A stretch of DNA of 64,000 nucleotides, taken from positions 310,848 to 374,847 of the forward strand of contig METB01000001.1 in NCBI GenBank assembly GCA_001771185.1, given 5' to 3'. Under the pieces are notes generated by a model. It had not been told where the DNA came from. It was given only the letters and a program-made list of their open reading frames with translations, and made no database searches. The position numbers and the translations under genes are program-made. Every line of letters begins with the position of its first letter. Positions within the stretch are counted from its first letter, which is position 1. This document shows, one piece after another, positions 1-64,000 of this stretch. The stretch comes from a candidate division Kazan bacterium RIFCSPHIGHO2_01_FULL_44_14 (lineage in GTDB: Bacteria; Patescibacteriota; Kazan-3B-28).

Positions 1-219
1 CTCAATCCGTTCGCGAATTTTGCTGGCCTCATCCCGGGCGGTCAGTACAATTTCTTTTTCTTTTTGTTCGGCTTGGACCAATTTTTCTTTGGCTCGACCT
101 AAAATTTTGTCCGCTTCCTGCTCGGCATTGTTGACCTTCTGTTTGGTCGCAGTGGTTTTCCACCAGTACCCTAAACCAGCGCCAACTATGGCCGCCAGGA
201 CAATTTCAACAATATTCAT
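1..219 (-). CDS. rny: Ribonuclease Y, N-terminal part. The 5' end is complete; the gene continues beyond the window start.
   Basis: The minus-strand translation starts MNIVEIVLAAIVGAGLGYWWKTTATKQKVNNAEQEADKILGRAKEKLVQAEQKEKEIVLTARDEASKIREGIE, an N-terminal TM helix followed by a K/E-rich coiled coil, which is typical of RNase Y. A GGAGGA RBS lies 7 nt upstream of the ATG at 217-219. Confidence 0.6.
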   Translation of the reverse strand, partial: MNIVEIVLAAIVGAGLGYWWKTTATKQKVNNAEQEADKILGRAKEKLVQAEQKEKEIVLTARDEASKIRERIE

Positions 220-607
220 AAATCCTCCGTGCGCTACACCAGGAACACACCACTACGCCCCTTAACCAGAGCATACTGTTTTGAACGAATAACCTACCCG
301 TCTAGAATAGCCAACCCAAGCTCGTGATTTCGAGCACCGGGCGAAGCACATCAATAAAGGTGATGAGCGGGTATCCCAACAAGGGGAGAAGTAGGGCCAT
401 GACCTGATAATTTTATTAATATGGGGGCTGGATTACCACCCAAAACTGCCTTCAGCCATACTCAATTTACGCTCAATTTGAAGGGAGGTCAAACTTGGGA
501 AATCTAGACAATTTATCCAATCTGAACAATCTAACCAATTTAGACAATAAATCTCATTCCACAACCTATCACTTTTAACTTTTCACTACTCCGGGCATAC
601 TTATGTC

Positions 608-2533
608 ATGTGGGGGAAAGTTTTGTGTTGGATAATAGTAACTGGACTCGGACTGGGTCTGGTTCAATTTGTGTCAGCGGAAGGAGAGAGTCCGAGCGTG
701 ATTATCAATGAAGTGGCGTGGGCAGGAAGTACAAAGTCCAATGACGATGAGTGGATTGAACTGAAAAATACCACTGATGCACCCGTGAATATTAGTGACT
801 GGAAAATTACCCGGGCCAATAGCATTACCGATGGTAATACCATCGCAACCTTCGGGGAAGGCGTTACGATCCCAAGTGGTGGGTTTTTGTTAATTAGCCA
901 CTTTAGCCAAGACGATCAGGACAATTCAGTACTTAATGCCGAAAGCGTTGTGGTAGAGGACAAGATGTTGTTGGCGGATAGCAATTTACGACTTCGATTG
1001 TGGCAACCAGGCATTGAAACGCGCATTGATGAATTAACTAATATTACTCAAAGCGGTTACGACAAAGAGAATAAAATTACTACTGAACGGACTTCGGATG
1101 TGACTGGCTGGCAAAGTAGCACCCGTGCTAATCACCCTAATTTCGATATTGGCGTAACCGACCTCGGTACACCCAGTGCTGAAAATTCCACCATCACCGA
1201 GCCACCAACACTCGCATCAATTACTCCCAACACAGTAACGCAAGGCGAAGCGCTGGAAGTCGAAAACATTGTCGGAACTAACTTCAGCACAGAATCACTA
1301 CCAACTTTACAACTGGTTCGGGGTAACCTCACTATCAACGGAACCGATATCAATGTTGTAAATAGTACGCTGATTGACCGCGCAGAATTTTCTACTGCCG
1401 GCGGTACGGAAGTAGGGATGTGGAATTTGACTCTGACTAACCCCGATGGCAAAATCGCAACCCTACCAAACGCAGTGGAGGTCTTAGCCCCCGAACCAGA
1501 ATTTGATTTAGGGACTACTGTTCGCATCAACGAAATTTATCCTCATCCAAATACAACCAGTAATGATGAATTTATCGAACTGTACAACTCGGGCGACCGA
1601 GCAATCAACTTACTTAGCTGGCGACTCGACGATATTCCTGAAGGCGGCTCAGCGCCATATACTTTTGAAAATGTAAATATCGGGGCCAAAGGGTTTTTGG
1701 TGATATACAAACCGCAAAGCAAATTAACATTGAATGACAATGGCGATTCGGTCTATTTAATCCAGCCCGATAATTTTGTATTGGACCAAGTTGATTATGA
1801 CAACGCTGGAATCGGTCAGACCTTGTCACGATTTACAAGTGGTTGGAAATGGACCACCACTCCCACACCCAACGGTGCTAATGTTTTGAGCGAACCCGTG
1901 GACGATACACAGCCCAACGAACCACCATTAGAACCGGACGATGAACCGATTACTCCAACCTACCAATCTAAGGATTTAGAACTAACCGAATTACTTCCCA
2001 ACCCAAACTCGTCCGACGAGTTTATTGAATTATTCAATCCCGGCACGAGTGCCATCAATTTGACCGATTGGCAACTAAAAGATGCTTCCGGTAAAAAATA
2101 TACAATTGGAGATTTTGAGGTGACCGTCCAAGCCAATGGTCTGCTCATCCAGCCACAGCAGTATGTGGTGATTACTCAAACCATGTCCAAAATTGCGTTA
2201 AATAATTCTGGCGGAGAGACGGTAACACTACTAGACCCTAGTGGGCAAATAGTCGACAGCGCGTCCTATCCCGACAAAGCACCAGTGGGTGCATCTTACG
2301 CATTGATAACGGCTGGACTTTGGACTTGGGTACCAACCCCAACTCCAGGGCAGGCCAACTTGGTTACACTATCCGAAGACATGCCCACTCCAACCATTGA
2401 AGTAGTATCTACTCTTCCTGACACATTACCGGTTACTGGTGGTTCGGCTCGACGCTGGCTAGGTGTGTTACTGGTAAGTTTTGCATTGGCAGGCGTGGTA
2501 TTCTGGGAACGCAGGAAGAAACTTTTGCATTAG
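608..2533 (+). CDS. LPXTG-anchored cell-surface protein with three lamin-tail-domain (LTD) repeats.
   Basis: There is an N-terminal signal peptide. Three LTD-like segments are present (INEVAWAGSTKSNDDEWIELKN..DWKI; INEIYPHPNTTSNDEFIELYN..SWRLDD; LTELLPNPNSSDEFIELFN..DWQLKD). The C-terminus reads LPVTGG, then a hydrophobic stretch, then an RRKK tail, which is a sortase sorting signal. Confidence 0.7.
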   Translation: MWGKVLCWIIVTGLGLGLVQFVSAEGESPSVIINEVAWAGSTKSNDDEWIELKNTTDAPVNISDWKITRANSITDGNTIATFGEGVTIPSGGFLLISHFSQDDQDNSVLNAESVVVEDKMLLADSNLRLRLWQPGIETRIDELTNITQSGYDKENKITTERTSDVTGWQSSTRANHPNFDIGVTDLGTPSAENSTITEPPTLASITPNTVTQGEALEVENIVGTNFSTESLPTLQLVRGNLTINGTDINVVNSTLIDRAEFSTAGGTEVGMWNLTLTNPDGKIATLPNAVEVLAPEPEFDLGTTVRINEIYPHPNTTSNDEFIELYNSGDRAINLLSWRLDDIPEGGSAPYTFENVNIGAKGFLVIYKPQSKLTLNDNGDSVYLIQPDNFVLDQVDYDNAGIGQTLSRFTSGWKWTTTPTPNGANVLSEPVDDTQPNEPPLEPDDEPITPTYQSKDLELTELLPNPNSSDEFIELFNPGTSAINLTDWQLKDASGKKYTIGDFEVTVQANGLLIQPQQYVVITQTMSKIALNNSGGETVTLLDPSGQIVDSASYPDKAPVGASYALITAGLWTWVPTPTPGQANLVTLSEDMPTPTIEVVSTLPDTLPVTGGSARRWLGVLLVSFALAGVVFWERRKKLLH

Positions 2534-2698
2534 ATTTCCAGTCATGCTGAACTTGTTTCAGCATCCAAATCCTGAATCCCCTCGGTACACTCGAGACATT
2601 GTAAATTCAGGATGACCGTGCAAAAGATAGTGAACAGTCCTCCTTCGTTCTGCTGGACAGCAGAACTACGGAAGGACCTACAGTGAAAAGTTATAGTT

Positions 2699-2809
2699 GT
2701 CATTCCGAGTGACCCCGAGTGTAGCCGAGGGGAATCGAGGAATCTAGTCCCGGCTAGCCGGGACGGCTCCGCCTAGATCCTTCGACTCGCTTCGCTCACT
2801 CAGGATGAC
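2699..2809. repeat. MITE-like palindromic element with GTCATTCCGAGTGA...TCACTCAGGATGAC terminal inverted repeats and an internal GTCCCGGCTAGCCGGGAC palindrome.
   Basis: The 14-bp inverted arms and the internal palindrome were read directly. Related arms occur at 3879-3919, 55623-55689, 58804-58814 and 63593-63647. Confidence 0.6.
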
Positions 2810-2878
2810 AAAAAGAAGGGCTGGATCAGGATGACAAAAAGGAGGACTTACTTAAGATGACAGAATAAAAGAATACCA

Positions 2879-3325
2879 ATGGAGATTAAAGTCACAACCA
2901 ACAATTTATCTGCCACCCAAACACTAGGGGAATTGATTGGCAAGAATTTAAAGGGCGATGAGACCTTCGCCCTGGTTGCTGAACTCGGTGGTGGCAAAAC
3001 CTCATTCACCCAAGGACTGGCTCGCGGGTTGGGTATCAAAAAAATTGTGATTAGTCCGACTTTTGTATTGGAGCGAATTTATAAAAGCCGACATCCGCTC
3101 CATCATTTCGACATGTATCGAATCGAGGCCAGCGATGCCGATTCGACTGGGCTGTTGGATATTTTGGGCGAAGCGGTCGTGGTAGTGGAGTGGGCCGAAA
3201 AAATAAAGTCGCAGTTGCCAGACGATACTATTTGGGTAACCATCAAAGTGATGGGGGAGAACGAACGAGAGTTTATATTTGAGTATCCTGAAAATCGAAA
3301 TTATGCCTTCAAAAATGTTAAGTAA
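2879..3325 (+). CDS. tsaE: tRNA threonylcarbamoyladenosine biosynthesis ATPase TsaE (YjeE).
   Basis: It has a P-loop (AELGGGKTSFTQGLARGLG) and SPTFVL, with length and architecture typical of YjeE/TsaE. It is immediately followed by tsaB. Confidence 0.75.
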   Translation: MEIKVTTNNLSATQTLGELIGKNLKGDETFALVAELGGGKTSFTQGLARGLGIKKIVISPTFVLERIYKSRHPLHHFDMYRIEASDADSTGLLDILGEAVVVVEWAEKIKSQLPDDTIWVTIKVMGENEREFIFEYPENRNYAFKNVK

Positions 3326-3980
3326 TATTTTAGGAATCGATACTAGCCACGATGAAACCGTTATTGGATTGAACGGCAAGATTGTGGCGTGGAAATCGGT
3401 TCGCAACCAGTCCAAAGAATTACTGCCAAAAATTGACAAACTGCTTTCACAGCAGAAAATCAAGCCGAATAAATTAAAAGGTGTAGTGGTAAACATTGGC
3501 CCTGGTTCGTTCACCGGACTTAGGGTCGGAGTAACAGTCGCCAATGGTTTTGGCTATGGTCTGAAAATTCCGGTGGTGGGAATTAGTGAGTTTGAAGCAA
3601 TAAAAACTTTCTATCCCAAAATAGACATTATTGTACTGGATGCCAAGCGGGGAGAGTTATTTATTCAGGCCAGGAAGTCAGCACCGAAATTAATCACTGC
3701 CGATAAACTTGGCGAGCTGATTAAAATCGGCACCCAAATTTATGTTGACGATTACCGACTCATTCCCATCATCCATGAGCAATTGAAAAAAGCCGGGACG
3801 ATTTACATCCCTGGCCTCACCCGCCAACAAAAAATGACAGCCATGATGGAGACAGCGGGTAAGCGGAATCAGAGATTCCTAGATCCTTCAACTCCGCTTC
3901 GCTCCACTCGGGATGACAATAAATTGTCAGTTTTGCCACTATATCTCCGTGGAGCCAATATCACACGAAAGAAAATCTAA
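3303..3980 (+). CDS. tsaB: tRNA threonylcarbamoyladenosine biosynthesis protein TsaB (YeaZ). The last ~30 codons derive from a repeat element.
   Basis: The N-terminus reads LGIDTSHDETVIGL...GPGSFTGLRVGVTVANGFGYG, the YeaZ/Kae1-family fold. Start chosen at the ATG at 3303 downstream of the tsaE overlap (an alternative ATG lies at 3315). Confidence 0.7.
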   Translation: MPSKMLSNILGIDTSHDETVIGLNGKIVAWKSVRNQSKELLPKIDKLLSQQKIKPNKLKGVVVNIGPGSFTGLRVGVTVANGFGYGLKIPVVGISEFEAIKTFYPKIDIIVLDAKRGELFIQARKSAPKLITADKLGELIKIGTQIYVDDYRLIPIIHEQLKKAGTIYIPGLTRQQKMTAMMETAGKRNQRFLDPSTPLRSTRDDNKLSVLPLYLRGANITRKKI

Positions 3981-4097
3981 CCAATCTAATCAATTTAATC
4001 CAATCTAATCAAAAATACGGACTGAGTCCTTCTCTGGATTGGTGAGATTGGTAGAGATTGAATAATTGGATAAATTACAGTTGCCTCGGGCAACTGT

Positions 4098-4388
4098 TTA
4101 AAATCCCATCAAAAACATCTTCTCGCCTTTGGCAAACCTTAATGCAGGCGAGGTTTCGAGAGCAGTATTACGGAAGTTTTCCGGACTATTTAAAATTGTT
4201 TGAGCGTAGTCGGTCGGGGAAATGACTGGAACGGGGGCTTGAACAACCACCGACGCCTCGGTTTTTTGTAACTGTCCATTAATCTCTTGACTAAACCACA
4301 CCACACTAGCTAATAAAATATAGCCGAGCACCAGTATCCCAAACATGCCGAGAGTTAAAAATCCAAAATGACGGCGAGAATGTTTCAT
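4098..4388 (-). CDS. Small membrane-anchored protein, translationally coupled (TAATG) to the upstream giant gene.
   Basis: There is an N-terminal TM helix (FGFLTLGMFGILVLGYILLASVVWF). Its start codon overlaps the stop of the 1485-aa ORF. Confidence 0.5.
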   Translation of the reverse strand: MKHSRRHFGFLTLGMFGILVLGYILLASVVWFSQEINGQLQKTEASVVVQAPVPVISPTDYAQTILNSPENFRNTALETSPALRFAKGEKMFLMGF

Positions 4389-7300
4389 TAGATTTTATTC
4401 AGTCCTTCTTTAACCATGTCCGACAAAGAGTTAATAAAATACTCCTGGTCATCAAAATAGAGCGATTTTTGAATATTGACACCTGGGACATTACCTGGGT
4501 AGGAATAATTTTTGCTGATTGCAAATGACACAAATCGGTCTGTCCGTCCACCAAGATAAACGACATTAAATTCAACTTTGGCATCATCGGCTGTTCCCGA
4601 CCAAACTAGGTCGAAATAGGATCGATTGTAAATATTATCAGTACCACCACTAGTCGCGGAAGTAACTTTTCCGTTTTGGCTAATTCGAACGCTGGTTGGA
4701 TTTAAATTCAGACCAAGTTGAACCGGAGGTAATTTTGGCCAACCCAATTTGGCCGACCGCTTGGCAGATTCAGTCGCTAAACTTAATGTCACATGTAATG
4801 ACTTGGCCGAACTGGTCGGCATCCGAGTTTGGCTAAACACCAAACTGCCGCTACCATATAAATTAGTCCCTTCGGCAGCATAACCACTTGAAAGCTGCTC
4901 GGAAGTTTTTGGTCGAGTGTCAGCAGAGGTTTGGTCGGCGTAATACAGCGAAATTTGTGAGGCCGGACTAACCGCACTTCCAGTTGCGCCGTTGATACTG
5001 ATTGACTCGAATCGATTAGGCCGTCCGCCAAGATAGACCACGGCATATTTTGCGCTGCCGACTACTAGCGGAAGATTGTGTTGCTGACTATATGTCCCGT
5101 CTGGATTTTGTTGGAAAATCAGCAAACCAGGGACAGCATATTGACCATTAGTGCCTCCAGTTACCAGCGGGGTTGCGTCACTAGGTAAGCCGTACTTGGG
5201 GACAATTACCTTTAGATCATTAATAATCTTAGTAATTTTTGGTTTATAGATGGTTTCATATTCATCGGCTGACACATATATATACAAGTTTTGTTTCTTT
5301 ACTGGCCCACTCCAAGGGTCTGCGGGGTCAGACTGTGTGCGCTCGATTCGCGAAGACCAAACCGAGAAGGTGGTTGGTGGATTTATCACGAGAGCAGGGT
5401 TAACTATTACTGAACTATTTGGATATGTCTCTGCCTCACGCAAAGTAATTGGTTTGATAAATGCCTGTCCACTACTGTCCACTACTTTAGCATCGATATA
5501 CACCGGCGTACCGTCAGTTGGAATGGAGTTAGCACTAGCACTAATCAGAATCTTATTGCCATAAGAGTCGGCTTTAACTGAATTAAGCGGTGCAATTTTG
5601 TCAGATAAAATTTCATTATTGGCACCGGGCTGTTGACCACTTGGCGTGGCTGGCTGACCGATCCCAGCAGATGGCGGAGTATAATCATTTCCGCTAATAC
5701 AAGCCATCTTATCGCCCCGTTTTACATCAGTGCTTTTGGTAAATTTCCAAGCGTCATAAAGTGAATCGAAATATGGGATTAATATATTGGCAGTATCGCC
5801 AGAGAATTCATCAATGTAGTCGTTGGCTTCTTGTTGGTTGATTTTGGATGCCGCCATCGTATCTAAAAACCCTTGCATAAAGGCCGAAGCGCCGAAGAAT
5901 GCTCCCCAAACACCAGTAAAAAGTGGTAAACCAAGAAAAACTGCCGGATTGGATATCATTGCCTGAATCACCGCCAATGAAGATCCACCCGCGATATCAG
6001 CATCAAGATCAATTGGCAGACCGTCTGGGCCAGTAGGTGCGCCGACCCAGATGCTAGGATCGGTTGCACCATATAATTTCCCGCGTCCACCCAAGAACAA
6101 GATACCGTCCTCCAATCTAGTCGCAGTGGCATAGACCGGAACCGGTTGATCACTGAGCGCCGGGACTTCACAATAACCATTCTGACTAAAATATTGATCA
6201 GTTTTCCCAGACAGTTGATTATATCTAGCCGCATAGGGGTTCAGGAGCCAATCCGGTAGGGGATTACCATTATGATCTACCTTGATTGTGGCAACTTTTA
6301 CTCCCGCTTTTTCTTCTTTAAAAATACCGGCCTTTCTGGCAGTGGCTGTCCATTGGAAAATAGACAGTGGCTCCCATGTATTTTCATCTAAGTCATAAAC
6401 GAACATCCCGTTATTTGGGCTAGTCAAAATATACTGGTTTTTCTCCCAGCGCGTACTGGTTGTAAGCGTACTCTGAAATGGCGTAGCGGCGGCGCTATAA
6501 GCATCTAACAATGTATTCGCATAAGAAAACAATCCAATTCGCGTCAACCGATCCCACAATGATAACCCCTTTTTAGTGGCCACGTCCTGTGTTTCTTGGT
6601 CAGACAAAGTTTTGTCTAGCTTATTTTCAAGCGTTTCCTTGAAGTCATCATGAAGTGGCCCAACTACAGCTGGCGTGTCCACTTTTTCCATTTGTCCAGT
6701 CACTACGTTATAAATATCAAACGGAGCGATATTATCATCTCGCCATTCCGAAACTATCTTCCTATCAATATTAGAGATGGATAACCATTCCAAAATAGTC
6801 GCTGGTCGGCCAATAATCGCTCCAATATCAGCATTTGATAAATGCTCCTCTTGTTTGAGATGCTGAATAAAGAAAAACCAATCAAGCTCATCAACCCTAG
6901 AGTAGAACTCTCCGCCAACCAAATAAACTTTTTGAGGTTGATTTTTGTTGTCATATTGAATCAACGGCACCATCCCTTGACCTCGAGGGTAGCGTAGTTC
7001 TCCTTGAGCAGTAAAGGTATCCTTAAATCCATCATAGATAACTACACTAGTCAGCTGTCCGCCAGTAAGCAAGACCTGACCATCGGTTAAAGGGACGGCC
7101 ACCAAATTAGCATCGGTACTGATTGGCTCTGACAATGGCTCAAACCGACCAGTTGTAAGATTAAGAATTTCTCCATCTTGTAAATAATAACTTTGTGATA
7201 AATAGCCAGGGCTACCACGCCAATCAGCAATCGCCTTAATAATGCGTTCTTTGATTGAACCGAGAAAGTTAGTTGGTTGGATTTTTCCCGAATCCGACCT

Positions 7301-8845
7301 CTCGTCGGTACTAAAATTAGGAAGATAGATCTGTTGCTTGTCATATGTAACACTAAATAGCCAACCGCCAAGTTTAACCCCAGAATAAGCCCCCGGCGGT
7401 CTAGTAAATGAGAATCGAGCATAGTTATACAACTCTCGAAGTTTGGTCAAGACATCGGGTGAAGTAGAAGTATTAGAATTCCCGTTGGTTGGACGTACTG
7501 AAGTCGGCGCGTCTTGACTGAGCGGCGCGCCAAAGGTATTCCCGTCAATATTAATAACGTTTGTGTCGGGAGTGCTTGAGGTAGTTCCGCCACGGCGTTT
7601 CACGAATTCCATCGTCCGTACCGTGCGATTGCCCCAAGAAATTTGGACATCAATGCCGATAGCATTGCGAAACTCGAAATCCTCATCTCCGGCTATCCCA
7701 ATGTAATAGGTGTAACTAAATGGATAACTCGGATAGAGAGTAGCTTCAACTTGATATGTCCGCCCTAAAATATCACGCTGTTCAACGTTTGACAAATCCT
7801 GTTCTACGAAAGTCCCGCTGGTCAGCCGCAAAAATCGTCCACCCCCCTGGATAGTCAACGTCATGTGAGCACGAGCCGGAGGCGCTAACCCTTCCACTTC
7901 TGGAGTAGAGACCTTTACTCGCAAAGCAGCTCTCTCACCAACTCCAATTGTTCGCGGAGATACACTTGTTTCCACTTCGATAATCCCATCGCCGGTGGTT
8001 TTTTGTTGAAGGAAGTTGTAAGAAGGAGCTGCGCCAGAAAAATGTTGAGTCATTGTGCTATCAGGCTGTTCAGGATCATGACTCCAAAACGATTCTGTTT
8101 CGCCACCTAAAATTAGAACCTTGTCAGTCCCTGGAACTAAAACTGCTTGATGTCCCTTCCTGCCCGTGAACATATTGGCCAGATATCCAGATCTAATATC
8201 GTCGCCATCATAAACTCCGGTATTTTTAAAATAATCTTTCAACCAAACAAACTTGCGTTCTTTGACCATGAATACTTCGCCTGTATAAGTATTCTCATGG
8301 AGCAACCCTAAGCCCCATACTGCCTTAAACGGTATCGGGCTATCTGTCACTATTTCACCACCCAAAAGTAAAACATTCCCATCCGGCAGAAGTGTGGCGG
8401 TGTGAAATGCTCGCGGTAGGCGCATATTATCAGTTGGCGTAACAAACTCGTCTTCAGGAGTGTAGATGAACGCGTGAGAAGTAGCCCTACCTTTAGATTC
8501 TATCCCGCCAGCAATTAATACCCGACCATCTCGCAGAGTAGTGGCAGTATGCCCGTATTTTTTGTGTGTTCCCAAATAATCTTGCAACTCGCCAGCTTCA
8601 TGGGGGACAGCTGCTTCTCCGGTAAGAGCTTGCTGTGACTTCTCAGATAGAGTAACTTGACCTTCACTATAAACTAAAAATCTGCCAGGATAATCATCCC
8701 CGCGCCAACCGGCCCCGACTCGTTTAAGTGAATAATTGGTGCTAAATTCCCCGACCGTATCGGCCAACGCCGGCAACGGCGAACTACCACAGAGGACTGC
8801 GATGGTTATAAGCCAGAGAATTATTTTTTGTGTTTGTTTTTGCAT
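4388..8845 (-). CDS. Giant secreted protein (1485 aa) with Kelch/beta-propeller-like repeats.
   Basis: It has a signal peptide (MQKQTQKIILWLITIAVLCGSSPLPALA). It contains repeated Kelch-like motifs: GHTATTLRDGRVLIAGG, FHTATLLPDGNVLLLGG, GHQAVLVPGTDKVLILGG, VPLTDGQVLLTGG and TRLEDGILFLGG. It is one long uninterrupted ORF. Confidence 0.65.
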   Translation of the reverse strand: MQKQTQKIILWLITIAVLCGSSPLPALADTVGEFSTNYSLKRVGAGWRGDDYPGRFLVYSEGQVTLSEKSQQALTGEAAVPHEAGELQDYLGTHKKYGHTATTLRDGRVLIAGGIESKGRATSHAFIYTPEDEFVTPTDNMRLPRAFHTATLLPDGNVLLLGGEIVTDSPIPFKAVWGLGLLHENTYTGEVFMVKERKFVWLKDYFKNTGVYDGDDIRSGYLANMFTGRKGHQAVLVPGTDKVLILGGETESFWSHDPEQPDSTMTQHFSGAAPSYNFLQQKTTGDGIIEVETSVSPRTIGVGERAALRVKVSTPEVEGLAPPARAHMTLTIQGGGRFLRLTSGTFVEQDLSNVEQRDILGRTYQVEATLYPSYPFSYTYYIGIAGDEDFEFRNAIGIDVQISWGNRTVRTMEFVKRRGGTTSSTPDTNVINIDGNTFGAPLSQDAPTSVRPTNGNSNTSTSPDVLTKLRELYNYARFSFTRPPGAYSGVKLGGWLFSVTYDKQQIYLPNFSTDERSDSGKIQPTNFLGSIKERIIKAIADWRGSPGYLSQSYYLQDGEILNLTTGRFEPLSEPISTDANLVAVPLTDGQVLLTGGQLTSVVIYDGFKDTFTAQGELRYPRGQGMVPLIQYDNKNQPQKVYLVGGEFYSRVDELDWFFFIQHLKQEEHLSNADIGAIIGRPATILEWLSISNIDRKIVSEWRDDNIAPFDIYNVVTGQMEKVDTPAVVGPLHDDFKETLENKLDKTLSDQETQDVATKKGLSLWDRLTRIGLFSYANTLLDAYSAAATPFQSTLTTSTRWEKNQYILTSPNNGMFVYDLDENTWEPLSIFQWTATARKAGIFKEEKAGVKVATIKVDHNGNPLPDWLLNPYAARYNQLSGKTDQYFSQNGYCEVPALSDQPVPVYATATRLEDGILFLGGRGKLYGATDPSIWVGAPTGPDGLPIDLDADIAGGSSLAVIQAMISNPAVFLGLPLFTGVWGAFFGASAFMQGFLDTMAASKINQQEANDYIDEFSGDTANILIPYFDSLYDAWKFTKSTDVKRGDKMACISGNDYTPPSAGIGQPATPSGQQPGANNEILSDKIAPLNSVKADSYGNKILISASANSIPTDGTPVYIDAKVVDSSGQAFIKPITLREAETYPNSSVIVNPALVINPPTTFSVWSSRIERTQSDPADPWSGPVKKQNLYIYVSADEYETIYKPKITKIINDLKVIVPKYGLPSDATPLVTGGTNGQYAVPGLLIFQQNPDGTYSQQHNLPLVVGSAKYAVVYLGGRPNRFESISINGATGSAVSPASQISLYYADQTSADTRPKTSEQLSSGYAAEGTNLYGSGSLVFSQTRMPTSSAKSLHVTLSLATESAKRSAKLGWPKLPPVQLGLNLNPTSVRISQNGKVTSATSGGTDNIYNRSYFDLVWSGTADDAKVEFNVVYLGGRTDRFVSFAISKNYSYPGNVPGVNIQKSLYFDDQEYFINSLSDMVKEGLNKI

Positions 8846-8859
8846 GTTGGAAAAAGTGT

Positions 8860-11800
8860 TTAAGGTGCGCCGGCTGGTTTATCGACACCCCATCCCCAGT
8901 TCCAGTTTAGGAACGAAAAGTCGAGCGAATCAACTTTAGTATCACCATTAAAATCGCCGAAAACCGGAGTGCGTGCAAACTCTAGATTAAAGACCGAGAA
9001 ATCGAGAGAGTCGATACGGTTATCGTGGGTTAGATTAATGTCACCAATCTTAGCAATTAACATTGTCAGATTGATTGGACTAACTGTAGAACCACCAAAA
9101 GTGGTGGCTACCGCCAAATGATTGGTGGCCTTCACCCAGACATCATAAATTTTATTAGTCGAAACCGAGATTTGTGGCAAACCAACAATTTGATTACTGC
9201 TATTAATTTTGAACCAGTTATTAATTAATGGGGTAGTGTCATTTTTGCCAATCACAATTACCAGCACCTTATTTTGAGTGAGGTAATCATAACGGTTGCC
9301 TTCGACTGGCGCGATGATATTCAGGGTCTTAGTTGTACCGCTTACTGGCTTCCTCTCAATCACCTCTCCATTAAGAGTGCCTGCGGTCGAAATTGTACCT
9401 ATACCCGCAATGAGCGCACTAGCATCAACCCTGGTCTGACCCTCGCCGTCGGCAACTTGAGTCCAATAGGTAGCAGTATCAGTTCCATTGGAACCAATTA
9501 GAAGTGTGGTTTTATTCAAGTTACCAAGACCAGTTAATATGAGTGTGACTATTTGGTTAGTACGAGGGGTATTGTCAGCGTTTTTTAAAGTTACCGTAAT
9601 CGTGGACCAATGTTGGCTACTGTTCAAATCAATGGTGGTCGGGTTGGCCTCAACTTTAAAAATCAAGTTATGAACAACCACTATTTTGACAATTGTAACA
9701 GTAGCCGAAATTGGCGCACCGCTTCGGCTGGTGCTACTGGCAGTAATCCGAACTTCAACGGCAAGATTATCGACTGTGTAGGTTGAGGTGGCAACACCAT
9801 TAGGGTCACTAGTTGTGTCTGTTGCCGGAGCAAGACCACCAGTAGTCAGATTCTTGGCAAAGTTTACTGTTACGTTGGGACGCCGAGTAATCACACCAGT
9901 AGTATTGTTTATCCAACCAACTACAGCAGTAAGATCGGAGGTCTGCTGGTTGTCTGGTACCAGTTGGGTTGGGTTGGCCTGGAGACCAATAAAGTCACTG
10001 TCGGCAACTTGAACCAGAAAATCGTGATCGCCCAACTTGGTGGCTATTTCCTCACTGTCACCCCCCACAATGGTATGGACGCTTACATCCCACCAACCCG
10101 GTGTGGCGTTGGCGGAAATAACAACCGTGGCTCGTAGGTTCTGGGTGCCATCAGGATTATTAGTTACACTCACAGTTGTGGCTGTCACCCCTTGGTTGTC
10201 GCCGATATCTGTATTTTCGTCATTCGGCTCGAAAATGACAGAAGAATGATTGGTCAACCAGTTGGTATTTTGGCCGACTAAGTCCACGATATATTGTTTG
10301 TTTCGCTCACCTCGGTCGGAAGTGATCGACGTAATATAGGCCAAATTGCTAGCCCCTTGAGGCAAAACTTCAAAATAACGAGGAGTGTAATCGGGAGTGG
10401 CTAACCATTCCAAAGCTTGGCCGTCTTGGACCACGCTAACTCGCCACATCCCCAAAGTCGCACTGGTGCCAATATCAATCGTAAACCGCAAATCATTACC
10501 AACCTTTTGAATATTTTCAACGGTAACCCCATTGTCCCTGAGCAGATACTTTTCGATCGAAACTCCATCACCCAAGAATTTATTACCAGGATTAATCGTG
10601 GCATATGCTATGGTCTCTTCAAAACCGGTTGGCTGGACTGCCGTAAACTCAGTCTGGGCTTGCCCATTGGCATCAGTATAGCGCGGATTTAAGACGGCAC
10701 TACCATTATCGGTAATGAAATTCACTAATTGGTCTGGAACTGGACTATCGTCACTCAAACTTAACCTAGCAGTCATTCTGATTGGGACAACCGGGGGCTG
10801 CAAATTGACGGTAACGGCCTCGGATGTGAGATCGAGATTATAAAACCGCAAAGTTGGGTCATTTTCAACAACCGCTATCTTGACCGGAGCAATGCCTTGG
10901 GCGCTGGCTTCGATATAAGTTACTCCAGCCGAGGTACCCGTCTGGTAACTCGTTGTAACCAAACCGTCTTTAGCAATCACCAAACTGTCCCGCAATTGTC
11001 CGTTGGTCATATGCCCTTGAACGACATCGCGAATTAATCGGAATGAAACCGGCAAATTGTCGGCTGGATTTCCGTTAGAATCAACTAGGTTCAAAACAAT
11101 CGGTTGAGGAGTTTGCCCATCGGCCTTGAGAGTTGTAACCCACGGTAATTTGTATGTAAATTGACCTTGAGTCGGTTCAAATTGAACTTCAGCATTGGCG
11201 TTGAGTGCAACACCAGCTCCCTGTAAGGTAACTTGCAAATCAGTGGAGCCCTGGACTCCGCTGACCGGGATAACATTAGTGAGATAGGGGATAAAGTGAA
11301 CTGTGACGGAATCGAGAGACAGCCCCGACCCCGCTCCCACTAACAGGTTAGCATCTCCGGATTGAGTTGATTTGATTGCCACCTTTGCGGTACCCTGGTC
11401 GTCAGATTGAATTGTAATTGAGGTGGCGGTTTGTTCGACAATTGGATAACCGGCTACCGCCTCAAAAATATCTTCGCGGGGAGCTTCACCCAATTTGACC
11501 GGCCCCTTAAAAATAGTGACTGGCAGATTCAACATTGGGGTGTCCTCGGCGCTAAACACCTGGGTCGAAATAATCCCACTATCTTGGCCGTCAGCATAAA
11601 CTGTATCATCTGGTAACACTATCGTTTCGGCTTTGCTTGGTTGATTAAATGCCCCGACAAATAGCGGACCGATATATTCAGCGGCTTTGAAAGTGGTAGG
11701 AGGAGTGCTAGAAACTTTACCATCATTAGCAACGGTATTAACCCACTTACCTGAACCGCCGGTCACATAGAGGGAAATAATTGTGCCAATTTTTTCGCCT

Positions 11801-14226
11801 TGCGAATTAAACTTATCAATTTTTACTCCAGCGCTAGCAGTAAACAACAAATTGGTGGACTGTGGCGAAGTGAACCGGAAATCGGCTCCAGACACAAATG
11901 GCCACATCCAACCTTGAATTGGTTCGTCTGGTTTGGGAGGATAAGCATCCTGATTTAAAACTCGAGTATAAGCCGTCGGCAAATCCTGCCAGTGAGACGG
12001 ATAGTGAAACTTCCCAAGTTGTTGGGTCGGCAATTTATATCCGCCAGCTACAATCGACTTTCCTTCGCTACCGTCTGGCAAACTGGCACCAACCGAATAA
12101 GAACCAAACCGGTAGTTGTCATTCAGCAACGCGCCGTCCGAACGCGCGTCGCTGATACTGGCCAAGCCGCCCGGTTCATCCAGTTGCCAACCAGCCGCCG
12201 ACACGGTAAATTTCTGTGACAAATTAGCGCTCAATGGAATTGGATTAGCGACATTGTACGGAGTCGCGTTATAAAGTCCACCGGACAAATAAATTTCAGT
12301 ATCAGAAGTGGAGGTAGCAGTCGGCATGAACAAACCACCACGAGCACCTTGAGAAGATTTTAACGGAATCGATTCAGCCCCAATCAACGAGGAACTAACC
12401 GTTGCCCAAGAGGTACCTCCAGAATGGGGTAGCAGTTTTAATGTCGAGTGGCCAACAAAATCATAACTGGGAGTCCCACTAACGGGATTATCGGCAGGAT
12501 GGCTAACGCCATCATCCAATACCCAAAACGGAGAGAGGGAAGTATTGGTCTCCGGACCAACACTACCAAAACTGGCTCCACCAAATATATAAATATGATA
12601 GCCAGGTGCACTGTCAGGCCCTTTGATTAAGACGATTTGGTGCCCATAGCGACCTTGGGCTACGGGCACGATATTCGTCACTGTATGAGCGGGAGCGGGT
12701 AGTATTATTTCTTTAAAATCAATAAATACTCGCAGTTGACCGATTTTAATCACTCGATTTGAAAGCCACTGATTAGCGTAGAGATAGGGATTTGTAGTCA
12801 GTTCACCAAACTCCCATGAGCTTGGGTTACTTGAAACGGTAGAAAAATTGAGTCGGATATGGGTCTCGACTGTGGTAACAAAAGCCCCACTTTTAACTTG
12901 GTCGAAATAAAGTTGAGAATAATCTGGACCAGCCGGAATGCTTCCGACTTGAGCCAGAACCGGTTTAGTTACCGACGACCAGCGTTGGACAAGTTTTTGA
13001 ACCCAACCGATAGTAGTGACCCCTTCAGGAGCAGTAGTGGTAGTACTACCCTCGGGTGTGACAGTGGTGTTAGTGTCTGGCGTAACAATAGTAGTGTCTG
13101 GTGAAACAATGGCTCCAGGATAACTGTCTCGGTCGTGCGGGTCATATCCCAGAAAAATCTCAATCCAGTCGGCCACCCCATCGCCGTCGCTATCAAGCGG
13201 ATCGTTTTTAATTTTGCCTAAGTATTCTGGCAAGCCGTAAAGATTGTTGGTCGAGCCAGTTGGATAATTGGTAATTGTACTGCCACTAGTTACCGGATCG
13301 GTCATGGTTAGCCCTCCGCCAGCAAAAAGATATAACGGATGATAGCCAACAATTGGTTTAGTCCCTAGGTTGTTGTCACCCCAAAAATCTGGGTCAAAAT
13401 TTGGGTCCATCAAATTACTCGGTCCAACCGGCGATAGAATCGGTTGACCATTAGCCAGACCACCAGGTGCCTGTTGCCACATATTGCCAAACACACCACC
13501 AGTGATGTGGATATACCCCCAATCAGCTGGATAAATCCCACCACCTTGCGGTCTCAAACTCGGACTATCTGTCACTAATACTTCTGGTAAATAATGGACA
13601 TCAGTGATTGAAGCCACCACTTCCCAATTATTTGGACTATGCAAATTAAGCCGTTCGATTGTGGAGTAAACCCCGCTTTCCACGCCCGAAACTGGTAATC
13701 CATTTTGATCAAGTATAATCGGGGCGATATGCATATCACCAACGATGGCATATAAGTAGTCCTGGTAACCATCCTTGTCGGTGTCCACCGCTACCAACCG
13801 ACCGGCGGCGCGAGGGGACTTCATTGAAGCAGAATACTGCCAATTACCACTGGCTGGTTGGCCGGATTCATCTAATTCCAAATATTCAACACTCGACAAG
13901 GCATTCCAAGTCCCACTAGTTTCGTTTAGTCCACCTACCACCCACAACCGTCTTTGGATAGTAGCCCCTGTCTTGACCTGGGCGTACACCATTGAATGAT
14001 GTTGCCGTGTAGTCGACATGGCTGGAACATTTTTCCAATTCAAATCATCCTGATAACCAGTCACTTCGGCCTTGGAGCCAAACAGTCGGAGGAGAAAATC
14101 CAGTTGAGAGAAAAATAGTACTGCAACGATGACGGCAGATACGCTAATGGCGCCGATAGCAAATCGGCGACGATTACCGGGGACGCCCAACCAGGTTGTG
14201 AACCGTTGCCACGGATATAGAGTCAT
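8860..14226 (-). CDS. Giant surface protein (1788 aa) with an N-terminal signal-anchor, Kelch-like repeats, a thrombospondin-type-3-like Ca-binding motif, Ig-like repeats and a C-terminal dockerin-like pair.
   Basis: The N-terminal TM is FAIGAISVSAVIVAVLFF. Kelch-like GG motifs are present. It carries DPLDSDGDGVADWIEIFLGYDPHDRD. The C-terminus has DINLTHDNRIDSLDFSVF and DFNGDTKVDSLDFSFL, which match dockerin-type Ca-binding repeats. Confidence 0.65.
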   Translation of the reverse strand: MTLYPWQRFTTWLGVPGNRRRFAIGAISVSAVIVAVLFFSQLDFLLRLFGSKAEVTGYQDDLNWKNVPAMSTTRQHHSMVYAQVKTGATIQRRLWVVGGLNETSGTWNALSSVEYLELDESGQPASGNWQYSASMKSPRAAGRLVAVDTDKDGYQDYLYAIVGDMHIAPIILDQNGLPVSGVESGVYSTIERLNLHSPNNWEVVASITDVHYLPEVLVTDSPSLRPQGGGIYPADWGYIHITGGVFGNMWQQAPGGLANGQPILSPVGPSNLMDPNFDPDFWGDNNLGTKPIVGYHPLYLFAGGGLTMTDPVTSGSTITNYPTGSTNNLYGLPEYLGKIKNDPLDSDGDGVADWIEIFLGYDPHDRDSYPGAIVSPDTTIVTPDTNTTVTPEGSTTTTAPEGVTTIGWVQKLVQRWSSVTKPVLAQVGSIPAGPDYSQLYFDQVKSGAFVTTVETHIRLNFSTVSSNPSSWEFGELTTNPYLYANQWLSNRVIKIGQLRVFIDFKEIILPAPAHTVTNIVPVAQGRYGHQIVLIKGPDSAPGYHIYIFGGASFGSVGPETNTSLSPFWVLDDGVSHPADNPVSGTPSYDFVGHSTLKLLPHSGGTSWATVSSSLIGAESIPLKSSQGARGGLFMPTATSTSDTEIYLSGGLYNATPYNVANPIPLSANLSQKFTVSAAGWQLDEPGGLASISDARSDGALLNDNYRFGSYSVGASLPDGSEGKSIVAGGYKLPTQQLGKFHYPSHWQDLPTAYTRVLNQDAYPPKPDEPIQGWMWPFVSGADFRFTSPQSTNLLFTASAGVKIDKFNSQGEKIGTIISLYVTGGSGKWVNTVANDGKVSSTPPTTFKAAEYIGPLFVGAFNQPSKAETIVLPDDTVYADGQDSGIISTQVFSAEDTPMLNLPVTIFKGPVKLGEAPREDIFEAVAGYPIVEQTATSITIQSDDQGTAKVAIKSTQSGDANLLVGAGSGLSLDSVTVHFIPYLTNVIPVSGVQGSTDLQVTLQGAGVALNANAEVQFEPTQGQFTYKLPWVTTLKADGQTPQPIVLNLVDSNGNPADNLPVSFRLIRDVVQGHMTNGQLRDSLVIAKDGLVTTSYQTGTSAGVTYIEASAQGIAPVKIAVVENDPTLRFYNLDLTSEAVTVNLQPPVVPIRMTARLSLSDDSPVPDQLVNFITDNGSAVLNPRYTDANGQAQTEFTAVQPTGFEETIAYATINPGNKFLGDGVSIEKYLLRDNGVTVENIQKVGNDLRFTIDIGTSATLGMWRVSVVQDGQALEWLATPDYTPRYFEVLPQGASNLAYITSITSDRGERNKQYIVDLVGQNTNWLTNHSSVIFEPNDENTDIGDNQGVTATTVSVTNNPDGTQNLRATVVISANATPGWWDVSVHTIVGGDSEEIATKLGDHDFLVQVADSDFIGLQANPTQLVPDNQQTSDLTAVVGWINNTTGVITRRPNVTVNFAKNLTTGGLAPATDTTSDPNGVATSTYTVDNLAVEVRITASSTSRSGAPISATVTIVKIVVVHNLIFKVEANPTTIDLNSSQHWSTITVTLKNADNTPRTNQIVTLILTGLGNLNKTTLLIGSNGTDTATYWTQVADGEGQTRVDASALIAGIGTISTAGTLNGEVIERKPVSGTTKTLNIIAPVEGNRYDYLTQNKVLVIVIGKNDTTPLINNWFKINSSNQIVGLPQISVSTNKIYDVWVKATNHLAVATTFGGSTVSPINLTMLIAKIGDINLTHDNRIDSLDFSVFNLEFARTPVFGDFNGDTKVDSLDFSFLNWNWGWGVDKPAGAP

Positions 14227-14316
14227 TTTGTTTTTCTTTACTCCTATGAGAAACCTCCGAACGATTATTTCATTATACTATAATTGTCCCAAAAAGTCAA
14301 GCCCTAAGTCAAGGAC

Positions 14317-15354
14317 CTATTCTATCCCCAGGTCTTCTAAGGATGAACCCCCAGTTAAGTCACCGGAACCATCCTCGTCTCGGCCGGCCAGATAATAGCC
14401 GGTAATGGCTTCCTGGATGTAATCTTCGTCCGCAACGGTAAAGGCCAACGGAGTATCAAACTGGGCGGTTAATCCGCCGGTGTTTTCGGGTGAAGGGTCG
14501 GCAATCGCTACGGTAATCGCTTCAGCTGAACGAGCAATCGGAATTGCCGTGAACTTAGTGGCGATTTCGTACGGCATCGTTCTCACCACGGCTGGATCGA
14601 TTTCATAACGAGACAAATCAAGCGATGGAACATGATACTGGCTACCCAAAGCTCGCACCAAATCTTCACGAGAAATAAGTTGTTTGTTCAACAAAACTCG
14701 TCCCAACCGCTGACCAGTTTGGTGCTGTTCCTGGAGAGCCAAATTCAAATCGCCCGGAGCGATGATATTTTGATTGACCAAAATTTCACCAAGCCGTTGG
14801 ACTGGTCGAGCTGAATGGGGTCCGGATTCTTCAGCTAATGGAACTCGACTGCGTTCGCTATAACTGGTAATTAAATCGGCGATATCTCTAGCACCGGGAA
14901 TCGACCGCAATTCAAAGAAGCCCTCCTTGCCAGCGGACTGAACCGTGATGTTGCCGAACCGAAAAATTGAAGATAACACTCCCTGCATTGTTACCCTAAC
15001 ATCTTGAACTTGGTCCATATTCATTTGCGATACTCGACGATTGAACAAACTAATCAATTGGATATCGATTAGCCGCTCTGGCAAAATAATCCAAACATCC
15101 ATATACCAGAAAATCCACTGCATCATAAAAAAATTGACAACGAACAGCACATACAGTCCACCAAATAGCCAAAGACCAATCTCAACCTCCGATTGGTCTG
15201 CGAATCCCAATGCGTTGATGGCGATTAAAAATATCAGCAAGGGCACCAGCATCAACACCGACCAGCCCAATGGGACTAATAAGTCCACACTATGACGGCG
15301 AAGGGTGAGCGGGGGGGCGGCGTGTGATTGATGGTTGGGGATTTGTTCAATCAT
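14317..15354 (-). CDS. Membrane protein with an N-terminal bPH (YdbS/YdbT-like) domain fused to a GspE_N/MshEN-like domain with two tandem 24-residue motifs; candidate c-di-GMP receptor.
   Basis: Two TM helices flank a PH-like segment. It then carries RLGEILVNQNIIAPGDLNLALQEQ and RLGRVLLNKQLISREDLVRALGSQ. Both fit the MshEN pattern RLGxx[LIV][LIV]xxG[LIV][LIV]xxxx[LIV]xxx[LIV]xxQ, and the second matches exactly apart from the glycine-10 position (Q there). The start overlaps the stop of the upstream 64-aa ORF (ATGA). Confidence 0.55.
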   Translation of the reverse strand: MIEQIPNHQSHAAPPLTLRRHSVDLLVPLGWSVLMLVPLLIFLIAINALGFADQSEVEIGLWLFGGLYVLFVVNFFMMQWIFWYMDVWIILPERLIDIQLISLFNRRVSQMNMDQVQDVRVTMQGVLSSIFRFGNITVQSAGKEGFFELRSIPGARDIADLITSYSERSRVPLAEESGPHSARPVQRLGEILVNQNIIAPGDLNLALQEQHQTGQRLGRVLLNKQLISREDLVRALGSQYHVPSLDLSRYEIDPAVVRTMPYEIATKFTAIPIARSAEAITVAIADPSPENTGGLTAQFDTPLAFTVADEDYIQEAITGYYLAGRDEDGSGDLTGGSSLEDLGIE

Positions 15355-15545
15355 AGTTGAGAAGCAATAATTGCCGCCGAGATTGAACCAATAATAACGC
15401 CCAGTGCGACCAGCAAATAAACACTCATTGCGAGATAGGCGTTATCATTCGGCAACCGAAATCGGAAAATATGAAAAATATTGATGGCGGCATAACCCGC
15501 CCCAAATAACAGAAGCACCGCATAGATAATTATCATGGTTGTCAT
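15351..15545 (-). CDS. Small two-TM membrane protein (64 aa).
   Basis: It has two hydrophobic helices and is translationally coupled on both sides (ATGA overlaps with ruvB and the downstream gene). Confidence 0.45.
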
Positions 15546-16558
15546 GAAACAAAAAGTTTTGGTTTATAACTGGCCAATCTAAGATGGTCATAGGTCTTGT
15601 CGGTGGCTATCCGTCCCTGGGCAGTTCTCTGCAAAAAACCCTCCTGAATTAAATATGGTTCATAGACATCTTCAATGGTCTGACGCTCCTCGGAGATAGC
15701 GGCGGCCAACGAACTTAACCCGGCCGGACCACCCTTAAATTGAGTCACCAGCGTCCGAAGGATTTTGCGGTCAACTTCATCAAGACCTAATTTGTCGATT
15801 GTGAGCAAATTTAAGGTGTCTTGAACCACAACCGAATTAATCACCCCGCTATTTTTAACTAGGGCATAATCACGCACCCGTTTCAAAATCCGATTGGCCG
15901 TCCGAGGGGTACGGCGAGAGGACCGAGCGATTAGTTCGGCTTCTGGCTTGGGAAGGTCAACTTGTAAAATTCGGGCTGAACGCCGAAGAATTTTTTCAAT
16001 ATCCTCAACTTCATAAAAATCCAACCGATAAGTAGCGCCGAACCGATCTCGCAGGGGAGAGGAAAGTAAACCAACCCGAGTAGTGGCACCAATCAGTGTA
16101 AATTTCGGCAAATCCAATTTCAGCGAACGAGCCGAGGGACCTTTGCCAACAATAATGTCTAGACAATAGTCCTCCATCGCCGAATACAACACTTCCTCTA
16201 CTGGTCGACCGAGCCGATGGATTTCATCAATAAATAAAATATCGTTGTCTTGGAGATTGGTAAGAATGGCGGCCACATCACCAGCTCGCTCAATTGCCGG
16301 ACCAGAGGTGGCTCTAAGTCCCACTCCCATTTCGTGGGCGATGATATGAGCTAGAGTGGTCTTACCTAACCCCGGCGGACCGAATAGCAAGACATGGTCT
16401 AACGGCTCACCTCGTTGTTTCGCGGCTTGAATAGCAATCGTTAAACCGGCCTTGGCATTGTTTTGGCCAACATAGCCGGCAAAATCGTGCGGACGCAGGT
16501 GGGTGTCTAGTTCGTTATCTTCCCCTTCCGCCCTTGGATCAATAATTCTTGAGTTCAT
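15542..16558 (-). CDS. ruvB: Holliday junction branch migration helicase RuvB.
   Basis: It has Walker A ([18 protein letters not shown]), Walker B ([10 protein letters not shown]), and the RuvB C-terminal winged helix. Confidence 0.9.
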
Positions 16559-16560
16559 GG

Positions 16561-17049
16561 CTACATTATAGCCCGAAAGGCAGTCAGCCCACCTAAACTA
16601 ACTAGAGCCACTATTGTAGTCGCAATGGCCGAGCCCAATAGAATAAAGATAACTGCTCGCCAATATTTAATTCCGAAGAGATGAGCCACTAGAGTCCCCG
16701 TCCAAGTCCCACCGATAAACGGCAAGGGGATAGAGACGATTAACATTAAAGCTAAACTGCCCCAGCGGTCAAAGTCAGCGGAATGTTGGCGGTGAGTTTT
16801 GGTGAACAGCCATTCAACAAACCGACTAATTGAGGGATGCCATGACCGAACCCAATTGGTGAGGGGAGTGAGCAACCAAAGCAACAGTGACACTGAAATA
16901 AAATTGCCGACCAAACTCGCCACCAGTGCAGGCACTAACGGTAAATGATAAGCCAAGGCCAATGGCATAGTACCGTGTTCCAATACCGGCAACATCCCAG
17001 CCACGCTGATAGCCAAGTACGGGCTGAATTGAGTAAGCGTCTCTAACAA
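16561..17049 (-). CDS. Small polytopic membrane protein, possibly of the small-multidrug-export-like family.
   Basis: It is 162 aa with 4 predicted TM helices. The family assignment is by loose resemblance only. Confidence 0.3.
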
Positions 17050-17050
17050 A

Positions 17051-17860
17051 TTATTTGAGCCAACTAAAAATTAATAATCCGATACCGACCGCGATCCGAT
17101 ACCAAGCGAAGATGTTTAACGGATGTTTGTTTAAAAACTTCAATAGCCAGTGAATTGCCAATAACCCCGAAATGAATGAGGCAGTAAATCCAATAACTAA
17201 TTCCAAACCAAGGTCGTTGGCCACTCCACCATCCAAAATCTGCCAAAGTGAATAGAAACCAGCCATAGCGATAATCGGTCCAGCGGCTAGAAACGAATAC
17301 CGCGCGGCGGCTTCGCGCGAAAGTCCATGGTACATTCCAGTAATAATCGTTGCTCCCGAACGAGAAATGCCGGGGATAATCGCCACCGCTTGGGCCAGAC
17401 CAATGCTTAATGCATCAAAAAAATTCAGTTTACCGATATCCCGCTTCGGACGAGTATATCGTTCGGCGGCAAAAAATAAGAGACCCACTAAAATCATCAG
17501 AATAGCGATGTCGTGGAAATGGCGGACAGTAGTTTCAATTGAATTGGCAAATAATAGACCAGCTCCGATGGCCGGGATGGTGGTGATGGCGATTAATCCA
17601 GCTAGTTTGCGTGACTGGCGAATTTCATAAGATTGTTTTTGGGTAGTTAGAGACATCACCATCTTGAGCCAGTCCCGCCGAAAATAAATTAGCACAGCTG
17701 CTAGTGTGGCAAGATGAAGCACGGCGTCAAAGGCCAGCCCTTGGTCGGCCCAATTAAACACCTGGCGGACGACCACCAGGTGGCCCGACGAACTAACCGG
17801 GATAAATTCGGTTAGCCCCTGGATTAACCCCAAAATGCCGGCTTGGAAATATTGACTCAT
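17051..17860 (-). CDS. uppP: Undecaprenyl-diphosphatase UppP (BacA).
   Basis: It has the GLIQGLTEFIPVSSSGHL signature. Start is taken at the internal Met (MSQYFQAG), which matches the family N-terminus; the ORF-track start at 17908 would overlap the protease gene. Confidence 0.8.
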   Translation of the reverse strand: MSQYFQAGILGLIQGLTEFIPVSSSGHLVVVRQVFNWADQGLAFDAVLHLATLAAVLIYFRRDWLKMVMSLTTQKQSYEIRQSRKLAGLIAITTIPAIGAGLLFANSIETTVRHFHDIAILMILVGLLFFAAERYTRPKRDIGKLNFFDALSIGLAQAVAIIPGISRSGATIITGMYHGLSREAAARYSFLAAGPIIAMAGFYSLWQILDGGVANDLGLELVIGFTASFISGLLAIHWLLKFLNKHPLNIFAWYRIAVGIGLLIFSWLK

Positions 17861-17865
17861 CGCTC

Positions 17866-20094
17866 CTATTGTACCGTAATCGTCCAACCAAACATCGGAC
17901 CAAACCAAGTCACATGTTCGGCTACAAACCGAAATTCTTCTTGATACGAACCGGGCTGACTGGGTGCTCGGACCATGAAGCTTAGAGTCAACTGTCCTCC
18001 AGGCGGAACTTTGACTCCAGCATTAATAATCCGATTGTTACTGATCCACGATAAGTATCGGAAGGGGCTGACTCGATCAAGCGGAGTAGCCGTTCCAATT
18101 CGAACTTCGCCCAACCGCTGGGTCCCAGCTCCTTGGGCCTGCCAAGTGGTTTGACCAAGATTAACCACCGTCACCGACAGTTGAGCGGTATCACCAGGAC
18201 GAAGCGTAACCGAACCGCTTTGATTAACAATAGTCAATTGATAATCGACTGGGTTACTGCTAACCGAGTTGAGATCGGTTTGGGTGGTCAGCCCATTAAC
18301 CGGCTCAACCGAAATGTCCCAATAAATTCCTAGATCATTTAACCAACTAGCATATTCAACTACCGGCCGAAAATATTCCCGATGGTGACCGACCTGGCTC
18401 GCTTTGATCGGAAAAGTGAACCGAACGGTCCCTCCGGGCAGAACTACATTGGGAGCCATGTAAGTAACTCGATTGGCTGACAGCCAGTCATCAGTTGTAA
18501 ATGAACTGATTCGATCCAATGGCCGATCAGTACCCAATTTGATGATGCCGTGTCCGTCCAAACTGGCTTGCGGGTCGCTGATCCACATCACATTGCCAGT
18601 ATTTTTTACTTCCACCCATAAATCTTGAGTCGCTCCCAAGACCAACCTGGGATAAGGACTCTGCCCAACCCATTTCATGGCATAAGTCGTTTTTGACGGA
18701 GCAGTAAATTGGATCGGAGCTTTGACGGTTAACGATGAATGAGTGGTATTGTTGGTGAAAGTTAATTCTCTGGATCCGGGGACAGTTGATGCAACTCGAA
18801 AAGAAATTTGACCCAATAGATTTGATTGGCCGAGTGACATTGTGCCAGTAGCCGATACGGGTTGTCCATTAATAAGAACATTAGAACCGTTGGCTCGGAC
18901 TAAGATTTCTTGGTTGGGCTTGGCATGCCCTACATCATCCCGCACCGTGACGGTGACAGTAGCAAAGTTCACTCCATCTGCCACTACCACACCGTTAGCG
19001 ATCGAAACATCTCCGCGTTCAGTTACCGAGTTAACCGCTAATAATTTGGGGATATTTAAAATACCAGCCCCGAAGGTGGTTTGACTACCGCTATTGATCA
19101 CATCACTACTGCCTTTGAGTGCACTTTCTAACACACTGGGGGATAGTCCGGAAAAGCGACCCAACATCAAGGCGGCAGCAGCGGTGACTTGAGCAGTAGC
19201 GAACGAAGTTCCGTCACCAATCATATAATCGCCGGTGGGGCCATTCACCAAACCAGCCATGGTGATGTCAGTCCCTGGCGCTGACAGATCGATACCTTCA
19301 CCCACACTTGCAAATGGCGGATGTTGGTCGTGAGCATCGACCGCAGTGACGGCGATGACATTAGGATAGGCGGCCGGGAAATAAACGGGTTTACCGCTCC
19401 GATTACCGACTGCGGCGATCATCGGAACTCCGCGATTGACCGAATAATTAACTGCGCTCGATAAAATTGCGCTGTCGCTAGCCGAACCAAAACTCATATT
19501 AATAATCGAAGCGCCATTGTCGACAGCATACCGAATGGCTTGGGCGATATCCTGAAAATCGCCGCCGCCATTATCATCAAGCGCCTTTAATATCATCAAC
19601 CTGGCGTTCCAATCAATCCCAGCAATTCCGGTACTATTATTGGTCTTGGCAGCAATGATACTAGCGATCCCGGTACCATGACCATTAGCATCAATGATGT
19701 TGTTGGTATCATTGAAAAAATTGTAGCCGTAGTAATCATCAGCATAGCCGTTGCCGTCATCGTCCTTGTTATTATTAGGAGTTTCACGTTGATTCACCCA
19801 CAACTTCCCAGCCAATTCAGGGTGGCTCAAATCAATTCCGGTATCGATCACTGCGATCACCAAATTGGTACCTTGGGTAATGTCCCAGGCGGCAGGAGCC
19901 CCAATTCGTTGAAGATACCACTGCTTGGAATAAAGTGGGTCGTTGGGCAACGACTGGATTGTCAACTGATGCTCGCTGACTGATTGGGTAATCCATCCGG
20001 CAATATGGATCGGCAAATCGGATTGGGCTAATACTGGCGAGACCCAACTTAGCGACAAAATAGTACTAAAGACAACTACGAGGAATTTACGCAT
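17866..20094 (-). CDS. Secreted subtilisin-like serine protease (S8) with tandem C-terminal Ig-like domains.
   Basis: It has a signal peptide and the catalytic triad contexts VIDTGIDLSHPEL (Asp), HGTGIASIIAA (His) and GTSFATAQVTAAAAL (Ser). Two ~110-aa C-terminal repeats (..LGTDRPLDRISSFTTDDWLSANRV.. and ..GTATPLDRVSPFRYLSWISNNRI..) resemble the N-terminus of the L,D-transpeptidase at 56363. Confidence 0.85.
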   Translation of the reverse strand: MRKFLVVVFSTILSLSWVSPVLAQSDLPIHIAGWITQSVSEHQLTIQSLPNDPLYSKQWYLQRIGAPAAWDITQGTNLVIAVIDTGIDLSHPELAGKLWVNQRETPNNNKDDDGNGYADDYYGYNFFNDTNNIIDANGHGTGIASIIAAKTNNSTGIAGIDWNARLMILKALDDNGGGDFQDIAQAIRYAVDNGASIINMSFGSASDSAILSSAVNYSVNRGVPMIAAVGNRSGKPVYFPAAYPNVIAVTAVDAHDQHPPFASVGEGIDLSAPGTDITMAGLVNGPTGDYMIGDGTSFATAQVTAAAALMLGRFSGLSPSVLESALKGSSDVINSGSQTTFGAGILNIPKLLAVNSVTERGDVSIANGVVVADGVNFATVTVTVRDDVGHAKPNQEILVRANGSNVLINGQPVSATGTMSLGQSNLLGQISFRVASTVPGSRELTFTNNTTHSSLTVKAPIQFTAPSKTTYAMKWVGQSPYPRLVLGATQDLWVEVKNTGNVMWISDPQASLDGHGIIKLGTDRPLDRISSFTTDDWLSANRVTYMAPNVVLPGGTVRFTFPIKASQVGHHREYFRPVVEYASWLNDLGIYWDISVEPVNGLTTQTDLNSVSSNPVDYQLTIVNQSGSVTLRPGDTAQLSVTVVNLGQTTWQAQGAGTQRLGEVRIGTATPLDRVSPFRYLSWISNNRIINAGVKVPPGGQLTLSFMVRAPSQPGSYQEEFRFVAEHVTWFGPMFGWTITVQ

Positions 20095-20182
20095 AGGTTT
20101 ATTCTATCATCTTAATACTCCGCCTGGTTTGACAGAACATTACCAGTTAAACTAGAATCAAGTACGTTGAGTTGGAATCTTA

Positions 20183-20307
20183 TGGGGACCCCGAAATGGT
20201 CTAGTTCCGATGAATAGAGGAACGAACATTTTGGGGAAGAGGAGCAACGCCGAGTCCTAATAGGTCAGTGAGTTTACCGAACTGACCGTTAAGACGAGGC
20301 CGTTGCG
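20183..20307. ncRNA. Copy 1 of a ~125-nt element predicted to fold into stem-loops (CCCCGAAAUG..GUUCC..GGAAC..CAUUUUGGGG, then GCAACG..GGUCAG..CUGACC..CGUUGC); candidate ncRNA or structured spacer.
   Basis: It is nearly identical to 30522-30645 and partly conserved at 30863-30940, where the substitutions are compensatory. It abuts a tRNA(-fragment) boundary. Confidence 0.45.
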
Positions 20308-20379
20308 TCTTGGGTCCGTAGCTCCAGCCCGCAAAGCTACGCTTAGCGTTGCTGGCGGGTAGTGGTAAAGCAATAAATT

Positions 20380-20628
20380 ATGCACTACACCTATGTTCTA
20401 CAATCAAAACTAGACGGACATCTCTATGTGGGATGTACTGCTAACTTGATGGCTCGTATAGAGACGCACAACTCTGGTGCGGTATCGTCTACCCGTTCGC
20501 GTAGACCCTTAGAACTGGTGTATTATGAGGCATGTTTGTCTGAAAAGCTGGCACATACTCGGGAACAACAATTAAAAACAGGGTTTGGTCGAGCTTATTT
20601 AAAGAGACGTCTTGGGTCCGTAGCTTAG
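20380..20628 (+). CDS. GIY-YIG domain protein (UPF0213/YhbQ-like small nuclease).
   Basis: It reads YTYVLQSKLDGHLYVGCTANLMARIETHN...RPLELVYYE...REQQLK, a GIY-YIG core of the right length. Its last codons and stop lie inside the tRNA-Lys gene. Confidence 0.7.
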   Translation: MHYTYVLQSKLDGHLYVGCTANLMARIETHNSGAVSSTRSRRPLELVYYEACLSEKLAHTREQQLKTGFGRAYLKRRLGSVA

Positions 20629-20687
20629 TGGTAAAGCAGTTGCCTTTTAAGCAATTGATGCAGGTCCGATTCCTGCCGGACCCACCA
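20614..20687 (+). tRNA. tRNA-Lys (anticodon TTT).
   Basis: The cloverleaf was read by eye: acceptor GGGTCCG/CGGACCC, D-arm GCTTAGTGGTAAAGC, anticodon loop CTTTTAA, T-arm CAGGTCCGATTCCTG, and an encoded CCA. A terminator hairpin follows. Confidence 0.8.
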
Positions 20688-20691
20688 AATA

Positions 20692-20718
20692 AAAATCCAC
20701 CGTCTGGTGGATTTTGTA
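20692..20718 (+). terminator. Rho-independent terminator after tRNA-Lys.
   Basis: It is the hairpin ATCCACCGTCTGGTGGAT followed by TTTGTATTT. Confidence 0.6.
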
Positions 20719-20787
20719 TTTGAGTGTGGTTCGGTACGGAATTGGACCTTTGGCGTCAGCCAATAGGTTCGTTCACAAAGCCACCTT

Positions 20788-21702
20788 CTACATCGTTGGT
20801 TGCCAGTGGGCTAATTTGTCCAACAAATTTTGCCGATCAAGTTCCTCGGCAACACTAGGCGGATTAACTTTGATCCGCTCATTTTGACTGGTCAAACCAA
20901 AGTCGAGCATAAATGAAATGGGAACCCCTTCAATCAAGTAAATATCAGTCACTTTAATCCGAGCCAATTGGAAAGTGCGTTTGTTAATCCAAACATCTGC
21001 TGTGTAAGTAGTCAGCGAGTCCAACCCAGTCGGAACAGGGGAACCGGTAATTTGGCTAATCCGAGTAAGCAAAGATCGCAGATTATCGCCCTGGAGTTTG
21101 CCTTGATAATGATATGACCGTTGACCAAAAGCGGTTTCGTCTGGGAATGTCTGGGTCGCTTCCAATAAAGTTGAATCGGCGATTACATCATGGATCATTA
21201 ATGATTGCTCGGAGGTCAGCCCGCCTGATGTCGGCAAAGTGCCTAATTTATTGCCGTCACTGTCCAAACTAGGTTGTTTGATCCGATACCAACGGCTGTC
21301 AGCGCCAAGTGATATTGGTAGCAAAGTCGGAAGATCTAAGTCGGTTAATTTGAAATAAGTGTAGTCGGACAACCCGATCAATTGACCAGTTAATTTAATA
21401 TTGCCCTGATCAGAGGTGGCCTGGACATCGGCCTGCAAAGAAAATTGAGGAGTGGCTGGATCCTCATTAATCACATCCCCAGTCAAATGAAGTTGCGCAC
21501 TAGTAATTCTCCCGCCTAAAGCACTTGGAAGATTACCGGTTAAATTAAGCGTGGCATCGTAATGAAAACTCTGCAGGTCGGATGACGCTTGAGTGAACCG
21601 CTGGATTACTTCATCGGCGCTCAAGGTCTTAATCGAACAACCAGATAATAGCAATCCAACTGTTAGTATTAACGCCCCCAATTGTCGTCCTGGTCTAGTC
21701 AT
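20788..21702 (-). CDS. Hypothetical lipoprotein.
   Basis: It has a lipobox (LLLSGC) after a signal peptide and no recognisable catalytic motif. Confidence 0.5.
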   Translation of the reverse strand: MTRPGRQLGALILTVGLLLSGCSIKTLSADEVIQRFTQASSDLQSFHYDATLNLTGNLPSALGGRITSAQLHLTGDVINEDPATPQFSLQADVQATSDQGNIKLTGQLIGLSDYTYFKLTDLDLPTLLPISLGADSRWYRIKQPSLDSDGNKLGTLPTSGGLTSEQSLMIHDVIADSTLLEATQTFPDETAFGQRSYHYQGKLQGDNLRSLLTRISQITGSPVPTGLDSLTTYTADVWINKRTFQLARIKVTDIYLIEGVPISFMLDFGLTSQNERIKVNPPSVAEELDRQNLLDKLAHWQPTM

Positions 21703-21767
21703 ATTTATTATTATACCAGGGTGGAGTCAGCCGGTGATGGCTGTATAATGGAGCAGGAGGTGGGTCA

Positions 21768-22301
21768 ATGAACCTGCGGCAAATCAGCAGTATGAAAGAG
21801 GTGCCGGTTTTGGATTTAGAGACCGGTGATTTGCTGGGCCACATTGCCAGTTGGGTAATTCACCCCCGTGACCAGCGGATTGCCGCTTGGCTTTTGGGTA
21901 GAAATAAATTATTCCAAGCCCCCCTGGCAGTGGTGACTGCCGACATCGCTGAATACGGCCCCCGCATGGTGGTAGTGCGTGACAGCCAAACCGTAATCCG
22001 CCCCGACGAGGTGGTGGGACTACCTGAATTAATTACCGCCAGAATGGTGGTAGTGGGATTCCAGGCCACCACCGTACAAGGTCGGGTACTTGGATCAGTC
22101 ACCGATCTGGTATTTGATACAATTAGCTCCCAGATTCAACAATATTACATTCGGCCACAGAGTATGGCTGGGTTTTTACAAAATGATTTGGTGTTACCAG
22201 CCAACCAAGTGACCCGGATCGAATCCAATCGAGTGGTATTTTCCGAAGGAGTCGAAGCCATTCCGATAGTCAACCCGCGGAAACAAGTTCAAACTGCTTA
22301 G
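21768..22301 (+). CDS. Hypothetical protein, possibly a tandem PRC-barrel domain.
   Basis: It is 177 aa with a weak PRC-barrel-like pattern; call is tentative. Confidence 0.3.
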   Translation: MNLRQISSMKEVPVLDLETGDLLGHIASWVIHPRDQRIAAWLLGRNKLFQAPLAVVTADIAEYGPRMVVVRDSQTVIRPDEVVGLPELITARMVVVGFQATTVQGRVLGSVTDLVFDTISSQIQQYYIRPQSMAGFLQNDLVLPANQVTRIESNRVVFSEGVEAIPIVNPRKQVQTA

Positions 22302-23002
22302 GTGATTTGAACGAAACCTAATTTTTGGAGTTCTTGCTTAACTTTGGAATAGTGAGGCAATTCTTGGAGTTTGGCAAACTCTTTTTTAACCACAATCGGC
22401 GAGAGTTTCTTGATTAGATTGGCGTGGGTTTTAATCGCCCTTAAAGTGGTGGGGTCGTATTTAAACCCAAGCAAATGCCGGAACCGAATGGCTCGGAGCA
22501 GACGGATTGGGTCTTCTTGGAATCGAATTGCCGGATCACCGATGACGCGAATGATTTTATTATTGATATCAGCCAAACCCCCGTGGTAATCGAAATATTT
22601 CCCTGACTTGGGATTTAAATAAATTGCATTGATAGTTAAATCGCGACGGGGAGCGTCTTCAGCAGCCACCGGTACAAATCGAATTGCATCTGGATAGCGT
22701 TTAACTTGTTCAAAATTGGTCCGATAAATATCCTGGCGAAAGGTAGCCACTTCATAAACCACATTATTGTAGCGAAACGACACCACCCCAAACCGTTCGT
22801 CCACCGAAGTCGGGATAATATGATTTTTTTTCAAAACACTAATCACTTGTTTAGGTTTAGCACTGGTAGCAATATCAACATCAAATCGATCTGACTCCAA
22901 TTTTAACAGCCGGTCCCGGACCTGATTCCCTACCAAATAAGCCGAGAACCCGGCATCCTGCAGCCAAAATACGGGAGTATTGATCTCTTGTCTACGCATC
23001 AA
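22298..23002 (-). CDS. cca: tRNA nucleotidyltransferase / poly(A) polymerase family (CCA-adding enzyme head domain).
   Basis: It reads GFSAYLVGNQVRDRLL..SDRFDVDIAT and RRDLTINAIY, the Pol-beta-like head of class II CCA enzymes. At 234 aa it is short. Confidence 0.7.
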   Translation of the reverse strand: MMRRQEINTPVFWLQDAGFSAYLVGNQVRDRLLKLESDRFDVDIATSAKPKQVISVLKKNHIIPTSVDERFGVVSFRYNNVVYEVATFRQDIYRTNFEQVKRYPDAIRFVPVAAEDAPRRDLTINAIYLNPKSGKYFDYHGGLADINNKIIRVIGDPAIRFQEDPIRLLRAIRFRHLLGFKYDPTTLRAIKTHANLIKKLSPIVVKKEFAKLQELPHYSKVKQELQKLGFVQIT

Positions 23003-23786
23003 CTGGAAGATGAAAAATATGACGAGCGTTCATTGTGGTTGTGTCTTCAACTTGTTTAATTGGTAGTCCCTTGAGTTCGGCGATTTGTTTGGCCACTTCA
23101 GCAACATGAACCGGCTCTGACCGCTGACCTTTTAACTGCCAGGGCGGGAGATAAGGGCAATCTGTCTCAATTATAATCCGCTCAAGAGGAATTATCTTAA
23201 CGGCCTCTTGAAGAGAATCGTTCTTAGGGTAGGTGATTAAATTGTTTAAACCAATATAAAAGCCCAGCTTCAGAAACTTTTGGACATAAGTCGGTCCGGC
23301 GGCAAAAGAATGGATTACCCCTGGCAACCGGCCATTCAGACGGGGAAGATACTCTTGTTCTAGAACGCTTAGAACTTCTGTATAGGCATCTCGACAATGC
23401 AAAACTACTGGCTTTTCAACCTGCACGGCCAAGTTGAGTTGGGCCCGAAAAGCCACTAATTGATTATCGTGGCTGGAAATACTCCGGAAATAATCCAGTC
23501 CAATTTCGCCAATGGCCACCACTTTTTGGCTCCGAGCCAAGTTCCGAATCTGCTCGGCAACTGACGAGAAGTTATCCGCGTAATGAGGATGAACACCTAC
23601 GGTAGTATAGATTTCCCGATAACGATGGGCTAAATTTACGGACTCCTGCGAGGTGGTCAGGTCGGTGCCAACATTAACTAGCATCACAACCCCTTGGGTG
23701 AACGCTCGTTCAATCACCGTCTCCATGTCTTGACGAAACTCGGGAAAATTGAGATGGGTATGCGTATCAATTAACGCCATAATCAC
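22992..23786 (-). CDS. tatD: TatD-family metal-dependent hydrolase (DNase).
   Basis: It has the N-terminal IDTHTHL motif and a TIM-barrel pattern, at a length of ~260 aa. Confidence 0.8.
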   Translation of the reverse strand: MIMALIDTHTHLNFPEFRQDMETVIERAFTQGVVMLVNVGTDLTTSQESVNLAHRYREIYTTVGVHPHYADNFSSVAEQIRNLARSQKVVAIGEIGLDYFRSISSHDNQLVAFRAQLNLAVQVEKPVVLHCRDAYTEVLSVLEQEYLPRLNGRLPGVIHSFAAGPTYVQKFLKLGFYIGLNNLITYPKNDSLQEAVKIIPLERIIIETDCPYLPPWQLKGQRSEPVHVAEVAKQIAELKGLPIKQVEDTTTMNARHIFHLPVDA

Positions 23787-24631
23787 TTGATCAAACTGAC
23801 CCAGACGACTAACCCGGCAATCACTACACTAGCAATTATATTTTTCATTCGCCACTGCTCATACAGAAATAGAACCGACAAGACATAAACTAGAATAGGG
23901 GAGAGGGTAAAAATAAAAATTGTTTCGCTGACACTCCGGGCGACAAAAGCCATGTAAGTGGCTGTCATGGAAGCAACTGCCAGAGCCCCAAGTATGCCAA
24001 AAATAGCCCAGTGGTGGGGCTTGATAATTTTAAAATTGGGCCAAGCCACCAATGATAAAGTTATTAGCACGAAACTTGAGCGAATTAGATAAAGGGCAAT
24101 CGGTTCGTAAACGGTGAGTAGGGTTTTCACGGCCGAGGCCTCCAACCCATAAATCAAAGAGAACCCAATAATCGCCATCAGACCACGAGTTAGGGTCAGT
24201 TTATGTTTATGCCAATGGCTCCAGACCAAGATAACACTAGCAATGGCGGCCGCAACATAGACCAACCAAATCCGTTCACTCGGATAAAACAAACCAGCAA
24301 TCAAAATTGCCACAAGCGGATTAAACAGCAAAAATGGTTCGACTTCAGAAATCTTTTCCCGCTCGATTGCCCAATAAAACAGTAAATTAGCAGCGGTAGC
24401 CAAAAGAATCACCCCGACCAGCAATTGCCAGACCGACTGCATCTGGGCGGGGGTTGGCCAATGCACAAAAAACGGGGCGGTCATCAGCAGTACAAATACG
24501 ATTCCGACAAATTGCAGCCAATTAAATTCCCGACTGGTCAACCGGCCATATCGGCGAAAAAAACTTTTGACGATGGTCATATACGACGCATCGGCCAATA
24601 CCGCGATAATGGGGAGAAGGATAACCGGCAT
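23783..24631 (-). CDS. DMT/EamA-family membrane transporter.
   Basis: It has ~10 predicted TM helices arranged as two EamA-like halves. Confidence 0.5.
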   Translation of the reverse strand: MPVILLPIIAVLADASYMTIVKSFFRRYGRLTSREFNWLQFVGIVFVLLMTAPFFVHWPTPAQMQSVWQLLVGVILLATAANLLFYWAIEREKISEVEPFLLFNPLVAILIAGLFYPSERIWLVYVAAAIASVILVWSHWHKHKLTLTRGLMAIIGFSLIYGLEASAVKTLLTVYEPIALYLIRSSFVLITLSLVAWPNFKIIKPHHWAIFGILGALAVASMTATYMAFVARSVSETIFIFTLSPILVYVLSVLFLYEQWRMKNIIASVVIAGLVVWVSLIK

Positions 24632-26137
24632 TTAATTTTGCTTAGGAAATAAAATTTCTGATTGGCCAAGTTGATGACCTTCAAGCAATCCGCCCCACTG
24701 GGTCTCTTTGACAAAATCGAAAGCATCTGGATTGATTGGTTCAAGCCCAAGTTGACGACGAATCCGGTCAGAGGTGGTGGGAAGAAAGGGATAAAGCATG
24801 ATACTGATTTGTCGCAAACTTTCAAGCATTTGGTATAAATCGTTGCCAACCGCATCGGGCTGGGTCTTAACCAGTTCCCACGGTTTAGTGGTATCAATAT
24901 ATTTGTTGCCTTCACTTACCATGGTCAACACGCTCTGAAGCGCAGCGTCTAACTCTAGCCCATCCATATGGTTTTGGTAGACACCCCATGATGGATTGAG
25001 CGAGACCGACGACACAGACGCCGGGACTTTATCGCCACAATATTTTTCAGCCATCATTAAGATCCGACTGACCAAATTACCTAAATCATTAGCCAACGCA
25101 GAATTATAAATTTCTTCAAATCGGATAGCAGAATAATCGCCATCACCCAGAGTGGGAATTTCTCGAAGTAGATAATACCGCACCGCATCTACCCCCCAAC
25201 GGTCGATTAACTCGACCGGATCCACAACATTGCCAAACGATTTACTCATTTTCTGACCATCAGACAAAATATGGCCGTGGACTAAGATTTGCTTTGGCAG
25301 AACCTCGCCAATGCTGGTTAGCATCGCTGGCCAGAACAGAGCATGGAACCGAAGGATGTCTTTCCCGATTACATGGACATCGGCCGGCCAGTATTTTTTA
25401 AATTTGGCCGGATTGTCAACATAGCCGATAGCGCTGATGTAATTAGTCAAAGCGTCGGGCCAGACATACATCACTTGTGAATCATCACCGGGCACTGGTA
25501 CACCCCAAGATAATTTTTCTTTGGGACGAGAAAAACTGATGTCGGTCAAACCGGCGTTTACAAAATTCAACATCTCTTTTACCCGATGAGTCGGCAAGAT
25601 GAAAGTGGGTTGCTCAAGAATCTTAGTTAATCGATCCTGATACTTCCCCAACTTGAACATATAGTTATCCTCCTCTAATTGGATAACCTTTTTATTGGCA
25701 TATTCGAGCGATTCGGCCTCGGTCTTGGTAATATAGGCCTCATCATTAACGCAATAATAGCCAGAGTAATGTCCCATTTCGATGTCGCCGTTGGCGACCA
25801 GTTTCTCCCAAACCCTTTGGGCCGTTGGCCAGTGACGCTTTTGATCTGTCGTCCGGATAAGGTCGGTATTGGAAATATTTAACCGCTGAATCAGGGTCTG
25901 GACTGATTCAGCCACTTCATCCACCCAGGTCTGCGGTGCCTTACCCTGCTCAATCGCTTTGTCATAAACCTTCACGCCGTGTTCATCGGTGCCAGTCAGG
26001 AAGTAGACATCATGGCCTTGTAACCGTTTCCACCGAGCGATAGCATCGGCTTGCAGCAATTCCAATGCAAACCCAATGTGGGGCTTAGCGTTGGAATAGA
26101 GAATGGAAGTAGTGATATAGAATTTTGGTTTGTCCAT
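24632..26137 (-). CDS. metG: Methionyl-tRNA synthetase (short form, no C-terminal tRNA-binding extension).
   Basis: It has the HIGH-region context SNAKPHIGFA, KMSKS (KMSKSFGN) and a MetRS Zn-knuckle-like region. Confidence 0.9.
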   Translation of the reverse strand: MDKPKFYITTSILYSNAKPHIGFALELLQADAIARWKRLQGHDVYFLTGTDEHGVKVYDKAIEQGKAPQTWVDEVAESVQTLIQRLNISNTDLIRTTDQKRHWPTAQRVWEKLVANGDIEMGHYSGYYCVNDEAYITKTEAESLEYANKKVIQLEEDNYMFKLGKYQDRLTKILEQPTFILPTHRVKEMLNFVNAGLTDISFSRPKEKLSWGVPVPGDDSQVMYVWPDALTNYISAIGYVDNPAKFKKYWPADVHVIGKDILRFHALFWPAMLTSIGEVLPKQILVHGHILSDGQKMSKSFGNVVDPVELIDRWGVDAVRYYLLREIPTLGDGDYSAIRFEEIYNSALANDLGNLVSRILMMAEKYCGDKVPASVSSVSLNPSWGVYQNHMDGLELDAALQSVLTMVSEGNKYIDTTKPWELVKTQPDAVGNDLYQMLESLRQISIMLYPFLPTTSDRIRRQLGLEPINPDAFDFVKETQWGGLLEGHQLGQSEILFPKQN

Positions 26138-26211
26138 AAAATCTGCTTCTAGGGCTAATTTTAATTCGTCCTCATTATATCGTAATCATCCATTTTGGGT
26201 ACAATAAGGAT

Positions 26212-26853
26212 ATGGTACAAGTGACTAAACTAAGTGTTCAGGTCCATAACCCCAACCGCGCCAATCTGTATGTGGACGGCAAATTTTATAAGGGCTTAGA
26301 CAAAATCGTGGCGGTCCGGCTGGGTCTAAGACCCGGTCTAACCCTAACTCCATTTTTAATTAGTCAGTTAGACCAACAACAGACCGCCAGCAGCGCCTGG
26401 GAGTTTGCCTTGCGCTCACTCCAACGCAGTCCCAAAAGTGTGAGCACTATGCGACGCAAACTGCAAGACAAGCTGTTCCCCGATGAGGTAGTCAATCAAA
26501 CAATCCAACGGCTAATCGATGGGAAAATTTTGGATGATGATTTGTTGGCTAATAATCTGGTGCGTTATTACAGCGCCAATGGCAAGCGCAGTCGTAAACA
26601 AATTTGGGCGTTACTCAAAACAAAACAGTTACCGACTTCGGTCATAAACGAGGCCTTGGCGAATATCGATGGGGGACAAGAATTTTTGGCCGCTCACAAA
26701 TTGGCCCAGCAAAAAAATCACCAGTGGCGAGAATTAGGATTCAAAGTCCGCCAACAAAAGATTGCTGGTTACTTAAACCAGCGAGGGTTCCAATACGCCG
26801 TAATCAAGCAAGTCATTGACCATAACCAACTAGATGCCGAGGAGTCGGCTTAA
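26212..26853 (+). CDS. recX: RecX-like regulatory protein.
   Basis: It shows the repeated three-helix RecX pattern (ALRSLQRSPKSVSTMRRKL..; ..LLANNLVRYYSANGKRSRKQIWALLKTKQL..). Confidence 0.6.
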   Translation: MVQVTKLSVQVHNPNRANLYVDGKFYKGLDKIVAVRLGLRPGLTLTPFLISQLDQQQTASSAWEFALRSLQRSPKSVSTMRRKLQDKLFPDEVVNQTIQRLIDGKILDDDLLANNLVRYYSANGKRSRKQIWALLKTKQLPTSVINEALANIDGGQEFLAAHKLAQQKNHQWRELGFKVRQQKIAGYLNQRGFQYAVIKQVIDHNQLDAEESA

Positions 26854-27084
26854 CCGGAGTTGATCAAAACCCACTACAACTTGTTCAGTCCCGTTGGCTA
26901 ATTTAATCACGCTAACTGGCACTGCCATCTGTTGGCTTTTTTGGACCATCTCTTTGCGAGCTTCCATGTCAGTCGCCACGTCTTTATTTTCAAAAGTCAC
27001 ACCATTAGTCGTTAGCCACTCTCTCAAGAGATGACAATAGTGGCAAGTGGGAGTGGAATAGATAGTAAAACCGGTAATTGGCAT
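26830..27084 (-). CDS. Glutaredoxin-like protein (NrdH / glutaredoxin family).
   Basis: It has a TPTCHYC CxxC motif in a thioredoxin-fold-sized 84-aa protein. Confidence 0.6.
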   Translation of the reverse strand: MPITGFTIYSTPTCHYCHLLREWLTTNGVTFENKDVATDMEARKEMVQKSQQMAVPVSVIKLANGTEQVVVGFDQLRLSRLLGI

Positions 27085-27165
27085 GGCAAAAAATTAATGG
27101 GATTATAATCCGACCATCATCGCATTTTGCGGGACCCCGCCATCGGCGGTGGCAAATCGGCTTAC

Positions 27166-28425
27166 TTAGTGTATCACGCCCCTTAGACGCATGGCGGTAA
27201 GAAGCCGAGTCGCTCCGACAATATAAGCCCCAGTCCGGAAATCCACATTGTGGGTGGCCGAGGCCTGCGCTACATCAGCAAAAGCCGTATATATAATTTG
27301 ACGAAGGCGGACTTGGATGTCACTTTCCGACCAATAGAAGTTTTGCTGATTTTGAACCCATTCGAAATAACTCACTACCACACCGCCGATATTGGCTAGA
27401 ATGTCCGGGACCACGACAATGTCTCGCTGACTCAATAGTTCATCGGCTTCAGAGGTGACTGGGTGGTTGGCTAGTTCCAAAACTATCTTGGCTTGAACTT
27501 CTTTCTGATTTACCGCTGTTACCTGATTTTCGAGTGCAGCCAACACCAAAATATCAACCGGTAAAGCCAGTAATTCCGAGTTGGTTAGATTGTGAGTATA
27601 CTCGGCGTTTTCAACCGAACCAGTTTTTTCTTTATGCTGAAGCACATCTAAAATGTCCAAACCGGTTTGATGATAAACCGCACTATGAGTATCACTAATC
27701 GCTATGACACGATACCGACTGTCTTCAGACAAAAGTCGAGCCAACCCACCACCCACATTGCCTACCCCCTGGATCGCTACAGTTAAGGGATGTTTTTTGA
27801 TGTTGAGATGATCCAATAACTTGTCCAAAACATATTTCCCGCCCAGCGAAGTAGCCGAGTTCCGACCTTGAGAACCAAACAAGCTTAAGGGTTTACCAGT
27901 GATTACTCCTGGGCTGCTAAAACCCACCATTCTCTCGTATTCATCCAACATCCATCCCATCGTGGCTGAATCCGTGTTTATATCCGGCGCTGGAATATCT
28001 CTGGTCGGACCAAGACATTGACCAAAAGCCCGAATGTAAGCCCGGGCGACCCGCTCTCGTTCGGTTGCGGAAAGAGTCCGACCATCGATTCGAACACCGC
28101 CCTTGGATCCGCCCAAAGGAATATTGGCAACTGCGGTTTTAAAGGCCATCAGTCCAGCCAGAGTAGTCACTTCGGCCAAGTCCACATCGGAGTGGAATCG
28201 AATACCGCCCTTATACGGACCGCGAGCGTTACTGTATTGAACTCGCCAGGCCGGCACGACGATGGTTTGGCCGTCATCCATATCGATTGACAGTTGGGCC
28301 GTGTAAGTATGATCGGGATGTAAAAAAAGTTGGCCAGTGGCATCGTTAACTGATAATAGTTTGAAGGCGGTTTGAGCGGCTGTCGGCAAAACAACTCCCA
28401 ATGGTGTTAGCATCACTTTAGGCAT
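27166..28425 (-). CDS. gdh: Glu/Leu/Phe/Val dehydrogenase family (glutamate dehydrogenase-like).
   Basis: It has the GPYKGGIRFH motif and a Rossmann GVGNVGG. Start is taken at an internal Met to avoid overlap with trxB; the ORF-track start is 28470. Confidence 0.8.
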   Translation of the reverse strand: MPKVMLTPLGVVLPTAAQTAFKLLSVNDATGQLFLHPDHTYTAQLSIDMDDGQTIVVPAWRVQYSNARGPYKGGIRFHSDVDLAEVTTLAGLMAFKTAVANIPLGGSKGGVRIDGRTLSATERERVARAYIRAFGQCLGPTRDIPAPDINTDSATMGWMLDEYERMVGFSSPGVITGKPLSLFGSQGRNSATSLGGKYVLDKLLDHLNIKKHPLTVAIQGVGNVGGGLARLLSEDSRYRVIAISDTHSAVYHQTGLDILDVLQHKEKTGSVENAEYTHNLTNSELLALPVDILVLAALENQVTAVNQKEVQAKIVLELANHPVTSEADELLSQRDIVVVPDILANIGGVVVSYFEWVQNQQNFYWSESDIQVRLRQIIYTAFADVAQASATHNVDFRTGAYIVGATRLLTAMRLRGVIH

Positions 28426-28435
28426 AACAAGTAGA

Positions 28436-29383
28436 TTATTTAATATATCCTTGATCGGCAAATCGGTCACCCGGATGGCGTCCTTGCAAATAATTGTAGG
28501 CGGCTAATGCGGCCTTGGCGCCCTCACCAGCCGAAATTACAGTTTGCTTAAACGGCACAATCGTTACATCACCGGCGGCGAATAGACCAGAACAACTGGT
28601 CTGATTGAAATTATCTACCATAATTTCTCCAGCATCATTTAATTGGACCAGGTCTTTCACGAAGTCGGTAAAGATTTGCTGACCGACTTCCACAAACACT
28701 CCTTCGACTGGCAACTCTTTTGGCCCGGTCGGAGTGATGACCCTCACGGCATTGACGAATTGATCACCCTTAATTTCCTGAACCGTGCTATTCAAAACTA
28801 GTTCAATTTTGGAATCGGCTTTAACTCGATCAATTAAAATCTCTTCGGCTCGAAACTCGTTGCGCCGATGAATCAGATAAATTTTACTAGCGATCTTAGA
28901 CAAAAGAATAACCGCATCCATAGCCGAGTTACCACCACCAACCACCGCTACCGTCTTGCCCTCAAATAGGGGAGCGTCACAAGTAGCACAATAAACTACA
29001 CCCTTGTTCATAAATTCGGTTTCTCCAGGGACATCCAAATGACGATGACTTTTGCCGAAAGCCAAGATTAGCGCCTTGGCATGATACTCCTCACCCAATT
29101 CACCGAGCAACACAAATCCATTCTCGGCTTTGTCAATTTTGGTTACTCCTTCCAATCTAATTTCGGCGCCAAATTTTTGGGCCTGCTTAGCAAACCGGCT
29201 CATCAAATCTGGTCCGGTTGAAAAGTCCACTCCGGGGTAATTTTCAATATCCATCGTGGTCGCGGTTTGGCCACCTAGATCCCGACTCAATACTAAAGTC
29301 GAGAGTTTGCGCCGAGTAGAGTAAAGTGCGGCGCTTAAACCAGCTGCCCCGGCCCCCACGATAATCACATCATAGTTTTTCAT
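28436..29383 (-). CDS. trxB: Thioredoxin-disulfide reductase.
   Basis: It has the FAD motif YDVIIVGAGAAGL, the redox-active CATCD, and the NADPH motif GGGNSA. Start is taken at MKNYDV; the ORF-track start is 29428. Confidence 0.9.
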   Translation of the reverse strand: MKNYDVIIVGAGAAGLSAALYSTRRKLSTLVLSRDLGGQTATTMDIENYPGVDFSTGPDLMSRFAKQAQKFGAEIRLEGVTKIDKAENGFVLLGELGEEYHAKALILAFGKSHRHLDVPGETEFMNKGVVYCATCDAPLFEGKTVAVVGGGNSAMDAVILLSKIASKIYLIHRRNEFRAEEILIDRVKADSKIELVLNSTVQEIKGDQFVNAVRVITPTGPKELPVEGVFVEVGQQIFTDFVKDLVQLNDAGEIMVDNFNQTSCSGLFAAGDVTIVPFKQTVISAGEGAKAALAAYNYLQGRHPGDRFADQGYIK

Positions 29384-29574
29384 CCCAGTAGAAGATTTTA
29401 GATGATAATACTCTTTCTGATTATGCAATCAAGTAGTACCGTTTGAACAGCAGATATTAAATATAACCTGTTAGTTGACCAAATACTTTGTATTATCAGC
29501 CTAATCAAATCTAAAATTCTCTACTGGGCATGGCCACCCCATTATAACAATGTCGGCAAATCCACAGACCAAAA

Positions 29575-29605
29575 GCCCTCCTGCTATACAGCAGGAGGGC
29601 TTTTG
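29575..29605. terminator. Bidirectional rho-independent terminator.
   Basis: The hairpin GCCCTCCTGCTATACAGCAGGAGGGC is flanked by A-runs and T-runs. It lies downstream of the acidic-protein gene on the minus strand. Confidence 0.7.
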
Positions 29606-29619
29606 AAAATAGACCTTAA

Positions 29620-29838
29620 TTAGAACTCTTCTTCGTCGCTTTCCTTTGTTTCTTCTTTATCTTTGTCTGTGTCAATGACTTCCTCTTCCTCATCATCATC
29701 GTCATCATCATCGTCTAAATCAATGTCGCTATCAGCATCACCATCGGCACCGATGACTGGCGGAGTGGCAACAACATCGTCATCGCTAAATTCAGGGTCC
29801 AGTCCATCATTAGTAATCTTAATGTCTTCGTCGTTCAT
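29620..29838 (-). CDS. Small, extremely acidic protein (72 aa, D/E-rich).
   Basis: It contains DLDDDDDDDDEEEEVIDTDKDKEETKESDEEEF and is followed by a strong terminator. Function is unknown. Confidence 0.45.
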   Translation of the reverse strand: MNDEDIKITNDGLDPEFSDDDVVATPPVIGADGDADSDIDLDDDDDDDDEEEEVIDTDKDKEETKESDEEEF

Positions 29839-30181
29839 AATATCTCTCTTTGATTTAAAATAATACTCAAACTTGGTTCGACCCTAAAGCGCTACTTCTC
29901 AAATTAGGAAGAGAGCGCATATTGCTTAATTTGCATACAATGCCGAGTTTATAGATACCTAAAATGGGTGTCAACAAGTTTTTTGACGTGGTAGCCCCAG
30001 CCCTCCTTTGCTCTGCTATGTAGCAGAACTTCGGATGAGCAGGCGGGAGTCCCGCCGACGTTATATTCTGCTGTACAGCAGAATATAACTTATGAGCGGA
30101 CCTTGCTCCCCCGATCCTTCGGCCGGGTCCTCTCTGTTACAACTACAAACAAAAACAAAGCCCTCTGGCTTCGTTTTCGTT

Positions 30182-30256
30182 TGGTAGCCCCAACGGGAGT
30201 CGGACCCGTCTTTTCAGATTGAAAATCTGACGTCCTAACCGATAGACGATGGGGCC
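30182..30256 (-). tRNA. tRNA-Glu (anticodon TTC).
   Basis: The cloverleaf was read on the reverse complement: D-arm GTCTATCGGTTAGGAC, anticodon stem TCAGA/TCTGA, loop TTTTCAA, and an encoded CCA. Confidence 0.7.
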
Positions 30257-30378
30257 AAGAACTACTGCGTAGTTAATATCCAATCACCAAATTTCAAATA
30301 ACAAAGGGGAGAGAAACAGATTCTAGGTTTTGTTTGATAATTGACTATTGGATATTGGTTATTACAGCGAAGCTGTTC

Positions 30379-30453
30379 TGGTGGGCGCAGAAGGATTCGG
30401 ACCTTCGGCCAATCGCTTAAGAGGCGACTGCTCTACCGCTGAGCTATGCGCCC
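30379..30453 (-). tRNA. tRNA-Lys (anticodon CTT).
   Basis: On the reverse complement: GGGCGCATAGCTCAGCGGTAGAGCAGTCGCCTCTTAAGCGAT..GAAGGTCCGAATCCTTCTGCGCCCACCA. Confidence 0.8.
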
Positions 30454-30521
30454 ACAAAAATGCTTCTTGCATTTTAATACTCAATAATCAAATTACAATA
30501 ATCAAATAATTTGTCTTTAGT

Positions 30522-30645
30522 GGGAACCCCGAAATGGTCTAGTTCCGATGAATAGAGGAACGAACATTTTGGGGAAGAGGAGCAACGCCGAGTCCTAATA
30601 GGTCAGTGAGTTTACCGAACTGACCGTTAAGACGAGGCCGTTGCG
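30522..30645. ncRNA. Copy 2 of the ~125-nt stem-loop element (between tRNA-Lys-CTT and tRNA-Arg-CCG).
   Basis: It is nearly identical to 20183-20307 and ends 6 nt from the tRNA-Arg(CCG) 3' end. Confidence 0.45.
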
Positions 30646-30651
30646 ACGAAG

Positions 30652-30727
30652 TGGCGCGCCCGAAGGGAGTCGAACCCCCGACCTTTGGAACCGGAATCCA
30701 ACGCTCTATCCACTGAGCTACGGGCGC
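30652..30727 (-). tRNA. tRNA-Arg (anticodon CCG).
   Basis: On the reverse complement: GCGCCCGTAGCTCAGTGGATAGAGCGTTGGATTCCGGTTCCAAAGGTCGGGGGTTCGACTCCCTTCGGGCGCGCCA. Confidence 0.8.
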
Positions 30728-30749
30728 ATGTTATCTGGATTGTCTGCAG

Positions 30750-30826
30750 TGGGGTGGGCGATGGGATTTGAACCCACGGTCACTCGGACCACAACCGAGA
30801 GCTTTAACCACTAAGCTACGCCCACC
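30750..30826 (-). tRNA. tRNA-His (anticodon GTG) with an encoded G-1.
   Basis: On the reverse complement: g-GTGGGCGTAGCTTAGTGGTTAAAGCTCTCGGTTGTGGTCCGAG..TTCAAATCCCATCGCCCACCCCA. The extra 5' G pairs with the discriminator C. Confidence 0.8.
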
Positions 30827-30862
30827 CCACTGCAGACAACTGTTCAACAAATTATTAAAGAA

Positions 30863-30940
30863 GGGGACCCCGAAATGGTCTAATTTCGATGAATAGAGGA
30901 ATGAACATTTTGGGGAAAGGAAAAATGCTGAGCCCCAGTA
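30863..30940. ncRNA. Copy 3 (partial, diverged) of the stem-loop element.
   Basis: The first hairpin is retained with compensatory changes (GUUCC/GGAAC becomes AUUUC/GGAAU). The second half is diverged. Confidence 0.4.
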
Positions 30941-31016
30941 ACCGTTCTGCTGTACAGCAGAACGCGCGTCAGATGATGAATATCGGCCATAGACCTCGCG
31001 TTGCCTTGGCGAAGTG

Positions 31017-31092
31017 TGGCGGCCCCGGGAGGAATCGAACCCCCAACCTTATCGTTAGAACCGATCTGCTCTATCCGTTGAGCTACGGGGCC
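31017..31092 (-). tRNA. tRNA-Arg (anticodon TCT).
   Basis: On the reverse complement: GGCCCCGTAGCTCAACGGATAGAGCAGATCGGTTCTAACGATAAGGTTGGGGGTTCGATTCCTCCCGGGGCCGCCA. Confidence 0.75.
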
Positions 31093-31200
31093 ATCTGGTC
31101 AGACATCAGGCAAGGTACATCATAAATCTAGCATAAGCAATAACAAAAAGCTCCGCTTCCAAAATGCAGAGCTGAATCAATTGGGATAAATTAACTTAAT

Positions 31201-31596
31201 TTAGCAAAGAGGGGAATGGATTTGTTGACGCTTCAGAGCTGACTGGATTTCGCCCTTAGTCATGACAAAGAACTGAAAGAAACCTAATTGGGGAACAGTC
31301 AACCCTCGAAAAACTTTTTTTGATTCACGCTCTACCCGCGGTTCTTGCCAGTTGGGATAAATCTCATGCATCAGTTCATGAACAAGAGTAATCACCCGAT
31401 CGTTTATCCCAATCCGCCGATTAATAAAAATTTTTAACTCATCTGGCACAATATAGCCCTTGGCAGCTCTGTGTCTAGTGCCTCGTTTACCAGTCCCGCC
31501 ATTTTGAGGGACACTAGTTAAAATCACCTCATAACCAGAGTAGAGGAGGGTGTTCTTTAGTTTAAGGAACCAATTGTTTGTTTTTGTTTTTGCCAC
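31201..31596 (-). CDS. Hypothetical HExxH metallopeptidase-like protein.
   Basis: It has LVHELMHEIYPNW (HExxH plus a downstream E), is 131 aa, and sits between tRNA genes. Confidence 0.4.
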   Translation of the reverse strand: MAKTKTNNWFLKLKNTLLYSGYEVILTSVPQNGGTGKRGTRHRAAKGYIVPDELKIFINRRIGINDRVITLVHELMHEIYPNWQEPRVERESKKVFRGLTVPQLGFFQFFVMTKGEIQSALKRQQIHSPLC

Positions 31597-31846
31597 TGAT
31601 TTTCAATTGTCATCCCAACGCTTTTATAGCACTTCTAATAATTATAGCATAAAACTCCCTAACTGTCAAGTAGTAAAGAGTGGCTCCTGGACAATAAAAC
31701 TCTAATCAAAACAACAGATCAAACTGCTGTCTGTGATTTTGAGAGTGGCCCATGCTTCGCCCTGTGGGCTACCGCAGGGCAGTCTTCGCTTTCCATCTTA
31801 AAATCTTCCCTGGCGTAGCCAGGCGTAGCTTCAACGAAGCGAAGCC

Positions 31847-31920
31847 TGGAGCGGGGTACCGGATTCGAACCGGCGTCCTTGCCTTGGAAGGGCAATATAC
31901 TACCATTGTACTAACCCCGC
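31847..31920 (-). tRNA. tRNA-Gly (anticodon TCC).
   Basis: On the reverse complement: GCGGGGTTAGTACAATGGTAGTATATTGCCCTTCCAAGGCAAGGACGCCGGTTCGAATCCGGTACCCCGCTCCA. Confidence 0.75.
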
Positions 31921-32051
31921 CTGCGTTGTCACACAACTTCGGCGGACAGGCCCGCAGAAATAAAGTAGCTTATCTATACACTCCCACATCATAAACAAAA
32001 CCCCCGTCTAGGGAAACCCAAGATAGGGGATTTTAGTTTTTGAAACTGGTC

Positions 32052-32324
32052 CTACTTAATTAGTGCTCGTAACTCTTTACCCGCCTTGAAGTGAGGAACC
32101 CGTGTGGCAGGGATGCGAATTGCTTGACCGTTTTGCGGGTTCACCCCATTGCGAGCGGCACGAGAACTAACCGAGAATGTTCCAAAACCGGTGATGGTTA
32201 CCTTCTTGTCATTTGTCAGATTCTTCTTAACCGAATCCACAAACAAGTCGATGGCTTTTGTCGCCGATTTCTTCGAGAGATTGGCTTTTTGGGCAATCAA
32301 CTCGATAAGTTCTGATTTGTTCAT
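32052..32324 (-). CDS. hup: DNA-binding protein HU.
   Basis: MNKSELIELIAQ...TITGFGTF..RAARNGVNPQNGQAIRIPA..VPHFKAGKEL is the canonical HU fold sequence. Confidence 0.9.
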   Translation of the reverse strand: MNKSELIELIAQKANLSKKSATKAIDLFVDSVKKNLTNDKKVTITGFGTFSVSSRAARNGVNPQNGQAIRIPATRVPHFKAGKELRALIK

Positions 32325-32401
32325 CTCACCTCCCTAAAACTATGCTATATAAATCCTAAGTCCATAGTATAGACCTCCTCCACACTAGTCAAGATTTGTC
32401 T

Positions 32402-32845
32402 TTATGGCAATGGGTTTTTGGAATTATCACCCAAATCCCTCCCCGGATGGGATGGCTGGTGGGAAAGCCACCCTTCCAAGATTAACTGGGCCGAAACAGC
32501 ATCAATGTCACCCTTGCGATAGGCCGTTCCGCGAAGGCGGGTTGCGGCTAGTTTTGATGTCATTCGTTCATCTTCAAAAATCAATTCAACCTCCGGCAAA
32601 TGACAACGAATCCGTTCAGACAAATTTTGAACTTGTTTGGTCTGAGCGGAAGGTTGGCCGGTAATGTGAGTCGGCCAGCCAATCACAATCGTTTGTACAT
32701 TATGTTCGCGTTGAAGTTTAGTTAACTCATTCAAAAATGCCCGATTATTGGACAAGGTAACTAGCGGCCTGGCCGTTCTGGTATCTAAATCGGCCACCGC
32801 CACCCCAATGCGCCGATCGCCTAAATCAAGACCTAGCACTATCAT
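32402..32845 (-). CDS. ruvX: Putative pre-16S rRNA nuclease / Holliday junction resolvase-like YqgF (RuvX).
   Basis: It starts MIVLGLDLGDRRIGVAVAD and has the RNase H-like YqgF pattern. Confidence 0.8.
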   Translation of the reverse strand: MIVLGLDLGDRRIGVAVADLDTRTARPLVTLSNNRAFLNELTKLQREHNVQTIVIGWPTHITGQPSAQTKQVQNLSERIRCHLPEVELIFEDERMTSKLAATRLRGTAYRKGDIDAVSAQLILEGWLSHQPSHPGRDLGDNSKNPLP

Positions 32846-34461
32846 TATTCACCTAAATAAATCACTTGCACTCGGATATTGTTAGGGAGCAAGGGGGTAT
32901 GTGTCAAGAAAGTAGGCCACATTTCAATTGAACCCGAAGTTATTTCGGTCATGCCTTGCAATAATTTTTGGCCGTCCGCTAATGACTTATTAGCCAGTTG
33001 GACTGCCAACGCGTCAGTATCTAACTGGGGTCCAATCCGACCATCAAGTTTGACGATTAAATTAATCCGATGATTTAAGAAATTACTTTCCACCACACTA
33101 ATTTCGGCTCTCTCCACAGTTTGCTTGGTCACCTGTTTGCCCTCCGGCACTTCAAAGGCAGCCGATGCGACCACGGCCTTAGTCAAATCTCCTTGATTAA
33201 TCGCAATCGCCCAACTGCGGGAACGCACTCGAACTTCAAATTGGTCCCGCTTAGCTCCCGGACTAGCACTAGGAACTGCATCAATGATGTCATTCTGCAA
33301 AAGTGACGACGATAATTCTTCACCGCGTTTCAACTGTTCGCGAAGTTCGGTTTCGGCAGCCGCAAAAATATCTTTGGCAGCGGCCTCTTTCCCTTTTTCA
33401 ATATCTTCTTCGGATACTACTTTAGTAATTTCATCGGTTCCGCCAGTAAAAGCCCCTGCGACTTCGCCTACAACCGCCGTCTTGCCGGCCTCACCTAATC
33501 CCGGGACTGTCAGTTTAGTCCCTTGAGTCACATTATATTTTGTCCCGCCCCCATCAGCAGTCGCATCGACGGCTGCTCGTCCCGGAGAACCGCTTCTGAT
33601 CGGCGGGACCAACACTTCACCATTCAAACGAAACACCAATCCATTGGCGGATTGGAATCTGGTGTTGACCAACAGACCTTGGATTGTAGTAGTGTAATTT
33701 AACACTGTGATTTTACCGGTGGCTTTTTTACCATTGTTTTCTTCACCGGTCGCATTAAAAGTACTAACATTCTCCCGACTGACTTCCACAAATCGCCCAG
33801 TCAAAATATTCGGACCAGCGGCCCGACGATCCTGGACATCCGCCAAGACCAAAGTAAATTGTTTTTGAAAAACTTCTGATTGGACCTCCAGAGCCACATA
33901 GGCCTTGGGCGCTACAAAGACCGCTACGCTCCCGAGAATTACCAATCCAACCAATACGAATCCCAATGTTACTCGGTGATGCCGTTCCCATTTTAATTGA
34001 CGCAAAGTCAGATGAGGCAAACGCATGGCCGGCAACTTCCATCGGATTAGTTGAGACGAGCGGCGCGAACGCGCAAAAGATTGTCGGAGAGGGATATCAC
34101 CAACTCCATCACTTTCGTTATTTTCGTCATCCACGGCTGCTTCAGTTAGAACCGCTACTGGTTCAGTTGACATGCTGGTTTCTGCCCGTTTCGGAGGTTT
34201 AGTGTCCTTCAACTGGTCCATCACTTTGAAACCAGCATCGACAGCAAAATTGCGTCCAACTTCATCCTGCGTTACAATGCTGACTTGTTTTTCAAACAGA
34301 TCAGCTTGAGTTTTGAGAATTTTTAAATTAATCGTACTTTGTAACATCAAAGCCCGGCGGGGAATTACCATAGTAATCTCGCTTTGTTTGGCTCGCCGTA
34401 ACCGGTTGGTTGCCTCGGCGATGTCGTCACCTAATTCTAAATAAATTAGTTGGTCGGCCAT
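32845..34461 (-). CDS. Hypothetical bitopic membrane protein (~160-aa cytoplasmic N-domain, one TM, large extracytoplasmic domain).
   Basis: The TM is VTLGFVLVGLVILGSVAVFVAP. No family signature was recognised. It lies downstream of the FtsA/PilM-like gene. Confidence 0.4.
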   Translation of the reverse strand: MADQLIYLELGDDIAEATNRLRRAKQSEITMVIPRRALMLQSTINLKILKTQADLFEKQVSIVTQDEVGRNFAVDAGFKVMDQLKDTKPPKRAETSMSTEPVAVLTEAAVDDENNESDGVGDIPLRQSFARSRRSSQLIRWKLPAMRLPHLTLRQLKWERHHRVTLGFVLVGLVILGSVAVFVAPKAYVALEVQSEVFQKQFTLVLADVQDRRAAGPNILTGRFVEVSRENVSTFNATGEENNGKKATGKITVLNYTTTIQGLLVNTRFQSANGLVFRLNGEVLVPPIRSGSPGRAAVDATADGGGTKYNVTQGTKLTVPGLGEAGKTAVVGEVAGAFTGGTDEITKVVSEEDIEKGKEAAAKDIFAAAETELREQLKRGEELSSSLLQNDIIDAVPSASPGAKRDQFEVRVRSRSWAIAINQGDLTKAVVASAAFEVPEGKQVTKQTVERAEISVVESNFLNHRINLIVKLDGRIGPQLDTDALAVQLANKSLADGQKLLQGMTEITSGSIEMWPTFLTHTPLLPNNIRVQVIYLGE

Positions 34462-34584
34462 CTTTAGTTAAATTACAATTTCCAAATTACAAATTACAAA
34501 TAATCATTAAATATCAATTTTAAAAACTTTGGGATTTAGGACTTGAAATATATTTGAGATTTGGAGCTTGGAGTTTGGGATTTA

Positions 34585-35838
34585 TCATCGTACTTGCATT
34601 GACCGAACAATGCTTTGAAGAGTATTAGTCACCACATCGTCGGGAGCAGTTAAACCAAGAGTCAGTTTGGTTAGTGCCAACGGGGGAATATCTTGAGACA
34701 CCAATGTTGTCTCGTTTACTAATGCGACCCGAAGCAAGTCGGTGGGTTTCACCAACAATGGAAATGGTTTTTTAGCGAATGGCAAATGTTCGGCCCAGAC
34801 CTTGGTTAAAAGCACCTTTTTGATTTCCGGAAGCGGGGCTGAACCACCGGTTAGATAGATCCGAGGCGGTAATAATTTTAATTCATGGAATTCGGCTAAA
34901 GCCAATCCCACCCCCGACAGCCAGGTCTGGGCATCAACCATTAGAGCGTCACTGGCTTTCTTGGTGATTCGTTTATCAAGCCGATTGTTGGCATAATCCA
35001 ATTTCATTTTTTCTGCCCGATCCCAAGTCAGTCCTAGCTCACGCTTTAACCCGCGAGTGAAAGCATCCCCGCCAAAAGCAAAACTTTGCATTCCTTCGAC
35101 TGTCCCATTTTTTACAATCACGACATCGGTAGTCCCGCCGCCAATATCAATAAATACACCACTTTTGGCCTCGGCTTCACTATCAGGCGTCACGAAAATC
35201 TTAGATAGACCATAAGGTTGAGCCGCAATACTAGCAATCGTCAGCCCGAGTTCTTTGGCCAAGTTTTGTAAGATACCGGCATAGACCAGTGGGATATAGG
35301 CGTTAAAAATAGTTAAGGTTAACCGCTTACCCTGAAACCCCAATGGGTTTTCGACAACATAACCATCTAATTGAACGTCCACAATCCCAGCATGGATTAG
35401 TTCGATATCAGGATGATCGTCTAAAAACTTTTCACTTAAACTGGTCCGCAGTTTTTCGCTAGAGCGTTGCTGAATTTTGTAGATAATATTTTTTAGTTCG
35501 GTATGCTCAATCGGCTGTTCGGGATGAGCGCGGTCATAGTGAACCGTGGTGGTCACTCCCTCGATTAATTGACCGTTTACTCCCAAAATTACATTAGTTA
35601 ATCGCCAATCGCTTTCGCCTAAAGCATCGTCAATCGCCTGATTGCAGGCATTGGCAACGGCTGGTAAGTCCACAATCATCCCGCCGCGCATGCTATTAGC
35701 CGCTTGTTTGGCTAATCCGCGAGCAGTGATTTGCGCCTGATTATCTGACACATAAAAAATCACCGCCTTTACATACGAGGTACCAATATCCAAAACCAAG
35801 AGATACTCTGGTGCTGATTGTCTTCGCCCCCAAAACAT
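34585..35838 (-). CDS. Actin-like ATPase of the FtsA/PilM family.
   Basis: It has LLVLDIGTSYVKAV (phosphate-1) and FIDIGGGTTDVVIV (phosphate-2) actin-fold motifs and is 417 aa. There is no ftsZ nearby. Confidence 0.6.
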   Translation of the reverse strand: MFWGRRQSAPEYLLVLDIGTSYVKAVIFYVSDNQAQITARGLAKQAANSMRGGMIVDLPAVANACNQAIDDALGESDWRLTNVILGVNGQLIEGVTTTVHYDRAHPEQPIEHTELKNIIYKIQQRSSEKLRTSLSEKFLDDHPDIELIHAGIVDVQLDGYVVENPLGFQGKRLTLTIFNAYIPLVYAGILQNLAKELGLTIASIAAQPYGLSKIFVTPDSEAEAKSGVFIDIGGGTTDVVIVKNGTVEGMQSFAFGGDAFTRGLKRELGLTWDRAEKMKLDYANNRLDKRITKKASDALMVDAQTWLSGVGLALAEFHELKLLPPRIYLTGGSAPLPEIKKVLLTKVWAEHLPFAKKPFPLLVKPTDLLRVALVNETTLVSQDIPPLALTKLTLGLTAPDDVVTNTLQSIVRSMQVR

Positions 35839-35977
35839 AAAAAATAGTTAATAGTGCTAAGTGATAAGTGGTGGAAAAAGATTTTTATATGTTTATTCTG
35901 CCGTCAGGCAGAGACCATAACTATTCACCGCAGGTCCCTCCGTAGTTCTGCTGTCTAGCAGAACGAAGGAGAACTTT

Positions 35978-37693
35978 TCACTCCAATATGGCTTTAATCC
36001 GTCTGACTCCCGCGCTGCTACTCTGCTCTTTTACGATTCTAAAAGTTCCTAACTCTTTACTGGTTTGAATATGTGGACCGCCGCAGAGTTCTTTGCTGAT
36101 AACTTCGCCCGTGGTTTCATTATATATCGTATAAACATCGACTTCGGCCGGATATTTTTCCTTGAAGAAAGCCAGCGCCCCGGCTTGGATCGCATCCGCA
36201 TACGGTAAAGTTTCTTTTTTTATCACAAAACCGGCTTGAATCTTTTGATTTACCCAATCCTCAATTCGTTTTAATTCATCTGGCTCAACTCGGCGGGGAA
36301 AAGCAAAATCGAACCGAGTCCGCTCCGAGTTAATATCCGAACCGCCTTGATGAATTTCCTCGCCCAAAATTTCCCTTAAGGCAGCGTGCAGCAAATGGGT
36401 GGCGGTATGCAGACGAGTAATGATTTGTTGGTCAGTTTCGCTTACGACCGCTCCAGCCGAGAGCCCATGTCCACCAAATTTTTCTTCTACTCCCGCCCTG
36501 GAAACGTCCTGGTGCTGGGCAAAGGCCGTTTCGAACTCGGCTTCATTAACTGGCACTTTCTCTTTTATAAAATCAATTGGCAAACCGTAACTGGCAAATA
36601 GGTTAAAGGCCTGTTGACCGGTTAATGCTTTGGGATGGGTCTGTAATAGTTTATCTAGTTCTTTAGAACCAAGTTCGAGGGTACGAATAAACTTGTCGGC
36701 CTCTTCGCGAGCAAACTGCGAGATTGCCTGATGTTCGGCTACCAGTTCGGGATAGACCGGGCCAAATAAATCAATAACCGTTTCGATTAATTCATCTAAC
36801 CTGACACCGCTACTATGAATATGCAACAGCACCCGGCGCAAAATCCGGCGGAGAATATATCCTTGCTCTTTGTTGGATGGCCGAACATAGTCAGCCAGCA
36901 AAAATACTACTCCGCGGATATGGTCGGCGACCACTCGTTGGGCCTTAACCGGTAAATTGGTGAGTTTGGCCATGATTGGCGCAAACACATCCGTCGCAAA
37001 AATAGTTTCCAACTGATTCACTGCCACCAACAGTCGTTCTAGCCCCATACCAGTATCCACGCCCTTGGTGGGGAGGGGAGTTAGCTCCTCATTGGAGTGG
37101 CAATAGAATTCATTGAATACTAAATTCCACACTTCCACTCCATCCACATAAAATTCGACTGTCGGACCGCAAGGACCCTCTGTGCCAGTCGGCCCCCAAA
37201 AATTATCAGTATCGGGTTGGGCCATAATCTTAGTTAGACCAGGCAGGGTTTCTAAAATCTGTTTAGCTTCAGTGTCTTCAGCCGTCCCAGTTCGATTACC
37301 ATTATAAAAAGTGGCGAATAGCCGGTTCTTGTCTATGTTGAGAAACTTTGGATCAGTTAAAAACTCCCAAGCATACTCAATCGCTTCTGGTTTAAAATAT
37401 CCGCCAAACGAAAAATTACCCAACATCTCAAAAAAAGTTAGGTGAGTGTCATCGCCAACTTCATCGATATCGGCGGTCCGAAAACATTTCTGAATCGAAA
37501 CTACATTTTGCGAACCAAAATCTTTTTCGGCCTCTTTTAGTCCAACAAAGTACGGTTTGAATTGCTGCATCCCGGCGGTTGTTAACAAAACCGAAGCATC
37601 GTCTTTGGGCAACAGCGAAGCCGAGAGCACTAACTTGTGTCCTTTGTTCTCGAAGAATTGGAGAAACTTTTGCCTTAACTCTAGATGATTCAT
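35978..37693 (-). CDS. alaS: Alanyl-tRNA synthetase, compact form (catalytic plus editing domains, no C-Ala domain).
   Basis: It has the class II motifs, the editing-site HTATHLLHAAL and CGGPH, and ends right after the editing domain. Confidence 0.85.
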   Translation of the reverse strand: MNHLELRQKFLQFFENKGHKLVLSASLLPKDDASVLLTTAGMQQFKPYFVGLKEAEKDFGSQNVVSIQKCFRTADIDEVGDDTHLTFFEMLGNFSFGGYFKPEAIEYAWEFLTDPKFLNIDKNRLFATFYNGNRTGTAEDTEAKQILETLPGLTKIMAQPDTDNFWGPTGTEGPCGPTVEFYVDGVEVWNLVFNEFYCHSNEELTPLPTKGVDTGMGLERLLVAVNQLETIFATDVFAPIMAKLTNLPVKAQRVVADHIRGVVFLLADYVRPSNKEQGYILRRILRRVLLHIHSSGVRLDELIETVIDLFGPVYPELVAEHQAISQFAREEADKFIRTLELGSKELDKLLQTHPKALTGQQAFNLFASYGLPIDFIKEKVPVNEAEFETAFAQHQDVSRAGVEEKFGGHGLSAGAVVSETDQQIITRLHTATHLLHAALREILGEEIHQGGSDINSERTRFDFAFPRRVEPDELKRIEDWVNQKIQAGFVIKKETLPYADAIQAGALAFFKEKYPAEVDVYTIYNETTGEVISKELCGGPHIQTSKELGTFRIVKEQSSSAGVRRIKAILE

Positions 37694-37731
37694 TACCTAT
37701 TCAATATATATAGTTTGGGAGCATAAAAAAA

Positions 37732-37750
37732 GCCCAGTAGAGAACTGGGC
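37732..37750 (-). terminator. Rho-independent terminator downstream of 37772..38356.
   Basis: The hairpin GCCCAGTAGAGAACTGGGC is followed by a run of seven T on the minus strand. Confidence 0.65.
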
Positions 37751-37771
37751 TTAATTAAGAACGAAGTTGAA

Positions 37772-38356
37772 TCAAAGACCAAGGACGGCGAACTCAGATC
37801 TAATAACTTCTTCTTGAGGCGATGGAGCAAAAAATATGGGTGAAAGAGTGCCGAGAGGGACGGGATAGATTGTAGTGGTTAACACAATCCCGAATCCGTT
37901 CGGGCTCCCCTCTAAACCATGATACAACCCTGCACACTGATGATCATCACCAAGCCGAACGATGTTTTCGACTAATTGGTGGCTGCCATCATGCACTAGA
38001 AAATTTCCAACTGCGATATTACGCAAATCATCTAATGCCAGATCGGTTGACTGGGATCCTCCCTCCCTGACTACCTTAAGAAGTTCCGAGTAATGTTTGA
38101 ATACTCGAGGGGGGACATGATTGGATTTGGGAATGCCAATCTTAACTCGGCAGATTTGCTTGTATAACAAATGCCTCCCGTCGTCCAAGACAAACTGACT
38201 GTCGTCGATACGACCAGGGAGAGAATCTCCGAGTGGATCTTCCCCCAAACGAATCAGTACCCGTCGTCCCTGATAGTCCCTCAAAAACCACACGAGTACA
38301 TCGCCGCCCCATCGGGACAACATCATCTGGATGAACGCCGAAACATAAAATTCCAT
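37772..38356 (-). CDS. Hypothetical protein.
   Basis: It is a 194-aa ORF with a terminator downstream and no recognisable motifs. Confidence 0.35.
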   Translation of the reverse strand: MEFYVSAFIQMMLSRWGGDVLVWFLRDYQGRRVLIRLGEDPLGDSLPGRIDDSQFVLDDGRHLLYKQICRVKIGIPKSNHVPPRVFKHYSELLKVVREGGSQSTDLALDDLRNIAVGNFLVHDGSHQLVENIVRLGDDHQCAGLYHGLEGSPNGFGIVLTTTIYPVPLGTLSPIFFAPSPQEEVIRSEFAVLGL

Positions 38357-38450
38357 CCGAACCTCCCAAGAAATGTAAGGTACAAAACAGTTTCCAATAT
38401 ACAGATAATTGGCCTCTTAGACAATGGTGGCCGGTCCATTTAAGAGGGGA

Positions 38451-38479
38451 TTGACACGAGGAGAGTTTTGTGATATAAT
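38451..38479 (+). promoter_or_regulatory. Consensus sigma70-type promoter (TTGACA-17-TATAAT).
   Basis: TTGACA at 38451-38456, a 17-nt spacer, then TATAAT at 38474-38479. It drives 38512..38952. Confidence 0.65.
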
Positions 38480-38511
38480 GAAACAATCAGTTAGAAAAAT
38501 AAAAAACAACT

Positions 38512-38952
38512 ATGACAACCGAGAGTCTCCAGCCCGAGAGCAACGAGAATCAAAACGAGATGCAAAAAATTGCCGGCGAGGCACACCAGACCACAGAAGA
38601 TGTGTTCAAATTTTTGGCTGAGCAGATTAATCAAGTATCTGATTCGGAAATCAGAGAAGATGTCGCAAACAACATAGGGCAGTGGAATAGTGGCGCCAGG
38701 GAAACCTTTGGACTAATGCTCCAAGGCCTACAAGAACTTAGAAGTAACCCTGACCGATGGGAACAGGCCCAAGAAAGAGCCCTCCAGAACAAAGAAGTCA
38801 TTTTACAAAACCAGCAATTAGTTCCATTGGCACTTTTAACCAGCCAGATGAAAGATTCCAAGCGCGCTAGTCAATATTTCCAGCGAGCGATGAAAGATTT
38901 GGGAATACCGGCCGGTGTAATTTTCCGTGGCCAATTAAAAGAAGATAAATAA
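38512..38952 (+). CDS. Hypothetical protein (146 aa, helical, Q/E-rich).
   Basis: It has a consensus promoter upstream and a terminator hairpin downstream. Confidence 0.5.
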   Translation: MTTESLQPESNENQNEMQKIAGEAHQTTEDVFKFLAEQINQVSDSEIREDVANNIGQWNSGARETFGLMLQGLQELRSNPDRWEQAQERALQNKEVILQNQQLVPLALLTSQMKDSKRASQYFQRAMKDLGIPAGVIFRGQLKEDK

Positions 38953-38970
38953 CTATCTAATTAAATGTGG

Positions 38971-39006
38971 AAATCCCGCCAACAGATGTCAGCGGGATTT
39001 TTTTAT
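38971..39006 (+). terminator. Rho-independent terminator.
   Basis: AAATCCCGCCAACAGATGTCAGCGGGATTT followed by TTTTTAT. Confidence 0.7.
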
Positions 39007-39501
39007 GGGCTCCGAGACGAGAGCCGGCCTGATAGCACAGGCAGCCAACCAGGTCCCATGCCATCTAGCAACCAACTGGTCGAGATGGACAGACGAGTGG
39101 AGATCTCGTAACAAATCAGTGTAGATAATAAAGAATTCTTCTGGTGGCTCATCCGCCAAAATTTCCTGTGCAAAATCCGCCAGATCTATACTTGCGCGCC
39201 TGGTTGCTAGCGCCATACTCAAGAGAGGCCAGAACTCACTAGCGAAACCTGATTTGGTTTCATTAATGATTTCTTCTGGCAAACCCCGAGCGACTCTGGC
39301 TAATAGTAGGGGGCTTTCAACCTGACAAAGAGCGACAAGCTCGACGGCTTTGAGGTATGATTCCCGGTCTAACCATTCATTCACCACATCACCTCCAAAG
39401 AACAAAATATTTACCAGCATCAGCATGACTAACCAAAGGTCATCAGTCAACAGTTTCTTGGCTCTAGGAGCGAGGAAGCGTAAGATGGTGATATGAAACA
39501 A
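38989..39501 (-). CDS. Hypothetical protein.
   Basis: It is a 170-aa ORF. Its 5' end overlaps the cysteine desulfurase start, so the true start is probably internal. Confidence 0.3.
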   Translation of the reverse strand: MFHITILRFLAPRAKKLLTDDLWLVMLMLVNILFFGGDVVNEWLDRESYLKAVELVALCQVESPLLLARVARGLPEEIINETKSGFASEFWPLLSMALATRRASIDLADFAQEILADEPPEEFFIIYTDLLRDLHSSVHLDQLVARWHGTWLAACAIRPALVSEPIKKSR

Positions 39502-40623
39502 ATTTACCTAGATTATTCCGCCAGCGCCCCTTTACGCCCAGAAGTGAAGACAGCGATGAGAAAAGCTGAAGCAGTTTTTGGCAATCCCAATAGTATTCAC
39601 GGGTCCGGTCGCGAAGCGCTCAACCTGGTTGACGCTTCCAGACGAGATATCGCCAGTATATTGGACTGTCAGCCCAATGAGATTATTTTCGCTGGCTCGG
39701 CCACCGAGGCCGACAACCTCGCCATTAAAGGAGTAGCTTTAAGCCAAAAGAAAGGACATGTCATTACCACCGCTATCGAACACAAGGCGGTATTAGAAAG
39801 CTACCATTGGTTAGAGGACCAGGGATTCGCCGTTAGTTATTTGGAACCTAACCACGAGGGGATGATTTTGGTCGAACAAATTGAATCAGCCATTCGACCC
39901 GATACAATTTTGGTGTCAGTCATGTATGCCAATAATGAAATCGGTACAATCCAACCAATCCGAGAAATTGGTAAATTAATCGAAGTATTAAATCGGGGAC
40001 GCACTCACCCAATTTTATTTCATACTGACGCAGTCCAAGCCGGCAACTATTTAAATTTAGATGTGAAATCGCTCCATGTGGACTTGCTGACTCTCTCTGG
40101 ACATAAACTTGGTGGGCCCAAGGGAGTGGGATTGTTGTTCGTTCGAAATGGAGTTAATTTAACCCCGCAAATCCATGGCGGAGGACAAGAGCGGGGGATA
40201 CGCTCGGGCACAATCAATGTAGTCGGAGTAGTTGGATTAACTACTGCAATTGAGTTAGCCCAAAAAAATAAAATCCGGGAAACTAAGCGATTGTCTGCCC
40301 TGCAGCGATATTTGATCAACGCTTTGCACCAAATGCCTGGAGTTGCAATCAACGGTTCAACTACTAACCGACTGCCGAATAATTTGAATTTCTCTGTGCC
40401 AAAAATAACTAGCGAGGAATTAGTGATTGGGTTAGACCGGCAGGGGATTGCGGTGTCGGCCGCATCGGCCTGTGCGGCTGGCAGTATTGAACCATCATAT
40501 GTATTATCGGCAATGGGGCTATCTCAATCGCGAATTAATTCGAGTGTACGAATAAGTTGGGGCTGGGAGACGACTAAAAGCGATTTAACCACATTGGTCA
40601 AATCGCTTAAAAACCTGGTCTAG
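39493..40623 (+). CDS. iscS: Cysteine desulfurase (NifS/IscS family).
   Basis: It has the PLP-lysine context LSGHKLGGPKGVGLLFV, the class V aminotransferase fold, and a C-terminal active-site Cys region (SAASACAAGS). Confidence 0.85.
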   Translation: MKQIYLDYSASAPLRPEVKTAMRKAEAVFGNPNSIHGSGREALNLVDASRRDIASILDCQPNEIIFAGSATEADNLAIKGVALSQKKGHVITTAIEHKAVLESYHWLEDQGFAVSYLEPNHEGMILVEQIESAIRPDTILVSVMYANNEIGTIQPIREIGKLIEVLNRGRTHPILFHTDAVQAGNYLNLDVKSLHVDLLTLSGHKLGGPKGVGLLFVRNGVNLTPQIHGGGQERGIRSGTINVVGVVGLTTAIELAQKNKIRETKRLSALQRYLINALHQMPGVAINGSTTNRLPNNLNFSVPKITSEELVIGLDRQGIAVSAASACAAGSIEPSYVLSAMGLSQSRINSSVRISWGWETTKSDLTTLVKSLKNLV

Positions 40624-40686
40624 AAAAGCAAAAAACACTTCCCCCATGGAGTGTTTTTTGCATTCGTGCGCACTAAAAGCAAAAAA

Positions 40687-40866
40687 TTATTTGCGTGCGC
40701 GGCGACGTCTGCGTTTTGGAGCTGCCTTCTTGACAGCGGCCTTACGGCGACGCACTACTCTACGCTTCTTCGGAGCGGCTTTCTTCGCAGTCGTCTTGCG
40801 ACGGCGACGTACCACTCTTTTCTTTGGGGCAGCTTTCTTGGCTGCTTTCCGTCTGCGTACTACCAT
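40687..40866 (-). CDS. Small K/R-rich histone-H1-like DNA-binding protein with three tandem VVRRR(R)K-(A/T)AKKAAPK(K/R)R repeats.
   Basis: The start MVVRRRK is preceded by a GGGGG RBS. About 55 residues are almost entirely K/R/A/P repeats, and the same repeat is visible at the DNA level. Confidence 0.5.
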   Translation of the reverse strand: MVVRRRKAAKKAAPKKRVVRRRRKTTAKKAAPKKRRVVRRRKAAVKKAAPKRRRRRARK

Positions 40867-40997
40867 GGAAACCCCCATGTGTTTAATAATATACTCTATG
40901 TTATTGTACTTTCGACAAATACAATCCTTCACTAAAAATTATACGGCGATTGTTTTAGTAATACAATGTATTTCAACTATTTTTTATCCAAATTACA

Positions 40998-41025
40998 ATA
41001 TCCCCGCTCACATGAGCGGGGATAT
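40998..41025 (-). terminator. Terminator hairpin downstream of rplY.
   Basis: ATATCCCCGCTCACATGAGCGGGGATAT. Confidence 0.55.
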
Positions 41026-41054
41026 TGTGCGAATAAATGTTAACCTGTAAAAAA

Positions 41055-41741
41055 TTATTCGTCTTTTTTCGACTCGCTTCCGCTCTCGCCTGGAGTTTCT
41101 TCACCATCCACTTTTTCCGCGGTGGCTTCGACACCGGCGACGGCTTCTTCTTCGCTAATTGGCGCAACTTCTACTTCTTCAGCGCGTTGTGGAGTTACAA
41201 CCACAATCACTTCTTCTGGCTCATCTAATATTTCCACGCCAACCGGGGCCTTAACATTTTTAACTAAAATAGAATCGTCAATCTTCTGCAAAACCGACAA
41301 GTCGAGAGTGAATTCATGCGGTAAGTCCTTCGGCAGACATTCAACTTCTAATTTATCTTTGCTGGTTAAAAGTACGCCATCAAAGGTCTCAATCGCCGGG
41401 GCCTCACCTTCAAACACTAACGGGACTTCGGCTTTAATCTTTTCGTCCAACCGCACTTGATAAAAATCCAAATGAGTAAGGGCACCGGTCCTGGGATCGA
41501 ACTGGTGGTCTTTGATTAGCACAGTCCGTTCGCCTTCACCTTCGATATTGAGATTAATTAGTGAACTACTGCCGGCTTGATGGAGAATCTTCCCGGCATC
41601 AGCCGTATCAGCCAAGACCGCTACTGGAGCGTTGTTCTTACCATAAACCACGCCTGGGACCTGTCCCTGGCGTCTTAAGACGTCCGGCTTGGTGTCAGCC
41701 GGTCTGGTGGCTACCTTCAGATTATATTCGCCAATACCCAT
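41055..41741 (-). CDS. rplY: 50S ribosomal protein L25 / general stress protein Ctc.
   Basis: It reads LKVATRPADTKPDVLRRQGQVPGVVYGKN..LHQAGSSSLINL, a Ctc-length beta domain with an acidic C-tail. Confidence 0.85.
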   Translation of the reverse strand: MGIGEYNLKVATRPADTKPDVLRRQGQVPGVVYGKNNAPVAVLADTADAGKILHQAGSSSLINLNIEGEGERTVLIKDHQFDPRTGALTHLDFYQVRLDEKIKAEVPLVFEGEAPAIETFDGVLLTSKDKLEVECLPKDLPHEFTLDLSVLQKIDDSILVKNVKAPVGVEILDEPEEVIVVVTPQRAEEVEVAPISEEEAVAGVEATAEKVDGEETPGESGSESKKDE

Positions 41742-41922
41742 AACAGGAGAATCTTATACCGAACCGCCACCTAGAGTCAACCCGGTAGAAGAAATTTGAT
41801 TGCGCTTTGCGCCGACGCCTAAAAGGGCATATCAAATTTTCTCTACTGGGTCAACTATGGGGAATTGGACACAAAAAGGACGGGTGGATTGCTCTAACCC
41901 GTCCACCTATAAGATTAAGTGC

Positions 41923-42372
41923 TTAAGGAATTCTAATTACCCTTGAGAAATCACCATCAAATTCTTTCAGATACTCGTGGGTATCTAACACATCATCATA
42001 CGATATCGGGTTGAGAGCAGAGAAGAGTTCTTCGGCGGGGATACCCTCGACCGATATCTCGCGGGGCTCGGCATCACCCAGAGAGCGGTAATCAAAGCCC
42101 TCTAGTGATTCTGGCTCCATTGATTTCATATCTGACAAGGCAACATCGTCAGCTGTTACTTCAGTTGAAATGATTTCGCCTGATTCATTAGCCAAAGCCA
42201 CGCTCGCAAAAACCGGAGTATGGCAATCAGCACATCTCATATGCAGGAAAGTCATACTGTCCAGCTGCCCCAAATAATGGATGTCTTCCGGGGTATATTT
42301 AGCCGAACAATGGGGGCACCGCATGATGTCCTGGAGATTATGAACGAGACGCTCAAACTGCTGGTTGTTCAT
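41923..42372 (-). CDS. Hypothetical zinc-ribbon protein with an acidic C-terminal half.
   Basis: It has CPHCS..17..CADCH. Start is taken at MNNQQFERL because a TTGACA-17-TATGAT promoter overlaps the upstream ATG at 42423. Confidence 0.4.
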   Translation of the reverse strand: MNNQQFERLVHNLQDIMRCPHCSAKYTPEDIHYLGQLDSMTFLHMRCADCHTPVFASVALANESGEIISTEVTADDVALSDMKSMEPESLEGFDYRSLGDAEPREISVEGIPAEELFSALNPISYDDVLDTHEYLKEFDGDFSRVIRIP

Positions 42373-42423
42373 TTTAGTTTTTGTTTTAATTTTGGAGCGC
42401 CAGGGGATTATTTCATCATACAA

Positions 42424-42452
42424 TAAAATCCTTTTCTTGTCAAGAGTATCTA
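42424..42452 (-). promoter_or_regulatory. Sigma70-like promoter (TTGACA-17-TATGAT) for the zinc-ribbon gene.
   Basis: Read on the minus strand as ttgacaagaaaaggattttattgtatgat. The -35 box overlaps the stop codon of the upstream MraY/WecA gene. Confidence 0.45.
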
Positions 42453-43472
42453 AGGTGTAAATCGCCTAAAATGCAGGACCAGACGGACTATTCCGGCTAA
42501 GACCAATATTACAATCCCAAGAGTAATCAACTTCAGCCAAGTTCCGGACATCAAAGCCACTAAACCGAAGCCAAAAGTCAGCAAATAGATAAGCCCGACT
42601 ACTGTTCGTTGACCCAGACCCAAATCTAACAGCAGGTGGTGAAGATGTTCGCGGTCAGCTGACCAGGGGGCTCGACCACTTTTGATGCGCCGAATCATCG
42701 ACCAGGCGAAATCAACTATCGGAAGGCCTAACACTAACACGGCCGTAGCAACTTTCCCGCCACTAATAATTGCTAAGGTCGCAATCATAAAACCAAGCAG
42801 GTGACTGCCTGAATCGCCCATAAACAGTTTGGCTGGATGCCAGTTATAAACCAAGAACCCCAGTGATGCGGCAGCCACAATTGAAGCCCAAATGGCCACA
42901 TCTGGTTGATTAACAATTGCAAATAAACTCAAAACCGCTAATATCCCAGCCGAAATAGCGCTGACCCCGCTCGCTAGACCGTCTAACCCATCTAAAAAAT
43001 TAACTGTGTTTACGATTAGCAAAATCCAAATCAGCGTCAATATAATATCGATTACCGGCGCCAGCAAAATTGTTCCACCTAGTGGATTAGTCAAATTAGT
43101 AATCGTAATTCCAAACATCACCGGGATAGTGGCCGAGGTAAATTGGCCGAGTAGTTTGACAGGTGGGGGAAGATTATATAAGTCATCTAGTAAACCAAGG
43201 ATAAAGAATGCCGTCCCACCCAAGAAAACGCCATAGAGTCGAGGGTCGAGACGAAAGAAAATTATTAACGACAGCATTATTCCCAAAAAGACAGCCACAC
43301 CGCCCAACCGAACCATTGGCCGAGTATGCACCCGCCGAGTCGAAGCGGGGACATCAAGTAATTTCCATTTAGTCGCCAACTTTAAAACAATCGGAGTAGC
43401 CACTATCACAATTCCACCAGCCACTAAAGCGCTAAGCGATAATTGAATCCAGGGGATAGGAATAAGATTCAT
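42450..43472 (-). CDS. Glycosyltransferase family 4 polyprenyl-phosphate sugar-phosphate transferase (MraY/WecA family).
   Basis: It has ~10 TM helices, GLLDDLYNL, and VNFLDGLDGLASG. These motifs are shared by WecA/TagO and MraY. At 340 aa, a WecA-like enzyme seems more likely. Confidence 0.7.
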   Translation of the reverse strand: MNLIPIPWIQLSLSALVAGGIVIVATPIVLKLATKWKLLDVPASTRRVHTRPMVRLGGVAVFLGIMLSLIIFFRLDPRLYGVFLGGTAFFILGLLDDLYNLPPPVKLLGQFTSATIPVMFGITITNLTNPLGGTILLAPVIDIILTLIWILLIVNTVNFLDGLDGLASGVSAISAGILAVLSLFAIVNQPDVAIWASIVAAASLGFLVYNWHPAKLFMGDSGSHLLGFMIATLAIISGGKVATAVLVLGLPIVDFAWSMIRRIKSGRAPWSADREHLHHLLLDLGLGQRTVVGLIYLLTFGFGLVALMSGTWLKLITLGIVILVLAGIVRLVLHFRRFTP

Positions 43473-43555
43473 TGAGAAAGTGAAAAGTTAAAAGTTAAAA
43501 GTTGAGGAATTCCGGCGGAGCCGAAAATTTGATACAAAACATAGAGAACGGAGAA

Positions 43556-43855
43556 TTAGGATGCTACCAATCCAAGGATGGTTGCGCGATTGTCATTGTC
43601 GGCGACTTTGTTCTTTTTGGTTATTCCGCACCGAAGACAACGATGAACTATGTCATATTCTTGGGCTTTGCTCTCTACCCCAACTGGCTCCATCATACCG
43701 CCACAGTTATTGCTTCTGTCGCCCGGGATATTATCAACATGCTTACTCCAAAGACATTTGGAGCAATGATTGGTGTAGCCAGTGCCTTTCACCTCAAGTC
43801 CGCAATGTTCACAAACAAAATCCTCGAGGGTTCGAATAAAGTTTTTTCTAAGCAT
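43556..43855 (-). CDS. RNHCP-domain protein.
   Basis: It reads FVCEHCGLEVKGTGYTNHCSKCLWSKHVD..CGGMMEPV..HRCLRCG, the RNHCP Cys pattern. The start is uncertain; the ORF is open up to 44005. Confidence 0.5.
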   Translation of the reverse strand: MLRKNFIRTLEDFVCEHCGLEVKGTGYTNHCSKCLWSKHVDNIPGDRSNNCGGMMEPVGVESKAQEYDIVHRCLRCGITKKNKVADNDNRATILGLVAS

Positions 43856-44004
43856 CCTGTTAGGAATCAACCTAGCGTTTATAAATAGATTCTGCTTGCT
43901 TGCCCTCGACTGTCCCGATAGGTGATTTCTAACGGGACAGGTTACCTCCATCATATAAGAAAAAGACACCGGTTGGCAGAACCGGTGTCTAATTAATGAG
44001 CGCA

Positions 44005-45108
44005 TTACTCTTTGGGGTCGGAGGCGCCGGTGTTGAGCGATATCTTATTCTCGCTAAGCTCGGCGAGACGTTCTTGATCAAATTCCCAACGACTTGCGGG
44101 ATGCTTGAACTCTTTGAAGGAGAGTTCTTTGCCGTCCCACTTCAACCGCACTACCGGGTAGGGAACCTCGTCGCTTCGTTCGGCATAGTGAGCATGGATC
44201 TCGCATCCCTGCTCAAGCGTAATCAAAGCAAACTTGGGGGAGTAGATGTTCCCTCCGTGAATGGACTCCTTCTCGGTTAGACGATCTAACTGTCCCCGAT
44301 TATGATCACGAAAGATTCTATCCTGTTTCTCCTCGATTGCAAGCAACCGAAACCCGGTCGGTGAGCCATCCCAGTCCCAATAGCCATTATCCCGAGTGTC
44401 ACGAGGACCACCGCGAATAATCATTGGACCTTCTGTCCAAATCCGTTTGCCGGTTACCCGGTAAAGATTAGTGACCGCCAAGATTACTCCACCACTTTTG
44501 CCCTCTTGGTATGGCACTGCCAGTTGATGACCAGACATAATGCTAGTTAAAGACATCCGGTCTGGACGAGGGTAGATGATGACAACATGTTCCCTGCAAA
44601 CATCATCCTCATCCCCAAGATTAATCAACTCACTCAAATCAAGCCATGGGCAGTTGAAAGACGCTTCGCCCAATTTAATCCGACGCTGGCCCTCAAGATT
44701 TTGGATTTGGATGCCTTTTTCAGCTACTTGGGTCGCCACATCTACTGTAAAAGCGCAATAAACCGTTTCCTGCGCCTTGGCCGAGGCATTAATCACATAG
44801 CAAAATACCAACTGTCCATCACTGGACTTAGATGCTTTTGCTCGCAACACCATCCCCTTGCCAACTAGCCGAAGATCGACCGCGTCCTGCGGTGCCTTCT
44901 TGGCCGGATTCGCTACCTCGCCAGTACCTTTGCAAAAACCGCAAGTGGTGGATGGTTCATGCATCCCCACATTCTGACGCCCACACCCGTCACAGCCCCT
45001 GCACTTGATTCGGTCATCAACCAGTATCGCTTGTTCATGGCGCCATCGCCACTCTGCTAACTCACGAAGTTGGTCATTTGAAAGATAGGACAAAATCACG
45101 CTGTCCAC
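44005..45108 (-). CDS. Hypothetical protein with an N-terminal Cys-rich zinc-finger-like region.
   Basis: It has CRGCDGCGRQ..CGFCKGTG, DnaJ-like CxxCxGxG knuckles, within a 367-aa ORF of no recognised family. Confidence 0.4.
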   Translation of the reverse strand: MDSVILSYLSNDQLRELAEWRWRHEQAILVDDRIKCRGCDGCGRQNVGMHEPSTTCGFCKGTGEVANPAKKAPQDAVDLRLVGKGMVLRAKASKSSDGQLVFCYVINASAKAQETVYCAFTVDVATQVAEKGIQIQNLEGQRRIKLGEASFNCPWLDLSELINLGDEDDVCREHVVIIYPRPDRMSLTSIMSGHQLAVPYQEGKSGGVILAVTNLYRVTGKRIWTEGPMIIRGGPRDTRDNGYWDWDGSPTGFRLLAIEEKQDRIFRDHNRGQLDRLTEKESIHGGNIYSPKFALITLEQGCEIHAHYAERSDEVPYPVVRLKWDGKELSFKEFKHPASRWEFDQERLAELSENKISLNTGASDPKE

Positions 45109-45196
45109 TATTTTTACCTCCTAAGCAGTTAAAGTACAAAAATAACTGACAGGTCATTGTATCACCCCTGTAGTAGAAATCTAGCCAAGCCAATTC

Positions 45197-46090
45197 CTAT
45201 TGGCTCGGGGAAGAAACTGCTGGATTTGCACTACGGGGCAGAATCCGGTATTTGGCCCCGTCAGTGGCTACCTCAATCGTCCCATTTTGGTCAGTCCGAT
45301 AGACCGTCGCCCCAGAATCCTTCAGATGGTTAAGGGTGGTTGGGGTGGGGTGACCGAAGTTATTATTGACCCCAACCTCAATCACGGCAATTTCTGGATC
45401 GGCAACCGACAAAAAGGCCGGGCTAGTGGAATATTGGCTGCCATGGTGACCAACCTTTAACACATCCACATCGGAAACGGTGCTGCTGGCCAACAATGCC
45501 TGTTCGTTATTCGCACTGGCGTCACCCATAAACAAAGCCGAAAAATTACCATAGCGCAACTGCGTAATAAGCGATGTCTCGTTGGGGTCTTGGCTGAACG
45601 ACTGGCCAGCGATTGGCCAGAGTAAGTCCAATCTGGTATCGCCAAAATCATATTTTTGGCCAGCAGACGCAATTTGGATAGTAATGTTTTGTTTCGCCAG
45701 TGCGCTCAATAAATTTTCATAGGTAGTAGTCGAGTAGGGTGCCCCACTGTAAATAAATTGTTCAACCGAGTAGCGCTGGAGTACTGTTAACAGTCCAGCC
45801 ACATGATCGGCGTGGGGGTGAGTCAGAATAACCAAATCCAACTGACGATCCCAGGCCGGGAGAACGCTATCCAGTTGCCCAACCACACTTCCATCCGGCC
45901 CACCATCAATCAAAATATGTTTGTGGTCGGCGGTTGAAATTAAAATCGCGTCGCCTTGCCCTACATCTAAAAAGTAGATATGCAATAGTTCGTCTGGCTT
46001 GGCATAGGCAAACCAAGTCACTGCCAAATCGGCGAGCAAGAAACCCACCATCAACCAATGGACAAATTTAAGCCGTAACTTTTTTAACAT
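45197..46090 (-). CDS. comEC: ComEC/Rec2 C-terminal metallo-beta-lactamase domain, as a separate ORF.
   Basis: It has the MBL motif LTHPHADHVAGL and an N-terminal TM helix. It overlaps the end of the upstream ComEC membrane-domain ORF by 23 nt in a different frame. Confidence 0.7.
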   Translation of the reverse strand: MLKKLRLKFVHWLMVGFLLADLAVTWFAYAKPDELLHIYFLDVGQGDAILISTADHKHILIDGGPDGSVVGQLDSVLPAWDRQLDLVILTHPHADHVAGLLTVLQRYSVEQFIYSGAPYSTTTYENLLSALAKQNITIQIASAGQKYDFGDTRLDLLWPIAGQSFSQDPNETSLITQLRYGNFSALFMGDASANNEQALLASSTVSDVDVLKVGHHGSQYSTSPAFLSVADPEIAVIEVGVNNNFGHPTPTTLNHLKDSGATVYRTDQNGTIEVATDGAKYRILPRSANPAVSSPSQ

Positions 46091-47516
46091 AAGGCAGTCG
46101 AGCTAACATAATAATTAGTATCAAATAATAGGCCACCGGGAAAAGGGGAGACAGTTTTGGAACTTGAACGAAAGCCCCCGGCAAGTGACCGAAGAAATTA
46201 ATAATCGTAATTAACAAACTGGTTGGGGCTAGTGCCATCAACCCGATTAGTTTCATAAAAGGTAAGACAGCAAAAATTGCCACACTCACAAAACCAACCA
46301 GCATGGTGATTGGGATAAGCGGAATCACCAACAAATTAGCTAGCAGGGTAACTATCGAGAAACCACCAAAATGAAACATTACTAAGGGTAAAGTAAACAC
46401 CGTGGCGGATAAAGTGGTGGATAACCCTTCTCGCAAAACCGCTGGCCAGCGAGACAAGAGATTACTGAATAGTGGGGTAAGGTACAGTAAGCCGATTGTG
46501 GCTGAAAGCGACAATTGGAAACCAACATCGGATTGCAAAATTAGAGGATTGATTGCGACCATAAAGACCCCGGCCAACAAAATCGCATTGGCCATGTGTC
46601 GTTTCCGCCCCCAAAGAGCAGTCAGCAACAATATCCAACCCATAATCGCAGCCCGAACTACTGAAGCGGCCGCTCCGGTCATTAACACAAACAATAGAAC
46701 TCCGATGCCGGCTCCGAGCAATGCCCACCGCCGACGCAGATGTTTCATCATCCATAAAAAGAATCCGACCACCACCGTAATGTTATAACCAGATAGTGCC
46801 ACAATGTGAGTTGTCCCCGAATTTCGCAAAGCAGTTTTAAAATCGTCCGGCAGTTGGATTCGCATACCCAAGAGCAATCCATCCATCAATGAACTCTGGG
46901 GTTCGGGAAGTAACTGATTAATTTTCCCCTCGAGCCAATGTTTAATTTGATACAGTCCACGGAGGAGATAAAAGTGGCGGGAACCAATCACGGAAATTTC
47001 AGCTTGAGATTGAGCGAGAGCATAAACACCTTCTTTGGCTAAATAGGCGGGATAATCAAAATCATCGGTAATTTCCGGCAGAGTAATCTTGCCGGTGAAT
47101 TTCAACCTGTCGCCATATTGATACCGCGGTAACTGCCAAGTGGTGAGCAAGACCTCGCCGACGGCTGGTTGTGAATTGACCGAATTAATTCGGAGCTGAA
47201 AATTCTGTTGGGTCCCATTAAAGTCCGGGTCACTAACTGCCGTGCCGACCATCTCAACCGTTTGCCCCGCCCATCGACTGACATTATTATTTGGTAAAAC
47301 CGCCACCGCATCGTACCGCCACCAACCCAGCAACAAGAAAATTCCGCACAGCGTTCCCAGTTTAATCGCTGGCCTGGGTGACAACCCAAACACTACCCCT
47401 AGAAGCACTAGACCGATAACGACAGTTACCCATGGTAATCCAAACCTCGAAGCCACTAAAACCCCCAAGAGAAATCCGAGGCCAGTAGCGGTCACCCATT
47501 GGTGTGGACGAATCAC
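46068..47516 (-). CDS. comEC: ComEC/Rec2 competence membrane channel (DUF4131 plus competence domain).
   Basis: It is polytopic with ALSGYNITVVVGFF, a competence-domain signature. Confidence 0.75.
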   Translation of the reverse strand: MIRPHQWVTATGLGFLLGVLVASRFGLPWVTVVIGLVLLGVVFGLSPRPAIKLGTLCGIFLLLGWWRYDAVAVLPNNNVSRWAGQTVEMVGTAVSDPDFNGTQQNFQLRINSVNSQPAVGEVLLTTWQLPRYQYGDRLKFTGKITLPEITDDFDYPAYLAKEGVYALAQSQAEISVIGSRHFYLLRGLYQIKHWLEGKINQLLPEPQSSLMDGLLLGMRIQLPDDFKTALRNSGTTHIVALSGYNITVVVGFFLWMMKHLRRRWALLGAGIGVLLFVLMTGAAASVVRAAIMGWILLLTALWGRKRHMANAILLAGVFMVAINPLILQSDVGFQLSLSATIGLLYLTPLFSNLLSRWPAVLREGLSTTLSATVFTLPLVMFHFGGFSIVTLLANLLVIPLIPITMLVGFVSVAIFAVLPFMKLIGLMALAPTSLLITIINFFGHLPGAFVQVPKLSPLFPVAYYLILIIMLARLPYVKKVTA

Positions 47517-48502
47517 TGCAGATACTTCGCCTTATTGGCGTTATGTTCGTCGAGGGTCTTAGCGTAATATATCACGCCCTCCGGGTCAGTCAGATAATAT
47601 AAATAATCAGAAGCAGCAGGGGAGAGCACGGCCTGGATTGAAGCCAACCCTGGGTTACAAATTGGTCCTGGCGGAAGCCCAGCCACTTTGCGGGTATTAT
47701 AGGGAGAATTGATATTTAAATCGGCTTGAGTAATTGGCCTAGTCCAATTTTCGGTGATATATCGGACGGTGGCATCAACATCCAACCGCATGCCTTTTTT
47801 CAGTCGATTGATCAAAATGCCGGCCACCATTTTTCGGCTCGGGTCAGTCCTGGCCTCTTTTTCAATCAGAGAGGCCAAAGTCACAATTTGATGCAAAGTA
47901 TATTTGGACGATTTTAATTGAGTGTCTACCGTGGCAATCCGTTGTTTGAAGTTATCAAGCAACTGTACTAGCAAATCCCGAACCGGTGTACCCTGATTCA
48001 TGTTGTAAGTGTCGGGAAAGAGATATCCTTCCAACGAATTGTCGGGACGGGAGGTGAGAAAAGTAAAATCGGGCGGGAAGTTGTCAGCCGCTTTCAGAAA
48101 ATCAGTCGCCATGATAATATTTTTCTTTTCTAAAAGTTCGGCAATCTGGTTTGTAGTGTAGCCCTCTGGAATGGTCACTCTGGCGGTAGCAGTTTGGTTG
48201 TGGACAATGATGTAAGCGATTTGCCACGCATCCATCCGCGGGGAAACATTATAAGTCCCGAACTGGACTACGCCAGTCCGATTTAATTTAAACGCCACCT
48301 GTGTCCCAAAAGTGGATCGAATAAAACCCTGGTCCGATAAATTCGCCACAATATCGGCAATCGTGTCATCCCGTTCGACTGCGAACAGGGTCTGATTTTC
48401 GGCCTGGAAATCTTTCGGAGCGAACCAGACCAAGTAGGCGCTAATCATCACTATGACTAGCGCCCCCAGGATAGTTAAAAGAATGGTTTGTTTCTTAGCC
48501 AA
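47513..48502 (-). CDS. mltG: Endolytic murein transglycosylase MltG (YceG).
   Basis: It has an N-terminal TM, the YceG signature EGYLFPDTY, and a catalytic Glu context. Confidence 0.85.
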   Translation of the reverse strand: MAKKQTILLTILGALVIVMISAYLVWFAPKDFQAENQTLFAVERDDTIADIVANLSDQGFIRSTFGTQVAFKLNRTGVVQFGTYNVSPRMDAWQIAYIIVHNQTATARVTIPEGYTTNQIAELLEKKNIIMATDFLKAADNFPPDFTFLTSRPDNSLEGYLFPDTYNMNQGTPVRDLLVQLLDNFKQRIATVDTQLKSSKYTLHQIVTLASLIEKEARTDPSRKMVAGILINRLKKGMRLDVDATVRYITENWTRPITQADLNINSPYNTRKVAGLPPGPICNPGLASIQAVLSPAASDYLYYLTDPEGVIYYAKTLDEHNANKAKYLQ

Positions 48503-48508
48503 AGCCGT

Positions 48509-48694
48509 TTACCGGTTTTGCATAATCTCTTTGAATGCGACCAAGACCAACAGGACTGGCCAGTAGGCCAACAGTACCCGGTCAACCAAACCCAAGTTGA
48601 TCAACAAAACCACCACCCCGACCACCAAGAGAATCAGTTGGTCAAACATATCCATTTCACCGAACAGGAAATGATTGTGCGGACCTTTCGCCAT
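48509..48694 (-). CDS. Small hypothetical membrane protein (61 aa).
   Basis: It has two hydrophobic segments and sits between ruvA and mltG in the same orientation. Existence is uncertain. Confidence 0.3.
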   Translation of the reverse strand: MAKGPHNHFLFGEMDMFDQLILLVVGVVVLLINLGLVDRVLLAYWPVLLVLVAFKEIMQNR

Positions 48695-48721
48695 GATAAC
48701 TCCTTAAATAATTACTTAATA

Positions 48722-49285
48722 TTATTTACCCAACAGTTTGAGCGCGTATTTGATTCGGTCTTCCGTATCGGATAAATCTTTGGGGATGTCGGACAGAATT
48801 TGCTTGACCTCATATGCATTATACCCCAGCGAGGTAAGCGCAGTAAGTAAATCACGCGCATCACCGGCGAATTTGGTGTCGTTAAAATCCAATTTGCCTT
48901 TCAATTCAACGATAATTCGTTCAGCAGTTTTTTTACCAATCCCGCTAATAGTAGTGAAAATTGCTACTTCACCGCCGGCGATTGCTGAACGAAGTTCCTC
49001 GACTTTCCCGGCGTTCAGAACCCCGAGAGCACTTCTTGGACCCACCCCAGACACCCCAATTAATTGGGTGAAAAAGTTTAGTTCGGCTTCGGTCAAAAAT
49101 CCGTACAAACTCATCTGATCTTCCCGCACCACCAAGTAGGTAAGTAAACTGACGGGAGCGTTAATCGAATAATCAGCCACAACTGCATGAGTGGTCGAAA
49201 CTTTATACCCGACTCCACTAGAAGTAGCAATTAACAACCAATCGAGTCCTTTGGATTGAACTGTGCCGGAGATACTAGCAATCAT
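48722..49285 (-). CDS. ruvA: Holliday junction DNA helicase RuvA.
   Basis: It has an N-terminal OB domain (MIASISGTVQ...), tandem HhH motifs (GVGPRSAL, GIGKKTAERI), and a C-terminal domain III. Confidence 0.9.
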   Translation of the reverse strand: MIASISGTVQSKGLDWLLIATSSGVGYKVSTTHAVVADYSINAPVSLLTYLVVREDQMSLYGFLTEAELNFFTQLIGVSGVGPRSALGVLNAGKVEELRSAIAGGEVAIFTTISGIGKKTAERIIVELKGKLDFNDTKFAGDARDLLTALTSLGYNAYEVKQILSDIPKDLSDTEDRIKYALKLLGK

Positions 49286-49782
49286 TTGAGAGTTTGCTCA
49301 AGAGTATAGGAGTGGGCGCAAGTAATGGCGATGGCCAAAGCATCGGCCGCATCGTCTGGCTTCGGAATACTTGGTAGGCCCAATATCATTTTAACCATTT
49401 TTTGGACTTGTGACTTGTCGGCTCGGCCATAACCCACAATGGCCTGCTTAACTTGGAGAGGAGTGTAGGAGTAAACCGGGAGTTTGGCGGCCGCAGCAGT
49501 TTGAAGTAGTACTCCTCTGGCCTGCGACACACTCATGGCAGTTGTTACGTTACGCATAAAAAATAGTTCCTCAACCGCCACCAGATCGGGCTGATATTGG
49601 CGTAAAATTACCCCTAACTGTTTCGCGATTTCGTGTAGCCGACGAGCCGGCAACTCGGTTTTGGCAGTCACAATACAGCCGTGAGCAATATAATGAGCAC
49701 TAACTCCATCATGAACTACCACGCCATAACCGGTCGTGGCTGTACCCGGGTCTAGTCCTAAAATAATCATCGCTTCTTTCAC
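49282..49782 (-). CDS. ruvC: Crossover junction endodeoxyribonuclease RuvC.
   Basis: It starts MIILGLDPGTATTGYGVV and has the RNase H fold catalytic acidic residues. Confidence 0.9.
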   Translation of the reverse strand: MKEAMIILGLDPGTATTGYGVVVHDGVSAHYIAHGCIVTAKTELPARRLHEIAKQLGVILRQYQPDLVAVEELFFMRNVTTAMSVSQARGVLLQTAAAAKLPVYSYTPLQVKQAIVGYGRADKSQVQKMVKMILGLPSIPKPDDAADALAIAITCAHSYTLEQTLK

Positions 49783-50516
49783 TCAACCTCCAATAAATTA
49801 TCGTCGATATCAAAATTGGCAAAGATCTCACTCACATCCGGATTCTCATCAAGAACATCCATGAGATTTAAAACTTTTTTAGCCAGAGCGGCATCGGTAA
49901 TTTTTGTTGTGGTAGTAGGAACCATTGTCAGTTTATCCTCTAGTACCTTTACCCCGGCTATCGTTAAGTTCTGTTTCACTTGATTCAAATCTTTGGGTTG
50001 AGTGTAAACCTCCCAAGTATCGTCCGTATCTTGAAAATCCGATGCCCCTGCATCGATAAACTTCATTTCCATGTCTGGTTCGGTCTTGGGAACAATTAAT
50101 ACTCCTCGTTGTTGGAATTGCCAAGCCACCGAACCGTTGTTTCCTAAACTACCACCGGCTTTAACAAAGATATTTCGCAGTTCCGAAACTGTTCGGTTTC
50201 GGTTGTCGGTTAGGGTTTGAATCGTCACCGCCACATTACCAGGACCTAGCCCCTCATACACCACTTCTTCAATCTGACTTTTATCAGCATCCAATCCAGC
50301 CCCCTTGCGAATAGCTTTTTCAATATTGGCCATCGGCATATTCCCACTTCTGGCCTTCTGGACCGCTAACTTCAGTCGGGGATTCATTTCTAAGTCAGCG
50401 CCATAACGAGCAGCTACCTCGATTAGCCGACCAAGTTTAGTGAACTCGGCCCCTCGCTTAGCATCGGTGACACCTTTCTTGCGTTTAATTGTAGACCACT
50501 TAGAATGTCCGGACAT
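49779..50516 (-). CDS. yebC: YebC/PmpR-family transcriptional regulator.
   Basis: It starts MSGHSKWSTIKRKKGVTDAKRG. Start is taken at that Met; the ORF track extends to 50576. Confidence 0.9.
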   Translation of the reverse strand: MSGHSKWSTIKRKKGVTDAKRGAEFTKLGRLIEVAARYGADLEMNPRLKLAVQKARSGNMPMANIEKAIRKGAGLDADKSQIEEVVYEGLGPGNVAVTIQTLTDNRNRTVSELRNIFVKAGGSLGNNGSVAWQFQQRGVLIVPKTEPDMEMKFIDAGASDFQDTDDTWEVYTQPKDLNQVKQNLTIAGVKVLEDKLTMVPTTTTKITDAALAKKVLNLMDVLDENPDVSEIFANFDIDDNLLEVE

Positions 50517-50775
50517 AGAAATGGATTTAGAATAAGAAAGGGATTCGGAACGACCTTGGTTATTTAAGTATAACAAACTCGCCTCAGGACAAGATAATCT
50601 GTCTTGCGCCTACCTAACCCGACCAACCTATATATAATAGTGGAGTATGCCCCGTAGAGAAATTTAGATTGCCCTATTGGGTATGGCCCCATAGTGCAAC
50701 ATCTGTTCATCTCACAGGGCAACTCACACTAGTGAGTTATCTTGTTGGCATAATATCTAAATTCTTCTACGGGGT

Positions 50776-52878
50776 ATGTCTGACCTATTGACCGGGCTTA
50801 ATCCAGAACAAGCCAAAGCCGTGAAACAAATTAAGGGTCCTGTCTTGGTATTGGCCGGAGCGGGGAGTGGGAAGACCAAAGCCCTAACCCACCGAGTGGC
50901 GTATTTAGTAAATGAAGAAAAAATCTCGCCGGACAAAATTCTGGCGATTACTTTTACTAACAAAGCCGCTGGCGAAATGCGCGAACGGGTCAAACGAATT
51001 ATTGGAACTCGGAGCAATAAAAACTTTAATATCAGTACCTTCCATTCCTTCTGTGCTCGGATGCTCCGACGCGAAGCCCACCATTTGGGCTACGCCCCCA
51101 GTTTCAGTATTTTAGATGCCGATGACCAACTTACTGCCATCAAGCAAGCCATGGAGCAGTTGCAAATGGATACTAAAAAGATTGTTCCAGAAGCGGTTCG
51201 ATCACACATTTCTTCGGCCAAAAATGAATTACTCGACGAAGATGCTTACGCCAAAATCGCCAACGGCGCTTTCCAACAAGCAGTTGCCAAAATCTACCGA
51301 CTATACCAAGACATCCTTCGGCGCGCTCAAGCCATGGATTTTGACGACTTGCTAATGAACTTAGTAGTAATTCTCCAACAACATCCCGAAATACTTGACC
51401 GGTACCAAAATCAATTTCAATATATTTTAATTGATGAGTATCAAGATACGAACACAGCCCAATATCGGCTAAGTCAACTTCTGGCCAACAAACACCATAA
51501 CCTATTTGTGGTCGGGGACGACTGGCAATCGATTTACTCATGGAGGGGCGCGAATTTCCGAAACATCTTAAACTTCCATAGTGACTATCCCGACGCTAAG
51601 ATTATTAAATTAGAACAAAACTACCGTTCAACTCAAAACATTCTCGACTCGGCCCATGCCGTCATCGCCCACAATAAACACCGAAGCGACAAAAAACTAT
51701 GGACCGACCAGACCCAAGGAGAGCTTCTAACTGCCTATGAGGCACTGAACGAAAAAGATGAAGGAGATTTCGTGGTCCGAGAAATCGCGGCTTGGCGAGG
51801 GCGTACCAATGCCTCATTGAATGATTTTGTAATTTTATACCGGACCAATGCTCAATCCAGAGCGCTAGAAGAAACCATGCTCCGGGCTGGAATTCCATAC
51901 CGAGTAGTGGGCGGAGTCAAATTCTACGAGCGCAAAGAGATTAAGGACATGTTGGCTTTTCTGAAATTGCTACACAACCCTGGTGACAATTTAGCACTTG
52001 GCCGAGTAATCAATCTGCCAGTGCGCGGGATTGGGAAAAAGACCCTGCAATCGCTTGAACAAGAAGCCCGAATAGCCGATGTCGGAATGTATCATTACCT
52101 TACTCACTTGGCCAACCCAACTCCGGCCATCCAAGATTTTGTGGCGGTAATGAAAAAAATTGAATCCAAAAGTACTACTCTCACACTTAGTCGGCTACTC
52201 GATTTTATTCTGCTGACTACTGGCTATCAAACCTTGCTAAAGAGTGAGGGAATAGAGGGGGAGACCCGGTTAGAAAACATCGCCGAACTAAAATCGGTAA
52301 TGGAAAAATACGACCATCTAGCACCCAAAGAAGCGCTCACTACTTTTCTAGAAGAAGTGGCTCTTATTTCTGACATTGATAATGTCGATACCGCCGATGA
52401 TGCCGTAACAATGATGACGATGCACACCGCTAAAGGGTTGGAGTTTGATTTTGTATTTATTGTTGGCGCCGAAGAAAATCTCTTCCCTCACAGCCGAAGT
52501 TTGTTTGACCAAGAAGAATTGGAAGAAGAGCGCCGACTGTGTTACGTCGGGATTACTCGAGCCAGAAAGAAAGTGTATTTCACCCACGCCCAAGAGCGCC
52601 TTATCTACGGTAGTATCCAGTCCAACCATCGTTCCAGATTCATTGATGATCTGCCTGACGAGTTGGTAGAGTTCGTTCGCCGATCCGGTCCGGTCAGCGC
52701 CATCGGTTCTGGGCATCGGACTGGCAACCGATTACAGCCAGGAGTTCGCGTAATTCATCAAAAATTTGGCCCCGGGACAGTCATCAGCCAAAGCGGCGAT
52801 ATTATCACAGTCGCTTTTGTAAAAACTGGGATTAAGGATTTATCCGCCGACTTAGCCGGCCTGAAAGTTAAAACATGA
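50776..52878 (+). CDS. pcrA: ATP-dependent DNA helicase PcrA/UvrD.
   Basis: It has Walker A (AGAGSGKTKALTHR), the conserved UvrD motif III context (DDWQSIYSWRGA), and motifs V and VI. Confidence 0.9.
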   Translation: MSDLLTGLNPEQAKAVKQIKGPVLVLAGAGSGKTKALTHRVAYLVNEEKISPDKILAITFTNKAAGEMRERVKRIIGTRSNKNFNISTFHSFCARMLRREAHHLGYAPSFSILDADDQLTAIKQAMEQLQMDTKKIVPEAVRSHISSAKNELLDEDAYAKIANGAFQQAVAKIYRLYQDILRRAQAMDFDDLLMNLVVILQQHPEILDRYQNQFQYILIDEYQDTNTAQYRLSQLLANKHHNLFVVGDDWQSIYSWRGANFRNILNFHSDYPDAKIIKLEQNYRSTQNILDSAHAVIAHNKHRSDKKLWTDQTQGELLTAYEALNEKDEGDFVVREIAAWRGRTNASLNDFVILYRTNAQSRALEETMLRAGIPYRVVGGVKFYERKEIKDMLAFLKLLHNPGDNLALGRVINLPVRGIGKKTLQSLEQEARIADVGMYHYLTHLANPTPAIQDFVAVMKKIESKSTTLTLSRLLDFILLTTGYQTLLKSEGIEGETRLENIAELKSVMEKYDHLAPKEALTTFLEEVALISDIDNVDTADDAVTMMTMHTAKGLEFDFVFIVGAEENLFPHSRSLFDQEELEEERRLCYVGITRARKKVYFTHAQERLIYGSIQSNHRSRFIDDLPDELVEFVRRSGPVSAIGSGHRTGNRLQPGVRVIHQKFGPGTVISQSGDIITVAFVKTGIKDLSADLAGLKVKT

Positions 52879-53474
52879 CACCAAGTAGCCGGGGGGCAAT
52901 ATTGGCATTAGTCGGATTAGCTTTACTGGCCAGTGGGTTGTCTTGGCAAAAACCGGTTTTGGCTCAACCCAAAACCGTAACCCTCCAATTTAATGGCTTA
53001 CCTTGGAAATTAGAAACTCAAGCCCAAGACATTGCCGAATTATTATTACAGTCATTCGGCGATTACGAAAATTGGAACATTGATCCAGCCCCTAAAACAG
53101 CGATTACCGACCAAATGACAATTACCATTCAAGACAGTAGCGCTAGCGCTCTAACTAAATCAGTCGCTATAAACCTCCAAGCCGAAATTAAAAAACGCGA
53201 AGAAGCCCAAGCCGAACCCAAGTCGCCAATCTATGCTGGTCTGGCCACCTGGTATGATTTTGGGGGCTCGCTCGGAACGGCTAGCCGACAATTCCCGAAA
53301 GGCACACGCTTGAAAGTGGTAGCCGTTAATTCTGGCAAAAGCGTGATAGTAACCGTGAATGATTACGGACCCCAGACCTATACCGGCATTGCTCTTGACC
53401 TGAATCGGCCATCCTTTACTCAACTCGCTCCCCTAGGAGCCGGCAAGATTCAGGTGAAATACTATAAAATTTGA
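52875..53474 (+). CDS. rlpA: RlpA-like double-psi beta-barrel lipoprotein (septal ring lytic transglycosylase family).
   Basis: It has a signal peptide and GLATWYDFGG..TASRQ..GTRLKVVAVNSGKSVIVTVNDYGP, the DPBB RlpA pattern. Confidence 0.7.
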   Translation: MTPSSRGAILALVGLALLASGLSWQKPVLAQPKTVTLQFNGLPWKLETQAQDIAELLLQSFGDYENWNIDPAPKTAITDQMTITIQDSSASALTKSVAINLQAEIKKREEAQAEPKSPIYAGLATWYDFGGSLGTASRQFPKGTRLKVVAVNSGKSVIVTVNDYGPQTYTGIALDLNRPSFTQLAPLGAGKIQVKYYKI

Positions 53475-53751
53475 GAGGGAAACGAGGTGTGACGAATCTT
53501 GAGGAAGGAACGGGGTGTGTTCCTCCCTCAACGGGCAGTTGGGAAACCCAAGCTTCACTTCGTCCAGCCAAGCTGCCCTGCTCCCACCTCCACTCTCAAA
53601 AGTGCGGGGCAAGCTCACTGCTCTCCCTTCCACCCATTAAGATTAATATAGTGATAAGTTATAAGTGATAAATGAATGTGGTTGCCTGTTCGATAGCATT
53701 GATAGTTTCCTGTTTTCCAACTTGTCACTTGTCACCCATAACTCATTCTCC

Positions 53752-54627
53752 ATGTTAGAACTCACTGATCTCCAAACTGTTAAGGGCCTGCTAACCCATT
53801 ACAATCTATCGGCCCAAAAAAGTTTGGGTCAGCATTTTTTGATTGACGCTGGAGCACTCCGAGCCATGCTTGAAGCGGCCGACCTGGGCAAAGGGGACTT
53901 TGTGGTAGAAATCGGACCCGGGTTTGGTGTTTTAACTTTTCCAGTTGCCGAACGAGCCGGGAGGATTCTAGCAGTTGAAACCGATAAGCGATTAATCAGT
54001 ATTCTCAAAGCCCTCGGCAGTGGCTACCCAAATATCGACCTGTTACCAGCCAATATTTTGCGGTTAGAAAGTAAACTTATCCACGAACGCTATCGCCAAT
54101 GGAGCAAAGTTAAAACCGGACGAACCCATTACAAACTGGTCTCGAACTTGCCCTACTATATTACTTCGCCCATTCTGAAACAATTTTTGGAAACCGATTA
54201 CCGGCCCGACTTGATTGTGGTAATGGTCCAAAAAGAAGTTGCAGAACGAATCGTGGCCAAACCCGGGCAGATGAGCATCTTGGCTGTATCAATCCAATTC
54301 TTTGGTCAACCAGAACTAGTCCGCACCGTCACCAAGCAATCCTTTTGGCCTAAACCAGAAGTGGACTCGGCTATTCTAAAAATTACGCCATACCAAAAAT
54401 TGCCATACGATGTAGACGACATCCGATTTTTCTTTAGGATGGTCAAAGCCGGGTTTGGTGAAAAACGCAAGCAACTCCACAACTCTCTTGGTGGAGGACT
54501 TCACTTAGAAGATACTGTCGTGCGGAATTTACTGGCCGGATCCGGGATTGATCCTAAAGCCAGGGCCCAAGAGTTGTCTGTCGAAAGATGGGTGAAACTA
54601 TATCACCAATTAAAAACCGTCCTCTAA
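53752..54627 (+). CDS. rsmA: 16S rRNA (adenine1518/1519-N6)-dimethyltransferase.
   Basis: It reads LGQHFLID...VVEIGPGFGVLT (SAM motif) and NLPYYITSP. Start is taken at MLELTD. Confidence 0.9.
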   Translation: MLELTDLQTVKGLLTHYNLSAQKSLGQHFLIDAGALRAMLEAADLGKGDFVVEIGPGFGVLTFPVAERAGRILAVETDKRLISILKALGSGYPNIDLLPANILRLESKLIHERYRQWSKVKTGRTHYKLVSNLPYYITSPILKQFLETDYRPDLIVVMVQKEVAERIVAKPGQMSILAVSIQFFGQPELVRTVTKQSFWPKPEVDSAILKITPYQKLPYDVDDIRFFFRMVKAGFGEKRKQLHNSLGGGLHLEDTVVRNLLAGSGIDPKARAQELSVERWVKLYHQLKTVL

Positions 54628-55280
54628 TGCTATTTGTCATCGCCACTCCAATCGGTAACTTGCAAGACATTTCCATGCGCGCCCTAGAGACCTTGGGTAC
54701 AGTTAGTTTAATTGCCGCCGAAGACACCCGCCACACTAGACGCCTACTCGACCATTACCACATCACCACCCCACTAGTCAGTTTTCACCAACATAGCCGT
54801 TCACCCAAAGTCGAACAATTGGTCGCTCAAATGAAGACCGGCAAAGATATTGCTCTGGTTACCGATGCCGGAACTCCTGGCATCGCTGACCCCGGTGGGG
54901 TATTAGTGGAAGCGTCTCACCGGGCCGGGATTAAAGTAATCCCAATCCCGGGAGCCAGCGCTATCACTACACTTTTAAGTGCCTCCGGAATTCCCGCTGA
55001 TAGTTTCTTGTTTTTGGGCTTCCCGCCCAAGAAAAAAGGCCGAGCCAGTTTGTGGCAGGAAATGAAAACCATTGCCGTACCAATCGTATTATTTGAATCA
55101 CCCAACCGAGTAGTGAAAACCCTAACTGAAATTCGTGAAGCGCTGGGGGAGAGAGAAGTAATTATCGGCCGAGAGTTGACCAAACTCCACGAAGAGATTC
55201 TGCGCTTACCAATTGGAGACGCAATTGAACGATTCAGCAAACAAACCCCCAAAGGAGAGTTTGTGATTGTGATTAGTTAA
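54627..55280 (+). CDS. rsmI: 16S rRNA (cytidine1402-2'-O)-methyltransferase RsmI.
   Basis: MLFVIATPIGNLQDISMRALETL..AAEDTR is the tetrapyrrole-methylase-like fold. It has a TAATG overlap with rsmA. Confidence 0.85.
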   Translation: MLFVIATPIGNLQDISMRALETLGTVSLIAAEDTRHTRRLLDHYHITTPLVSFHQHSRSPKVEQLVAQMKTGKDIALVTDAGTPGIADPGGVLVEASHRAGIKVIPIPGASAITTLLSASGIPADSFLFLGFPPKKKGRASLWQEMKTIAVPIVLFESPNRVVKTLTEIREALGEREVIIGRELTKLHEEILRLPIGDAIERFSKQTPKGEFVIVIS

Positions 55281-55297
55281 TTTATAATACAAGTACG

Positions 55298-55519
55298 ATG
55301 CCCGCCAAGAAAAAATTGAATGCTAAGGTTCGCCAAGCAATGAGCAAAGCGAAGCCCAAGAAAAGGTTTTTTATTATCCAAATGCCGGAGGACAAAGATG
55401 AAGCCCCACACTGGCTGTTTTGGGTATTAGTAATTCTCTTTGTGACACTTCTGGTCAGTATTATTTGGCAGGGTTTGTCGGTGTCTTCCAGTGTGCAGGC
55501 ATACCTGCCTTACTTATAA
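55298..55519 (+). CDS. Small membrane protein (basic N-terminus, one TM).
   Basis: It is 73 aa and is followed by the hairpins CCGCCAGCTGGCGG and CGGGCAATGCCCG-TTTTTG. Confidence 0.4.
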   Translation: MPAKKKLNAKVRQAMSKAKPKKRFFIIQMPEDKDEAPHWLFWVLVILFVTLLVSIIWQGLSVSSSVQAYLPYL

Positions 55520-55622
55520 AATAAGTAAGGAATAATCAATCTTCAATCCGCCAGCTGGCGGAACAATTATCAAAAAGACCAAAACGGGCAATGCCCGATT
55601 TTTGTTAACCAAACAGTTGCTT

Positions 55623-55689
55623 GTCATTGCGAGTAACCGGAGGGAACGAAGCAATCTGGATTGCCACGGGCTAAAGCCCTTGCAATGAC
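55623..55689. repeat. Palindromic MITE-like element (GTCATTGCGAG...CTTGCAATGAC).
   Basis: The inverted arms were read directly. The internal segment GAAGCAATCTGGATTGCC recurs at 63593. Confidence 0.55.
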
Positions 55690-55725
55690 ATTGATATATA
55701 AAAGAAAGCCCCGGATAGCCGGGGC

Positions 55726-64000: not shown

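Follow-up and report, generated by a model that had tools for sequence, protein, structure and literature searches.

A GIY-YIG nuclease gene and a linked 36-nt palindrome at the duplicated 5' end of a Kazan bacterium tRNA-Lys gene: a putative homing-endonuclease-like cassette

Introduction

Why would the gene for an 82-residue GIY-YIG nuclease lie between a tRNA gene and the promoter of that tRNA gene, with a second copy of the tRNA 5' end on its far side? We addressed this question for the tRNA-Lys(UUU) gene in a stretch of 64,000 nt of contig METB01000001.1 from the Kazan bacterium RIFCSPHIGHO2_01_FULL_44_14 (hereafter the window; all coordinates are window positions). A preliminary description had read the locus as a very small mobile cassette with a nuclease gene, directed at a tRNA gene whose 5' end it regenerates, and the empty and occupied syntenic loci reported here support that reading. 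We consider it highly probable, from sequence comparison, that the locus is a mobile, homing-endonuclease-like cassette that duplicates the end of a gene, thereby preserving its target with no splicing. As proposed here, the cassette is composed of a promoterless GIY-YIG gene of ~80 codons and a 36-nt double-hairpin palindrome that would be its cis-acting site.

Results

Architecture of the tRNA-Lys(UUU) locus

The features of the locus, in order, are as follows.

20129..20158, + strand: sigma-70-type promoter TTGACA-N18-TAGAAT of the tRNA-Lys unit (consensus match 11/12)
20306..20323, + strand: upstream repeat copy (segment a), in which 20312-20323 is displaced tRNA-Lys nt 1-12
20324..20359, no strand assigned: 36-nt palindrome CCAGCCCGCAAAGCTACGCTTAGCGTTGCTGGCGGG, seamless between nt 12 and 13 of the displaced fragment
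20360..20372, + strand: displaced tRNA-Lys nt 13-25 (segment b), TAGTGGTAAAGCA, resuming the fragment 3' of the palindrome
20373..20379, + strand: 7-nt linker ATAAATT, from the fragment to the start codon
20380..20628, + strand: 82-aa GIY-YIG nuclease ORF of the UPF0213/Slx1-like branch (Pfam PF01541, E=2e-14)
20608..20625, + strand: downstream repeat copy, comprising final ORF codons (CGTCTT) and functional tRNA nt 1-12
20614..20687, + strand: tRNA-Lys(UUU), complete and functional-looking, CCA encoded (ARAGORN; Rfam tRNA, 75.9 bits, full-length model match)
20692..20715, no strand assigned: terminator-like hairpin 3' of the tRNA, closing the transcription unit

The preliminary description had been drawn to the locus by an 18-bp direct repeat that includes the first 12 nt of the tRNA. 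The 18-mer, CGTCTTGGGTCCGTAGCT, indeed occurs exactly at 20306-20323 and 20608-20625, has no further matches at up to 3 mismatches, and is not a chance repeat, as two matches were obtained in 0/100 shuffles. The repeat is real, but it is not the unit of duplication. The duplicated segment is tRNA nt 1-25, identical at 25/25 positions, with the upstream copy split after nt 12; if the palindrome is removed, its two flanks together reproduce tRNA nt 1-24 with 0 mismatches. The first six nucleotides of the 18-mer (CGTCTT, 20306-20311) lie outside the original duplication. Since the near-identical occupied contig L003 and the empty-site relative L090 both read CGACGA there, those six positions in the window were converted later from the downstream copy.

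As had been noted, the second repeat copy is the 5' end of a complete tRNA-Lys, recognized by both ARAGORN and Rfam, and the nuclease reading frame ends within it: the final 15 nt of the ORF, including the TAG stop, overlap tRNA nt 1-15, so that the codons GSVA and the stop (20626-20628, tRNA nt 13-15) come from tRNA sequence. The copy of the tRNA 5' end on the ORF side runs on into the remainder of the gene and yields a normal tRNA, whereas the copy on the promoter side is split by the palindrome. The target gene is therefore not destroyed, because its terminal segment was duplicated, and the occupied allele retains one uninterrupted copy of the target sequence in the functional tRNA D-arm. 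The gene whose transcription unit harbors the cassette is essential and highly expressed, and the promoter at 20129..20158 is now upstream of the cassette as well as of tRNA-Lys. The linker has no obvious Shine-Dalgarno sequence, and linkers at other loci are 0-26 nt long, without a conserved motif.

Between the repeats there is no recombinase, just the 82-aa ORF, and no further GIY-YIG copies are present in the window. An Rfam search of 19900-21000 returned only tRNA at E<=1, apart from two chance-level matches, and no known RNA family besides tRNAs was found in the locus or in the whole window. Separately, tRNA 3' fragments lie downstream of tRNAs in relative L001 and at the tRNA-Glu of the window.

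Empty and occupied alleles

The preliminary description had suggested looking for an empty site in relatives. At the syntenic tRNA-Lys(UUU) gene, the site is occupied in the window, L003 and L001/L002, and empty in L090, L091/L094 and L093. The empty sites are clean, consisting of promoter, leader and tRNA, with TTGACA-N18-TAGAAT 13-14 nt 5' of tRNA nt 1; the same promoter is kept in L001, L090, L091, L092 and L093. The closest relative, L090, is empty (flanks of 84% nucleotide identity), and its matching leader runs directly into the tRNA; L001/L002, with flank identity of 67-69%, are occupied, and the cassette itself has 75% identity between the window and L001. The tRNA-Lys(UUU) gene itself is 100% identical end to end in L001 and L090. 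Since syntenic relatives include clean empty and occupied sites, a segment was gained or lost here, and its length relative to the empty site is 302 bp rather than the 282 bp first estimated. With empty sites found and the 18-mer not a common genomic word, the observations that would have spoken against an insertion did not materialize. On this comparison the ORF would qualify as a free-standing homing endonuclease gene, being outside any intron or intein and present or absent at the same site.

A second pair of empty and occupied alleles was identified at the 3' end of glyS, which is empty in L111-113 and occupied in L004-9. There, the ORF-proximal copy of the gene end matches relatives at 13/18 amino acids and the palindrome-bearing copy at 10/18, a pattern that appears to fit duplication followed by decay of the distal copy. 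Two independent contig pairs surfaced from 90%-identity clusters searched for recent jumps. In L114/L116 and in L117/L118, the sequences on the right of the outer edge of the palindrome are 100% identical and those on its left are unrelated, so that this edge is a recombination breakpoint. Identical proteins sought in differing contexts (P0003, P0066 and P0120) were each in a single context, and no very recent transposition was detected among them.

The palindrome is a conserved element linked to the ORF

In the preliminary description, the upstream repeat was followed by a short hairpin and a D-arm-like string, taken as a displaced tRNA 5' fragment. The fragment is as described, whereas the hairpin is not incidental: it belongs to a highly conserved palindrome family that we propose, going beyond that account, to be an ORF-linked cis element. 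The GC-rich palindrome is the sole match to its profile in the window (nhmmer, E=4e-11), and across the family 57/58 profile matches adjoin the ORF, in orientations of 34:23. Identical 36-mers occur in eight loci in unrelated genomes, each with an ORF only about 55-65% identical to the window protein; the palindrome is thus better conserved than the ORF. The window and L001 share the palindrome and the tRNA fragment despite saturation of synonymous sites in the ORF (pS 0.83).

The covariation fits two offset hairpin registers and not a simple hairpin. Register A is 99.2% paired and register B 97.6%, both with compensatory changes and with values reached in 0/500 shuffles, whereas pairing in the symmetric hairpin reaches 82.4% and compensatory changes are absent. 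Both offset registers are fully Watson-Crick in the window copy, and both DNA strands carry the same 32-nt motif. A simple stable hairpin was rejected, as the symmetric form lacks covariation and the fold of 20290-20385 is no stabler than its shuffles (z = -0.94). Other GIY-YIG subfamilies have their own, different hairpins at the same position.

The nuclease is a single catalytic core

The assignment of the ORF to the UPF0213-like GIY-YIG proteins was borne out. It matches PF01541 over residues 1-70 with 54 bits (cut-off 22.6, E=2.1e-14), and an AlphaFold2 model (pLDDT 95) places strands at residues 2-9, 15-20 and 44-52 and helices at 23-32, 55-65 and 68-77, so that the model has the three-stranded sheet and flanking helices of the GIY-YIG fold. 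The only low-confidence part of the model is formed by the C-terminal residues, including GSVA (mean pLDDT 48 for the last block, residues 81-82). Seven residues (Y5, Y16, G18, R26, H30, E50 and E62), among them the conserved Tyr, Arg, His and Glu positions of the superfamily, are invariant in 29 homologs. Searches with the family profile against the PDB ranked 1zg2 first (2.9e-9), followed by 1ywl (1.9e-6), Slx1 (8e-3), I-TevI (0.14) and UvrC (0.28), and Foldseek matches to Slx1, UPF0213 and I-TevI catalytic domains had the same order; Slx1 nuclease domains superposed with TM 0.65-0.70, rmsd 2.1-2.8 A and 28-32% identity. Of the 82 residues, 1-77 are taken up by a single compact domain, and there is no tethered DNA-binding domain. 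The nuclease is therefore a Slx1/UPF0213-like catalytic core only, and not an I-TevI-like two-domain homing endonuclease.

Codon comparisons indicate that the ORF is under strong purifying selection, as dN/dS was 0.05-0.13 in six of eight homolog pairs; in the other two, which include the window ORF versus L001, synonymous sites were saturated and no ratio was obtained. A phage or defense origin was rejected: phage records gave four weak matches only, and PADLOC defense models gave 0 families at E<=0.01. Nothing specific was found in NCBIfam and PHROGs, and Pfam showed GIY-YIG plus weak related families only, with no HUH (Y1) transposase.

Distribution and targets of the family

Relatives of the ORF are encoded in 577/599 candidate stretches listed in GTDB genomes. 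The window ORF has 393 close homologs, mostly in Patescibacteria, and the family comprises 5,477 cluster representatives at E<=1e-3. In 45 of the 80 best loci, a tRNA on the same strand follows the ORF end within 30 nt; those tRNAs are 45/70 of the tRNAs contained in 300 kb of sequence, and 17 anticodons are covered. The preliminary description had also suggested a search for further GIY-YIG copies flanked by tRNA fragments, and these are common: in 32/47 loci, 11 nt or more of the cognate tRNA 5' end recur exactly on the upstream side, and in 0/47 when the tRNA 3' part is used as a control. In 35 clean cases of segment a, palindrome and segment b, the two halves are exactly contiguous in tRNA numbering (if a ends at nt x, b starts at x+1); the palindrome follows nt 6-21 in these cases, and the last nucleotide of the fragment is nt 16-33.

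Beyond what had been described, sequence comparison places the cassette also at tRNA 3' ends, at tmRNA and at the 3' end of a protein gene (glyS), as mirror-image versions, and an rRNA spacer is among the targets as well. One lineage of palindrome and ORF can be found at differing tRNAs and insertion points, as in L050 (Ala, nt 21) compared with L065 (Thr, nt 11). Stacked and tandem copies before one tRNA were seen, as were pseudogenized copies (L020 and L075) and decayed fragments (L014, L034, L045 and L064). Loci at the ends of contigs are numerous. In a sister clade, the copies interrupt protein genes and have terminal inverted repeats on both sides. A serine-recombinase island was observed at a tRNA 3' end in L105.

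Discussion

How might such a cassette move? From comparison of loci we infer its transcription, cleavage, insertion chemistry and mobility as follows. The ORF would be transcribed from the tRNA promoter in a unit of promoter, fragment plus palindrome, ORF and tRNA, from which RNase P would release the tRNA, the window copy then losing the stop codon of its ORF. The structure-specific nuclease would act on the hairpin or cruciform of the palindrome, and possibly on hairpin-forming tRNA-gene DNA, and the host would repair the resulting breaks. Homology-directed copying (homing) could carry the cassette to the same tRNA gene in other genomes, where the identical tRNA sequence would provide the flanks. 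Illegitimate events close to the end of a gene would be rare and would survive only if a short local duplication regenerated the gene; the clustering of insertions in the D-arm, the T-arm or the last codons of a gene would follow from this.

Several insertion events were modeled and do not produce the observed layout. Insertion at one point and target-site duplication with the ORF alone both failed to reproduce it, and neither double-strand-break repair from a circular donor nor ends-in integration fits. The sole one-step event that reproduces the layout is a single crossover between the target and a circle of fragment, palindrome, fragment and ORF, which leaves the gain of a new target unexplained. 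No single simple insertion model that we built accounts for where the target-derived segment between palindrome and ORF comes from. Classical homing-site logic also fits poorly, because the functional tRNA keeps an uninterrupted D-arm and a simple targeting nuclease would cut its own host. In addition, dN/dS of 0.05-0.13 across a divergence that reaches saturation is unusually strong for a purely selfish homing endonuclease, which leaves room for a host-beneficial or addictive role.

Two alternatives may be weighed first. The first, which we regard as unlikely, is that the split fragment is a guide and scaffold, as a transcript or as single-stranded DNA, whose two arms pair with the cognate gene while the palindrome forms a branch and an Slx1-like nuclease cuts the three-way junction. 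The nuclease being a catalytic core whose closest structural relatives act on branched DNA is in keeping with this, as are the joint retention of fragment and palindrome in the window and L001, the pairing of each nuclease subfamily with its own hairpin, the display of the 32-nt motif in either orientation, and frequent re-targeting (at least 17 tRNAs). However, such a guide would also match the resident functional gene and lead to self-cleavage, several loci with an intact ORF have decayed fragments, and the glyS fragment differs by ~25% from the resident gene and the empty allele alike; the gene conversion evident in the window (CGTCTT) can alone hold the fragment identical to the tRNA. If this explanation were true, it would describe a programmable, nucleic-acid-guided Slx1-like system, among the smallest autonomous mobile elements known, whose target is kept by duplication of the gene end and not by splicing.

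The second alternative, to which we give slightly less credence still, is a domesticated host module of small nuclease and structured leader, with a role in regulating or processing the transcript of the adjacent tRNA or in protecting tRNA genes. Strong purifying selection is in keeping with such a module, the ORF is always co-oriented with the target gene and presumably co-transcribed with it, occupied alleles are inherited across species-level divergence, and identical proteins remain in one context. Against this, the closest relative has a clean empty site and an identical tRNA; the targets vary widely, from many tRNAs and tmRNA to the glyS 3' end and an rRNA spacer; and the stacked or tandem copies, the pseudogenes, the many loci at contig ends and the sister clade that interrupts protein genes between terminal inverted repeats are all difficult to reconcile with a host function.

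It is very improbable that the locus is the remnant of an integrase-mediated island or prophage, with an att-type duplication and the ORF as left-over cargo. Although tRNA genes are classical integration sites, and the tRNA 3' fragments downstream of tRNAs (L001; the tRNA-Glu of the window) and the L105 island could be read as traces of such events, the locus has no integrase, the whole insert is 302 bp with its duplication at the 5' end, and the same layout of ORF and palindrome recurs at dozens of unrelated tRNAs. Finally, an intervening sequence removed at the RNA level (a group I intron, an IStron or an rRNA-IVS-like hairpin) can practically be dismissed even though Patescibacteria are described as having many tRNA- and rRNA-gene introns (10.1101/2025.07.03.662931; PMC11270868) and GIY-YIG ORFs in non-intron rRNA-gene insertions (PMC11270868), as Rfam detected only tRNA besides the two chance-level matches, the insert is outside the mature tRNA, and no splicing is needed because the downstream tRNA is complete and uninterrupted.

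The homing-endonuclease-like cassette has features in common with several known systems. Its nuclease is best matched, by sequence and by fold, by Slx1 and UPF0213 proteins (YhbQ, BH0048 and EF2693; 1zg2, E=3e-9), and if the window nuclease favored branched or hairpin DNA, this would fit the linked palindrome. Slx1 acts with Slx4 in eukaryotic repair, and bacterial UPF0213 proteins are not known to be mobile or to be associated with repeats or with tRNA genes. Integrative elements whose targets are tRNA genes restore the gene with a copy of its end that they carry, and so likewise double a terminal segment, which keeps the gene functional and leaves the displaced copy next to the native flank. 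They are kilobase-scale and rely on a tyrosine or serine recombinase, and the end that they duplicate is nearly always the 3' one, whereas the cassette is a 302-bp insert with no recombinase, resides mostly at 5' ends and always has the displaced copy split by a palindrome.

The REP/RAYT and IS200/IS605 systems use HUH (Y1) transposases able to rejoin DNA, in contrast to GIY-YIG enzymes, which are hydrolytic. They resemble the cassette in tying a short, conserved, imperfect palindrome to a small nuclease gene (for REPs, PMC3733652), in probably acting on single-strand hairpins and in the absence of a target-site duplication at the palindrome; REPs are high-copy, whereas the cassette palindrome is almost only beside its ORF (57/58). 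Catalytic domains of the I-TevI type are only distant matches to the window nuclease. SegB has ~220 aa and a C-terminal DNA-binding domain; it is phage-encoded and is without a linked palindrome or duplicated gene end, both of which the cassette has. The Seg-type GIY-YIG genes of T-even phages are, like the cassette, outside introns and inteins, among tRNA genes and variably present (PMC2330249; PMC13096335), and we liken the repeat shared by the ORF end and tRNA start, and the tandem units, to those phage genes.

The GIY-YIG ORFs at the tops or bases of stem-loops in non-intron insertions of CPR rRNA genes (PMC11270868) involve the same phylum and nuclease superfamily as the cassette and, like it, are not part of group I or II introns. 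Those insertions interrupt the rRNA gene itself, and that article reports no gene-end duplication, conserved palindrome or tRNA association, nor does the word 'tRNA' appear in it. No description of the cassette architecture was found in the literature searched, subscription-only papers being outside its scope.

If our interpretation is correct, ~300-bp selfish elements form a large class, amounting to thousands of clusters, in Patescibacteria and in some other phyla, and these would represent a third way to live in essential RNA genes: introns splice, inteins excise, and the cassette doubles the gene end. The combination of a minimal nuclease and a precisely defined 36-nt DNA structure is relevant to nuclease specificity and perhaps to tool development. 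The interpretation would also explain many mis-annotations as 'GIY-YIG' or 'excinuclease ABC subunit C', the spurious N-terminally extended ORFs that translate the palindrome, and the contig breaks beside tRNA genes in CPR assemblies. The ends of tRNA genes would then be rearrangement hot spots in these reduced genomes.

Anatomy of the tRNA-Lys(UUU) cassette

An exact-match search located the 18-mer at both positions where it had been reported in the preliminary description, 20306-20323 and 20608-20625, the second copy leading into a complete tRNA-Lys. No others were found in the window with up to three mismatches allowed, and two matches arose in 0 of 100 shuffles. The 82-aa GIY-YIG ORF claimed to lie between the repeats, with its stop inside the tRNA, was borne out by a domain match and by direct reading: its last four codons and TAG stop are tRNA nt 1-15. 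The main features are:

20324-20359: palindrome insert, 36 nt, GC-rich, directly after the first 18-mer
20360-20372: displaced tRNA nt 13-25, resuming the tRNA sequence directly after the insert
20380-20628: GIY-YIG ORF, 82 codons, between the repeat copies (PF01541 catalytic domain, E=2e-14)
20614-20687: complete tRNA-Lys(UUU), entered from the downstream 18-mer copy

The displaced tRNA segment is followed by ATAAATT and then the ATG of the ORF. The 18-bp direct repeat is therefore present as described, but the duplication is longer, since the upstream copy comprises tRNA nt 1-25 interrupted after nt 12.

Empty and occupied alleles in relatives

Homologs of the ORF are overwhelmingly from Patescibacteria (CPR). 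When metagenome contigs were scanned for the tRNA's first 44 nt, seven loci were found (L-numbers denote database loci or contigs, P-numbers database proteins), among which were the empty sites that the preliminary description had proposed to look for. In the closest relative, L090 (84% nucleotide identity to the window over 3.3 kb of flank), a window-type leader runs straight into an intact tRNA, with neither palindrome nor ORF; the more distant L091/L094 and L093 are also empty, with a promoter 13-14 nt 5' of the tRNA. The window's gain over the empty site is 302 bp, rather than the 282 bp first estimated. L001/L002 are occupied and syntenic with the window (S8 peptidase, cassette, tRNA-Lys, 303-aa gene), their ORF product is 77% identical to the window's, and their design is the same: promoter TTGACA-N18-TAGAAT, tRNA nt 1-12, palindrome, tRNA nt 13-23, ORF, tRNA. 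Their palindrome, in the centre of which another is nested, is the reverse complement of that in the window. Since L090 is empty and L001, whose flanks are 67-69% identical to the window's, is occupied, presence or absence of the cassette does not track relatedness. The cassette region itself is 75% identical between the window and L001, above the flanks.

The native 5' flank is CGACGA, as found in L090 and L003 (upstream copy); the ORF product of L003 and that of the window are 99% identical. In the window's upstream copy this flank is replaced by CGTCTT, which came by conversion of 6 nt from the downstream copy and shows that sequence is exchanged between the two repeat copies.

Two further arrangements were observed at tRNA-Lys loci. 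At the same locus in L092 (2570-2770), another relative, tRNA nt 1-22, 20 nt, a full tRNA, 35 nt and tRNA nt 44-76 follow one another; these nested duplications, with no ORF or palindrome, may be a footprint. Downstream of the occupied tRNA-Lys in L001 (6440-6610) are two more tRNA 3' fragments, TTCCTGCCGGACCCACCA and a decayed one, the first preceded by the palindrome-like CCCGCCAGCAAGGCGGG.

Family-wide architecture at gene ends

GTDB genomes, scanned at one per species, yielded at least 577 stretches encoding relatives of the ORF, the best 80 of which were examined. A tRNA lies directly after the ORF (same strand, start within 30 nt of the ORF end) in 45 of the 80 loci, accounting for 45 of the 70 tRNAs in these 300 kb; 17 anticodons are represented, Gln being the commonest, and the stop codon falls within the tRNA in 12 of the 45. 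The suggested search for further GIY-YIG copies flanked by tRNA fragments was productive, as an exact copy (≥11 nt) of the cognate tRNA 5' end was present in the 300 nt upstream of the ORF in 32/47 loci, versus 0/47 in a control with the tRNA 3' part. In 35 clean cases the split is seamless, part b of the fragment taking up the tRNA numbering exactly where part a stops. The break comes after tRNA nt 6-21 (modes 9-14 and 18-21), and the fragment starts at -14 to +7 (-14 to +2 in all except two) and ends at tRNA nt 16-33, with 0-26 nt to the ATG.

Variants of this layout include a mirror image in L048, a MAG labelled Akkermansia muciniphila (full tRNA, ORF, palindrome-split 3' tRNA fragment), and solo palindrome fragments 3' of tRNAs (L040, L096). 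In L004-L009 the 3' end of glyS is followed by the ORF and a diverged, palindrome-split copy of the gene's final 66 nt; a relative whose GlyRS is 91% identical (L111-113) is without the cassette. Other targets are putative tmRNA (L055, L063) and a tRNA-Ala/23S spacer (L012), and stacked or tandem units precede a single tRNA in L016, L020, L061 and L069. Throughout, direct repeats of the target-gene end lie on both sides of the ORF, the ORF is co-oriented with the target gene, and it is always the copy outside the functional gene that the palindrome splits.

In L055/L063 the cassette lies downstream of smpB, before putative tmRNA genes recognized by tmRNA-like 5' sequence only, and in L055 (2423-2458) a canonical palindrome inside this region is the sole profile match not adjoining an ORF. 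Between the halves of a split palindrome in L029 (2440-2560) is a complete tRNA-Gln, and the 3' remnant of another tRNA-Gln comes after it; the palindrome looks as though it had brought in a substitute tRNA as cargo.

Outside the CPR, in phyla such as Desulfobacterota and Chloroflexota, a homologous ORF lies between 12-14-bp terminal inverted repeats, with no separate palindrome:

L046, L083, L071, L085, L060, L072, L076, L056, L073, L080, L043: terminal inverted repeats, for example CCCTGTTAAATA ... TATTTAACAGGG

As read by eye from flanking translations, several of these copies seem to have disrupted genes similar to those for 'four helix bundle / 23S rRNA IVS protein', at the same conserved SNIAEG-like motif.

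The palindrome

The consensus palindrome is CCCGCCTGCAACGCTATGCGTAGCATTGCGGGCAGG. A sequence profile gave 58 matches in the 80 loci, 57 of them adjoining an ORF (orientations 34:23), and one in the window; the palindrome therefore belongs to the cassette instead of being a dispersed repeat in high copy. Eight loci of different CPR lineages have identical 36-mers and ORFs each only ~55-65% identical to the window protein. One lineage has two targets, tRNA-Ala after nt 21 (L050) and tRNA-Thr after nt 11 (L065), with an identical 38-nt palindrome variant and ORFs 75% identical. In L001, L011, L028 and L029 a nested palindrome is inserted exactly at the midpoint of the outer one, and other GIY-YIG subfamilies share this architecture, with different hairpins of their own (second ORFs of L010/L020, L025/L082, L059).

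A symmetric hairpin was rejected as the conserved structure, being 82.4% paired, with no compensatory change and a score no better than shuffles. Two offset registers were conserved: 1-5 with 28-32 plus 11-14 with 18-21 (99.2% paired), and 5-9 with 32-36 plus 16-19 with 23-26 (97.6% paired). Four of their pairs (of C:G, U:A and A:U types) show compensatory changes, and 0 of 500 shuffles matched their scores, statistics that rest on only 14 distinct sequences from which the registers were themselves derived. A 32-nt motif (5-bp stem, internal loop, 4-bp stem, triloop) is in effect present on both DNA strands, the two occurrences offset by 4 nt, and the window palindrome fits both registers fully, with compensatory pairs of its own.

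In two independent contig pairs, L114/L116 and L117/L118, the members are unrelated left of the palindrome and 100% identical from its first nucleotide rightwards, for 350 nt and 1000 nt. The palindrome's outer edge thus acts as would the terminus of an element that is mobile or prone to breaks. In many gene calls of the family (P0009, P0010, P0023, P0053, P0060, P0119 and others) the N-terminus is spuriously extended, for example by PACNAMRSIAGR or PPATLCVALRAG, through translation of the palindrome, and several of these calls are mis-named 'excinuclease ABC subunit C'.

The nuclease protein

The AlphaFold2 model of the ORF product has a pLDDT of 95, falling only in the tRNA-read extreme C-terminus (residues 81-82, mean 48). 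Among solved structures it is nearest to two UPF0213 proteins, BH0048 and EF2693, and to the nuclease domain (TM 0.65-0.70) of Slx1, a cutter of branched DNA; I-TevI and UvrC are remoter. At 82 aa the protein is too small for an added DNA-binding domain. The six computable homolog pairs had dN/dS of 0.05-0.13, synonymous sites being saturated in two further pairs, including window versus L001, which gave no ratio. The family has 5,477 cluster representatives (E≤1e-3) and four weak matches in phage records. The window product matched no defence-system model and had no specific match among NCBIfam and PHROG models.

Related palindromes and repeats elsewhere in the window

Further repeats, and one small ORF, lie at or near tRNA genes in the window:

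31916-31955, minus: solo palindrome with family-type arms (CCTGTCCGCC...GCAGGCGGG) at the 5' end of tRNA-Gly(tcc)
29989-30055, minus: decayed tRNA-Glu 3' fragment (…GGGACT, 51-nt palindrome with family-type arms, GGCTACCA)
20183-20305, 30527-30651 and, partial, 30863-30940: second, unrelated repeat of ~125 nt (GGGGACCCCGAAATGG...GGCCGTTGCGACGA), adjoining tRNA ends
30741-30838, minus: tRNA-His with flanking 11-nt inverted repeat (TGTCTGCAGTG ... CACTGCAGACA)
about 31200-31610, minus: small ORF with HExxH-like motif (…LVHELMHEIYP…), flanked by tRNA-Gly and tRNA-Arg(tct) within the tRNA cluster

The last five bases of the solo palindrome, GCGGG, are nt 1-5 of tRNA-Gly(tcc), which is intact, with a second GCGGG just upstream and no ORF or long duplication. 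The tRNA-Glu fragment lies ~125 nt downstream of a complete tRNA-Glu(ttc), a mirror-image arrangement without an ORF. The ~125-nt repeat, which had no Rfam match, forms the leader before the tRNA-Lys fragment, where it is also found in the empty L090 and is absent from L001, L091 and L093; another copy adjoins the 3' end of tRNA-Arg(ccg). The inverted repeat around tRNA-His would give the precursor a longer acceptor stem, and L092 has a comparable extended stem around tRNA-Lys.

Discussion

The closest known systems are SegB, a free-standing GIY-YIG homing endonuclease of the tRNA region of T-even phages, where SegB-dependent tandem tRNA-segB repeats arise through tRNA/segB microhomology (PMC2330249; PMC13096335), and the GIY-YIG ORFs carried by non-intron insertions within rRNA genes of CPR bacteria (PMC11270868). 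Neither is reported to have the minimal nuclease, gene-end duplication or linked palindrome of the cassette, and full-text searches of papers available without subscription yielded no description of the cassette's architecture. We rate the cassette as a variant among free-standing GIY-YIG selfish elements and consider it unlikely to be anything more radical.

In the reading we favour, the ORF would be expressed from the host promoter and the tRNA released by RNase P; the tRNA-Lys promoter is conserved in empty and occupied alleles alike. The nuclease would act on hairpin or branched DNA, with spread via host repair and recombination. None of the simple one-step insertions considered yields the layout. 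As a model of origin, a single crossover of the target with a circular molecule bearing, in order, fragment, palindrome, fragment and ORF would reproduce it, leaving the acquisition of new targets unexplained. It is quite improbable that the split fragment acts as a guide.

The comparisons show a compact ORF-plus-palindrome cassette whose gain and loss take place at defined sites. That insertions cluster in the D-arm, T-arm and last codons is best explained by selection: an event would be viable only if it lay so near a gene end that a 25-65-nt duplication regenerated the gene. At the level of sequence, the cassette is seen to recur at the ends of many essential genes, always with the duplicated gene end present and the gene kept intact.
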